DNA of 64,000 nucleotides. Source: Narcine bancroftii (lineage: Eukaryota). Of this stretch, positions 1 through 64,000 are shown piece after piece. How positions within the stretch are numbered: the first letter of the stretch is position 1; each line of letters opens with the position of its first letter. Location: NCBI RefSeq assembly GCF_036971445.1, contig NC_091475.1, positions 5,518,001-5,582,000 of the forward strand, given 5' to 3'. The notes under the pieces are model-generated. The model saw only the letters and a list, made by a program, of their open reading frames with translations. It was not told the origin of the DNA and ran no database searches. The position numbers and the translations under genes are program-made.

Positions 1-410
1 ATGAAGTGCAGCCTGTCATTGAAAATTAATTTTCTGCATTCGTAAGTCTTCCCCGCTGATCTTGAAACAGTCGGTGATGAGTACAGTAAAAGGTTTCACC
101 AGGACATTGTGACCATGCAGAAGTGGTACCAGGGCAACTGGAATCCACCAATGCTGGCCGACTAATGTTGAACGCTAACACAAGAGGCATCAGATGCTGA
201 GTACAAATGAAAATCAGCTGAAAAACATTTTTAGATCAATTGAAATAATGCAACGTGCCAGCATCATTATGCTAAATTCAATCAAAGTTAATTTAATGTT
301 TCTCCAACTTCCTACATGATACAGCAAATCTGAAATTATCTTTGTGTTCAGCTTGAAGTTGCCCTTTTTATTTTCAGGAAGCAAACCTTTTAAAAATGTG
401 TTGTCCAGTA
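1..410 (+). mobile_element. Chapaev-type (CMC) DNA transposon, degraded 3' end of transposase and right terminus
   Basis: Degenerate translation resembles SLKIxFLHS...FPADL..V.DE..RFHQDI.TM.K.YQGNWNP.MLAD, the Chapaev-type transposase C-terminus. It ends in TGTTGTCCAGT, a TIR-like end. Stops and frameshifts are present. Confidence 0.65.
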
Positions 411-499
411 TTGTGGATATATTCATTTATCAGAGATTCAAAATCTAAATAACCTCAACAGAAGAGGCTACAGATACTGTAATCTGGAATAAGAAAAAT

Positions 500-1160
500 A
501 AAGACATCGGAGTTCTTCTTTCTGTGCTGGCAAAAGTGTAAGTCAATGCTTCAGGTCAAGATGCTGCATCAGGTCTGAAAGGGAGGAGGAAAGGTTGCCA
601 ATATATAGCAACAGGAGGGAGGGGTGAGAACAGAGCTGTTGGGTGATGAGTAGAACCTGATTGGGGGAGTGGAGGGAGAGAAATGATGGTAACTGGGGAC
701 AGGAATGGAAAGGTGAATAAAAGAAGAAAACTGAGTCGATATGTGTGTGGGAGAACACTGGAGTTGGGGAGGTGACCTGAAATCAAAAAATTCAACATTC
801 ACAGCATTGGAGTGTTGGTTAGCCAAGAAGTACGTGAGATGATGTTCTTCCAGTTTGCATTTGGCATCCTCATGGAAATGGGGAAAGTGGAGGTTAGGCA
901 GGTCCGACTGAAAACGGACAGGAGAGTTTAAAAAGTGACATGAGCTGGAAGCTCGAGGTGATCATCGCAGAAGAACTGCAGGAGCTTCACAGACACACAC
1001 CAAGTCTAAGCTTGGTTTCTTCATTGTAGAGCAGGCCACATCAAAAGCATCAAATACAGGAGGCCAGGTTGGAAGATACACACGAGTCCCTCAGGAGGTT
1101 CTCTACAGGGAGAAGTGGGGAAGGAGGACATGTGACTGGTGGTGGAACCATGTTCGATCC
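500..1160 (-). mobile_element. Penelope-like element remnant (GIY-YIG region and terminal repeat)
   Basis: Minus strand reads like TCVSSNL..CI.C..CGLLY.. (GIY-YIG endonuclease) near 1020-1085. A degenerate CCTGATG...GAAGC hammerhead-like tail lies at 543-575. Confidence 0.55.
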
Positions 1161-1166
1161 AAGTAT

Positions 1167-1720
1167 TTATTTATTTCCAGTAGGACAGACACAAGAAAGA
1201 AACACATCTATTTGATTCTTTACAATAATGGTGTGGGGGTGCAGTTCATGAGGTAGGTAATGGGCTAAGGTCATCTCCCAGGCATCCACAAATGCCACAT
1301 TGATGCCTGTGAACATTTTTCTCATCACTACATCATGCTGGTACGAGAACCAGTCACTGTTGTAGAGACTGACTTCTCCTGGATGGGCCTGGACATTAGC
1401 CGTCTTCATTACAACCACGGTATCTGGATTCCTGCCCAACAGCTGTGAAATGGATCTCCGTATGTTCTGTAACCTCCGGATATACACTTCTACGGGGAAA
1501 GTGCTGAAGTGCGACCATAAGGTGATGCCTATAACTGTGTCTTTTCCTCCTTTAATTCCATCCAGTTCATTTGAAATGTACCGCAGGTCCTGGCTTGATA
1601 GGGCGTTGAATCGGATTGGTGGTCCATGAGCACGATATTCCACAATTATGTTATTTACTGTGTCAACAGCAAGGTGAGGACCGATCTTCTCAAAGTTGCC
1701 AAGATCTAATTTCTTGAGAC
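1167..1720 (-). CDS. NXPE3: NXPE family member 3, last coding exon (554 nt incl. TAA)
   Basis: Acceptor tgttttag at 1721-1728. Translation GLKKLDLG...HGPPIRF...WSHFSTFPVEVYIRRL...DAWEMTLAHYLPHELHP...FLSCVCP matches the NXPE3 C-terminus. Phase 1 is consistent with the upstream exon. Confidence 0.95.
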
Positions 1721-1769
1721 CTAAAACAGAAACAGTAACATGCTTTGACGTGGCAGTGATCTTGCTGAC

Positions 1770-2050
1770 ATGAAAACATAAGAAATAGGAGCAGGAGCTG
1801 GCTATCCAGCTCATCGAGCTTGCTCCACCAACTCATGGGCTCATCTCCTCCTACCTGTCTTTTTTTTTTCCTCCCATAATCCTCTAATTTGCCTACTTTG
1901 TAAAAAAAAAATCTATCCAACCTTGTCATAAATATATTTACTGAGGTGACCTCCACTGCTTCAATGGGCAGAAAGTTCCACAGATTCACCACCCTCTGAG
2001 GAAAGCAGTTCTTCCTCATCTCCGTCCTAAATCTACAACCCTGGCCAGTC
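1770..2050 (-). mobile_element. CR1-clade LINE 3' fragment
   Basis: ORF 1690-2019 begins RKNCFPQRVVNLWNFLP..AVE, the typical CR1 ORF2 C-terminus. Confidence 0.7.
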
Positions 2051-2309
2051 CCCTCATTCTAAACAGGTGTGAAACTGGAGAAGTGCATCCCACACCAAAA
2101 AACAAAGCAGCGGGAGTCAGAGCCATCAGCCGGCCAATCAAATGATAGAACTTGCAGTAAGTATGGAGTGACATAGTTGAGAAAAAGCAAACCCAGCAAA
2201 CAGATACAGACTGTCTAATTTCTCCTTTCAACTCAGGACCTCCAATCCAGGCAACATCCTCGTTTATAGTTTCTTTCCTCTGGTTCTGGTGACCAGAACT
2301 ACACACACT

Positions 2310-2682
2310 CCTTTCAAATTGCCGCGCTAAACTCACATCCCACTTTAAGTATTCCCTATGCCATGGGTGCTTTGTGATTAGTAAGGGATTGATTAAGGTG
2401 GGATGTGAGGGGGAAGGTTAAGATCCACTACTCAAGACCCAATTGTTATTGAAATATTTTTCATGAGAAAAATTGTCATTGGCCCATTTCCTTTGGAGTT
2501 ATGAAACCGTGCACATAATGAGTCAATGAAGTACGATTAAAACAGTGGTTTTCAAACTTTTTCTTTCCACCCACATACCACCTTAACCAACCCCTTACTA
2601 ATCACAGAGCACCAATGGCATAGGGAATACTTAAAGTGGGATGTGAGTTTAGTTGGGAGGGGGGCAGTTTGAAAACTACTGC
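2310..2682. mobile_element. Non-autonomous hAT (Charlie/Buster-like) MITE with long internal inverted repeats
   Basis: 2327-2410 is the near-reverse complement of 2570-2652, and CAGTGGTTTTCAAAC-type termini are present. Related copies lie at 43985-44285 (opposite orientation) and 48325-48415. Confidence 0.6.
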
Positions 2683-3482
2683 TAAATCTTTGAGGTTGGG
2701 GTTGAGAAGTAGAGGCAAGCTGTGGTGATTAGAAATGCTAATGGGCTTGGTACAACTTGGTTACATTAAATCAGTCACCATAAAATAAATGTTAGTTTCC
2801 TCTCCAGCTGAGTATTTTGTTGTTTTTAATTTTGCTATGAGCCTGGTTGTTGAACATGAAGGCCATGGATCGTTGGTCAGTGACTAGGGTGAATCGTCTA
2901 TCTGCTAGATAATGCCACCAGTGTCTAATAGCTTCGACAATTGCCTGAGTCTCATTCTCAACTGAGGAATGTCGTATTTCAGGGCCATGCAGGGTGCAGG
3001 AGTAGAAGGCTTGATTTAAGGAAGCAGCCAGGGCAAAATCTGAGGTGTTGCTTTCCACTTGGAATGGCTTAGATTCGTTGAATGGAGGCTCTGACAATGT
3101 CTTGCTTGATATTACTGAAAGCAGCAAGCGCTTGTTCTGAGAGGGGGAAAGAGAGCATTTTGATAAGAGGTTGTGCTTTGTCAGCGTAGTGAGGTACTCA
3201 CTGGGCATAGTATGAGAAAAATCCTAGACATCTTCCAAGGGCTGAGTTGTAGGGACTGGTAGTTCCACGAGAGGGAGCATCAGGTCATGATTTGGGCTGG
3301 TCGCACCATTTTCGACCACATAGCGCAGGATGGACAATTTAGTTGCACAAAAAATGCACTTTTGTTCATTGTATGTGAGGTTTAGGTTCTGGGCAACTTT
3401 GAGAAATTTCTCAAGATTAGCATTATGGTCCTGTAAGTTGTGACTGCATATTGTGACATTATCTAAGTGGGGATAGGTGGTT

Positions 3483-4447
3483 CTTTCTTTGGCTTGGCTT
3501 CGCGGACGAAGATTTATGGAGGGGGTAAAAAGTCCACGTCAGCTGCAGGCTCGTTTGTGGCTGACCAGTCCGATGCGGGACAGGCAGACACGATTGCAGC
3601 GGTTGCAAGGGAAAATTGGTTGGTTGGGGTTGGGTGTTGGGTTTTTCCTCCTTTGCCTTTTGTCAGTGAGGTGGGCTCTGCGGTCTTCTTCAAAGGAGGC
3701 TGCTGCCCGCCAAACTGTGAGGCGCCAAGATGCACGGTTTGAGGCGTTATCAGCCCACTGGCGGTGGTCAATGTGGCAGGCACCAAGAGATTTCTTTAGG
3801 CAGTCCTTGTACCTTTTCTTTGGTGCACCTCTGTCACGGTGGCCAGTGGAGAGCTCGCCATATAATACGATCTTGGGAAGGCGATGGTCCTCCATTCTGG
3901 AGACGTGACCCATCCAGCGCAGCTGGATCTTCAGCAGCGTGGACTCGATGCTGTCGACCTCTGCCATCTCGAGTACCTCGACGTTAGGGGTGTGAGCGCT
4001 CCAATGGATGTTGAGGATGGAGCGGAGACAACACTGGTGGAAGCGTTCTAGGAGCCGTAGGTGGTGCCGGTAGAGGACCCATGATTCGGAGCCGAACAGG
4101 AGTGTGGGTATGACAACGGCTCTGTATACGCTTATCTTTGTGAGGTTTTTCAGTTGGTTGTTTTTCCAGACTCTTTTGTGTAGTCTTCCAAAGGCGCTAT
4201 TTGCCTTGGCGAGTCTGTTGTCTATCTCATTGTCGATCCTTGCATCTGATGAAATGGTGCAGCCGAGATAGGTAAACTGGTTGACCGTTTTGAGTTTTGT
4301 GTGCCCGATGGAGATGTGGGGGGGCTGGTAGTCATGGTGGGGAGCTGGCTGATGGAGGACCTCAGTTTTCTTCAGGCTGACTTCCAGGCCAAACATTTTG
4401 GCAGTTTCCGCAAAGCAGGACGTCAAGCGCTGAAGAGCTGGCTCTGA
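3483..4447 (-). mobile_element. RTE-clade LINE, 5'-truncated, open reading frame to the C-terminal zinc finger
   Basis: Uninterrupted ORF 3539-4426 with GLEVSLKKTEV, FTYLG, RLAKANSAFGRL, QLRWMGHVSRM and CNRCNRVCLSRIGLVSHKRAC. 3' tail AAGCCAAAGAAAGAA. Candidate TSD GTGGTT at 3477-3482 and 4448-4453. Confidence 0.92.
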
Positions 4448-5941
4448 GTGGTTAGGTTATTGTCATCCACCATGTGGTCCATCTCTCTCTGGAATACAGG
4501 GACTCCGATAGTGACCCCAAAAGGGACACGGAGAAACTGATGCAGCCTATCATCAGCTTTGAAAGCCGTATAAATACGGTCACTGTCATGAATGGGCAGC
4601 TGGTGATAGGCAGATTTCAGGTCTATGTTGGAGAAAGCCTTGTCGTGGGCTATTTTGTTCATCATGTCATTTATTCTTGGTAAGGGATAAGCATCCAATT
4701 GAATGAATTTGTCAGTAGTTTGACTATTATCGACAACCATCTGATTCTTTGTCCCTTGTTTTACTACTACGCCTTGACCATGCCAGGGGCTGATGCTGGG
4801 TTCAATAACACCTTCCTGCAGTCGTCGTTGTACTTCTGATTTGATGAATGACCTGTCAGCAGTAGAGTAGCGCCAGCTCTTGGTTGCTGTGGGTCTGCAA
4901 TCGGGTCTGAGGTTGGTGAATAGTCGCGACAGGGACATCTCAGCATCGAGAGGCTGCAGGAGGGTTGTCTGTTGACCAGAGGCGGGTGGGGTCCATTGTA
5001 AGCTAGGGTTATGCATTCATGCTGGCACTGGAAATCCAGCCCTAAGAGCACAGGGGCAAAGAGATTGGGTAGGACGAGCAAACGTAGATCTTTATATTCA
5101 GTGCCCTTGATCGACAGGTCGGCAAGACAGTAGCCATGTACCTCTGCAGTGTGGGATCTAGAGGCTAAGCGAATTTTACGGTCAGTGTTTTCCTCTTCGA
5201 GAGCGCAGAAGGCAGCCACACGAGGCTGGATAAAACTCTCGGTCGAACAGGCAGTTCATAGGGTGTCCATTTACTTCTATATTCAGCATGAAACGGGTTA
5301 AATCATGGCTATCTGCCTGATTTAGCTCCAGTGAGGCCAGTGTTGTCAGAGTAGCATCATCCTATTCTTCATGTTGTTCGTCTCCAGGGGGCGCTGTCCA
5401 GCTTGGCTAGCACAAAGCATTGTGAGCTGGCAGGAGATTTTTGAGCTAAGCAGGCAGTTTCCGCTCTTCCCCAGAGATAAGAGCAGCAGTTTCGGTAGTC
5501 CTTTCAGAGAGCCCGCTGTAGACCTTTCCGTAGTGACCCCTCTTGCTGCATTTAACATGCACAGGCAGATTAGCTCGTCCACAGAGTAGCATTTCAGCTG
5601 ATTTCATGGAGACACAGCCACGATGGCCAATGGCCGAGACTTGAGTGTCTGGCTATTCGGGTGGTTCAGCGGACTATTGAGTAGGGGCATGTGGGCATGA
5701 CTCAGCAGCCGGTTCAGGCGAGTAGATATCCCCCCCCCTTCTAAATGCAAGGTCCAGTGACTCGGCGATTCTTATAACTTGATTTAAATCCCGCTCACCT
5801 GTCTCTAGCAGCCACTGTCTCACATAGTTTGATTTCATTCCAGAGACCAACGAGTTCAGGACCAGTAATATCAACAAATTCTTTTGCAGTCTCCACTCTC
5901 CTTAAGCACACTCTCGCCAGGTCACGAAGGGTCAGGATAAA

Positions 5942-6065
5942 ACACAGGATTCTGTTGACACCGTGGTTAAGTGAAAAAACACACAAATCCTGGAGAAACT
6001 CAGCAGGTCAAACGGTGTCTTTATGTAGCAAAGGTAAAGATACATCACTAACGTTTCGGGCTTGT
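5942..6065 (-). mobile_element. Short Penelope-terminal-repeat insertion with 12-bp TSD
   Basis: Flanked by GGTCAGGATAAA at 5930-5941 and 6066-6077. Minus strand reads GCCCGAAACGTT...GACCTGCTGAGTTTCTCCAG. Confidence 0.7.
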
Positions 6066-6874
6066 GGTCAGGATAAAGTCACTGATCCATCCCCCGGCTG
6101 CTGCTTGTGTGTAGCCAGTAAGTGTTTGGCAAGCACTTCATTCCGCTGGCCCACATATTTTGAGCAGCAATAGCAGCCAAATAAGTCTCTTTGTCTCTTA
6201 TCAGAACTTAGGCCTTGCTGCCCATCTGGGACAGAAGTAGGAGTAGCTTCTGCTCATCATCCACTATCCCAGCCACATTTAGAAATGCTTCCGGGACCCG
6301 CAGCCAATGCTCAAAGAGAGTCGCAGCCTCCGGGGCTTGTGGGTCGAGCTCGAGCCCGAACAGTTTCATAATTTACTCCATCCTTACCAGAGGTCGAGGT
6401 TTGGGCGCAGGCCTCTGTCCCGGCGGTGCGGGAGGCTGCACTGGCTGTGGGGCTTGAAAATGCGACGGTGCTGCAGCCTCCAGCGGAGTTAGAGGTTGTT
6501 GAAACCCCGGTCAGTTAGCCCATGCTCCTCTGACTGCTCCATTGTCTTCATCCCCCGACTCCTATTTTTGGATCGGCACTGCTTTTGAAGTCATCTCAAA
6601 CAAACTTTGCTAATAAAATTAAACCGCAGTCAATAACTCATGAGACAGGAGTTTTGCGAATAACATAGGCTCTTATTAGCAAGAACATGGCAGTGTTGGC
6701 CACCTATGAGGCTAGTCCCAATCTGAGCTGAGAGCAGTGGACAGGACATTTATGTGCAAGCAAGGTGGCTACTTCCCCCTAGTCAGTGTATAGCGCCGGT
6801 CGTCCATACAAGTTAGCAGCGAGCAAATACATTCTTCATACAAGCATACAATACCAAGGATCACATCAGTGTCC

Positions 6875-7225
6875 ATAGGAGGTAAAGGTAACATTGACTT
6901 CTCCGGTTTTCGTTAAACCCCTTCCCCTTCTTCTTTCCCTGTAGCCTTTCCCCAAGCTCTGTCTCTCTCCCCACCCCCACCCCCTTTCCCTCCATCTCCT
7001 TTCTCAGAGCCAAAATCATTCCTCACCTTTCCTCATCGTATCCAATTAACCCGTTTTGTTGGTCTGGACTCCTCCTCCTCCCATTCTTCAGCCTTTATTC
7101 TGACACCTTCCTGTTTGTTTATACCTTGAAGAAAGGCTTAGGCCCAAAACGTCGGTAATACATCTTTACCTCCTACGGACGCTGTGAGACTGGCTGAGTT
7201 CCTCCAGCATTTCTATTTACATCAA
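6875..7225 (+). mobile_element. Penelope-like element 3' terminal repeat
   Basis: Pyrimidine-rich tract, then CTTGAAGAAAGGCTTAGGCCCAAAACGTC, then the GCTGAGTTCCTCCAGCATT tail shared with other copies in the window. Confidence 0.6.
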
Positions 7226-7249
7226 AACGGGTAATTTTTTTATGCTAAA

Positions 7250-7900
7250 GGTATTTAGCATAAAAAATACATTTATCCATTCATGGAAAGGCATTTTTTG
7301 AGAAATCAAACCTTTCCATCTATTTCATAATCTATTTTATTCCATAATTCAATCAAATGTTTAAAAATAGGTGTATTTCTACTTCCTATTAACAATTTTG
7401 AATTTCATTTGTAAATAATGTCCTGCATACTGTTTTCTCCTATTTTACTCAATTCTATTTTAACCCATTAATAAATTTAAATTGAGCTGCTTTATAATAA
7501 TTCTTAAAATGGGGAAGTTGCAAACCTCCCAATTCAAACTTTCAGGTCAATTTCTTTCCCCAAAGACACTCTAGCCATCTTTCCTTTCCATAAAAAACTT
7601 CCTAATACTCAAATGTACATCCTTTTAAAATTTTTGAGGAATCCAAGAGGGAATTGACTGAAAAAGATATTGAACCCTTGGAAAAATATCCATCTTTATA
7701 CCATTCACTCTACCTACTAGAGTTATGGACAAATTATTCCACCTGTTCAAATCTTTATTTTTATTAAGGTAAATAATTCAATTTATATAAATTATTTCAA
7801 TCATTATCAATCTTAATCCCCAAATATTTAATTCTATCCTCTGACCACTTAAATCGAGGTATTTGATAACATTTCAAAAATGTTTTATTCCAATGGCATT
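7250..7900 (-). mobile_element. L1-clade LINE ORF2 fragment, degraded
   Basis: Degenerate minus-strand translation resembles YLGIKI..., FLWKGKMARVSL and GGLQLPHFKNYYKAAQ, from the post-RT region of L1 ORF2. Confidence 0.55.
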
Positions 7901-8429
7901 TAGTGTAGCCTTGTCCTTTCAGGCAAAAGGAGGGAGGGGTAGAAAAGCACTGGCATCAGAACACTGAAGGATATAAAAAGAAAGAAGTTACTTATTTGTG
8001 CAAATCCGAATCTCGTCTTAGACTGGGGGGTTGTGACAAGTGCTGAGAAGCAGTGTTCACAGATTGCCACAAGAGAAAGGCAGAGAGAAGGCAGCTCGAC
8101 ACCTGGGGTTCTCACCGCAATTTGAACAAGTGATTGATGAATATCTTAACGAAGTATTTTATAAATAGTTATCACAAAAAAGTAGATTTTAAAAATCTTT
8201 AACTCGTGACTCATTATTTGTGAATATTTCTTGTTGCTGAACCAAAGATCAGGAACGAATTCTAAAATACTTTATTACCGATGCCAGAACTTGGCAAAGA
8301 GCATCACACTCTCCCCAGCCGACATCTGGAAAAAGCAGCTTGTGATCCATATCACAAGTCAAGAAATTAAGAATTAAAAATTTTTTTTTATGATTTAATT
8401 AATTTTTGAAGTATTTTGCAGTAAATGAA

Positions 8430-9750
8430 GTGTCTTGAAAGGCTGTGGTTGAACCATATCCGCTCCTGTCTGAGCGGTGACACAGTTCCAGTTCGCCTAT
8501 TGTAACAACAGGTCTATGGCAGATGCCATCTCTCTGGCTCTACTCAAAACCCTGGATCATCCGGACAGGATACATTTTAACAGGTATAGTTCGACATTTA
8601 ACTCCATCATCCCCTCAAAACTGATCAGTGAATTCCAAGACCTGGGATTCAACACCCCACTGTGTAATTGGATCATGGATTTCCACACCTCCAGACCACA
8701 ATCAGTGAAGACTGGTGAGAACATCTCCACAATCTCCATCAGTATTGGAGCACCACAGGGCTGCATTCTTAGCCCCCTGCTCTATTCACTTTACACCTAC
8801 GACTGTGTGGCTTGGTACAAGAATAGTACCATCTACTAATATGCCAACGATAGCATGCTAGTGGGTTGTATAAAGGAAGGGGATGAGTCAGCGTACAGGA
8901 GGGAGATTGAAAACTTGGCTGAATGGTCACCAACAACAACCTTGCACTCAATGTCACCAGAACTAAGGAGCTGATTGTTGACTTCTGGAAAGGAAAGCCA
9001 GAGGTTTACAGTCTGATGATTGTTGGGGGATCAGAGGTGGAGACAGTGAGCAAGTTTAAGTTCTTTAGAGTCACTATCTCGGAGGATCTTTCCTGGACCC
9101 AATACATTAATGGCACTGTGAAGAAAGCTCATCAGCACATCTACTTTCTCAGGTGTTTGCGAAGAAACCCTGACAAATTTCTACACAGGGGTCGTTGGAA
9201 GTGTGCTGACCGGCTGCATCACTGTCTGGTGTGGGGAGACAAATAACCCCCGAGTATAAAGCCCTTCAAAAGGTAGTGGACGCAGCCCAGGACATCACGG
9301 GCAAAACCCTCCCCACTATCGAGAACATCGACGGGGAGCGCTACCGTCGGAGAGCAGCAGCAATCATCAAGGATCCACAGCACCCAGCACACATTTTGTT
9401 CTCACTGCTGCCATCAGGAAAGAGGTATCAGTGCCACAAGACTCTCACTACCAGATTCAGGAACAACTGCTACCCCTCCACCATCAGACTCCTCAACAAC
9501 CTCAATCAGGGACTGATTTAAGGACTCCTACTTGTGCACTTTATTGATTTTTAAAAATTCTCTCAGCATTGCACAATTTGCTTACATTCATTATTTGTTT
9601 ACAGTTTTTTTATTTGTGTATATGTATACGCTGTGTACAATTTTATTTGCACAATAAATGGTAATTCTGCCTCACCCGCAGAAGAAAGAATCTCAGGGTT
9701 GTATGTGATGTCATATATGCACTCTGTCAATGCATCTGAAATCTGAATTC
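8430..9750 (+). mobile_element. Rex1/Babar LINE, 5'-truncated and degraded
   Basis: Motifs QFAY..NRS.ADAISLAL, GAPQGCILSPLLYSLYT, KKAHQHIYFLR and LLPSGKRY. 3' tail GAATCTCAGGGTTGTATGTGATGTC. Confidence 0.85.
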
Positions 9751-10571
9751 TTCCCCCCCCCACCACCCACCACCGTACAATTTCCATAAGAAAATTTTGT
9801 TTGTTATCTCAAATTTTTGGGTTGTGATTTATGAGTTCTGTCAGGCCAGGGAAAATTTAGGTTATCAACACAGCTGTAACACAGAGATCAACTGTAGAGT
9901 AAAGCTCTAAAAACTGTCTACTTAGGGATCCCCATCATTTCAGCATCTGACTCACTGAATGCAATTCCCTTTCAACTCTCTGAGGCCAGGCTCCTGTGCA
10001 ACCTTAAAACTTAACAGCTTCACTGTCTACTCCATGACAAGAAAAGAAAAATCAAATTTAAAGCACATTTGAATATTAGTAAGAATAACCTCCAATAATT
10101 TGGAAAATCTGCCAGCACCCAAGTCCCAATCATACAGGATTTACAGAGTTTTAATGCAATAGGGCAATTTTTTCCTCTCAGAAGAATGCAAGTCTTTGAA
10201 AGTTCCTCAAAAATGGTGAAGTTGAGAAAATTTAAGGCATTTTATGGAATTTTAGATATATTATTGAGAAACAAGTGGGTGTGAGGCTACTCCAGTGATC
10301 AGGACTCCAGAGTTCAGGTCACAATGAGATCAAACATAATCGGATAGAATGAAAGTGCAGGTTGAGGAGCCAAATCTTGCTCTTAATTCACCTACGTGCA
10401 TGTTTAAAACAGAATGCTTCAGGGTCTCGAGAGATCACATGGCAGCAATTTTCTATGCTTTCCTTGAGCTTTTAAATGTCCAACAATCCACCTGTCTTTT
10501 TGAACACATGATTTACTTTATATAAAATGCAATAAATAGTTTATGGACAAACAGAAAGACAATTAAAGCTA

Positions 10572-10787
<216 letters not shown>

Positions 10788-13368
10788 TTAAAAAAAAAAT
10801 CAATTTTTTTTTTGCATCAAAGGTGATGCAAGATTCAGACCTTTTCATAGCTAAGGCATTAATGACTAGAAACCTGTTTTCTCCACTTTATTATGTACAT
10901 AAATATTGCTATTATTATAGACTTAACCCCATAACACAGAACATAGAACAGAACAGTACAGGGTCTTCAGCCCACATACTGAACATTAATTCACCTGCTG
11001 CTTTGGTTGTAACAGGAGCAGTATGATTTTCATTCAGCAGTAATCTACCACTCAGCAAATAGGACAGGGCTTCAGTCTTTGCAACAAGGCAGCAACAATG
11101 GTTGCAGAAGTGAGGCACACACAAGACTCTAGTCTGCGAGGGAGCTCCTGTAACAGGGGTTTTCTTCTCCAAGTGGCAATCTTCGGAGATTGGAGCAATG
11201 CTGAAACAAATATCACGACCTCAGCAGATATCGAGGTATGCTCAAGAACCATTATTACGCACAGCTCCTTAACACTGCGAGACACAAGCACCCAAGATTC
11301 TCATTTACCCTTCCACAATCACTTCTTCTCGGCTAAACACGCTTTCTCACCCAGCCTGGGAGGATGTCAACAATAAATAACAGCACAATTGTCATTATGT
11401 TAGCCACCATTCTTGAATACACCCATTCAAGGTCTAACTCAATGACTAATCGAGACCCAAATCTGTCTGGTATGAGCATCAAAATGCTTAATTCACCCAA
11501 GTGCAAAGAAATTTATCAGTTAGTGTGCTGTTCCATTCCCACTACATGATGACCACAGCTTAAATATGCATCTCTTCTGTCCTACCAACATATTGGTTCT
11601 GAGGAGTGTCCCTCCTAACAACAGTCCATGAATACAGGGAAGAGAGGGGAAATGGGAGGAGAAGGAAGTAATGGAAGGAGAGGGGTTGGATGGGGATGAT
11701 GAACATCTCCTGCTGCTTCGGGGGCATCAAACATACCAAGGGCCTGTCCCACCTTGGACACACTCTCTTCTCCCTCCTCCTGTCCAGAGATTCCAGAGTA
11801 GGAAATCATGCACCAGGCTTAACCCTTTGGACTCTGGCCATTTTTAAACTTTTCACAATAAATAATCTGGACTGGTTCCATGGATAAACAACTGTATGAA
11901 CACCAATATGAACCAACTGTTCCCAGAAAACATGGACACCGAGTCCAAAGGGTTAAAGAAAGTTTCATTCTCCTCAGCTATGAATGAAACTCAGAGCAGT
12001 GGTCTTATGCTGCCCTTGTTATGTTTTAAGAGTCTTTTCATTGCAACTCTTATATTACTGTACTGCTGTTCTTCTACTTTGTACCCCTGTATGAATGTTA
12101 GAAATTACTTGTTTGACTGTTCACAGAACAACTCTTCTCACAGCAGCAGATATAATGTGACCGTAAACTTGAACCACTCACTGCAAAGGAAGAGCAACCT
12201 ATGTTAGACTGTCAATTGGCATGGGATGTGAAACAAGTTGGTCCAGCAGGATAGCTGAGGAACCCAATGAGTGGCTCACCACAGTGTTGTGGGAGAGGAC
12301 AATCCACCTATCTGTTCTGCTTTGGAACATTGCAAAGGGCCAAAACCAAGAAACTTTATTGGCAAGGCTGATATTGTCGCATTGCCAGACTTGCTAGAGC
12401 GTAACCAGGAGATGACCAAGGGTGTGATGTAGTCCATTTCCTTCTCCTCCCAGGAGTCCCGTAGAGCAGCTCATCCATTCTGGAAATGATATCCAATTTT
12501 CTGCAAGGCCTCAATGACAATCCCCTCATCAAACTGCTCTCAGCTCTGCAAAAGGCCCTTACTTGTTTCTTCAATGTCTTTCTGCCATTAGAAAGACTCA
12601 TCGATCCCAGGAGAGCTACGGCCTCAGCTACTAGGGGAGCAGTCAGAAAGCTAAAGGTATACGGTTGCATGGGGAGATCCAACAAATGCACTTCTCCCTC
12701 GATACAAAGTCCAGGTCAGGCACATGGGCTGTTTTTGATGGAGAGCCTTCCTAATTCAGCCACTGGCTGAAGACAACACCAGAATAGGAATAGGTGGAAC
12801 CCCCTTCCACTCTGGATTTGCAGATCCAGATTGGATCCAAGATTTAATCTCATCAGGGTTGAGGCTCTCCACTCTTCCCTGCATTGTGTCACCCAAGGGA
12901 GACCATTCTTAATGTGTAACCAACATCAGATGTCATCTAGACATTTACAAGACTCTTAAACAGGCAAATGAATGCAAGAGAATTAGAGGGTTATGGCTGT
13001 GAGGTAGGGTAGGTTTAGTTTAGTTTGTTGAGTAGGTTTAGATAGGTCAAGGGCCAAAGGACCTGCACTGTGCTGAAATGTTTGGTATTCTTAACTATCT
13101 GATGATGGACCACATGGTTCCCAAAGTGGGGTGGAGGAAGACAACTCAGATTTGGAGAACACACATCCATGTAGATCTGGAGCTGATTACATGGATAACG
13201 AAAGGAAAGCCTATAAAAAGGTTGGAATGTAGTAGAATCTGGACTGCTGGAGGCCTGAGACTGTAGTTCTAATTGCTGTGCTGCACTGAAGTGAAATGAA
13301 AATCATTTCAATTTAAAAGAACATTTGACAACTCCAATAATTTTAATCAAGAACATATCCCATCTTAC

Positions 13369-13442
13369 CTGCATGAGGTGAAGGCTTTACTGTTATATAA
13401 TCTATGACATTGGGCAATATGGGCTTCTTAATGTTGGATCCC
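13369..13442 (-). CDS. NXPE3: NXPE3 coding exon 3 (74 nt)
   Basis: ttttcag acceptor and GTAAGA donor. Translation GSNIKKPILPNVIDYITVKPSPHA. Phase 2-1 joins the flanking exons in frame. Confidence 0.9.
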
Positions 13443-14149
13443 CTGAAAATGAAACACAGTGTTCCTTAAATCACTGCCAATGTAATAAAAATTAAATATT
13501 CCAAGAGTATTTTCACAAGCCCAAGTCAACTTACTCAAATTAAGCTCATGCTTTATATATCTAAACATTACCCTAAACGTAGCCACAGAGGTACTGATGG
13601 GAAGGAGTTTCCGCAGATGGCCTGTGGAAATGAACTGCTGGGAATCATGTTTGTTTATTTCAGGAAGCTATCAGCTCAACAGATTCTGTGTCAATGGGAA
13701 GGCTCCTTGTTGGGCAGACGAGTGTGATACAGAAAGTGGTGGAGAGATCACAGGGAAGGGGATGGAAAGTCCAAAGCTGGTAGTTTGAGAAACAAGCTTT
13801 GATGGGCCTGGAGGGATCCTTTCTGCTAGGCTTAATCATAAAGGACCCATCACCACCTCTTCCCTTTAAGAAAGAAAGTACAGAAGCCTGAAGCCCAGCA
13901 CCTCCAAGTTCAAGAACAAATTTTAAAAGAACTTTCTCTTACTATTCTGGTCAGGATCTGGGATCACAAAAAAGACCTGTCTGGTCTATTGAAGCACTGT
14001 TCTTTTTCTTGCACAATGAATATTTATCTATCGATCCTTTATATTAAACACTTTCTGTACTGGGGTAATTTATTGTTGTTGGTGTATCTTATCTACCCAT
14101 TTGAATTTCAGTGCAAATGTACATTGCACCTGTGTACAATGCAATAAAC

Positions 14150-15630
14150 TTGTTATCATCGTTCCATCATTCATTCACTCCATCATTATCATCTTCCTCC
14201 TCGTTCCATCATCCTCTTTGTTCCATCATTCACCGTTCCATCATCGTCGCTCCATTATCATCATCGTTCCATCATTCACCATTCCATCATCATCATCGCT
14301 CCATCATCATTCCATCATTCACCGCTCCATTATCATCATCGTTCCATCATTCACCGCTCCATTATCATCATCGTTCCATCATTCACCGCTCCATTATCAT
14401 CATCATTCCATCATTCACCGCTCCATTATCATCATTGCTCCATTATCATCATCGTTCCATCATTCACTGCTCCATTATCATCATCGCTCCATTATCATCA
14501 TCGTTCCATCATTCATCGCTCCATTATCATCATCGTTCCATCATTCATCGCTCCATTATCATCATCGTTCCATCATTCACCGCTCCATTATCATCATCGT
14601 TCCATCATTCACCGCTCCATTATCATCATCGTTCCATCATTCACCGCTCTATTATCATCATCGTTCCATCATTCACTGCTCCATTATCATCATCGCTCCA
14701 TTATCATCATCGTTCCATCATTCACTGCTCCATTATCATCATCGCTCCATTATCATCATCGTTCCATCATTCACCGCTCCATGATCATCATCGTTCCATC
14801 ATTCACTGCTCCATTATCATCATCGCTCCATTATCATCATCATCGTTCCATCATTCACTGCTCCATTATCATCATCGCTCCATTATCATCATCGTTCCAT
14901 CATTCACTGCTCCATTATCATCATCGCTCCATTATCATCATCGTTCCATCATTCACCGCTCCATTATCATCATCGTTCCATCATTCACCGCTCTATTATC
15001 ATCATCGTTCCATCATTCACTGCTCCATTATCATCATCGCTCCATTATCATCATCGTTCCATCATTCACTGCTCCATTATCATCATCGCTCCATTATCAT
15101 CATCGTTCCATCATTCACCGCTCCATGATCATCATCGTTCCATCATTCACTGCTCCATTGTCATCATCGCTCCATTATCATCATCATCGTTCCATCATTC
15201 ACTGCTCCATTATCATCATCGCTCCATTATCATCATCGTTCCATCATTCACTGCTCCATTATCATCATCGCTCAATTATCATCATCATTCCATCATTCAC
15301 CGCTCCATGATCATCATCGTTCCATCATTCACTGCTCCATGATCATCATCGCTCCATTATCATCATCGTTCCATCATTCATCGCTCCATTATCATCATCG
15401 TTCCATCATTCATTCACTCCATCATTATCATCGCTCCAGCATTCATTGCTCCATCATTCATCGCTCCATTATCATCGTTCCATCATTCATTCACTCCATC
15501 ATTATCATCTTCCTCCTCGTTCCATCATCCTCTTTGTTCCATCGTTCACCGTTCCATCATTATCATCGTTCCATCATTCATTCGCTCCATTATTCGTCAT
15601 CATCATTGCTTCATCATCTTTATCATCACT
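14150..15630. repeat. Composite minisatellite; 32-bp unit CCATTATCATCATCGTT+CCATCATTCACYGCT with extra 17-mers
   Basis: Directly visible tandem array of about 1.5 kb. The ORF track shows a 32-aa period, equal to three 32-nt units. Confidence 0.97.
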
Positions 15631-15716
15631 GGGAGGTTTGTCCCAATATTTGATCCTACCAGAACTTAGCCCAGGATATGAATGGAGATGAAATATGAAT
15701 AAAAGTGATGACAAAC

Positions 15717-16498
15717 CTTTTGAAGTAAAAAGCCTCATCTCCATTCAAAAGGTCTTTCACATATACTCCTTTTGCATGGGTGATGCGGGAAGAGCAGGGA
15801 AGTTTCTCTGGTTTGTAACAGAACCAGGGCTCACCAGTCCTGATATCAGTGAAGTTACAGAGTGGCTTTGTTGGAGACAAGTAAAGATTGCATGTGGTAG
15901 TGTCTGAGGTAGTCCCAAGTCTGAAGGCACTTTTAAAGTTCACTCTATCAGGCCGTTCCTTGCATAGTCTCCCAAGTACTTGGATCGCTTCACTGGGATG
16001 AACCAGGGAAACAGACACTTGGACTTTCCCTGGCCAGGATAAAGTAAAATTTATATAGTAAAATCCATTTTGGTTGTCCACAACTGTTCCTACTGAACCA
16101 GCTTTTAACTCTGGAGTGTGGATCCGTGCTTGGAAGTAGTCACCCCCATATTGTTTTGGGTTTCCTTCAAAATCGTACATGCGCAGCATCACTTGTAATT
16201 GATCTCCAACGTAGAAAGTCTTCCTAAAATTTAAAATAACAAAGCGTGAATGCGATGGGTCACTGCTTTTCTGAATTGGCACAGTGAGGTTGGGAGGCTT
16301 TGGCCATTCAATCATTCTCATCAGGGCTGTTCCCTCCAATCGTTCTTCAGGGCTGAAGTTGTGTTTTTGATAGCCATACTGCATCAGCTTATACATCCAA
16401 TCAATTTTCTGCATTCCCAAATCTTGCTCTGTTGTGGAATAAATCTTTGGACGAGGGTATCTGCTTGACTGAGAGCTTGATGCAGAAATTGAATTCAA
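15717..16498 (-). CDS. NXPE3: NXPE3 coding exon 2 (782 nt; Ig-like region and cysteine-rich segment)
   Basis: ctacag acceptor and GTTTGT donor. Translation includes SSDPSHSRFVI, YVGDQL, KQYGGDYFQARIH, VSVSLVHPSEAI and CNFTDIRTGEPWFCYKP.KLPC. Confidence 0.96.
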
Positions 16499-17084
16499 CT
16501 GTAGAGAGAAAATATTAATGAATCAATTTTCCTTTTCCATCATAATCACTATTTCCCCCAATGTACCTATCATCTAGTCAAAATAATAACAGAATGGCTC
16601 TCATGGGACTAAAAGGAGTGAAATCAGCACATGAAACTCCTGACTAAAAAGTTTCAAATCATTTAATGAGGCTATTAGACAGTTCCTCAAGATTATCATG
16701 CATATGTACCATACAGATACAGAATTCCATGCAAGTGGTACAAGTAGACAGGCTGGTCAAGGTGGTGTTCGGCAAATTTGCCTTCAGCCAGAGCAGGTCC
16801 AGTGACATCATGTTACAATCATGCAGGATGTTGATGGGACTCTGGAATTCCATAGACTTCTCTTCTCAAAGAAACAGTGGCGGCTTCTTCATTAAATACA
16901 TTTTGGACATGTTAGATTTTTGAATAGTTAATGGTTATGGGGAAAAGTCAGGTAGGTGGAGCTGAGTTCACGGCCAAATCATCCACAATCTTATTAAAAG
17001 ACAAAGCGATCCAAGTACTTGGGAGACTATGTCAAATGGCCTTCTCCTGCACCTAGCTCTTGTATTCTTATTCTACTGTAACTG

Positions 17085-17560
17085 CCCTGGAGTATTGTGT
17101 GCAGGCTTGGTTACCCAGCTTTGGGAACAACACTGTTAAGATGGAAACAATTGACAAGATTGTTGCCAGGACTGGTAGCCTTAAATTACAAGGAGAGGTT
17201 GAATGGATTGGGACTTTTCTCCCTGAAGTATAGGAGGTCAAGGGTGGACCTTGTAGAGGTTTATAAAATCGTGAAGAACACATATGAGGCAAATAGTTAT
17301 AGACTTCCCCACCACCCCCAAAGATTTGGGAATCTAAAAATTGAGGACAGAGATTTAATGAGAGAGGAAAGATTTAAAAGAGTCTGGAGGGGTACCTTCT
17401 TCACACAGAGGGTGATGGGGAGATGGAACAAGATGCCAGAGGAAGTGGTAGAAGCAAAGACAATAATTATGTTCAAAAGGCATTGGACAGACAGATACTA
17501 GATGTTGAGGGATATGGGCCAAATACTGACAAAGCGACTAGCTTAGTCAGCAGAGACAGC
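17085..17560 (+). mobile_element. CR1-clade LINE 3' fragment
   Basis: Motifs YKERLNGLGLFSL...DLVEVYKI and FFTQRVMGRWNKMPEEVVEA. Confidence 0.75.
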
Positions 17561-18194
17561 ACGGTTGACAGGCCCATTTCATCGTTTGCAAAATCCCAGA
17601 TTACAAGTCAAATTAGTCTCATCATATCCATGTTAGTGAGGAAAAATTGGATGATTAATCAGCACTCCCTTTCCTGAACTCCTTTCATTAGACAATATAC
17701 TTTATAGGACAGAAGGAGACCACTTGCCCCATCCTTCCGACGGCAACTGAAAACATACCTTGGTCTAATCTCACTTCCCACTAATGGACACAGACCCAGA
17801 GCTCCTCCCTAATGCTTGTAACAATCAGTTTAAATGTTTACTTCATGATTACTGACTGGTTTCCCTGCTACCGAAAGCAGATCACTTTTATTTATATAGA
17901 TTTCTCATTATTTTGAGCAACTCAATTAAATTCTCTGTCAAAAGGGAACAACCATAGTCTGGGCGGTCTTTCATAAATTCTCCCACCTTGGTAAAATCAT
18001 TTATGTGCACCCTCTCTAGTGCTGTGTCAACTTCCTGCAATGTGGTAATCAGGACAGAACTCTACTCCAGTTATAGCCTTCTAATGAAAAATATGAAATC
18101 GACAAGATTCTGAGAGACATAGCCAGCCCTTTTCTCTAAGGGCAGGAATATCAAACACCAGGGAGTGTACAAAGTGAAGGGAGGAATGTTGATT

Positions 18195-18430
18195 AATTTA
18201 AATTTAGACATATAGCACGGTAACAGGATATTTCGGCCCATGAGTCCGTGCCGCCCAATTTAAACCCAATTAACCTGCACCCCCAGTACGTTTCGAATGG
18301 TGGGAGGAAACTGGAGCCCCCAGGGAAAACTCACACAGACACAGGGAGAAAGTACAAACTCCTTACATCACCGCAGGATTCAAACCCCGGTCCTGATCAC
18401 TGGTGCTGCAAAGGCCAATGTGCCACCTAT
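18195..18430 (-). mobile_element. HE1-like tRNA-derived SINE nested in a CR1 3' fragment
   Basis: Minus strand has a B-box-like GGGGTTTGAATCC, then GGAGTTTGTACTTTCTCCCTGTGTCTG, and a CR1-type tail. Confidence 0.65.
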
Positions 18431-18777
18431 CGGGGGAAGTTTTTTTTTAATATAGAGTTGTGGGTGCCTGGAATGCCTTGCCAGGGGTAGTGGTGGTGGA
18501 GGCTGAAACACTGGGGGCATTTAAGAGACTCTTAGACACATAGTTAAATGAAAAATAGAGGGTTAAAGTCAAAAGGGTTTACTATTTTTCACTAGGAATA
18601 TATAGGTCAGCACAACATTGAGGGCCAAAGGGCCTGTACTGTGCAGTTGTGATCTATGTTCTAAGCCATCACATAATGAAACATCAATTTTTTTTTAAAT
18701 TACCAGAATATGCAACTTCTTGGTAAAGAGCAGAGGCAGCATTTCAGAAGTCAGGAAATGTTCACCATTCGTCTCAC

Positions 18778-18891
18778 CTTTACTTTCGGAAAGCTTACAT
18801 ACACCAGACACCCCATCACCAGGGCAAGTATCATGACGCGGGGATGTCGTAGGCAGAAGGCAAGTGTTATTTGCCTTGCAGCTTGATCCAT
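18778..18891 (-). CDS. NXPE3: NXPE3 first coding exon (114 nt coding; N-terminal signal anchor)
   Basis: ATG at 18891 gives MDQAARQITLAFCLRHPRVMILALVMGCLVYVSFPKVK, a hydrophobic type II anchor. AAG|GTGAGA donor in phase 0 matches the next exon. Confidence 0.82.
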
Positions 18892-19127
18892 ATTGGAAGG
18901 TTGCTCTGCTCCAAATGCACAATCAATCCATTTATCATCATTTCTCTGTAAATCTGCAAGTGAATGGTAATTAATGCTTTTAGACTTAACAAATCATTGA
19001 ATGCATTTGGACCCAATTCAATCCCAATGAGCATTTTGTCTGCAAAAGACCTGGAGAAACAAAATTACAACAGTCATACACATGAAAACAATAGTGTCAG
19101 GGGCAAGACCAGTCATGTTAAAGGAGC

Positions 19128-19961
19128 TGAAGTGCCAGTTGATGAAGTAGACAAAGATGATGGGGTCAAACAATAATCAGGGCTTTTATTAGCCGAAACT
19201 CATGGTATAATAATGAAAGACAACAGATGCATATACAGTTATATCCAAGGGGAGTGTCCTTAACAGTAGAGATAATACACGGCCAATGTTAGTACAGCAA
19301 GGCTCGCCAGAGGGGAGACAGGCAGCTTGGCAGACATTCACCACAGTCTCCCCCCGGCAGAAGAAGGGTTAAAATCAAAAGGACAACTGCTAGGAAAGAC
19401 TGAAGCAAGCGATACATGGATACCATGTTTGGCCTTGAGATAATCTAACAGCCAAAATACGCCAGTATCTAGCAAGCAATTGAAATATAATGAGATGTTT
19501 TATGAATATGTCAGCCTATCAGGTTGTTTACGAATTCTGGTGCTTTGTCTCAAAACAGGTGGCTCCTTTGCAACCTTGGGAACTGGTACAGGTCCTGGGT
19601 CAGTCGTGTGGGAAGGACGGACTTCCGGACCCGCTCCAGAATTGCCAGCGTGAGGCAGTGGAGCCTCAGCATGGCCATCTGAAGGCTGACTAGGGGTCAC
19701 AGGCTGGAGGGGGGGGGGGGGGGGGGGGGCCTTTTATTCTGCTAATAAAATTGAAGGGCCAGTTGATGAAGTAGACAAAGACGATGTGGTCAGACAATAA
19801 TCATGGCTTTTATTAGCAGAAACTCATGGTACAATATTTCTGGTGCATACACAGTTATGCCCAAGGGGAGTGTCCTTAACAGTAGATAAAATGCACGGCC
19901 AATGTTAGTACAGCAAGGCTCGCCAGAGGGGGGACAGGCAGCTTGGCGGACGTTCACCACT
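19128..19961 (-). mobile_element. Internally deleted Gypsy element: LTRs 19128-19345 and 19752-19961, 5-bp TSD GGAGC
   Basis: Two similar LTRs of about 215 bp. GGAGC at 19123-19127 and 19962-19966. Polypurine tract next to 19346. Pol C-terminus PVLRQSTRIRKQPDRLTY. Confidence 0.92.
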
Positions 19962-19966
19962 GGAGC

Positions 19967-20670
19967 CAATGGTAGTTTTAGTCAAAATCCCCCCGCAGGG
20001 TCTGAGCCCAAGATGGCGGCACCTATAATCAGAACCAGTTATGAGGGGTTGCAAACTCCAGGGAAGCAGAGGACTAGCACAGGGCACCAGGGAATGGGGG
20101 GCCCAACCCTGTCTGAGAAGAAGCAGAGGAGATGAACCATGGAACAGTGACTCGGGTGGCAGACCAGTGAGGGGCTCTGCAGCTGAATGACCCACATACG
20201 TGGCGAGCTGCTGGTGGCTTAAGGCGAGGAAACCATGCAGGCAGCTGGCAGCTGGGGTCAAGGGACTTGCGCCAACTCGAAACTTGCTGGAGGGGTACCA
20301 GGTAATGGAGCCATGATGCGAGAGGATGTTGAGGGTGCAGAAAGGTTCCTGATCACATCAGGGTTCTGGTCTGGAGCTTGGGTTGCTGATGGCCATAAAT
20401 TGAATCTTGACTCTTAAACCAGCCCTGTAGCCCAAAGAGGATTGTGCTGCTCCAGAAGATTTAATCAAAATCTATAGGTTGATTTGGGGACATTTAAGGA
20501 CTTGCATTTTGCTCATTATTTATTTATAACTGTATATTTATGACTACATCAGCATTTGCAGTTTGTTTACAGTTCTCTCTCTCTTGGAGTACAGTTCACA
20601 GCCTGACCTGCAGAAAAAAGATCTCAGGGTTGTATGTGATGTCATGTATGTACTGTCAATAAATTGGAAC
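19967..20670 (+). mobile_element. Probable non-autonomous element with a Rex1-type 3' tail
   Basis: Ends in ATCTCAGGGTTGTATGTGATGTCATGTATGTAC, the same tail as the Rex1 copy at 9690-9750. No RT is recognisable. Confidence 0.45.
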
Positions 20671-20739
20671 ATTGACTATATAATTGTATTATAGAACCCT
20701 CTTTAATGGCAGAGAATTGGCACATGCGCACACAAGAGA

Positions 20740-22360
20740 GTGCGATACTGGATCTCCTAATCGAGAATGAGACAGGACTGAATGGTAGTAGGTGTAGAAC
20801 ACTTTGGGTCCAGTGATCATAATACCAATTGTTACATGTTATTTATGGAGAAGTGTAGGTCTGGTCCTTGGGTTGAGATTCTAAATTGGAGGAAGGCCAA
20901 TTATGAGGAAATGAGAAAGGATCTAGAAAGCTTGGGTTGGAACAGTTGTTTTCTGGCAACGATATGCTTGGCTAGTGGAAATTCTGAGAGTACAGAGAGA
21001 GCAGTAGATGTTCCTGTCATGATTAACGCCAATGTTAACAGGCATAGGGAACCTTGGTTTTTGAAGGATATTGAGGAGCAGGTCAATAATAAGTATAGCA
21101 GATATAGACAACAAGGAGCACACAAGGTAATGAGGAGTATAAAAATGCAAGAAAAACTGAAGAAGGAAATCAGGAAGGCTAAAAGAAGACATGAAGTTGC
21201 TTTGGCAGACAAGGTGAAAGAAAATCTTAAGGGATTCTACAGCAAAAGGTCCCCTTGGAGATCAGAGGGGTCAGATTTGTAAGGAGCTACTATGTAAAGA
21301 AATTGGGGAGATCTTAAATGTGTTTTTTTTGCACCTGTATTTACTCAGGAGAGTGATCCGGCATCTAGAGAAGTGAGGCAAACAAGCAGTGAGGTCATAC
21401 AACCTATACAGATTAAAGAGGAGGAGGCACTTGCTGTCTTAAAGCAAATAAGAGTCCACAGGGTCTGATAAGATTTCAGACCTTGAGGGAGGTTAGTGTA
21501 GTCATTGAAGGGGGCCTGGCAGAAATATTTAAAACATGCTTAACTACGTGTAAGGTGCCAGAGGATTGGAGGAGAGCTAATGTTGTTCTGTTGTTTATAA
21601 AAGGCTCCAAGAATAATTCAGGAAATTATAGGCTGGTAAGTTATTGGAATGTATTCCAAGAGATCAGTTATATACAAGCATTTGGATAGACAAGGACTGA
21701 TTAGGGACAGTCAACATGACATTGTGCGTGGTAGGTTGTGTTTAACTAACCTTATAAACTTTTCCCGAGGAGGTTACCAGGAAAGTTGATGAGGTAAGGC
21801 CACGGACAGGGTCCTGCCTGGTAGGATGGTCAAAAAGATTCAGTTGTTTGATATTCAGGATGAGGTAGTAAATTGAATTAGACATTGGTTTTGTGGGACA
21901 AGCCAAAGAGGGGCAGTGGATGATTGCCCATCTAACTGGAGAACTGTAATTCAGAAATCAGTGCTGGGTCCATTTTTTGTTTGTCATCTACATCAACGAT
22001 TTGGATAAAATGTGATAAATTGGATCAGCAAGTTTGCACATGACATAAAAATTGAAGGTGCAGCGGACAGCAAGGAAAGCTTTCAAAGCTTGTAGTGGGA
22101 TCTGGACCAGCTGGAAAAAAATGGGCTGAAAAATGTCAGATGGAATTTAATACGGACAAGTGTGAGGTGTAGCACTTTGGGAGGGCAAAGCAGGGTGGGA
22201 CATACACAGCAAACAATAGGGCATGGAGAGAGCAGTAGAAGAGAGGGATATGGGAATACAGATCCATAATTCCCTACAAGTTGCATCACAAGAGGATCAG
22301 GTTGTAAAGAGAGCTTTGGGCACATTGGCCTTCATAAATCAAAGTACTGAGTATAGGAGT
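20740..22360 (+). mobile_element. CR1-clade LINE ORF2 fragment (endonuclease to RT), degraded
   Basis: Motifs VGVEHFGSSDHN, LNWRKANYEEMR and VPEDWRRANVV.LF.KG...GNYR, plus a KFAHDIK (FADDTK) remnant. Confidence 0.85.
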
Positions 22361-22706
22361 AACCTCATCCTTGACAATTGACTCCAACATCTTCCCAACC
22401 ACTGATGTCAGGCTAACCAGCTTATAATTTCCTCCCTCCCTTCTTGAATAGTGGAGTGACATTTGCAATTTTCCAGTCCTCCAGAACCACGCCAGAATCT
22501 ATTGATTCCTGCAAGATCATTACTTATGCGTCCAGCTACTTCTTTCAGAACCCAAATGTGCAATCCATCTGGTCCAGGAGCCTTATCTGCTCTAAGACCA
22601 TTCAGCTTTCTGAGCACCTTCTCCCTTTTAATAGTAACTGCCCTCACTTCCCTTTCCCGATCCCTTTTGACATCTAGCACACGGCTAACATCTCCACAGT
22701 GAAGAG
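22361..22706 (-). mobile_element. CR1-clade LINE fragment in opposite orientation (continues after the solo LTR)
   Basis: Motifs KAPGPDGLH..VLKEVA and GNYKLVSLTSVVGKMLESIVKD. Confidence 0.8.
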
Positions 22707-23667
22707 TGTAACAAATGTGGCAGATTATGTTGTGTTTGTATTGTGTATTGATATGTTTTGGGGAGATAAGTTGGGGCGGGTTTTTTTTGGTGTAGGTCAC
22801 ATACAAACACTTTAAAACAGATCTTATTTAAAATGCTGGAGCTCTGCTCATGCTAGACAGTCCGACACCAAGAGCCTTTGCAAAAACGTTGGAGAGGGCC
22901 CAAGAGACTTCACTAATGGATTGTTGTTTACAAAAAGGCAACAGATGAAAGAACTCATCCGAGCTGCAGACTGTCTTCAGTAGAACTTGCTGTTCTAAGA
23001 GGGTCATATGGATTTGCAAGCAGAGAGGGAGTCAAAGAAGCTTTCTTGCTGAGAGAGAAAGAGAGAGTGGGAGATCAGTTCTGCAGTTTTACAGTCAGCA
23101 GCAGCAGCTGGGACTGGAACAGGACAAGCTGGCAAGCTCGTGGAAAACCCCATTTGGAAGACAGGTTGTGAGTGCTTAGTTCAGCCTGGCCAAAGTCCTT
23201 GTGGTTCTTGCAAGAGGAGAGAACTGGCTGCCTGATGTTTCACTTGAAATAAGTGAAACTAAAAGGAACTCTGTGGTGACCACAAAGAAAGAGTTTATCA
23301 TCTGGAAAACCCTGATGGGGTGAGTTTCTTCGGCAAGACACTGAAGTGGCCGATTAAAAGGAATCATTTGTGGGTGCCCAGCGAACAACAAATCTCTCTC
23401 TTCCTGAGTGGTAACTATTTACCTTTCAGGCACCATAGCCTGCAACCAGTGAACTTGGAGGAATGAGAAGTGAACTTTTCTGAATTTACATAGACGTGCA
23501 CTTAGAATTAGAAGGGGGTTAAGTTAGGTTAGTTAATAGTAATAAGTTAATGTGCGATCCTGTATTCATGTTTAAAGATAATTAAGAAGCAACTCATGTT
23601 TAAGTAACCATTTGTCTTGGTGAATATTTATTGCTGCTGGGTTTATGGGTCCTCTGGGCTCGTAACA
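22707..23667 (+). mobile_element. Probable solo LTR (about 960 bp)
   Basis: Starts TGTAAC and ends TAACA, and interrupts the CR1 fragment. No clear TSD; the strand is tentative. Confidence 0.55.
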
Positions 23668-24589
23668 GAAAATACTCATTTAGCTCTTCTGCCCCCTCTT
23701 TATCCTCCCATTATTATTTTCTCAGCATCATTATCTACCCTCACCTCTTTTTCACCCTTTATGCACACCTAAAACCAAGAAAGTAAGGGGGAAGAGGGCA
23801 AAGAAGCTTGTTTACAAAAGCAAATGAACACTGCTGGTTTTCATGTGAGCAAGGAAACTGCATTTCCATCCGGCTTTTGTCCGACCACATCTGAAGTACT
23901 GTGGACAATTTTGGACTCTTTTTTTTAAAAAAAGAAAGAAGGATTTACTTTTCAATAAAGGGGATTCGTCAGGACAAGGGCGTTTGAGTCCATTGGGACT
24001 GCATCCTCTAAACCAGTTACCAATGAAAGATCTCGTGCTCCAATTCTTTATCTAGGGCTCGATAAGGTGGGCCATTCACTCTATCCCTGTCGTTCTGCCC
24101 CATTTCCTGAACCCTGAACGGACAAATCTAGAATCAGAGAGGCGAGTTTCATGAACAATACTGCGGCAAAGATAAAACGACAAGTAAACATGATTGCAGC
24201 AAGTTACATTTCAGGCGGATGCTTGCAAAGGGAAGTCCGTTTTGTTAATTTAGCACCAGAATGAGACGTCTGGAAAGTAGCCAGTAATGAGGAACAGTGT
24301 AACGGAATGAAATGTGGGTGCAGCAATGAACAAATGCCTTGGCCAGGGTAGAGATAAACAACACTTACTTCACATCAACCAGAGGTGCACTGAGGAGGGT
24401 TTGCAGGATCGGAAGTCCATCAGGACCCATACCATGGCAGTCCACCGAGTGTATCGGCTTTTTGCCTGTTATCCGGCTTTGTGCCTGTAATCCGGCTGTA
24501 ATTTTGCCTGTAATCCGGCTTTTGATTTTTTTCTACCCCATTCTTTTGGGGGGATCGAAGGTGGGATTCAGCTCGCTTCTGACACCGCC

Positions 24590-25020
24590 AAGACAATGAC
24601 GAGGAGGCGTCCCCCCGCCCCCGCCAAGATCAGCAGCCCTCCACCAATCAGCGTGCGGCGATCCCAGAGGTGAGCCAATCGGGCCGGAGAAAGGCGGGCC
24701 CTTCGAACCGCGGGATGATTGGCGGGCCGATGTTGCCAATGCGGTCTTTCCGCCAAAAACTGCCACACCACGTCGATGCGCCCCCTCCGTGGCGGGACGG
24801 GGGGGGCGACCACCAGAGGGGTGATCGAGCGCGGGGGGGGGGGGAACGGAGAAGGGGACTGCTCGCCGCGCCCCCCCCCGCCGCCGGGAGCGCGCGCCAC
24901 TGTTCATCCCTTCCACGAGCGCTGAACTGGCCCGACCTCGAGTTTCCCAAATGCCCTTTGGGCTTCGAGGTCAGGCTGGAGATGCCGCCTGGAGAAACGA
25001 CCGAGTTTGGAGGGAAGGGA
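24590..25020 (-). promoter_or_regulatory. NXPE3: CpG island with CCAAT and GC boxes; probable NXPE3 promoter
   Basis: High GC and CpG content. CCAAT/ATTGG at about 24644, 24675, 24718 and 24736, plus GC boxes. A strong minus-strand donor AA|GTAAGT at 24368 fits a non-coding first exon. Confidence 0.7.
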
Positions 25021-26837
25021 TGGTGCAGATGGTAGAAAGTCAAGGTGAAACCACCAGGTGTCTCAATCTTGAGGCACAAGTAGCAGAATTGGGCGTTTGG
25101 CAGGTCAAAGTGGGCATGGAAGGGAGTAGCAATAGGTCAAAGTTTGGGACATTTAAATTGGAGCACCCTACTGCCAGGCTCAGGCAGGATACCCATGATG
25201 GGGATCAGGAAATTGAGCCAATAGGGCAGAAGGACAGGGATAGAGTGAATTGCCCATTAACTTCTCAAGATAGTCAAGAGAAAACCCAAGATGCTGGAGC
25301 AAATCAGAATGGAGGGGAAAGGGACTGTAGATGCTTCAAGACAAACCCCTTCATCAAGGCAGCGGTATGATGGATGGCTTTCTCTCGACACTTAATGGTA
25401 TAAAGTGCGCAGAGAGAAATCTTAAAATGTTTTGGGTCAATTCAGAACAGGGAGACGGTGAGAAGAGGGAGAGAGTCGGTTTGAAGTGGTGAGGTAGGGG
25501 AGTGGGAAGAGAAGCAGGAGTTAACAGGGAAAGAGGGGGGGGGAGGTTGAAGGGCAGGTGATGGAGGAATGGTTGGAGATGGTGACAGAGGCTGGGACGT
25601 GATGTGAAGACAATAAAAGGCTGCGACTGTTTAAAAAGTCGGCGGCGTACTCATGAAAGACGAGAAATTACTCAACTAAGGAAATGAGTTTGAAGATATA
25701 TTGATTGCCATCTTCTAAAATCCAAGAATGTTTCCCAGAGATTGCAGGGTAGCATTTAAGAGAGAAATTTTTAAAAAAAACAAGAAACTATAGGCCTGTT
25801 AATTTTAACTCAATTGTCAGGAAAATGCTGAAATCTATTATTAAAGATATGTTATAGAAGACTCCGACGATCTAATAGAATTGGCAAATACAGTGTTATG
25901 TCAAATCTTTTGAATTTTTTTAGATTGCAAGTAATAGACTAGATCAGGGCTGGGCAATTAGTGGGTATTTGGAGTGTTTCAGCATCTTACTGAATGTTAG
26001 AGCAGGTCTCCATTTTTATTTAATACAGTGTAAATGTTTGTCCTTTAAGAGCGCACTTAGAAAATTAACAATAGAAATGAAGGGGGGTGAGAGAAAATAT
26101 TGTGTAGCTGCCTCTAGGATTGAGGGCACTGGATAGTTTTCAGAAGAAATTTACATATGTTTTAATGTTCAGTTATTTTCTGTTACTTTAAATATACATG
26201 TCAATAATGAGACATTGTTCTGCATTTATTGTTAATTCTAATATTATAGGTATATACATTTGTAGTTGTATTTTCAGTAAAGCACTTGAATACAGGGATG
26301 CAAGAAACATTTGCTTCAAGCTTAAAGTTAAATATTGGTTCAATAACAAATAGACCTGCATCTTTAAGTTAATATCTTCATCCTATTCCATGCTGCACAT
26401 CAAAATAAATAATGAAGCATTTTAGATCAGAGCTTCAGAGTTTTGGTGTCGTACAAAATACAATTTTACACCTTCAAATAAGATGCTGGAAGTTAATAAT
26501 CTAAGTCATGCCATCTTGCTGAAAGGAGAGATGTCGATATACACATTCACACTTTGAACCAAGAGTCATGGATAACTGGAAAGTTCAGAAAAAAAATCTC
26601 ATCTGGAGAATAATCAACAGAAAACAACACATTAAAATTGTACTAGTCGGAATTCTGACAGATGAAACCAACTAAATTAACAAAGTAGTGCAATAACATT
26701 TTATTTGCAGTTTCTTGTACAAGTGACTTTGGAAGAACAAGCGTCTCCAGCACCCTTAACAAATTTAGATCTTTGTCGTATTGTTTTCACTTAGTCTGGC
26801 CTTTTAGCATTGTTCTTATTTACATCAATGATCAGAT

Positions 26838-27467
26838 TCATTCAGGGACTTTTTCTTGTCCATCAACATCACATTCTTCTACTTGACATGGGGGATCTGG
26901 AATTGCAGTGCAGTCATTTTCCAACATCTCCACCAAAGGAGATTCATGAACATCATTCCTGCTACTGCACTCTGTTCTCGCGCTACAGTTTGATTCATCC
27001 TCTGCAGCCTCCAGCATCTTAACAGAATTGAGATACTGCTGTATAAGGCTGCTGTCCTGTTCACTATTGGCGTTTTCCCCATTCCATTTTGTGTGCATTG
27101 GATCTTGAGTTTCTGGTTCTTCAGGATCATTCATTGAACACTCATTGTTTAGTTGGTTAAGTTCACAAGTGGCTTCTAAAACTGTGCTCATGCTCCCACC
27201 TGAGGAACTCTGACAAAAATTAGGAGAATCTTGGAGACAATTGTTGATAATGTCTGAAGATTGAAAGCCAGAATCAGGAAATTCTAGCAGTGAAAACTCT
27301 GAGTGAGTATTTTGTCGGGAAGAAGGGCTTTTATAGTTATTCAAAGGTGTGCATTCAGAAGAATGAATAAATGTAGGATGCAAAAGAATGGGTTTTTCCA
27401 AGTCAGGGTGCAGTACTTCATTTTGTTTCTGTATCATAGACCGCTGCCATTCCTGAAGGCTCCGAAC
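26838..27467 (-). CDS. CEP97: CEP97 exon 11 (last coding exon, 630 nt incl. TGA)
   Basis: ttatag acceptor. Translation VRSLQEWQRSMIQ...SEQDSSLIQQYLNSVKMLE. Minus-strand AATAAA near 26700. Confidence 0.9.
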   Translation of the reverse strand, partial: VRSLQEWQRSMIQKQNEVLHPDLEKPILLHPTFIHSSECTPLNNYKSPSSRQNTHSEFSLLEFPDSGFQSSDIINNCLQDSPNFCQSSSGGSMSTVLEATCELNQLNNECSMNDPEEPETQDPMHTKWNGENANSEQDSSLIQQYLNSVKMLEAAEDESNCSARTECSSRNDVHESPLVEMLENDCTAIPDPPCQVEECDVDGQEKVPE

Positions 27468-30059
27468 CTATAATAAAAAGAAAAATGATACTGCAAAATA
27501 GGCAAAGAGAATCCGATTTTAAATATTTTATTATCATGAACGTTCATCTTTTGTGCACAATAATTCAAAATGGACAATTACATTTATTTACAAAATCCCA
27601 AGAACAATATACATTTTAAGCAACGTTATTGTCATCGTAATCTGCACTCTAATATTGAAGACTACTTGGTTAGCTTTGCTGGATACAAACAGTCATCCAC
27701 CTATTAGATTGTTGATCACAGTTTTGTAGAATAACCTTTATTTACATAAAAATGGGCAACTTTTGATTGGCTTCTCATCCCTTCTCTTCCATTCAATATT
27801 GGAACGTCACTTTTTTTCTATAGCAACCATGAACATTTACATTTTATTTTATCTCTCTTTAATGTATTTCATTGTAGTTTTTTTTTACTTTACGAAGTAC
27901 CTGTTTGGCTGCAGAAAGCAAGAATTTTTGAGCACATGTACATTGTTTAATATATATGCTAATAAACTCATTAACATGAATTTATGTTGCATATGTTCTG
28001 CCTTCATAACCCTCCTGGGCACACTTGTTTTAAAACTCACCCTGCTCTGTATGATTTCTCCCCCCCCCCCATTACGACCAATCCCCTTATTTCAACACTA
28101 TGACCTCTGGTTCTAATTACTCCAAGCCAAGGGAAACATGACCTTGCCAATCCCCACCAGAAATCTGTATATTTTAATGACATCACTTTTCATTAAACTC
28201 CATACATGAAACACAGAAAGAATCTGTTTAATCTTCTTCATGTGACAATTCTTTTGCATGGTGGCACAGTCTCAGTAAACCAGAATCAATCCTGACCTCA
28301 GCTACTATCTTTGTGGAGTTTGTACCATGTTCTGGAAAGCTAAATGGTTACAGAAAATTGTTCCTTGTCAAGATGAGAGTCAGGAGAATTGGAAACATTG
28401 ATGGGCATACGAGAGAGCATAGGTTACAGGAAAATAAATGGGGGAATATGGTATGAATAGATCCTTCCCATGTAGTAATAAACACAAAATGTAATGTGAC
28501 AAATCCACTATCCCAACACTGAATCTGGTGAACACAGTAGAATAAACATCATTAGTTTTAAAGAAATCTCTGATAATTTTAATATACATTTTGGAATATT
28601 GAAATGTGACAATCTGCAGGTGAGACCCAAGCGAGTTATCTGATGAAGTCAAGGGATAACTGGAACTGAGCAAGTAATTCAGTCCTTTTGAAGTCATATG
28701 TTTACTGATGTCTGAATTTCCACTATAGATTTCTACTCCCACATTTATAATGGAAACTTCTTATGTCAAATTATCACATTTATCTGAGGTCCAAGTGATA
28801 GTGTAAAAAAGTAAACGACCAAATCAGCAGGCTTCAATGTATAGGGCTGGCTTGTAGGTAAACAGATGAGGAGCGATCAGACATGTTCATAATGCAGCCA
28901 TTGCTGACTTGGTGGTATAGAAACAATCAAGGCTTGCTCGACTGGGCAATCACTTAGAGAAAAACCCTTTTCACATATTTTCTTTGATCAAAATGGCTGA
29001 AAATAAATTTACACAACTCATGGCCTAATAATTGCAACTGAATGCAGATTAAAACCTATTTAAGTATTAAATCCAAACTTGAGAGGTTTTGCAAACCAAT
29101 CTCAATTTAGAACCTGAATTTTGCAGCATGGCAACAGGCTTTTCACCCAATTTGTTCATCCAGTCCAACCCATCTACCCAAACTAGACCCATATGCCTCC
29201 ATTCCACCAACATCTCTTCAAAGCTTTCTTATCCTTGTACCTTCCTAAATACATTTTAAATGTTACAATTCTATATCCACCTCTTCCTCTGGCAATTCAT
29301 TACATTAAATATCATCTTCAAAATGGACAAAGTTGCTCCTCTGGTCCATTTTACTTCTTTACCCTCTCACCTTAATTCTATGCTGTCTAGTTTTAGATTT
29401 TTCTAGCCTAGGAAAAGACATTGACTACCTTTTTTATGCCCAGCAACAATTAAAATGGCTACCCCACCAGAGCTGCTGCATTGGCAGCACTGCCACTGGT
29501 TTGGTCCGAGGAGAATGGAAAGTGGAGACACAGCTCTGCTCTGAAGGGTTCAACCTCCCGGTCCTTATGTCAGCAGCTCTATACAGTTGTTAAACGGCTT
29601 GTTAGAGGAATCAAAGGTGTTTTTAAACTAAACTCCTGCAACCATGGGTCTGTGCCCAATATGGCGGCGCCTGTGCTCGGCAGCAGCTGTGAAGTGTTGT
29701 AGACTCCAGAGGAGCAGTGGACTGGCGCAGGACACCAGAAAAGGGGAGAACAATCCCCATTGAGAGGAGAAGCATGGGAGATGACCCTACAGAACAGTGA
29801 CCAAGGCGGCAGACCAACGAGGGACTCAGCAGCTGAGGGGCACACAAAGGCTGTGAGTGACTTGTGGTTGGAGGACACGCACGGTCTGCGGACTGCTGGA
29901 GACTAGCTCATGGGAATTGGGTATTGGAGCCACAATTCAATGGTGACAATTTGTCCACCTTACGGCAAGCAGAAGGCAATTCCGTGTAATATTACATGTT
30001 CTGTACCATTGAATGCCAAAAAAAAGGAGAATCGAATAAACCTCTTCAAAGTCCAACCT

Positions 30060-30700
30060 CCTGGCGCTCCATGGAAAAAAGCCTCAGCCTACAAGTTTTT
30101 CCTTATAACTTAAATTCTCCAGACCTGGTAAAATCCTTGTGAATTTTTTCTGTACCCTTTCCAGCTTAATGGCATCTTTCTTATAGTTAGACAACCGAAA
30201 CTGCACACAATATTCTGCATGGTTCTCTACACTTGTAACACAATGTCCAGTTCCTGTATTCAATTCCCTGACTGACAAAGGCAAATATGCCAAAAACACT
30301 ATCCTCACACCCTAACTGCACATGATGCCACTTTCATGAAACCACATATACTATTACTGACTGTCACTCACTTGTGTATACTTGTGTATCGGCTACTGCT
30401 GTGGGAGTGTCTGCCTAGCTGGTATAATAATGGTGCTCAGTGTCCCACTAGCCAGACTAAGGTAGCATTGAGTCTGTTAATAAAAGCCAAATATTATTCC
30501 ATTCACTTCTCTGAACTCTTATTGATGGCATATCACCAAGCACCTGTACTCTTAAGTCTCTCTGTTCCAGAACATTCTCCAGGGCCTGCCATTTATTGGA
30601 AAAAATCACATTGTTTCCCCTTCTCCCCAAGCACATTTACCTGAGCCACATTAGAAACACAAAACAACAACACCAAATCATCTGCCCTAGAATACCCATG
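30060..30700 (-). mobile_element. CR1-clade LINE fragment
   Basis: Motif EYCVQF...YKKDAIKLERVQKKFTRILPGLENLSYKEKL. Confidence 0.65.
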
Positions 30701-31020
30701 ACACTGACAACATACAAAGTTGGGGCCAAAACTTTGGTATTAGGCAAAACTGTTGTTAAATTTTTAAATGACTAATATTCAAAGATTTTTTTTAAAAACT
30801 AATAACATTTATCTTCAGTACGTTTATTTTCCATACCTTCCAAGTTTTTTTGTAAGCTTTTACAAAAGAAGATTTTAAAACCAAGGCTGTCATCTTACTT
30901 ACTCTTTGTGATAGGTTGATGGTGGACATAGAATATTGTGAATACTGCAAATTCCAGCTTTGAAAAATATGGAAACAAATTCACTTTTATGCTAAGTAAA
31001 TTCATAGCAATTAAACTTAC

Positions 31021-31096
31021 CTCATTCCATAAGAACTTTACAGCCTCTTCTTGTACCATTCTTTGAATATGTTCTTCTTCACATTTTTTCCTCCAT
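31021..31096 (-). CDS. CEP97: CEP97 exon 10 (76 nt)
   Basis: ttgtag acceptor and GTAAGT donor. Translation RWRKKCEEEHIQRMVQEEAVKFLWNE. Confidence 0.93.
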
Positions 31097-31620
31097 CTAC
31101 AAAAATGGAAATGATAGAACATTTATGACACAAGGAGGCTATTCAGCTCATCACATCATTGTTAATCAAGAAACAGACATCCAGCCTCATCTTATTTTCC
31201 AGCACTTGACCCACAGTTCTGCATGTCATGGCATGGTAGACATCAAAGTATTTCTTAAACGTGACTAATGCCTCCACCACCCACCTTTCAGACACTGGAT
31301 TCGAGAATCCCACACAACTTCTTGGTTGATTCTTTTTTCTTTCTCCCTCCACTCAATCTCCCATCTAATCTTCCTGCCCCTGATAACACGAGCTCTTTTG
31401 TGCCATCTTATAGGCAAATAAAGATTCAAAATTACTAGATTATTTTTGTGTCAAAGTAGTATTTTTTCCTTGAGCAGTCACTGGTTGACTCCCTCCAAAA
31501 TTAGACACCACAGCTCCAGTAACCTGGGTTCGAACCTGATTTACAGTGACCTTTACTCTCTCCTCTCTATAACCAAGTGGGTATCGAGCAAGAGCTCACA
31601 TTCCCCAAGATATACTTCAC

Positions 31621-32380
31621 CTGATTACTTCTTGAGTTAAGTATTCCACGTGTTCCTGCATCCTATGCAGTCGGATTTCACAACGCATTTCCTTTGCTTT
31701 TGGATTCCAGTTCCTTGTGTAGAATCCACGCCAGCATGCTTGAATCTTTACTGCTGCTTTATTCATATATTCTAGATTCACATTAATTGCTTTAGACCCG
31801 TCAGATGCATCTGGCTTCAAGTTCTCTCTTGTCACCTCTTGGACAGTTTCCTTTTGTGCCCAACTTGACAATTTGTTTTCTGGAAAACATTGCTCTTTTG
31901 TTAATTCAGCTGATATTGGGATTTTACTTTCTCTCAAAGGGAAGTTGACACAAGATTGCATAGGACTGGATGTAGGTAACAGCTTGCTGCTGCTCTCCTC
32001 ATTTCTCTGCCATGCTTCATAATCTGCTTTCCTTGATGCTTTCTGGTATTTTCGGTCTTCATTATCTTCACATTCAACTCCAGTTTTCAAATGCCGCGGT
32101 GTAGTGGCGTCACCTTCTGGAGTCAGACTATCTATAGGAAGCCTCAGATTGTGGGAAGGTGAGAGAGATGATATTGCAGTGGTTACAGGCATGAATGTGG
32201 ATTCAGAGGATAGAAGACTATTGTTCAATTTATCTTCATCAGTCTGTATATCCTCCAAGAAGAGGGCATCATGACAGCATCTGGAAGTCTCTCCAAGAAT
32301 TAATGAAAATTGCTTAATTGCTTTGCTCTGTTGTCCATGGCCATCTGCTTCAACCCATGAGTTAATGCGAATTACTGGTT
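31621..32380 (-). CDS. CEP97: CEP97 exon 9 (760 nt, includes IQ motif)
   Basis: Translation EPVIRINSWV...LFLEDIQTDEDKLNNSLLSSESTFMPV...KAAVKIQACWRGFYTR...EIRLHRMQEH. AG/GT boundaries, phase 1-2. Confidence 0.95.
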
Positions 32381-33324
32381 CTAAAATAGAACAAAAATAT
32401 ATTGCATAGATACAATGGTGATTTTGTTTTCATTTTTGTGCAAGTGCTGGCTGGAACACAAGACACAGTCCATCTACAAGGACTACCAACAAATCAATCC
32501 CATAGTTTTATGTGGAACTATACAATCTACACATATTTGACCACATGAGCAACTTCTACATCATATGACAAAAGTCAAATTATCTCATTTCACAAGAACC
32601 TTGTTAAGAGATGCAGGTTTTACATCAATATTTGTACTGTGATGCTACCGCAAAACAACAAATTCCATGATAATAAATTCTGATTCTGAATTCTATAAAC
32701 CCAAGTGACCCAACTAGCATAATTAGCATTCCTTTAACTGAATATCAGGAAGAACAAAAAATGTACCCAAAATATAACCCTGTCACATCATCCATTGTGA
32801 ACAAATGTCAACATTTTCAGTGACTAATGTTCCTAAGGGCTAACTCAAGAGTGAGCTGCTACAGATTGGCTCAAGACAATCAGTTCTACCACTTCACCAC
32901 CACTCTACTGCTTTTGTTGCCAAATTGCTTTCTTGACATATAACAATGGAGGAAACCAAATTTCTATCAGATAAATCTCAGCACCTGCAGCAAACTCCAC
33001 ATCCACCCCTCAAATGTGCCTCACCTTACAGCAATTCAGATCCATACATCTTATTCAAAGTGCAGTGGAACTTCCAAATCTGTCCCCTCCATTATAAAGA
33101 CATTTCCTATATACCATCAACCAGCAGTGTCCATATTTTGTACCATCAGTTGTTGAAACTGTCTACTTAGGGACTCAATTATTCTACTACTTTAATGGTT
33201 TACTGGCCAACTCTCGATTTCCAACTTTCATAAATCTTAGTGCTCTTTAAAAAGACAACTGGCCACATTCTATTTAAAACCAATGACCACTCATCCACAA
33301 CTATGTCAGTTGTTCATGTGGGAT

Positions 33325-34175
33325 TGTGCCTGGCCATCACTGTGTGGCCTGGCACAATTCCAATGCCATCTACAAGTTTGCCAATGACACCACAGTTACC
33401 AGCAAAATCACAAACGGCAAGAGGAAGCGAGCAGGAGGGTCGTTGAATGGTGTGACAACTACAACCTTGCACTCAACGTCAGCAAAACCAAGGAGATTGT
33501 GGACTTCAGGAGGAAGTCAGGAGAACACAACCCAGTCCTCGTCGAGGGCTCAGTTGTGGAGAGGGTCAAGATCTTCAAATTCTTGCATGGCAACATCTCT
33601 GAGAATCTGTCCTGGAGCCTCCATGTTGATGCAATCACAAAAAAGGCTTGCCAGCAGTTATACTTTGTGAAGTGTCTAAGGAGATTCAGTATGTCACCCA
33701 AGACTCTTGTAAACCTCTACAGGTGTACCGTGCAGAGCATTTTGGCTGGTTGCTTCACTGCCTAGTATGGAGGTGCCAACTCTCAGGACAAGAATAAACT
33801 CCAGAGGATTGTTAACTTGGCCTGTAACATCATAGGCACCAGACTTCACTCCATCGAGAACATCTACATGAGGCGGTGTCTTAAAAAAAGCAGCCTCTAT
33901 CCTCAAAGAACCCCAGGGATCACGCAGGGTATGCCTTCTTCACTCTGCTACCATAGGGGAAAAGGTTCAGGAACCTAGATGAGCACTCAGCGGCACAAGG
34001 ACAGCTTCTTCCCCGCTGCCATCAGATTCCTGGATGATCAATGAACCAAGGACACTGCTTTACTTTTCATGTAAGATTTTTTTTTTACAGTAATGTTGTA
34101 AGATGGTTATAATATATGTTTGCCCTTTGATACTGCTGCAATGTACTGGATTTCGTGACAATAAATCCTGATTCT
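33325..34175 (+). mobile_element. Rex1/Babar LINE 3' fragment
   Basis: Motifs IYKFANDTTV, KKACQQLYF.KCLRRF and LVNLYRCTVQSILAGC. Confidence 0.8.
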
Positions 34176-34476
34176 CATTGTGCAAGTGATTCTCTCTCAT
34201 AATTGATAATTAGAAGTGGTACACAGGAGTAGCTTTGAAGAGAACTTAGAACGCAGAACATTACAGCAAAGTACACACCCTTCAGCCCAAGCTGATGCGT
34301 CAACCTATCTAAACCTACTCTACCTCACATCCATCACCCTTATTTTTACCCAAAGAGAAAAAGATTACCGAAAATGGACCAGAATGAGGAGCAAAAAAAT
34401 GGCAGAATAATTAAATTTCTATTCATCTTCTGTGTTCACTAAGGAAGATGCCAATAAGCTTTCAGACCTGCTAGGC

Positions 34477-35278
34477 CACACATGTCAAACTCATGCCCGC
34501 GGGCCAAATTTGGCCCGTGATATAATTATATTTGGCCCGCAAGATCATATCAAATATGTATTAGAGCTGGCCCGCTGACCGCCGCGCCAGTATAGCGCAT
34601 GCACAGCTAATACTACAAATCCCAGAATGCTTTGCAAATGCGTTGGCGCCGGCCCGTCAGCCCGCTAATCGCCCCCACCTCCTCTCTTTACTTTCATGTA
34701 TCTGCGACCTGTCGCCTAACTCACATGTAATGAACCCCTTACGAAAAATGGCCAAACGAAAGACAGAAAACAGGACCTTTCAAGACAGGTGGGAGGCAGA
34801 CTCTGACCCCAGAGTTTGATGAACTTGCATCTAAGAAGAGATGCCAAGTATCTGCTTTAGACCCAGGTGCATCAGAGTAAATCACAGTGGAGCAAGCTAA
34901 GCTTGGATTAATATTTTCTTTGGTTAACTTTGGACTGTTCATCGTTGAAAGATTGGATTTTCACTGAAGCAAGTTGTTATTTTTTTTGACTTGTTGGCTT
35001 GTGAAAAAAAATACATTTAAAAGGAGCTTAAAGGCTATAAAAAATATTATTTATTGAATATTTTATTTCTCATTTGTTAATGCTTCTTCTGGAAAGGGTT
35101 TAACCAAAACTATTATTAAACATTTATTTTAATAAGAAAAAGTTTAACATTACATATGTTGAAAGAAGAGAAAACATGCAGAAGTTGTTGAAAATTTTCA
35201 ATAAATATTTAGTTCGGCCCTCGACTTAGTCCAAGTTTTTAATTTTGGCCCTCCGTGAATTGGAGTTTGACACCCCTG
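34477..35278 (+). mobile_element. Internally deleted hAT (Buster/Charlie, GTF2IRD2-like) transposon with 8-bp TSD TGCTAGGC
   Basis: TSD at 34469-34476 and 35279-35286 with central TA. Termini ..TGTCAAACTC and GAGTTTGACACCCCTG. Transposase start MAKRKTENRTFQDRWEA sits next to the transposase end LTPEFDELASKKRCQVS. Confidence 0.9.
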
Positions 35279-35941
35279 TGCTAGGCAATCAAAGATCTAG
35301 AAAGGGAGGAAATGAAGGAGCAATCGTATTAGATCCCACAAGCAGACATACCATAGGGCTGAAAGGGTTGACCTCTAACACCCAGGAACGTCATCTTTGT
35401 ACATGTCACACAAGTCATCATCCCTCAATTGACATGGACTTCACGATTACCAGGATTCCTCGATGTTGCACATCAAATGCCAATGTTAATGTCGGGACCA
35501 AGGCTGTAAAGTTATATGTACAACAGTCATCCTGCTAAAACCAAAACTGACCAACAGTGAAGAGGTTATTTATCAGAAACTTCCACTATCAAGGACACAT
35601 TTCATCATTTTGTTGAAATGATGCCCTGAAGTCTCACTGCATCCACCTCATGACCCACCTGCCACTAAAAGCTTTTAGTTAAATATTTGCAGAGTTGTCC
35701 AGAGTTGCTATGCTGGTTTTGCTATTTTGTACGCTTGTGTTGTTGCTTCAACTAATTTTAGTTGTATCCAGTGCTATTGCCCCACAGTGAAACAGTATTA
35801 ATCTTCTGGTTTGAAGCCAGAACTTCATGTTCTTGTCTTGTAATAAAAAGACCATTATTTTTGGATGCATGGTTTACAACCATTTAAAAGTATCAAATCA
35901 CTTGCAATCACAGCATTTTTTTGCTCCCGCATTCATCCTAC

Positions 35942-36075
35942 CTTTCACATTACGAACAACATGCTTTTGTGTTGGGTTGTTATATTCACTTTGAATCGAT
36001 AGCTCCAAATTGGGACCCGAATGTGGAGTATGGCTGCTGTTTTCAAACTTTTCCATCAATTCTTGTTGGTGAAGC
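35942..36075 (-). CDS. CEP97: CEP97 exon 8 (134 nt)
   Basis: cactag acceptor and GTAGGA donor. Translation RLHQQELMEKFENSS...VVRNVK. Phase 2-1 is in frame with the neighbouring exons. Confidence 0.85.
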
Positions 36076-36633
36076 CTAGTGCCGGACCAAAAAGCATAAA
36101 ATTAACTACCCAAACCAAATAGAAATGTATTTTGTTTACAATAGCTCCATATTTACATGGACTACATCATACCAAGAACAAAATCAATATGAATAGGCCA
36201 AGCATTTTTTCTGAAGCTGCAAATATATCTTTAGAGATTTAATATTGACCAGGGGAAGAGCGTACCGCAACTGAATGGATGATTATAACAGATAATTTCA
36301 ATCATCCGTTCATAATGTCCATTTGGACAAGATGCTTAAGGAAACGTTTGCTAACAAACATTTTTGCCTTCCCTATCACTTACCAGCTTTTTTCTCTTCT
36401 ACCCTCCCATCCATGACCTCTCACTTGTTACCCCCTTCCCCCACACCTTTTTAATTCAGACACCTGCATGGGCTCAAGCCCAAAACATTGGTTACCTTTT
36501 ACTTTCTATAGATGCTGCATGAGCTACTGAGTTTCTCCAGCATTTTTGTGCATGCACATTGCAGTTCAGTTTACTTGACTTCAGTTTAAAACCACACAGT
36601 TACCTTATTTTCCCTCACAAATAATGTGAAAAT

Positions 36634-36735
36634 TGGGTAGAACTGGTCAGGTATCTCTCACCACTCCAGTGACCGATGTTTATTTCTGACCCCAGTGCTA
36701 TCTGTGTGGAATTTGTACAATCTTTCTGTTATTGT
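36634..36735 (+). repeat. SINE-derived segment, inverted copy of 38861-38964
   Basis: About 100 nt differing from the reverse complement of 38861-38964 by 2 substitutions and one 2-nt indel. Confidence 0.9.
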
Positions 36736-37618
36736 GTGGGCTTCTGGCTATCTCCCAATCTGAAAGTGGTGCTAGTTAATGAATTGACTTCTATGGTCAC
36801 TGATAATAAGAAATGGGATGGAGGAACATGTTATTAAATTGCAAAGAATTATAATATATAGAATCTGAAATCTGTGTAAACAACAAATGACCCAAGCTTG
36901 AAGTGAATCTTTAATGCAAGGATAAGAATGTCTGTGAAAGGTTGACTAAAACAAGAAATTACGGAGGTTGTAGGCAGTTTTAAAAGCACCGGAGTTTGAA
37001 GTTTGATTTACCTTCAAACAGGAGATGGAAGGTTTTGCAAAGTCAAGGTCAGATTCAGTCTAAGCAATAAGCTAGCTTGGGAAACCCATGTTTCAGGTTT
37101 GTACAACTGGAGACAAATGGAATAACATAATACCATGACTTCCCAGCACATCTTTTAGAATCCTCTTGATAGAGTCTCCTTGTCGAAAAACTGATGCTTC
37201 TGCAATCATGCTTCCTTATTATTAAAAGTTAGACTATGTCTAACTTATTTTACAGACCTTTTGCTTCTATGTGGCAATATACAATCAAATAAGATGGTAG
37301 CGGCAAAAAATATCGATTTGTTTTGAATTGTTGGGAAATTAAGGGTTTATGGAGAACCAGGTAGGTCAATGGCCAGATCAGCCATGATCTTATTGAATGG
37401 CAGAGCAGCCTTGATGGGCTGATCTCTCTAGCTCCAGTTTTTTTATAATCTTATGTAAAGCATTTGAAAATTCAGTAAAAATTCCTGATTATCACTAGTT
37501 CAACATGCAAAAATATTCTTCTAGCAAAAAGAGAATATTTAAAGTCTCGTTATACAATTTTGTTTTTTATCTATTTTAGAAATAATCATATTTGGATCAC
37601 AGGATCTTTTTTTTTTAC

Positions 37619-37783
37619 CTTTGCTTATTTAGAATTTTTTCAAGTTTAGCATCCTCTGCAGACTGCAATGCTGGAGTTGATGTGAGAGGACAAACTGAAG
37701 CCAAATACTGGACCAGTTGCACATGTTGTCCAGGTCGAAATGACCGTCCTTTCCCTTGACTGTATAGCCACTCTGCTTTGAGG
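37619..37783 (-). CDS. CEP97: CEP97 exon 7 (165 nt)
   Basis: ttttcag acceptor and GTAAAA donor. Translation [56 protein letters not shown]. Confidence 0.97.
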
Positions 37784-38860
37784 CTGAAAAAAGACAAAAT
37801 AGGTTCTCCAGTACATTCATGCAAGGCATTCAACAAGTAACAGCTAAATTAACAAATCATTTTACTTCCTTTCTAATGTATTCCTGTGCAAAAATTTTAA
37901 AATCAGTAATAGGGAATGTTACCGTTACAAATAGATGGTCTCAATGGGATACAAAGCACATTGCAGGATCACTTCCTGGATACAGGCTACAAAACTTCAA
38001 AATTATTAGTCAACATTCCATTCTCAGATCTATTGGGGATTGACAATAAATGCTGGCCTCAGTAACATAAAAATAAAATTCAGTTCTAATCTGTTTTTGT
38101 AAAAATAGTGGGATTTGGAATATTTCTAGAATTCATTGATTACCTTCACCTGCAATAGAGAACAAAGTTTTGCACTGGAGCAGGCCCTTTGGCCCATGAG
38201 GTCTGTGTCAAACACAATGCCAAATTAAATTAAATCTTTTTAGCCTGCACTTGATACATATTCATGTGACTGTCTAAACACCTCCTATCGTATCTACTTT
38301 GACCACTATCTCTGGCAGCCCATTGCAGGCAACTACCACTGTCTGTAAAAAAAAAAAAATTGGTTTCATACATCTCCTTTAAACTTTCCCCTTAAATGTG
38401 TGTCCTCTAGTATTTGACATTTTTAACCCTAAAAAAATTCCATCCAATACTATTAATAGCTCTCATAATTTTACACAAGCCTCCCCTCACGTCTCCAACA
38501 CTCAAGAAAAAACAACACACATTCCTTCTTCTAATCCAGGTAACATCCTGGTAAATCATTTCTGTACCCTTTCCAAAGCCTCCACATTCTTCTTGTAATG
38601 GGACAACCAGAAATGTACACAATATTACAAGTGAGAGTGTTGTGGCATGATTTATATATACTTAAAAAATGCATGTACATAAGTCTGAGACCTCCAGTCA
38701 TTTCAAAATTACTCAAGACATTGGAGATCATTCAGCTCTCAAAGAAATCATTTTGCTTCCTCTCCCCCATAATTTGTTCTCTCATACATACCCATCCATT
38801 TTACATAAGGGGCAATTTATTTAATGAAGTCAATTCATTAACTAGCACCACTTTCAGAAC

Positions 38861-38964
38861 ACAATAACAGAAAGATTGTACAAATTCCACACAGATAGCA
38901 CTGGGGTCAGAAATGAACATCGGTCACTGGAGTGGTGAGACAGATACCCGACCAGTTCTACCCA
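38861..38964 (-). repeat. SINE-derived segment, inverted copy of 36634-36735
   Basis: Direct visual alignment with the partner copy. Confidence 0.9.
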
Positions 38965-39270
38965 CTGTGCTGTCACAATTCAAAGCAATGCAAAAACTCA
39001 GGGAATACAGTTTATTTCATTATAATATATACTTTTAAATATCGATGAACAAGTCATTTAGCATTTTCACTTTTAGACAAGATTTCTTAATATTTAAGGT
39101 ACTTGTTCTTGCTTGAAATGAAAGGAAAACAAATCTTCAATATCGTAACAAACAACTAAAATAAAAAGCTTAGTGTTAACTATGGTTATATAAGAGTTTA
39201 CCTTTAAATCTTTGATTTGAATCAAATCCAGACTTTAGCTTTACTTAACATTGTAATGATACTCAAAATA

Positions 39271-39374
39271 TGGTAGCTTGAAGAAGGGCTCAGGGCCGAA
39301 ACGTTGGTTATACAGTACATCTTTATCTCCTATGGTCACCGCCTGACCTGGGTTCCTCCGGCATTTTTGTGTTT
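39271..39374 (+). mobile_element. Short Penelope-terminal-repeat insertion with hammerhead-like core and 11-bp TSD
   Basis: TACTCAAAATA at 39260-39270 and 39375-39385. Contains CTTGAAGAAGGGCTCAGGGCCGAAACGTT. Confidence 0.75.
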
Positions 39375-39929
39375 TACTCAAAATAAGTTTGGCTGTTTCA
39401 AATTTATTTCAACTGAGTCAAAACCTGAAGCATCAATCCATTCTCAATTCAGCAACAATTGATTCTCATAAATAATTAACACTCCTTCATCATTGGAGTT
39501 GAGAAATTTTCTTGGAACTCAGCAGCCACATTTTATGTTGCATGCAATTATTCCCCAACAAAATTCAGTACAAATCCCTGATTATTACTAGCTCAGTATG
39601 CAAAAATATTCTTCTAGCAAAGAGTCTCATAATAAAATTTTGTTTTTTAATCTATTTTAGAAACAGTGATATTGGATCACATGAAAGTACAATCCACCTA
39701 TTATATGTCTTACCCATTTGCTTGCGTTCCTCCCCTTTCCCTCCCCCCATCTTTTCATTCAGGCATTTGCCTGATGTTCAGCATTCCCGAAGGGCTCAGG
39801 CCAAAACATCAACTGCCTTTTACTTTCTATGGGTGCTGCGTGTTCTACTGAGTTTCTCTAGCACTTTTGTGTACTGTACTGGGACCAAGTATTTGCAGAT
39901 TTTCTAGTTTACCTATAATTGATCAAATA

Positions 39930-40130
39930 CAGTAATCCCCTGGTATCCAGCACCTAAGGGAATTGGTAGATGCTTGATAAGTACATTTTACGGTTGCTTG
40001 AGATTGCATGTTGCGCGATTGGGGAACTGATGGTGAGGCACACTAATTTTAAACTACTGTATTTTTTACTTATTTATTTTGTGATTTTTTTTGCCTGTTG
40101 CTTGAATTCCAGGTAACAGGGGTTTTACTG
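39930..40130. mobile_element. Tc1/mariner (Tigger/pogo-like) MITE
   Basis: TA|CAGTAATCCCCTG...CAGGGGTTTTACTG|TA gives inverted termini with a TA TSD. Related copies at 44283-44445 and 54153-54312. Confidence 0.75.
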
Positions 40131-40241
40131 TATTCTTTTTAAAAATTCAAAGATGTTTTTTTTCCTTATCATGAGTTATTTTTACATGAAGTTATTATGC
40201 AAGACATATTCTAGAGATCTAGAAAGTTTCTATTTATTTAC

Positions 40242-40408
40242 CTTTCTTTCTGTGAGATTACATAACCATCTAAAATCCGTAGAGTTAAACACCAACTGAC
40301 GATATATGGTCTGTAGTCAAATCCAGGAAGGGAGGGTGTTGCCATTACACAAGGATTGTTCATGATTGATAGCTGGTCCAATTCACGAAGGAACCCCAAA
40401 TAGGAAAC
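40242..40408 (-). CDS. CEP97: CEP97 exon 6 (167 nt, LRR cap)
   Basis: Translation [59 protein letters not shown] boundaries. Confidence 0.97.
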
Positions 40409-40734
40409 CTATCATACAAGGAAACCCTGTGGAAATTATCTATCAATTAAATCCATTACAAACCTACTGCTATCTGGATTATACTTTTTTCCACCATGAC
40501 TCTTACAAGGACACAATCCCATTCTCCAAATTCTGCTGCATCCATTCCCAGGATGTGGCCTTGCACTTAGTACATCGAAATGTCCTCTTCAATGAAGATC
40601 GATTCACCATAATTATCATCGATAAAGACCGTACCTGTATCTCCTCCATTTCTTCTGCCCTCAACTGAATCAAGGACAGAGTCCCTTTCATCTTCCCTTT
40701 CTCTCCCATGAGCCTTTGCATCTGACACACAAGT

Positions 40735-41850
40735 GTATGAGACTTGCATCAATTTATTGGAAGGAGTTCTGAGATAAGATATATAGGTATTCTGATAGCC
40801 TTGGGCTGATTTAGGACAGTCAGCATGGCTTTGTGCATGATAGGTAATTTTAACAAACCTTGTGGAGTTTTTCAAGGAAGTTACCAAGAAGGTGGATGAA
40901 GGAAAGGCTGTGGATGTTGTCTACATGAACTTTAGTAAGGCCTTTGATAAGGTCCCACATAAGAGATTTGTTCAGAAGGTGAAGAAACTAGGTATCCATG
41001 GAGAGGTTGTAAACTGGATTCAAAATTGGCTGTGTGGGAGAAAATAGAGTGGTAATGAATGGTTGCTTTTCAGACTAGAGGCAATGTGCCTCAAGAATCT
41101 GTGTTGGAACCAATGTAGTTTATTGTCTAGATCAATGATCTGGGTGATAATGTGGAAAATTGGATCAGCAAGTTTGCTGATGACACAAAGATAGGAGGCG
41201 CTGTGGACAGTGAGGAAGATTTTCAAAGCTTGGTGAGGGATCTGGACTAACTGCGAGAATGGGGCAGTAAATGGCAGATGGAGTTTAATGCAGACAAGTG
41301 TGAGGTGCTGCATTTTGGAAGGGCAAACCAAGGTAGGGCATGCACAGTAAATGGTCGGGCTCTGAGGAGTGTGGAGGAGCAAAGAGATCTGAGAATACAG
41401 ATATATTGTTCCCTGAAGGTGGACAGGGTTGTAAAGAAAGCTTTAGGTATCTTCGCCTTTATAAATTGAAGTATTGAGTATAGGAGCTGAGATGTCATGT
41501 TGAAGTTTTTTTTAAGACATTGGTGAGGCCAAATTTGGAATATTGTGTACAGTTCTGGTCACCTAACGACAGGAAGGATATCAATAAGATTGAAAGGGTA
41601 CAGAAGATTTAAGATGTGGCCACATCTTCAGGAGTGGAGTTACAGGGAAATATTAAATAGGTTAGGATTTTACTCCTTGGAGCAAAGAAGAATGAGGAGA
41701 GATTTGAAAGAGGTTCACAAGATTATGAGAGGTATAGACAATAGATGCGAGTAGGTTTTTTCCACTTAGATTGGAGGAGAGAAGTACGAGAAGATATGAC
41801 TTTAGGGGAAAGGTTTAGGTGAAACATGATGGGAAACTTCTTCACTCAGA
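40735..41850 (+). mobile_element. CR1-clade LINE RT fragment
   Basis: Motifs VDEGKAVDVVYMNFSKAFDKVPH, KFADDTK and MEFNADKCEVLHFGR. Confidence 0.9.
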
Positions 41851-42120
41851 GTATATTTCTGTTTTCACCCCCATCCATGGTCAGGTGAGGCCAAACACAC
41901 TTGAGGAACATATCATGGACAGCCTTAAACCCAACATTAAGAACATTGATTTTTTTTTCCCCCAACTTTAAGTAACCCCCACCCCCATAGAAACCCTACA
42001 CTGCATGTCTTTTTTTTTTTTTTAAAAAAAAAACCTACACCTGTACTTTACCTTTTTCTTCTCCCGTCCAAAAATTTCTCCTTCTACAGGTCTCTCCACC
42101 TCCTGTCCCATACCTCATAT

Positions 42121-42213
42121 CTTTCTTTCTGTGAGATTATACAACCATCTACATCCATATGGTTAAACACCAACTGATGATACATGGTCCAGGAAGGGTG
42201 GGTGTTGCCATTA
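42121..42213 (-). pseudogene. Degraded partial copy of CEP97 exon 6 inside intron 5
   Basis: Aligns to 40242-40347 with substitutions, a 1-nt deletion and a 12-nt deletion. No GT donor. Confidence 0.9.
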
Positions 42214-42603
42214 GACCCCGCCACAGGTTCAATCTCCCTTTATGGAAATAACATCACCCCTTTTTCTCTTCAGTCTTGATAATGTTGACTGAGCATTATT
42301 ACCCATGGATGCTGTTTAACCTGCTGAGTTCTTTCTGCACTTCTTTGTTTGCTCAATCAATCATGCAATGTATTTTGTGATTTAAGGCAAGATTTGCTAA
42401 ATGCAATGTGATAAATTGCATTTTAAGATAATTAAAGGTCCCCCTTAAATTAGATTTTATAATGCAATGTGTGATTATTGCTTTAAATTCTGAAAATTGA
42501 CCAGGTATTTGCTGTAAACATTATGACTACAAACAAATTCAATCCATATGACTTAAAGAATTGCCTTTCTTTCTTGGTAATTTTAATATCAAATATGGTG
42601 TAC

Positions 42604-42717
42604 CTCATTCAGATCTCTTATTTCGTTCTCTGCAAGGGATAGAATGTTTAATTCTGGAGGAAGATGACTGGAAGCAGAACGGAGTGTAGTGATAGTGTTT
42701 CCATGCAATAGTAGAAT
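42604..42717 (-). CDS. CEP97: CEP97 exon 5 (114 nt, LRR)
   Basis: Translation [38 protein letters not shown]. caacag acceptor and GTACAC donor. Confidence 0.96.
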
Positions 42718-43029
42718 CTGTTGAGTAAAATATATTTACGAGTTACTTTTCCTTAGCATAGTTCCATTCCAAATCTTTTTGAAAATTAGAAAATAATTTG
42801 CTTTGTTCTAATTGCAAGTCATTGTTCACAGCTTAAATAAGTTTGGTGCAAGAAGTGTTGCCCAATTTGAAAGGAATAATATACAAATAACGTGACAGTA
42901 TTTCCATTTCAAGTGTACCAATTGTTTATGTAAATCAAAGAATGTAGCAATGTGTCTAAATGACCATCAGCCAATGGCTCCATTGTGATGTGCATCAAAG
43001 TTAATCATGGCTCCCACAAATCCAGCCTA

Positions 43030-43970
43030 CTACCCACCCTTGACCCCTGGTTCGCATTCTGCCAAAACCTATCAACAACAGATGCCAGCTTAGTCCTATA
43101 CTCAGCCCTGGAATACCTAAACAACAGTGGACATCTACATCAGACGACGATTTAATTGACGATAGCACACCTCTGTGCAATTGGTTGACTTTCTATCCTT
43201 CAAACCATACTATCCTCCACAATCACCTGCAATACAAGGCCACCACAAGGCTGTGTATTCTGTCTTCTGTATTTTCTGTGCACCACATGGTCAAACACTG
43301 CACCAACCTCATGGATAAATTTGCTGATACACCACTGTCAAAGGCAGGATCTCAAACAATGAAATGGAGTACAGAAGAGGGATAGAGAGACTTGTGGCTT
43401 GGTGCCACGACAACAACCCCTCTCTAAATGTCAGCAAGACCAAGAGTGGTTATAGCCTTCTTTAGGAGGGGCATGCAGCTCACTCCCCAGTTCACATCAG
43501 TGGTGTTGAGATGTAGATAGTAGTCAGTATTTAAGTTCCTTGGAGGGTCAGCATCTCCAGTGATATTCCTTGGTTCACCCACATTGCTGCAATGACCAAG
43601 AAACCATCTCCAGTGCCTCTACATCCTCAGAAAACTGAGGAAATATGGCCTGTTACCAGACAGCCTCAACAATTGGATGACACGATTAGCACAACATTAT
43701 CACAGTGGTAGTGACCCAGGTTTGAATTTGACACTGTCTGCAAGGAGTTTGCATCTTCTCCCAGTGCTTGCACAGATTTCCTCCAAGTTCTCCAGTTTTA
43801 AAGACAGATTAGTAGGTTAATTGGTCACTTTGGTTTATTTAGGCACCACAGGCTTTTGGACTAGAAGGGCCTGCTACCGTGCTTCCACCAAATTAAAAAC
43901 TTACACAGCTGCATCATCACTGTGTGGTACAAGAACTACTCCACTCAACACCACAAGAAAAGAATGTTGC
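43030..43970 (+). mobile_element. Degraded Rex1/Babar LINE with a nested HE1-like SINE (about 43680-43890)
   Basis: KFADT and WCHDNN..LNVSKTK remnants. The SINE body reads GGTTTGAAT...GGAGTTTGCATCTTCTCCC. Confidence 0.6.
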
Positions 43971-44668
43971 ACCCAAGAGCAACATTCATGTGCTCTGTGA
44001 TTAGCAAAGGATTGCTTACGGTAGAATGTGGGTGGAAAGAAAAAGTTTGAAAACCACTGTTTTAATCATACCCAAGTGACTCGTTATGTGCACGGTTTCA
44101 TGACTCCAAAGGAAATGGGCCACTGACAATTTTTCTCAATCCAAATATTTCAGTAACAATTGGATCTAGAGCAGTGATTCTCAACTTTCCCTTCCCACTC
44201 ACATACCACCTTAAGCAATCCCTTACCAATCACAGACCACTGATGGCATAGGGATTACTTAAAGTGGCGTGTGAGTGGAAAGCACCTATGGGGATTGGTA
44301 GATACCGGACAAGTGAATTTGCTGGTTGCTTGAGATTGCATGTTGCGTGATTGGTGAACTAATTGCTAGGGGGTGCGGATTTAAACTTTTTTTTTTAAAC
44401 TTTTTTTGCCGGTTGCTTGAATTCCATATATTGGGAATTTTACTGTATACAAATATTTACATGTTGAACTAACCAATTGCTTAAAAAAATATCTTTACCT
44501 TCAACAATAATGAAAACAAAACACATCATATACAAAGACTTCCAGAATCCACAATGCATCTTACAGAATCTACTGACAAAATACAAGGAAAAAAAATAAC
44601 ATTCTATTAAGTACTAATTTGAACAAACATTTTCTTACTCCAACTGGAGAACTGTCTACACACATTAC

Positions 44669-44770
44669 CTTTAGCAACAGGAGTTTTGATAGATCACCTA
44701 TCAGAGAAATGTTATTGTCTGATAAATCCAAATGTCGAAGTGATAAGCAGCCACTAATCGCTTCCACAGT
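44669..44770 (-). CDS. CEP97: CEP97 exon 4 (102 nt, LRR)
   Basis: Translation TVEAISGCLSLRHLDLSDNNISLIGDLSKLLLLK. tttcag acceptor and GTAATG donor. Confidence 0.96.
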
Positions 44771-45029
44771 CTGAAAGAAGAAAAAGCAAGATACAAGAAA
44801 ATTGTTGAAGGCTGCACAGTTGACAAAGATTTGAGCAAAGCCTTTGATAGGGTCCTGCCTGAATTGGATCTGAAATAAGTTTGGTTTTAGAAGAGCGAAG
44901 GTTTTTGGTGCAGCTGATCTTTTATTTTTGGGACAGTTACGCAGCATAGTATTTTTCCTGATGAATCGAAAGTGCAATAAATTTGAGATTTTCCTACACC
45001 TGTTACATTTGACCAATTACGACTTTTTT

Positions 45030-47160
45030 TTTTAGGGATGATGTATTTCTATTGCCATTTCCTGGCAAATGCTGCAGCATCTCTATTACCCCTTACTGAA
45101 CAACAAAAAGGATCTGACAAGTCAGTTTCCTAAAGACCACCGAATTTGGGAGACAATGCTGATCATGCTTTCAACTATGTGAAGACTGCACTTGCGAATG
45201 CCACAATGTTTGTACATCAAAAGCCCAATGCTTTGCTCTTTCTTACCACAAATGCCTCCATCAATGCCATGGCAGCAGTGTTTGAACAATGGGCAATTGA
45301 AACTTTTTTTTCAGCCAAGCTGTCACCGGCTCAGACAAAGTATAGTACATTTGGTTGAGAACTCCTAGCCATCTATCTTGCAGTGAAATGTTTCCGGTTT
45401 TTATTGGAAAGTCGCCCTTTCACCATTTATACAAACCACCAGCCTCTTGCACTTACCACAAGTACAAGTGCACATATCGCCTCTCCTTGAGGAAGGACTT
45501 CAATTTTCATCGGACATACGGCACATCCGAAGGAATGCGAATGCCGTGGCCGACACCCTGTCCAGGAAAGACATTGATGCCTTACATCAACTGCCATGGC
45601 TTGTGCACAGCACATCAATCCCGACCTCGTCCAGTAACACTGGATCAACTCTGGTCTCCATCTAAAAAGATGCGAGCCTGGATGAATCAGGTGAAACAAT
45701 GGTCTGCAATTTTTCTACAGGAAGACCTAGTCCTTTTGTGCTAGCAGCAATGAGGTGGGAGATTTTTGAGACTCTTCATAATGTATCTCATCCTGGTAGA
45801 AGAGCATCGATCAAGCTGATTATGGAATGTTTTACCTGGATTCATGCTAAACGGGATGTTGTATTATGGGGAAGGACATGCTTGCTGTGACAACATTCTA
45901 AAGTCCCGATTCCATCACGTGCACCTGGACTCGGTAGGCCTGCTTTCACCATCCAGAGGATATACTTATCTGCTCACGTGTGAGGACCAAACTACCAGGT
46001 GGGAGGTTCTGTCACTGACATCTCTGCAGAGACAATTGCTAGGGCTTTCATGGATCATTGGATTCTATCTTTCGTGTTCTGGGTACTATAACAATGGACA
46101 GAGGGTCTCAGTTCAAGTCGGCGTTGTTCCAAGTCATTGATCTTTTGGGCACTACCCGTATTCAGACCACGGCTTACCATCCACAAGCCAACGGCCTCAT
46201 TGAGCATTTCCACCTCCAATTAAAAACATTGTTGACAGCATATAGCGATACATCTAGGTGGAGTGAACGTTTATCCATGGTTCTCCTTGGCGTGCATACT
46301 GCTGTAAAGGCACATCTTGAATGTTCAGCGGCAGATATGGTATATGGCACCATGTTGATTTTGCCCAGCGAGTTTGAATCGGAGTCCAGGGACAGTGCTC
46401 TATGATCCGGTGAGTTATGCCAATAGTCTTTGGGAAAACATGAGATTACTCAGACCTACTCCTACACAACATGCATCACCTTCAGTATATGTGCAAGATA
46501 ATTTACAACACTTCATGCATACTGTTTGACAACCACTTATTCCTGTTTAAAAAAAAAAGCCCTTACAACACCACCAGAAGACTTTTGTGATTGACAGAAA
46601 TGGGAAAGCTGACACGGTCTTCATCAACAGGTTGAAGCAGTGCATATCGATGGTCCATGTGCTGCATTGGTGCCAGGGTCAGAGTGTAAATCGCTTGCCT
46701 TGCAGTATCATTCGAGTTTGGGCTGGACTGTCAGACCTGCAGACTGTTACGTAGTGGGACATGTCTGATCATTCGCCTCCTTGCATGGCTCAGAAGCCTG
46801 GCGGGGGTTTGCGGGGGGGGGGGAGGGGGGCAGTCGTGGTCACGTATTTACCTTCATTGGGAGCTTTCCCGCCACTGCTGCTGATGTAACACGCAGGAGT
46901 AATAGCACGCATGCACGGGTTAGTTAAGGCTGTAAGCAAGGGATGGATCTCGGATGCTGGAGGAGGAGTGAGACCATCAAGATCATCCAGACAGCGGATG
47001 TAAAGGTCAGAGGGGTTTGGCTGGGTAGTGTTTGGGAGAGATGAAGAATTCAGTGTTGTGTCTGAAGGAAATAAAGAGAGCCAACTCTATTTTGTGCTGA
47101 AAGAAATGAGTGAATGTATTCTTTAATTGTGCGTAAACTGGGTAAATTACTGTGGCTAGA
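45030..47160 (+). mobile_element. Gypsy LTR retrotransposon 3' half (RNase H, integrase, PPT, probable 3' LTR about 46835-47160), degraded
   Basis: Motifs FFSAKLSPAQTKYSTF, RFHHVHLD.VG.L..SRGYTYLLTC and TTAYHPQANGLIE.FH.QLK. G-rich PPT at 46812-46830. Confidence 0.85.
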
Positions 47161-48645
47161 GTCTCTCCAGCATAATAATCTTATTTAATTGATACCACCA
47201 CCCTGACAACTTTTATTTTGTGATATGAATTGCTATTCTCCAACTTTTCAGCCTTGTTTCAGTCACTGCCACTTCATTACATTCCCGTTTAACTATTTAT
47301 CCATGCAGCAGACCAACCTGTATTCATCCCACTTTGCGTATTTATATTTGTTTGCTAATCTAATGTTCTTTACTTTTCCCATTCCATTGTCCACCCTGCA
47401 TCTCTTTTCCAAAGCTACAAACTGGTGTTCATTCTAATCCCAATTTAAACTACTGCAGCATACTATTTCAGTTACTGGGTATTGGACTATTATTCAATGG
47501 AGATGATCTCAAATTCCATCAGAATATTAATTTTCAAATACTTTTTGGGGTAGAGAAGCTTAAACTGAACTTGAATTGAGCCCTAATAATAATGCGGATT
47601 ATGCTACATTTCTTTACAAATCTAAAATCTTTTATTAGGAGATTTTAAACTAGACGACTATAATCTACATATTTATAGTAGAGCTTTACCCGCCCACCCC
47701 CCAAAAAGGGAATGAGGAGCTAAAAGACCTCAGCTGGAGAAGAATCAGATTCAGGGTCATTTGGAAAAGGTCAAAGTTCTAGAAAGGGGCTCCCAATGGG
47801 CCTAGGGCACTGAAGGCTTCCTGATCAGGTCGGAGGTTTGGACCTACAACTTGGGAGCCAATAGCTTGAACAGGAGTCTGTGCGGCTGGAGAGGCTGCGG
47901 TGACGCTGGAGGCGAATCCACACACATTCAGTGCCTCTGAAGGGACACTCTTTTGCTTCTCTTCCTCCTATAGTTGGGAGCACCTGACAATGCTCATGGC
48001 AACTCTGTTTGCCTTAAGACAGACAAAAGTTGAAGTACACGATATGCATTAGATTTTTATGTATTATTATATGACAACGAAAGGAACCTTGAACCTCTGC
48101 CATATTTATCCATATTTCCTTCAGATATCAAAGATTACCTAGTATAAAAATAAAGTGCTGGATTAAGATTCCAGTGAACAAGTTAATGGATAAATAGCTA
48201 TTGACCATTTTGAAAAACCAAAAAGATTGGGGGAAAATAATTCAATATTTAACTGATGATCTGTTTAAATTCTCCTCTCAACATCTCATCACCCCCTCAC
48301 AATTTCAAGTTCTCTAAAGTTGGTGGATCTCGACTCTTCCCCCCCCCCTCACCCCAATGCCATAGGATTACTTAAGGTAGTAGATGAGTGGGAAAACAAA
48401 AGGTTAGGAATCACTGTCTAAACTCTAAAGTAATAACACAATGATTGAAATGATTATATGGGAGTGATAAAGTGGTTTACTCGAAGACCGCTGGCATTTC
48501 TGTGATATCAATGGCATAATGTGGTTGTATGACATGATAAACAAAATTCTATTGCACATGCAAGTCATGAAATTGAAAAAAGAAACTATTCAGAATGTAA
48601 CCATTTTATCAACAATTCAAATTGACCCAAGCACATGTGCAGTAC

Positions 48646-48804
48646 CTTGATGTTGTTGCCCGCTAAATTGAGCCATTCTAGATGGATTAAGTCCTTGAGG
48701 CCTTCAATGTTTCCAATGCTGTTGTTAGGCAAATTTAAAACTTGCAAATTGACAAGCTTTGCCACACCAATCATCCGGACTAGACGATTGTTGGCTGCAG
48801 ATAA
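48646..48804 (-). CDS. CEP97: CEP97 exon 3 (159 nt, LRR)
   Basis: Translation [57 protein letters not shown] boundaries. Confidence 0.97.
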
Positions 48805-49338
48805 CTAATAGGAAGAAAAAACAAAAACAGTTAGTTTAATACCTGTAGAACATTATGTAAATTTGATTATATTATCGCAGAATTTTCTATCTATATATTT
48901 TCATTTATTCAAAGATTAATTTATTTTAAATAAACTAGCATGGAATTTTCACTTTCCTTTAAAAGCAAATCACTCAATTCACCAACTTTTCCAGGTGACA
49001 GACATAATTAAGAACAACATGCTTTTAAATGAAATGCTGTTGTATGCTAACATTCAATTACTCTTCCAAGACATTCATAAATCAGTATCTAGTGACTGAC
49101 TTTCTCTGATTGTCTTTTATACCCCTGATCCTCAACTCTGATGTTGGCCTGTTATCACAACTCTGATGTTGACCCATTTAATGTAGAGAAACACCTCAGC
49201 CATGAAAATATGAAAATTGACACAGTCAAATAATCAAGTAATTGAAGGCTTGGATAAATAGCTAAATGATTAAAATTGATGAAGATGCCTTTTTGAAAAA
49301 ACTTCCATTTTGAACAAGTACAATCATGCCCCACCTAC

Positions 49339-49481
49339 TTGCACTAGATCACCGCATTTCTCCACATTTTCCAATTTAGTCAGTTGGTTCTTGTCCAAAA
49401 TCAGGGTGAAAATATTTGTTGGGCACAGAGAAACAGTATCAAAATGCTGCAATCCCATCTCCGATAAATCAACCACACAAC
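49339..49481 (-). CDS. CEP97: CEP97 exon 2 (143 nt, LRR)
   Basis: Translation CVVDLSEMGLQHF...IFTLILDKNQLTKLENVEKCGDLVQ. tttaag acceptor and GTAGGT donor. Confidence 0.95.
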
Positions 49482-49834
49482 CTTAAAAAACAAATCAGAA
49501 TTTAAGAACACAATTGTTATTATCCACAACTGGTTTCTTTAGAATGACAATGTATGGTTATATCACAGCAAGGCACATAAAAGTCAAAATTTTATCAAAA
49601 TTCATATCAGAATTATACAAAATTTGTCAAAGCATCATGTATGGAACAGCATAATCAAATGCATTATTATCTATGCAAAAATATCTCACGTAATTAAAAG
49701 TGTAGTGGAGGAATCTTCTTAAAAGGCCAGGCAACACAATGACAAGATCTGGGCAGAACTAATGATCAACATGGCTGGGGCCAAGAATACCTATAGTTGG
49801 ACTCCCAAAGCAGTGATTCTTGGCTTTAAATGCA

Positions 49835-50375
49835 ACAGCAACTGCACTTCCTGAGAAGACTGAAGCAGCAAGGCTACCAGCCACCATTATGTCAACCTTC
49901 TACAGGACCTCGATTGAGAGTGTCCTGGTTGGCTGCATCACTGGTGGTATGGTTGCTGCAGAGAAATGGATCAGAGGTCAATCCACAGGACTATTAAGAG
50001 TGGCAGAGAGAATCACTGGAGTCTCTCTTCACCCCATCCCCCATTGACATGCTCTACCAGGATCATTGTCTGAAGAGGGCACACAAAATCATTGAGGACC
50101 TCTTCCACCCTATACACAGTATCTTTCAGCTGCTCCCATCAGGGAAGAGATACGGAAGGATCAGAGTCAGCACCACCAGGCTGAGGAACAGCTTCTTCCC
50201 ACAGACAATGAGAATGTTGAAAGACCAAAGGAACTGCTCGCACTAGCCATCTTAAAGTCTCATTTGTACAAAACAATATTCATTTATTTTTAGATAAAAT
50301 ACTTGTTCCAGCAAAGACTGGAGAATGCCGTTTCGTTGGGTTATACTCGTACAATCAGATGACAATAAACGACTT
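49835..50375 (+). mobile_element. Rex1/Babar LINE 3' fragment
   Basis: Motifs FYRTSIESVLVGCIT and FQLLPSGKRY...TTRLRNSFFP. Confidence 0.8.
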
Positions 50376-50511
50376 AAATGTGAAATAATGCAACAACATA
50401 TTTAAAATTCACCAGATTTTGTGCAAGACTGCCAAAAGATACAAAAGACCAGATTCCAATGAACTTCCAGATGGTGCCATAAGTGTTTTATAGAATGAAG
50501 CCATACTATTA

Positions 50512-51244
50512 TGTCACAGACCAGCATAATGGAAATTCACCAAGTCACTATTATTGTTTTCCTTTTAAAACAATATATTTATTAATAACTACTAATAATA
50601 TAACACGTGTGCGTCTGTGTTACCAAAACCATTACAGCTTAACACAATTCTGTAAAGCCATTCCAAAGTTCAGTCTTACAAATCAGGCTTTTAAACTGAT
50701 ACACAGAAGTAATCATGAAGAAGGTGGGAGAGCCCGAGAGACCGGACTGCCGAAAACTCATGAATTGTTGTTGAGTTTCTTCCAGAGAAAAGATCCTTTC
50801 ATACGAACAGTTGTCACAACTCCCTTTTTTCTTGCATAGGAGAAACTAAACGAGCAACTTCCACGATGCGTCCAAAACCCAGGTATGGGTCAAAGTGACC
50901 TTTACTTTGGTCACAGTAATTCAATAATTCCCCTGACAAGGAGAATCAGTCAAATTGTCCAATATCACAGAGTCATTCCTGCTCTGTGGTCGATGAGATG
51001 GCCGCTTGTCAATAACTTGCTGTTTCAATTACTTAACTCTCTCACCACCTGTATCCTTGGAAAAAGGAACAAATGTTTCTTCTCCTCTTCAAAGTTGGGT
51101 ACGGTTTGTACTAGTTGTTGCCACCCAGTTTCTCCACAGCTATGAATGGTTGCAGTCGGTACTAGCCCTTAAAATGATAGGGACACTAAATGAAATGGGA
51201 GCTCGTAATAATACAGGGTACATCATGCAGAGTTCACATTGACA
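50512..51244. mobile_element. Possible solo LTR
   Basis: TGTCA...TGACA termini and LTR-like composition. No TSD found. Confidence 0.3.
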
Positions 51245-52099
51245 GGCAGTCAAGATAAAATGTACATTTGGAAAGCATTACATAAAGGTCAAATCTTACA
51301 AAAATCATTGTGCAAAATTTAAAGAAATTACATTCAGAAGTAACAACAAATTGGCAGACTAATATTAAGAGCAAAAATATAGAATAAAACAGGTCACAGT
51401 TTTGAACAACAAAGCCTTTATCGTGGATATCCCAGGAAAGGAATCTATAGAGATAGATAGAAATTTGATAAATCAGGACCAATCTATAGGAACAGTGAGT
51501 AAATGCATTAGGGAGAGAAAAGTATCAGAATATTCAAGAAATCTGAAGAAGGCACATCAACACATCTACTTTCTAAGTACGAGGTTGTTTGACATGTCAC
51601 TGAATGTTCTATCAAAAGCAAATCACAAAATTTAAATAACACGTTACCACATAAAGGTTTAAATTTTATTTGGATATTTTTAAATAAACCACCGTTTAAA
51701 GCCTGAGCCAAATGTAACAGGCTGTTTAAAGCCCAAGAAAAGCAGAATCAGACCGGGCAGATGGACCCAGCAGAGAAGCTCTGAGACTTCACATATAACT
51801 AACGGGCTTGCACGAGGATGCATTGGAGGTGGCAGAAAGATGACTGTGGTATTGCAACTTTGTTAGCACGGTAATAATTTTATACTTTTTATATAGGATG
51901 ACATTGATTTTAAAGTGAAATTTTAAAGTTTCTGTGATCATCCTATGCAATGGCATACAGGTATTGACTGGTTGCATCACAGCCTGGTTTGGAAACTAGA
52001 GTGTCTTGGAATGCAGATGGTCACAAACATAACCAAACATCACCTCCCATTCATTGAAGGCAACCAACATCATAAAGGACCCCCCCCCCCCCCCACCCC

Positions 52100-52870
52100 C
52101 AATCATTTTAGCCAAAGAACTCATTTACAGCATCTGGTGTACCCTCTCTATGGCCTTCCCTACATCGGAGAGACTGGTTGCAGATTAGGAGATCACCCAG
52201 CACCTCCTCTCCATCTGAAACAAAAGTGACCTCCCGAAGCCAACCATTTCAATTCGGAGTCACACTATCAAGCTCATGGCCTTACATACTATCACACCAT
52301 GACCACCTGCAGGTTGGAGGAACAACACTTCATTTTTCGTCTGGGCACACTCCAACCTGAGGGCATGAACACCAAATTCACTCCATTCCACTAATCAACT
52401 TGCTTGTTCCACCTCCCCCCCCCCTTTAACTAGTTATTCCAGTTCCTACTTCCTTTTTCTCTACCTAGCTTCAACCTTCCCCCCACCAGTGTTTCTCCCC
52501 CACTCTCCACGTATCATCTCCCACTTTAACCCCCCCCACCTCTCCTCCCACCTTCACCACCCCCCCACGGGGTTTTACCCCCCTCCACCTATCTTCTCCC
52601 ACCCTCACACCCCTCTCCCACCCTCACCCCCCCTGTGGGGTTTCTCACACACCCCCCTCACCTCTCCTCCCACCCTCACCGACCCCCACCTCACCTCCCA
52701 CCCTCGCCACCCCCCCACACCTCACATCTCCCTCCCTCACCAACGGGGGGTTTGTTCAAGCATCTCTCATGTTCCCCCACACCTTGATGAAGGGCTCCAG
52801 CCAGAAACGTTGGTTCTGCGACATCAAGGCCCTCTTTGACCTGCCGAGTTTCTCCATTATTTGTGTGTGG
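52100..52870 (+). mobile_element. Penelope-like element 3' remnant (GIY-YIG, C-rich tract, hammerhead-like tail)
   Basis: Motifs LPYIGETGCRLGDH and LGTLQPEGMNT. CTTGATGAAGGGCTCCAGCCAGAAACGTT at 52783-52811. Confidence 0.75.
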
Positions 52871-53123
52871 GGCTTCCCCCCCCCCTCCACTCCCCACCCA
52901 CTTCACCACAAGGGTCAACAGAATCCTTTTCCCTCCTTCGTCGCTCCCCTCACTTCAGGGGAATTGAATGGTGGACAACTCCAACACCCAGGCTGCAATG
53001 GCCACTGCACCCTGACCGAGGGCCGCCGTGTAAAACCACAAACTTTAAGATTCCCCACGGACACGGAACGCGCTCCTGGGTTTTTTTCCCCCCTTGTCAA
53101 ACGTTTGCAAAACGCACGCTTAC

Positions 53124-53175
53124 TCTCTGTCGCTTGCGCCGTCCTCCTGGCCGCTGCCGCCACCGCCGCCGCCAT
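53124..53175 (-). CDS. CEP97: CEP97 exon 1 (52 nt coding)
   Basis: GTGATGG start gives MAAAVAAAARRTAQATE. A|GTAAGC donor in phase 1 matches exon 2. CpG-rich context. Confidence 0.88.
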
Positions 53176-53715
53176 CACTCGCCCACTTCCGCTTGGCAGG
53201 ACGCCGAGCCACCGATGGTCAAAATCGAAAAGAAAACCCGGGTTTTTTTTCACGGGGGGGGAAAAAGATGTGGGTTTTTCAGCCGGGTTTATCTGGGGAG
53301 ATCTAATTTTCTGAGGAGAATTCGTTTTCGAGTTTGTGCAGCTACCCACAATTCCCTCTCTTACCCACAATTCCCTCCCCCTTCCCCTCACTCACCCATA
53401 ATTCCCTTCCCCTCTCTCACCCGCAATTCCCCCTCTCTCACCGCAATTCCCTCTCTTACCCACAATTCCCTCTCCCTCCCCCCTCTCTTACCCACAATTC
53501 CCTCTCCCTCCCCCCTCTCTTACCCACAATTCCCTCTCCCTCCCCCCTCTCTTACCCACAATTCCCTCTCCCTCCCCCCTCTCTTACCCACAATTCCCTC
53601 TCCCCCCCCCCTCTCTTACCCACAATTCCCTCTGTTACCCACAATCCCATTCACCTCTCTTACCCACAATTCCCTCTCCCCTCCCCCTCTTTGCGCTGCC
53701 ATTTTGACCGTCGAC
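53176..53715. promoter_or_regulatory. Bidirectional CEP97/RPL24 promoter with ETS site, TCT/5'TOP initiator and YY1 site
   Basis: CACTTCCG at about 53184. CTCTTT pyrimidine initiator at 53687-53692. GCCATTTT (YY1) at 53698-53705. The two ATGs diverge about 540 bp apart. Confidence 0.8.
53343..53690. repeat. Pyrimidine-rich minisatellite, about 32-bp unit TACCCACAATTCCCTCTCCCTCCCCCCTCTCT
   Basis: About a dozen full or partial tandem units are visible. Confidence 0.95.
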
Positions 53716-53720
53716 ATGAA
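53716..53720 (+). CDS. RPL24: RPL24 exon 1 coding part (ATGAA)
   Basis: ATGAA|GTGAGT follows a 5'TOP and joins exon 2 to give MKVELC. Confidence 0.93.
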
Positions 53721-53849
53721 GTGAGTGTTCCGCCAAGTTTTAATCTGCTTCCATCGACCGATTTAGCTTCGAAAGTGACTGCGACTTCAGTCACCTCTTG
53801 GTATCGATGAGTACGAAAAACGATGGGCACGTTGTATTTGTTTCCCCAG

Positions 53850-53925
53850 GGTCGAACTGTGCAGTTTTAGCGGGTACAAGATTTACCCCGGTCACGGGAA
53901 GCGCTATGCCAGGATCGACGGGAAG
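53850..53925 (+). CDS. RPL24: 60S ribosomal protein L24 exon 2 (76 nt)
   Basis: Translation [25 protein letters not shown]. cccag acceptor and GTAACG donor. Confidence 0.98.
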
Positions 53926-54152
53926 GTAACGAGAGCCCCTCCAAGTACCCCAGCCGCTTGGCTGGAGTTGTAAATTTGAAGCCCTTTAAATTTTTCGTGC
54001 TTTGCTCCCAGCTTGTATTGAGTCCCATTTGCCCATGAATTTGTTTGCGATCTGTGCTGGTTCTTGGTTAAGTAGTATATTTACTTTTTTGCATCCTCTT
54101 TTATGAACCTCTCCAAGGTCTGCTTTACTATTAATTATTTCTAGACAATCTA

Positions 54153-54312
54153 CAGTAAAAACCCACTATCTGGAATTCAAGCAACCAGCAAAAAAAAAAG
54201 CAGAAAGTATAGAGGTAAAAAATGTGGAAGCTTAAGATTTGCACGCCTTGCCAATCATTTAACACGGAGTCTCAAGCAACTGGAAAATTCACTTGTACTA
54301 AGAGTTTTACTG
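54153..54312. mobile_element. Tc1/mariner (Tigger-like) MITE in RPL24 intron 2
   Basis: TA|CAGTAAAA...TTTTACTG|TA. Same family as 39930-40130. Confidence 0.7.
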
Positions 54313-54660
54313 TACTCCGATTTGTGCTATAATGATGGTGTCCTGAGCATCGCATTTGTTGCTTTACCGATTGTGGCTGGGTATTCAGGTAAATTCCCTT
54401 CCTCGCACCTTCCCCATCCCACTCCTAGATATTTAAAACTGCTTTCTATGATCAGTTCTTTTATTTTCTGATCTATTATTTCATTAAATGACTCAATGCC
54501 AACTTTTTTTGAATCCTGGTTAGAGCCTTGGCATATATCTTGCAAAGTTAAAATAGTTATTGAATTCACTCTTGGGCACAAATCACCTGCTGAATAAAAA
54601 AGCTAATTACAAGTGTATCTAGGCAAGGTCTATAGTGTTTCTTTTTCCAATTAATTGTAG

Positions 54661-54786
<126 letters not shown>

Positions 54787-56045
54787 TGATTTGAGGACTC
54801 GAAATATATAAACAGGCAATTTCGTATTGAATTAGATGCAATTTTATACACTATGATTACAATGTGTATTGCTCTGGTAAGATGTATTTTAAGATCACAA
54901 ATAGTTGCATTATTGTTTGGGCTTGTGGAACAAATTTATTGTCATGTACTAAGATGCAGTGATAAGTTTTGAGAGCTGTCCAAATGTAGTTCCACAAACA
55001 AATCCCCATGAAAATGCAGTTGGAGATCAGATTGTATAGAACAAAGGGATCTTACTATTTTGAGCTTCATTGAAGAAGGAAAGAAACTAACTTGAATACG
55101 ATGGTCTGGTACTGGTGAATCTTTTTGGTGGGAGGGGAATGAAGAAAGTGTGGATGGGATGAGTCTCTTAAATGTTGGCTGTTTTTCCAAGGCAGCAGTA
55201 GATGCTGTTGAGGGAGGGGAGTCATTTCTGAAATTGTCTTGTAAGGCCATCTCCACAATTATTGTACAAGATTCATTTTATTTTGAGTAATTGAACTTGA
55301 ATTCTTGTATAGCTTAACAAATCTTGGTCCTTATTAGTAACTTCCATATTCAAATTGGACTGTCAACTGTCTGTTTTGAAGGAAATGATTGTTGTTTTCT
55401 GACTGGTATTTTGGGGACATTTTAGTTGATCTTTTGTAAATTATTTATAATAGGGAATAGAGTTGGGAAGGGGGGGAAAAAAGGTGGTCTTTCTATCATG
55501 TGTGACATTGCGAGTTTGGTTGATGGAATTCAGTGAATTTCTAACTGATAAGATTTTTTTATTTCCCTATTCTCATTATCCATATGTTTACATCTAAAAA
55601 CTTTTTAAATAATCCTGTTCAGTTTTTTTTTTAGAACTTTTTTTTTCCCCAGAGAATCACTTTGGTTGTTTGTTCCAGCACCCTTCTACAATATAATGTC
55701 AAGAAGCACACTTGTATATTGGTGTTTTGCTATCGTTTCACATGTAGGACGTGGTAATTTGGTGCCTTGTAAAATCATGCAAGCTCCTCCTTGTTCAAAT
55801 AATCCCTTAATAGCTCTTCCAGTGTATTTGAATTCTTGGATGGTTTTGGAATTACTTGAGGACATTGATGGCATTGTATATTCCTGTAATATCTTAAACT
55901 TAAAAGCTGTTTTATTAATGCAAATAATCAGCATTGCATTCAGGACTAATAGTTACTGTTATTTTACTACTGAAATTATTATTTGGAATTGGAAATTGAA
56001 GCTAAAAATGGTATAACAGTCGAGTTTTTCTCTCATCACTTTTAG

Positions 56046-56183
<138 letters not shown>

Positions 56184-56690
56184 TAAGATCTGAATGAGTT
56201 TTGGAGAAATAATCTCCAGTATAGTTTTTCTGTAAACATTATCTACTTGCTTTAATATGCAATTTAAAATCTTTCATTTTGTAAATTGGAGTAGTGGAGA
56301 TGGAAAGGATTTTTCAAATGGCGTAGTATTATTGGAGATGGGTCAAAGATGAATCAGGCAAGGTCTTTTCATTATCAATGGTGTAACTAATAAACAAGAA
56401 ATTTGTGTCTTTTGGTGTGTTCAAATTGTGAGAAGCTACAGTTAAGCAAGAAAGTGATGAATGACTGGAATAAAAGGGTCATATTTTTAGACTAAATTGA
56501 GGTATTCAGTGACCAGTTCAGCTGAGTAGTGGCAGAGAATGGGGACACAACGCCACTTTTCATGTTGCCTTTTGAACTGTGTTGGCTTACAGCAGAATTT
56601 CCTGGCTAGTGGGCCATAGCGTGTTTCCATGTGGATCTTTAAAAACGTTCAATAAAATACTTTAAATTAAATAAGATGTGTTTCTTGCAG

Positions 56691-56732
56691 AGCTGCCTTT
56701 GACTTGAAAACATTGCTCAGTCTTTGCCACTG
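56691..56732 (+). other. Candidate 42-nt cassette (poison) exon in RPL24 intron 4
   Basis: tgtgtttcttgcag acceptor and CTG|GTGAGT donor. In frame; it creates a TG|A stop when joined to exon 5. No transcript evidence is available. Confidence 0.35.
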
Positions 56733-57628
56733 GTGAGTAGGGTGGGTCATGACACGTTAGGCTGGATGCCTAGCTGGGGCTTTAACTGAAAAAGGTTGGA
56801 AACATTGGTAGAGGGATTAGGGAGAAAAATATAATTAGAGACAAGTTTGAATTGTTGTAAGTGTGAGTGTAATGTGAAGTAGATGGAAGTGAATAAAATG
56901 AGTAAATGAGTTTTTAAAAAGAAACACAAAAAAAACTATTGGAAGAACTCAACAGTTTGAGTAGCATCTGTGGAGGGCAAGAGACATTGTTGATGCCTTA
57001 GAAATAAGACCTGCAACAGAACTCGTTCCTTTTCCCCACCACACCTCTGCTGTCATGAGATACTGCTTGAAACACAGTTCATCCAGTTTTTTGGTCCAGA
57101 TTCCAGCAACTGTGTTTTCTTGTCTCCATAAATAAAGGCCATGATTGGAAAGATGTTTTACATTACCCAAGGATTGTTGCAGCTTACAGTCATTAACGCA
57201 GTCCCCCTTGATCCCAATGTTAGGGAGGGAGGGAGCTAGAAAATTACGGTTTTCATTAACACAAATCCAAGTCATTTGAAAATGCATTTATGTGGGGATG
57301 GGGGAGTAAGTAAGTCAACCATGTTTCTCAAGCTTGTTTCTCATTTTACTTTTCTCCCACATAAATGTGATTTTTTTTTTTGGTCTCAATTTTTGGGTAA
57401 TTTGTGTAAATTAGGATAAATTTCCATAAACTAAACCACTGTAAGCTGGGGTTCCCTGTATAGGAAAGGAAATGTTCGTTAAAATAAATGATAACCCACA
57501 AAATAGAATTACAAACAATGATAATTTTGAGATGATTTACTGAATGGATGAAATAGTGCATGACATTGAACACAGCTGAGAGCTAAAGGACTGCAGACCT
57601 TGTGGATATCTGGAATCAAGGATGGGCC

Positions 57629-60600
57629 TGTGATAGTACAGATTCTATCACCAATGTGTATCTGTACAGATGGTAGTGTAGGATGACTGTGATTGGCTGA
57701 GAGTGTAGGCACACCTACTGGCAAGTCTTAAAGGATTGCTCCTAGCCAGACCAGATCATTCTGGACTGGTCGACCTACTTGTGATATGCTCAGTCTTTTA
57801 GTTAATAAAAGTCTTGGTTTGGATCAACAAGTCATTGGTTCTTTCGACGCGCACTACAATTTTATTAATTAAAAAATTTTGAAGGGATGGAGCGTATGCA
57901 ATGGCTGGAACACCTCGACATTGACCCACAGTCAGCTACAACCTCAAATGACTTTAAGCACTGGGTAAGATGCTTCGAAACATACTTGAAGCTCTCTGAT
58001 CCTGCCATGATAGAGGACATCCATCGACTACTAATATTGATGACTATGGTGTCCCCGAGAGTCTACCAGTGTCCAGGATGTGACCACTTACGCCGCTGCC
58101 ATGAAGGTGCTGAAAGGGCTCTACGAGCGACCGGTGAACAGGGTCTATGCTCGGTACAAACTTGCTTCTAGGAGGCAACAGCCCAGTGAGTCCTTAGAGC
58201 TTATATTCAGACACTAAGGGCAATGGGCAGGGACTGTGCACAGACAGAACTGCTGCGGTGACCACAGACAATCTGATTCAGGATGCCTATGTGGCCGGGG
58301 TTCGATCGAATGAGGTGAGGCAGCGCCTGCTAGAGCATGGGGGAGAAAACCTAAAGGATGTGATCCAGATCGCAGAGACGATGGAGGCTGTGGCCTTAAG
58401 TATGGACATGTACTTTCGGGGCTGGACCCCACACTCTGATGTAAGTAGGATGCCCTCCCTCTACCCTACTACTGCCGCTACGTTCCCCGAGGCAACCCCA
58501 AAGTGTTATTTATGCGGGAGGAACAAGCACAGCAGGTCCCAGTGCCCGGCGAGAAAAACCAGGTGGCAGAAGTGCCTTAAAAACGGCCACTTTGCTGTAG
58601 TCTATCACTCCAAAATGGCCACCGTCAAACACAATGCCTCATGTGAAGCCCCAACTGACCAGGGACCCGCCGCCGCTGACCGCCCCACCACCGACGGCAA
58701 TCAACGACCCCCAACACCGACCGTTGGCTGCAGGCAACAACACCAACTCCCCAACACTTTTTTCAGGCCCAACTGTTTGCGTGATGTCCCCATTACAAGT
58801 ATCTGCATCAATAACCCTCGACCAGGACTTCTCTCCCAACCCTTCCAAAAGCAATCGAACTGATTAAAGTGCATGGACACTATACCAATTGCTTATTTGA
58901 CTTGCTCAACTGACAGTTTTATCCGCCCAGACCCGGCCCACCGTTGCGGACTGGCTATTCTCCCCACTGCACATAGAATTTCATTGGCAACCAGATCGCA
59001 CTCGACTGGGATAAAGGGGTACTGCGTGGCAACCCTGAAAGTCCAGGGCATCACGTTCACAGACTTCAAACTATTAGTCCTTCCCCAATTGTGCACCCCT
59101 ACTCTGCTGGGACTGGATTTTCAGTGCCAGTTTCAAACCATTTCCCAATACTTTGAAGGGCCTCACGCTCCACTCTCCGTCTAACCATTCCACCCCAGAC
59201 CCTCCTGCCAGCAGCAGCCCGAGCCGCCCACCCCTGGGGCCTCACCTGTAGTCTCTCCACCCTCCGAGTTGCTCCGCTAGCGCCTGTGGCCATCAAAAGC
59301 CGGCAATATAGTTATGAACACAGGAAATTTATCACAAGTGAGGTGCGCAGACTGCTGGATGAGGGCATTATTGAACCTAGCTTGAGTCCATGGAGGGGCC
59401 AGGTGGTAGTTGTTAAAAACTGGGAAGCCGCGGATGGTGGTTGACTACAGCCAGACAAACAACCGTTTCAAACTCCTGGATTTGTACCCCCTCTCACGGA
59501 TGTGGTGAATCAGATCACCCAATATCGTGTATTTTCCACCATCGACATGTTCGGCCTATCATCAGCTCCCAATCCGCCGAGAAGACTGGCCTTTCACGGC
59601 CTCCGAAGCGAATGGGTGACTGTATCAATTCCTCAGGGTACCCTTTGGGGTCACAAATGGTGTCGTCTTCCAGCAGGAAATGGACCGGATGGTGGACCAT
59701 AACGGGGTGACTGCTACTTTCCTGTATCTGGACAATGTCACCATCTGTGACCATGACACGGAGGATCATGATGCCAACCTTGAGAAATTTTTTCAGGCTG
59801 CAACTTGGCTGAACTTGACCTACAATTGAGAAATGTGTCTTCCGGACCACTTGGCTCGCAATTCTAGGCTGTGTGGTGGAGAACGGGGTGGTCATGCCAG
59901 ACCCTGACCGCATGCGTCCCCTCATGGGCTTGACACCCCCCCCCCACACACACACACACACCCAGAAGGCACTCAGACGCTGCCTGGGATTTTTCTCTTA
60001 CTATGCCCAATGGGTTCCACACTATGCCGACAAGGCATGGCCACTCATCAAGACCACCACCTTCCCCCTGTCAACCGAAGCCAGAGCATGAAATCTGACC
60101 TCGCTGCTGCACGCCATCGACGAGACCATTCCATTCCAAGTCGAATGCGATTTGTCTTATTTTGCACTGGCAGCCATTTTGAACCAGGCCAGCCGGCTGG
60201 TCGGTAGCCTTCTCCAGAACCGAACCCTCCGGGTCCTGAGAGCCGACACTTCTGTCGAGAAGGAGGCCCAGGCCATAGTCGAAGCAGTACGTCGTTGGAG
60301 ACACTACCTCACTGGCAGGCACTCTACGCTGCTGACCGACCAACGCGCGGTCTCCTTCATGTTTAGCAATACCCAGCTAGGTAAGATCAAGAATGACAAA
60401 ATCGCCAGGTGGAGTATTGAGGTCTCCGCCTTTAATTATGACATACTGTATTGGCCAGGTAAACTCAATGACCTGCCAGATGCGCTCTCCAGGGGGACTT
60501 GTGCCAACATACAACTGGACAGGCTGCAGGAACTCCACGAGGAGCTCTGTCATCCAGGGGTCACTAGGTTCGCACACTTTGTCAAAGTTCGCAACCTGCC

Positions 60601-61861
60601 CTACACGGTCAAGGAGATTCGCTCCATGACCCGAGCCTGCACTGAGTGCAAGCCCCACTTCTTTTGTCCGGAGAACACCCACGTCATCAAAGCCACCCGC
60701 CCCTTTGAGCGTCTCAGCGTAGACTTCAAGGGGCCCCTACCGTCGACCAACCGTAAACACCTACATCCTTACAGCCATCGACAAGTACTCCCGTACAGCT
60801 TCCCGTTCGCTGTGTCTGCTCGGACATGACTGCCTCCTCAGTTATAGAGGCCCTGCACAGCATCTTCGCCATCTTCGGGTACCCCAGTTACATCCACAGT
60901 GACAGGGGTCCTTGTTTATGAGCGCAGAGCTGCGGCAGTACCTTCTGGAGCGTGGGATTGCTTCAAGCAGGACCACCAGCTATAACTCACGCGGTAATGG
61001 GCAAGTCATAAGAGAGAATGCCACCGTCTGGAAAGCGGTTACACTTGCCCTCTGGTCCAAAGGTCTCCCCACCTCTCAATGGCAGGATGTGCTCACTAGT
61101 GCCTTAAACTCCATCTGCTCTCTCCTATGCACCGCGACCAATGCCACCCCCCATGAAAGGATGTTCTCTTTCCTGAGAAAATCCAAGTCGGGTACGACCA
61201 TACCGGCATGGTTCACGGTTCCCAGTCCAGTCCTCTTAGAACGCCACATCTGGTACTCGAAGAATGACCCCTTGCTTGACCGCGTGACTCTGCTCCATGC
61301 GAGCCTGCATTATGCCTACATTGAGTACCCGGATGGACGGGAGGACACAGTCTTGGTAAAGCACCTAGCCCAAGCCGGATCAGGTGCAGCAGTGCCTTTA
61401 ATCCAACCTCCCCCTATTCCTTCTCCCCCAGGTCATTTGCTTGAACAGAGGGACCAGCACCACCCCACCAGCTCAGGCCAGACTGTCGACAACGCCGTTA
61501 GGGAATTGAGCGAAGTAGTGGCCGCACCTTACTGGCCTGGCGGCGACCCCAATCCCGGCACCACGCCGGATGGTCAGGCCTTCTGACCCCTAACCTCCTT
61601 CCACCCTGGGGTCGGTTCTCAAAGGGGTGAATGTGATAGTACAGATTCTATCACCAATGTGGATATGTATGGATTGTCGTGTAGAATGACTGTGATTGGC
61701 TGAGAGCATAGCCACACCCACTGGCAGGTCTTAAAGGATTGTTCCTACCAGACCAGGTCATTCTGGACTGGTCGACCTACTTGTGATATGCTCCAATCTT
61801 TTAGGTAATAAAAGCCTTGGTTTGGATCAACAAGTCTTTGGTTCTTTCGACGTGCACTACA
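57629..61861 (+). mobile_element. Full-length but degraded Gypsy LTR retrotransposon in RPL24 intron 4; LTRs 57629-57858 and 61632-61861; TSD GGGCC
   Basis: 230-bp TG..CA LTRs, about 91% identical by hand count. GGGCC at 57624-57628 and 61862-61866. Gag with Zn knuckle CYLCGRNKHSRSQC, protease remnant, RT YLDNVTI, RNase H, integrase SVDFKGPLP and TTSYNSRGNGQV. PPT AAAAGGGGTGAA. Confidence 0.97.
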
Positions 61862-62936
61862 GGGCCTGAAACCTATAAATGTTATTGAAATTGCATTTGT
61901 GTGGAATGATTTGGGCCAAAATAATCTGTTGCTGAGGTAAATGCTCTACATATAATAAAGGCGGCTAACCTTTCATTCGGAATTCTGAAAACTGGCAATT
62001 TATACAAAAACTGGGAATTTTTTTCAGTAGATGACATCAAAAATGAAGCTTGGCACCAAACATGACCCAATGCGACCCCAGCTCAACTCCCATGTATCCC
62101 GTCATGTTCCACTATTTATAATCACCTCCGAATCGTCTATACTTGTGCTTTCAGTTGGCACAGCACCTCAATGGCTGTTGTCGCTACTTATACTCCCCCA
62201 TGCAGTTGAAACTCAGCGCAGGGGAACCAAGAAGAGGGCCATTCTGGTGTTGGTACAGCGGTGTGGGGGAGGGAGCGAGGAGAGAAAGGGACGGCAGCAC
62301 GACTTGTTTGGGTGAGGGGAGAGGCAGCAGTGCAATTCGGGCGGGCGAGGGGGAGAGGTGCGGCAGTGTGACTTGGTCTGGCAATGGAGGAAGACGGCAC
62401 TGCGACTCGGGCGGATGAGGAAGACAGCAGCACGACTCAGGTGGGCGAGGAAGGGGGAGAGAGAGAGGTGGTAGTGCAACTTAGGTGGGCAAGGGGTATG
62501 GATGCGACAGCGTGACTCGGGTGGGCTTAAAGGGACTGAAATCAAGATGATTCCGAACATCGGCAGGTGTCCGGTCCTGACAATCCTGGATAAAAGATTA
62601 GGCACCTGTGGTAAGTTTTGGTAGCATTCTGATTATTGCCGAGTAGAAAAACGAGACTCTGGTAAAAAGAGAAGCAAGTCTTCAAAATGGATATTACTGG
62701 AAAGGTGTCAGTAAATTAAAGCAAGAGAAAATTATTACATTTGCTTGAAATCTAAATTCAGCGATAGAAAATTATCATCGGATCAAGCAGCATCTATGAA
62801 AAATGCTAGACTGTTGATGTTTTTAATTAATTGCCTTTGTTTAGAAACAAAGAGTATGGGAGGAAAGAAGAAATGTCCTTGATTGGCAGGAATTAGGAGA
62901 TATTAAAGAAGCTATGTGCCTTTTTTCCTTGTTTAG

Positions 62937-63000
62937 AGCTGCCAAGGAGGCTAAGAAGGCCAAAGCTGCAGCAAAGAAAGTTAGTGCACCTACAACCAAG
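62937..63000 (+). CDS. RPL24: RPL24 exon 5 (64 nt); final exon lies beyond the window
   Basis: gtttag acceptor and GTAATG donor. Translation AAKEAKKAKAAAKKVSAPTTK. Confidence 0.96.
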
Positions 63001-63519
63001 GTAATGAACTCTTTTTAATTGTTTTTCTATTTGTGGAGGTGCTAATAAGAAATTCCTGACAAAATACAGAAGGGTGTTAATAATCTTGGACAATACTTGG
63101 TAAATGTGTTTTATTATACAATAATTGAGAGGTGTGATTTGATAGTAGGAATGTGATCAAATATTTGTATAAATTTTTTGAGTGGAAGAATGAAAGGTTG
63201 GGATTATAATTGCATCAAGGTTTAACAAGTAACAGGTTATTTTTTTTAAAGGCAAATAAAGCAATAATTTATTTTGCATTTGTTGAACAGTATGTAATCT
63301 TGTTTAAATTTTTTCTTGGATTGGAAAATTGGTGAGACTGGAAAAAGTGAAAAGGGTTTACTGGATAATTACCAAAATTGGGATTGTATCAGAAAAGATT
63401 TGAAAAGGGGTTGTTTTATCCAAGAGAGAAGCGGCAGCCAGTCATGAGTGCAGCGGAATAGACAAAAGATCATTTTGCTTGTGGAATTTAAATATAAAGA
63501 ATAAATAGTCATATCAAAT

Positions 63520-64000
63520 TTGGAACACTACAGCACAGTATAGGTCCACTATAGGTATACCAACCTATTCAACCAATTAAACCTTTCTGATCTCTTGCCG
63601 CTTTTTTTTCTTGCATTCATGTGCCTGTCTAGGAGGCTTTTAATGTTCCTATTGTACCAGCCTCCACACACCCCCCCACCAACTCCAGCAATGAATTTTA
63701 GGCACCCACTGCACTGGCGTGTGTATCCCTTAAACCTTCCTCCCCCTTACCTTGTGCAGATGTCCTCTGGTGTTTGCTAGTCTAGGCCTGGGAAAATGGT
63801 GCTGGCTGTCCACCATTTCTGTGCCTCTCATTTATATTGTATACCTCTAAGTTATCTCTCATCCTTCTTCGCTCCAAAGAGAAACCCCTAAACTCTGTTA
63901 ATCTTGCCTCATAAGACTCCTCAAATCCAAGCAACATCAGGGTAAATCTCTGCACCTTCTCCATAGCTTCCATATCCTTCTTGAGGTGATGCGACCAGAA
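63520..64000 (-). mobile_element. CR1-clade LINE 3' end
   Basis: Motif EAMEKVQRFT.ML.G....SYEARL...FSLERRRMRDNLEVY. Confidence 0.75.

Follow-up and report, generated by a model that had tools for sequence, protein, structure and literature searches.

Comparison across 27 families indicates that a clade of Ty3/gypsy retrotransposons from animals, without a chromodomain, probably primes reverse transcription with RNA derived from its own long terminal repeat (LTR), as Tf1 does. In these elements the primer-binding site (PBS) position directly behind the 5' LTR is complementary to a short segment, or arm, of the LTR itself. A first-pass annotation had proposed priming without a tRNA; that proposal is well supported by comparison, because pairing with the element's own LTR occurs at the exact position, changes are compensatory, TGG is absent and TGG-bearing control elements do not self-pair.

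A Ty3/gypsy element with a PBS complementary to its own LTR

The window, the whole 64-kb stretch of DNA that we analyzed, contains a decayed, LTR-bounded Ty3/gypsy element at 57629-61861, on the forward strand and flanked by a 5-bp target-site duplication (TSD), GGGCC (57624-57628 and 61862-61866). Its 5' LTR (57629-57858, TG...CA) and 3' LTR (61632-61861), 230 bp each, are 90.9% identical. Between them lie what was formerly one open reading frame (57887-61590), recognized by translation, Pfam and comparison with intact relatives and now carrying many stops and frameshifts, and a polypurine tract (PPT, 61621-61631). The element has the features that define Ty3/gypsy elements (Metaviridae), namely TG..CA LTRs, a TSD, a PPT and, by Pfam, the order gag-PR-RT-RH-IN, and among solved structures in the PDB the best match of its reverse transcriptase (RT) is Ty3 (E 1e-56). 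The translation contains both motifs named in the first-pass annotation, YLDNVTI in RT (about 59725-59745) and KIKNDKI.RW in RNase H (about 60383-60412), the latter reading KIKNDKIARW. Contigs matched to the element, from four runs of one study that we guess to be RNA, indicate a high-copy family with numerous insertion flanks, and they mark the LTR edges: 26 and 17 contigs have varied flanks ahead of 57629, and 6 contigs have them past 57859. The copy in the window is decayed and inactive.

As had been claimed, no TGG follows the 5' LTR. Behind a lone unpaired A at the junction (57859), the PBS position (57860-57874) is the reverse complement of the LTR arm (57796-57810), the predicted self-primer, at 14 of 15 positions (93%), and the remaining position is a G-U pair; beyond one mismatch, pairing reaches 57792. 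The AATAAA signal said to overlap the pairing segment lies within the arm (57804-57809), and the 3' LTR arm differs from the 5' arm by one base. In a mononucleotide shuffle test of the LTR, the duplex score was reached in 0 of 200 cases. Taken alone, the window copy is nonetheless modest evidence for pairing, because the duplex is A-U at every pair but one (all 14 Watson-Crick [WC] pairs), is weak (-9.3 kcal/mol) and lies in a region, 57757-57900, that folds no better than its shuffles (z -0.09). The duplex is absent from the minimum free energy structure of that region, and 12 bp of it appear in the centroid structure.

Two further elements in the window, both on the reverse strand, share the design, as the first-pass annotation had also reported. 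Element B, of the same lineage as the 57629 element, was located by tblastx, self-BLAST and arm scoring; its 5' LTR and PBS portion (6605-6868) comprises an LTR at about 6868-6620 (start approximate), an arm at 6671-6682 and a PBS at 6605-6618, followed by a decayed, interrupted pol down to about 2800. Self-BLAST and tblastx within the window found no 3' LTR for element B. A fragment at 3480-4456 (reverse strand), LINE-like by its sequence, is inserted in its RT just before YLDN. Element C (19128-19961; self-BLAST and arm scoring) is a small, non-coding, TRIM-like element of 834 bp with TSD GCTCC. It consists of a 5' LTR (19961-19752), an arm (19808-19821) paired at 14/14 WC positions with the PBS (19750-19737), a PPT (19355-19346) and a 3' LTR (19345-19128) whose arm has a one-base difference, and it was likely mobilized by the self-pairing clade.

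Elsewhere in the window, a 221-aa open frame at 1167-1832 (reverse strand) has the appearance of a host coding exon, and long ORFs at 14020-15650 and 52370-53810 are spurious because these intervals are minisatellite arrays with periods of about 32 nt. Rfam and ARAGORN returned nothing in the 64-kb window.

The arm-PBS duplex is conserved and covaries across families

We gathered 91 loci of the lineage, of which 49 could be scored and 42 could not (gag start or 90 nt upstream missing). No LTR boundary was available in four of the 49: L015 is deleted, L016 is interrupted, L082 is a circular contig and L035 shows no matching arm in the available sequence. L017 has a 3-nt deletion in the PBS. The remaining 44 of 49 loci contain the arm-PBS duplex, where the script chose the best-pairing junction among candidate CA-AT junctions and three loci that it had mis-picked were assigned manually, L023 and L076 through the 3' LTR and L032 with a 1-nt bulge. 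For many loci, alignment of the 5' and 3' LTRs independently sets the identical boundary.

In the 27 families, each taken by one representative, A is invariant at PBS position 1, positions 2-14 are WC-paired in 24-27 families per column, and pairing falls off at positions 15-16; in all 27 the duplex ends one base short of the LTR end. Pairing is specific to the cognate LTR. Over PBS positions 2-14, own-LTR pairing averages 12.5 of 13, compared with 9.2 when LTRs are swapped, and a score of at least 12/13 was obtained for 23/27 cognate pairs versus 14/702 swapped pairs. The cognate LTR was the best or tied for best in 25 families, the other two being L032, which had been mis-picked, and L076, in which the 5' LTR is truncated. 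All 27 PBS 13-mers are distinct, and none of the 27 families has TGG in the PBS. By contrast, in 15 of 15 control Gypsy elements with LTR pairs, TGG lies no more than 4 nt from the LTR, and self-pairing, although scored more generously, does not exceed 9.5/13. In one locus (L048:130-270), the PBS-bearing LTR junction is tandemly duplicated, giving two PBS copies and one arm.

The first-pass annotation had named PBS/LTR covariation as a check on the pairing, and the families provide it. Twelve disjoint family pairs (seven sister or near-sister on the tree and five arbitrary, including two window elements absent from the tree) differ at 46 positions, of which 40 are double changes to a new WC pair, four are one-sided and two are without pairing. 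L020, a young copy that differs from its siblings by about 1% and has 19 private substitutions over 3680 columns, has a single arm change in both LTRs together with the exact matching PBS change, as primer copying would give. In L011, on the other side, both LTRs share an arm change that the PBS has not followed, and in one family five of seven copies retain an uncorrected mismatch at position 15 of the PBS. Read post hoc, these two exceptions are compatible with a two-generation model in which 13-14 nt are copied. The duplex is a real, clade-wide feature. Covariation shows that it is needed; covariation alone does not show what its job is.

The elements belong to a lineage without chromodomains

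Among the protein matches listed, the nearest to the lineage come from Narcine bancroftii (78-79%), with other rays and sharks at 64-70% and cnidarians (including corals), Trichuris and Seison at 52-57%; named hosts of relatives thus comprise rays, sharks, corals, a nematode and a rotifer. These matches point to a ray as the probable host of the window element. IMG/VR contained no relatives of the lineage. Intact relatives have a single ORF of about 1200 aa, and LTRs in the lineage are short (about 120-300 bp). A double CCHC-like array is present in Gag in 52 of 57 proteins, and the RT catalytic motif, where found, is YxDN in 74 of 95 proteins and YxDD in 21. We take the single ORF, short LTRs and CCHC arrays to be similar to those of Mag/SURL or Cigr-1.

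The absence of a chromodomain, noted in the first-pass annotation from one sequence, holds for the lineage: 0 of 20 intact relatives matched the chromodomain (PF00385) or SH3_Tf2-1, and precomputed domains contain no PF00385 among the 120 protein matches listed. Two chromodomain matches were examined, and neither has an RT beside it. In a quick maximum-likelihood tree of RT-RH, 24 lineage loci and four lineage proteins fall on one side of a long branch (length 1.88, SH-aLRT 100) from 16 unlabelled Gypsy controls of the same records, a unity that is partly built in, as the lineage was collected by similarity. RT-RH identity is 46-94% inside the lineage and 18-35% to the controls. Several bacterial MAG records (L081-L122; G001-G004 and others) carry abundant intact eukaryotic LTR retrotransposons, with 100 and 145 RNase H matches in two of them, and therefore contain host DNA.

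The Ty3 D214N substitution retains polymerase activity and abolishes transposition (PMC5371799). YxDN RTs also occur in lineage families with near-identical LTRs, although the equivalent change is lethal to Ty3 transposition.

A proposed self-priming reaction

By analogy with Tf1, we propose that the transcript would start at or upstream of the arm, and that the arm would fold back on the PBS 23-65 nt downstream. The RNase H of RT would cleave at the arm 3' end, at a conserved AAA/RCC junction (AAA is followed by R in 26, C in 24 and C in 24 of 27 families), and would thereby release a 3'-OH at one base's distance from the LTR end. Synthesis of minus-strand strong-stop DNA would then run across U5 and a short R, which extends from the arm end to the poly(A) site, before the jump to the 3' end; plus-strand synthesis would write the primer back into the PBS. 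With the primer copied into the PBS, arm changes would pass to the PBS and so give rise to covariation. The duplex occupies the position where the primer 3' end must sit, and another primer site is absent. In Tf1, the PBS pairs with the first 11 nt of the transcript, and cleavage by RNase H falls between nucleotides 11 and 12 (PMC7175516); about half of the cDNA keeps a copy of the PBS at its 3' end (PMC11042837). Not every element inherits its primer: Ty1 does not, according to the title of a reference cited in PMC5371799.

Where transcription begins determines whether the primer would be terminal or internal, and the sequences contain hints of both. TATA-like words, candidate promoters by pattern match, occur 83 nt before the arm end in the 57629 element (57727-57732) and at the identical offset in element B, and L060 has TATA at -74 and an initiator (Inr) at -46. 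In 7 of 25 families (L012, L023, L028, L045, L065, L076 and L088), the LTR has splice-acceptor-like tracts (a pyrimidine run and YAG) upstream of the arm, compared with 2.6 +/- 1.5 in shuffles, a mild excess reached in 6 of 500 shuffles under a rule set post hoc. These tracts may mark an LTR intron or a trans-splicing site, which would place the start upstream of the arm. Together, TATA, Inr and acceptor tracts hint at an RNA start 30-40 nt before the arm in some families, and the primer would therefore be internal, unlike that of Tf1. At -13/-14, however, pyrimidines end abruptly and pairing decays, and both hint instead at a start at the arm itself. Folding predictions permit both start positions in 23 of 25 families: predicted pairing probability is at least 0.76 in all 25 for RNAs beginning 14 or 20 nt ahead of the arm end, and with a start 45 nt before it, pairing drops to 0.0 in the window copy and 0.15 in L086 and is kept in the other 23. 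Across 28 families, no promoter word keeps a constant distance to the arm. The arm AG was considered as a splice acceptor and rejected, with A at -10 in only 18/27 families and pairing extending 5' of the AG. Words that we presume to be YY1-like lie 20-55 nt before the arm end in L060, L081, L002, L043 and element B of the window, directly after an Inr-like word in L060 and L081.

Other explanations for the duplex

The duplex could instead be a regulatory hairpin that hides the poly(A) signal of the 5' LTR, or gates gag translation, in an element using some other, unseen primer, an explanation that we regard as unlikely. Masking of the signal had been raised in the first-pass annotation. In 16 of 28 families the arm includes AATAAA (10) or ATTAAA (6), and near-variants end most other arms. 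The gag ATG follows the LTR end by 16-56 nt in loci with an intact leader, and promoter-like words may place the start upstream of the arm. However, 12 of 28 arms are without a canonical hexamer, and in L002, L003 and L043 the canonical hexamer lies downstream and unmasked while pairing is still 13/13, so masking is not the reason for which the duplex is conserved. Masking would also be indifferent to the register, which is constant at one base from the LTR end in 27/27 families. The duplex fills the sole place where a primer can bind, and under masking it would take two independent mutations to produce the double change in L020. Where the hexamer overlaps the arm, masking in the 5' LTR may come as an additional advantage, at most secondary.

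Self-priming might also use the 3' copy of the arm, on the same RNA or on a second one packaged with it, in transcripts whose start lies downstream of the 5' arm. The arm is present in both LTRs, and DNA comparison cannot separate the copies; moreover, the arm end is near the expected poly(A) region. We nevertheless consider this improbable, as the short loop of 23-65 nt favors local fold-back, the precedent of Tf1 is a 5' copy, and L011, a single case, better fits a primer from the parent's 5' LTR. An external RNA primer, such as a half-tRNA (known to prime copia-type elements; PMC6317226) or another small RNA, with an incidental match in the LTR, is very improbable: it accounts for neither the match to the LTR nor the compensatory changes, and the 27 distinct PBS 13-mers are each matched by their own LTR. 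Priming by RNA from the element's own 5' LTR is the most probable explanation.

Comparison with known systems

Self-priming is currently regarded as characteristic of Tf1/sushi-type chromoviruses and of a small number of plant lineages. Its presence in a widespread animal clade without chromodomains would mean either that it originated more than once or that it is ancestral, and is thus relevant to the proposal that hairpins served as the ancestral primers, before tRNAs did (PMC3601003). Self-primed elements would presumably escape control exerted through tRNA supply or tRNA fragments, and annotation tools that require a PBS would tend to miss them. The clade also offers dozens of natural primer variants for the recognition of an RNA duplex by RT and RNase H. 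As a tentative and rather doubtful extension, the animal clade may be large and ancient and may have evolved tRNA-free priming independently of Tf1/sushi, with an internal primer, in place of the first bases of the RNA, that is cut from R next to the poly(A) signal, rewritten into the PBS each generation and used by a natural YxDN RT.

In the openly accessible papers searched, we found no report of self-priming for the lineage or for the animals that carry it. PMC6238403 defines clades from sequence, and the lineage may correspond to one of them; the main text of that paper does not contain the term "PBS", and the motifs searched are absent from its readable supplements. Searching by motif yielded no name for the clade in the available text of papers including PMC6238403, PMC8220671 and PMC2774666. 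Unusual PBSs have been described elsewhere: an unknown form of priming was suggested for Skipper of Dictyostelium (PMC5006619), and PBSs are missing in bivalve TRIMs (PMC6934838).

Among animal elements, the lineage shares its metazoan hosts with non-chromoviruses such as Mag A/B/C, CsRn1, Gmr1, Cigr-1, Tor2, MolGy1-16 and LGF. The co-occurring Gypsy controls, which we take from domain order and PBS to be Gmr1-, CsRn1- and Mag-like, differ from it in that all have TGG, in addition to their low RT-RH identity.

Self-priming has been named for Tf1 and Tf2 of Schizosaccharomyces pombe, Tj1 of S. japonicus and the Tf1/sushi group (PMC4600332, PMC5341516). The lineage resembles this group in its Ty3/gypsy domain order, in the lack of a tRNA PBS and in a PBS complementary to its own LTR (PMC4600332, PMC7175516). 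It differs in having no chromodomain or SH3_Tf2-1 match in the intact relatives, an RT that is mostly YxDN, a Gag with a double CCHC-like array, short LTRs and an arm that overlaps or abuts the poly(A) signal, and its duplex is 13-15 bp or longer, compared with 11 in Tf1. By the chromodomain criterion the lineage falls outside Tf1/sushi; our tree sets it against the unlabelled Gypsy controls alone. Self-priming has also been predicted, from sequence alone, for plant Tcn1 chromoviruses and TAR (Houba/Osr-1) copia elements (PMC6317226). Those predictions are of the same type as ours, and the trait is thus present in more than one lineage; however, Tcn1 and TAR are plant elements of other clades or another superfamily, whereas the clade described here consists of metazoan gypsy elements without chromodomains.
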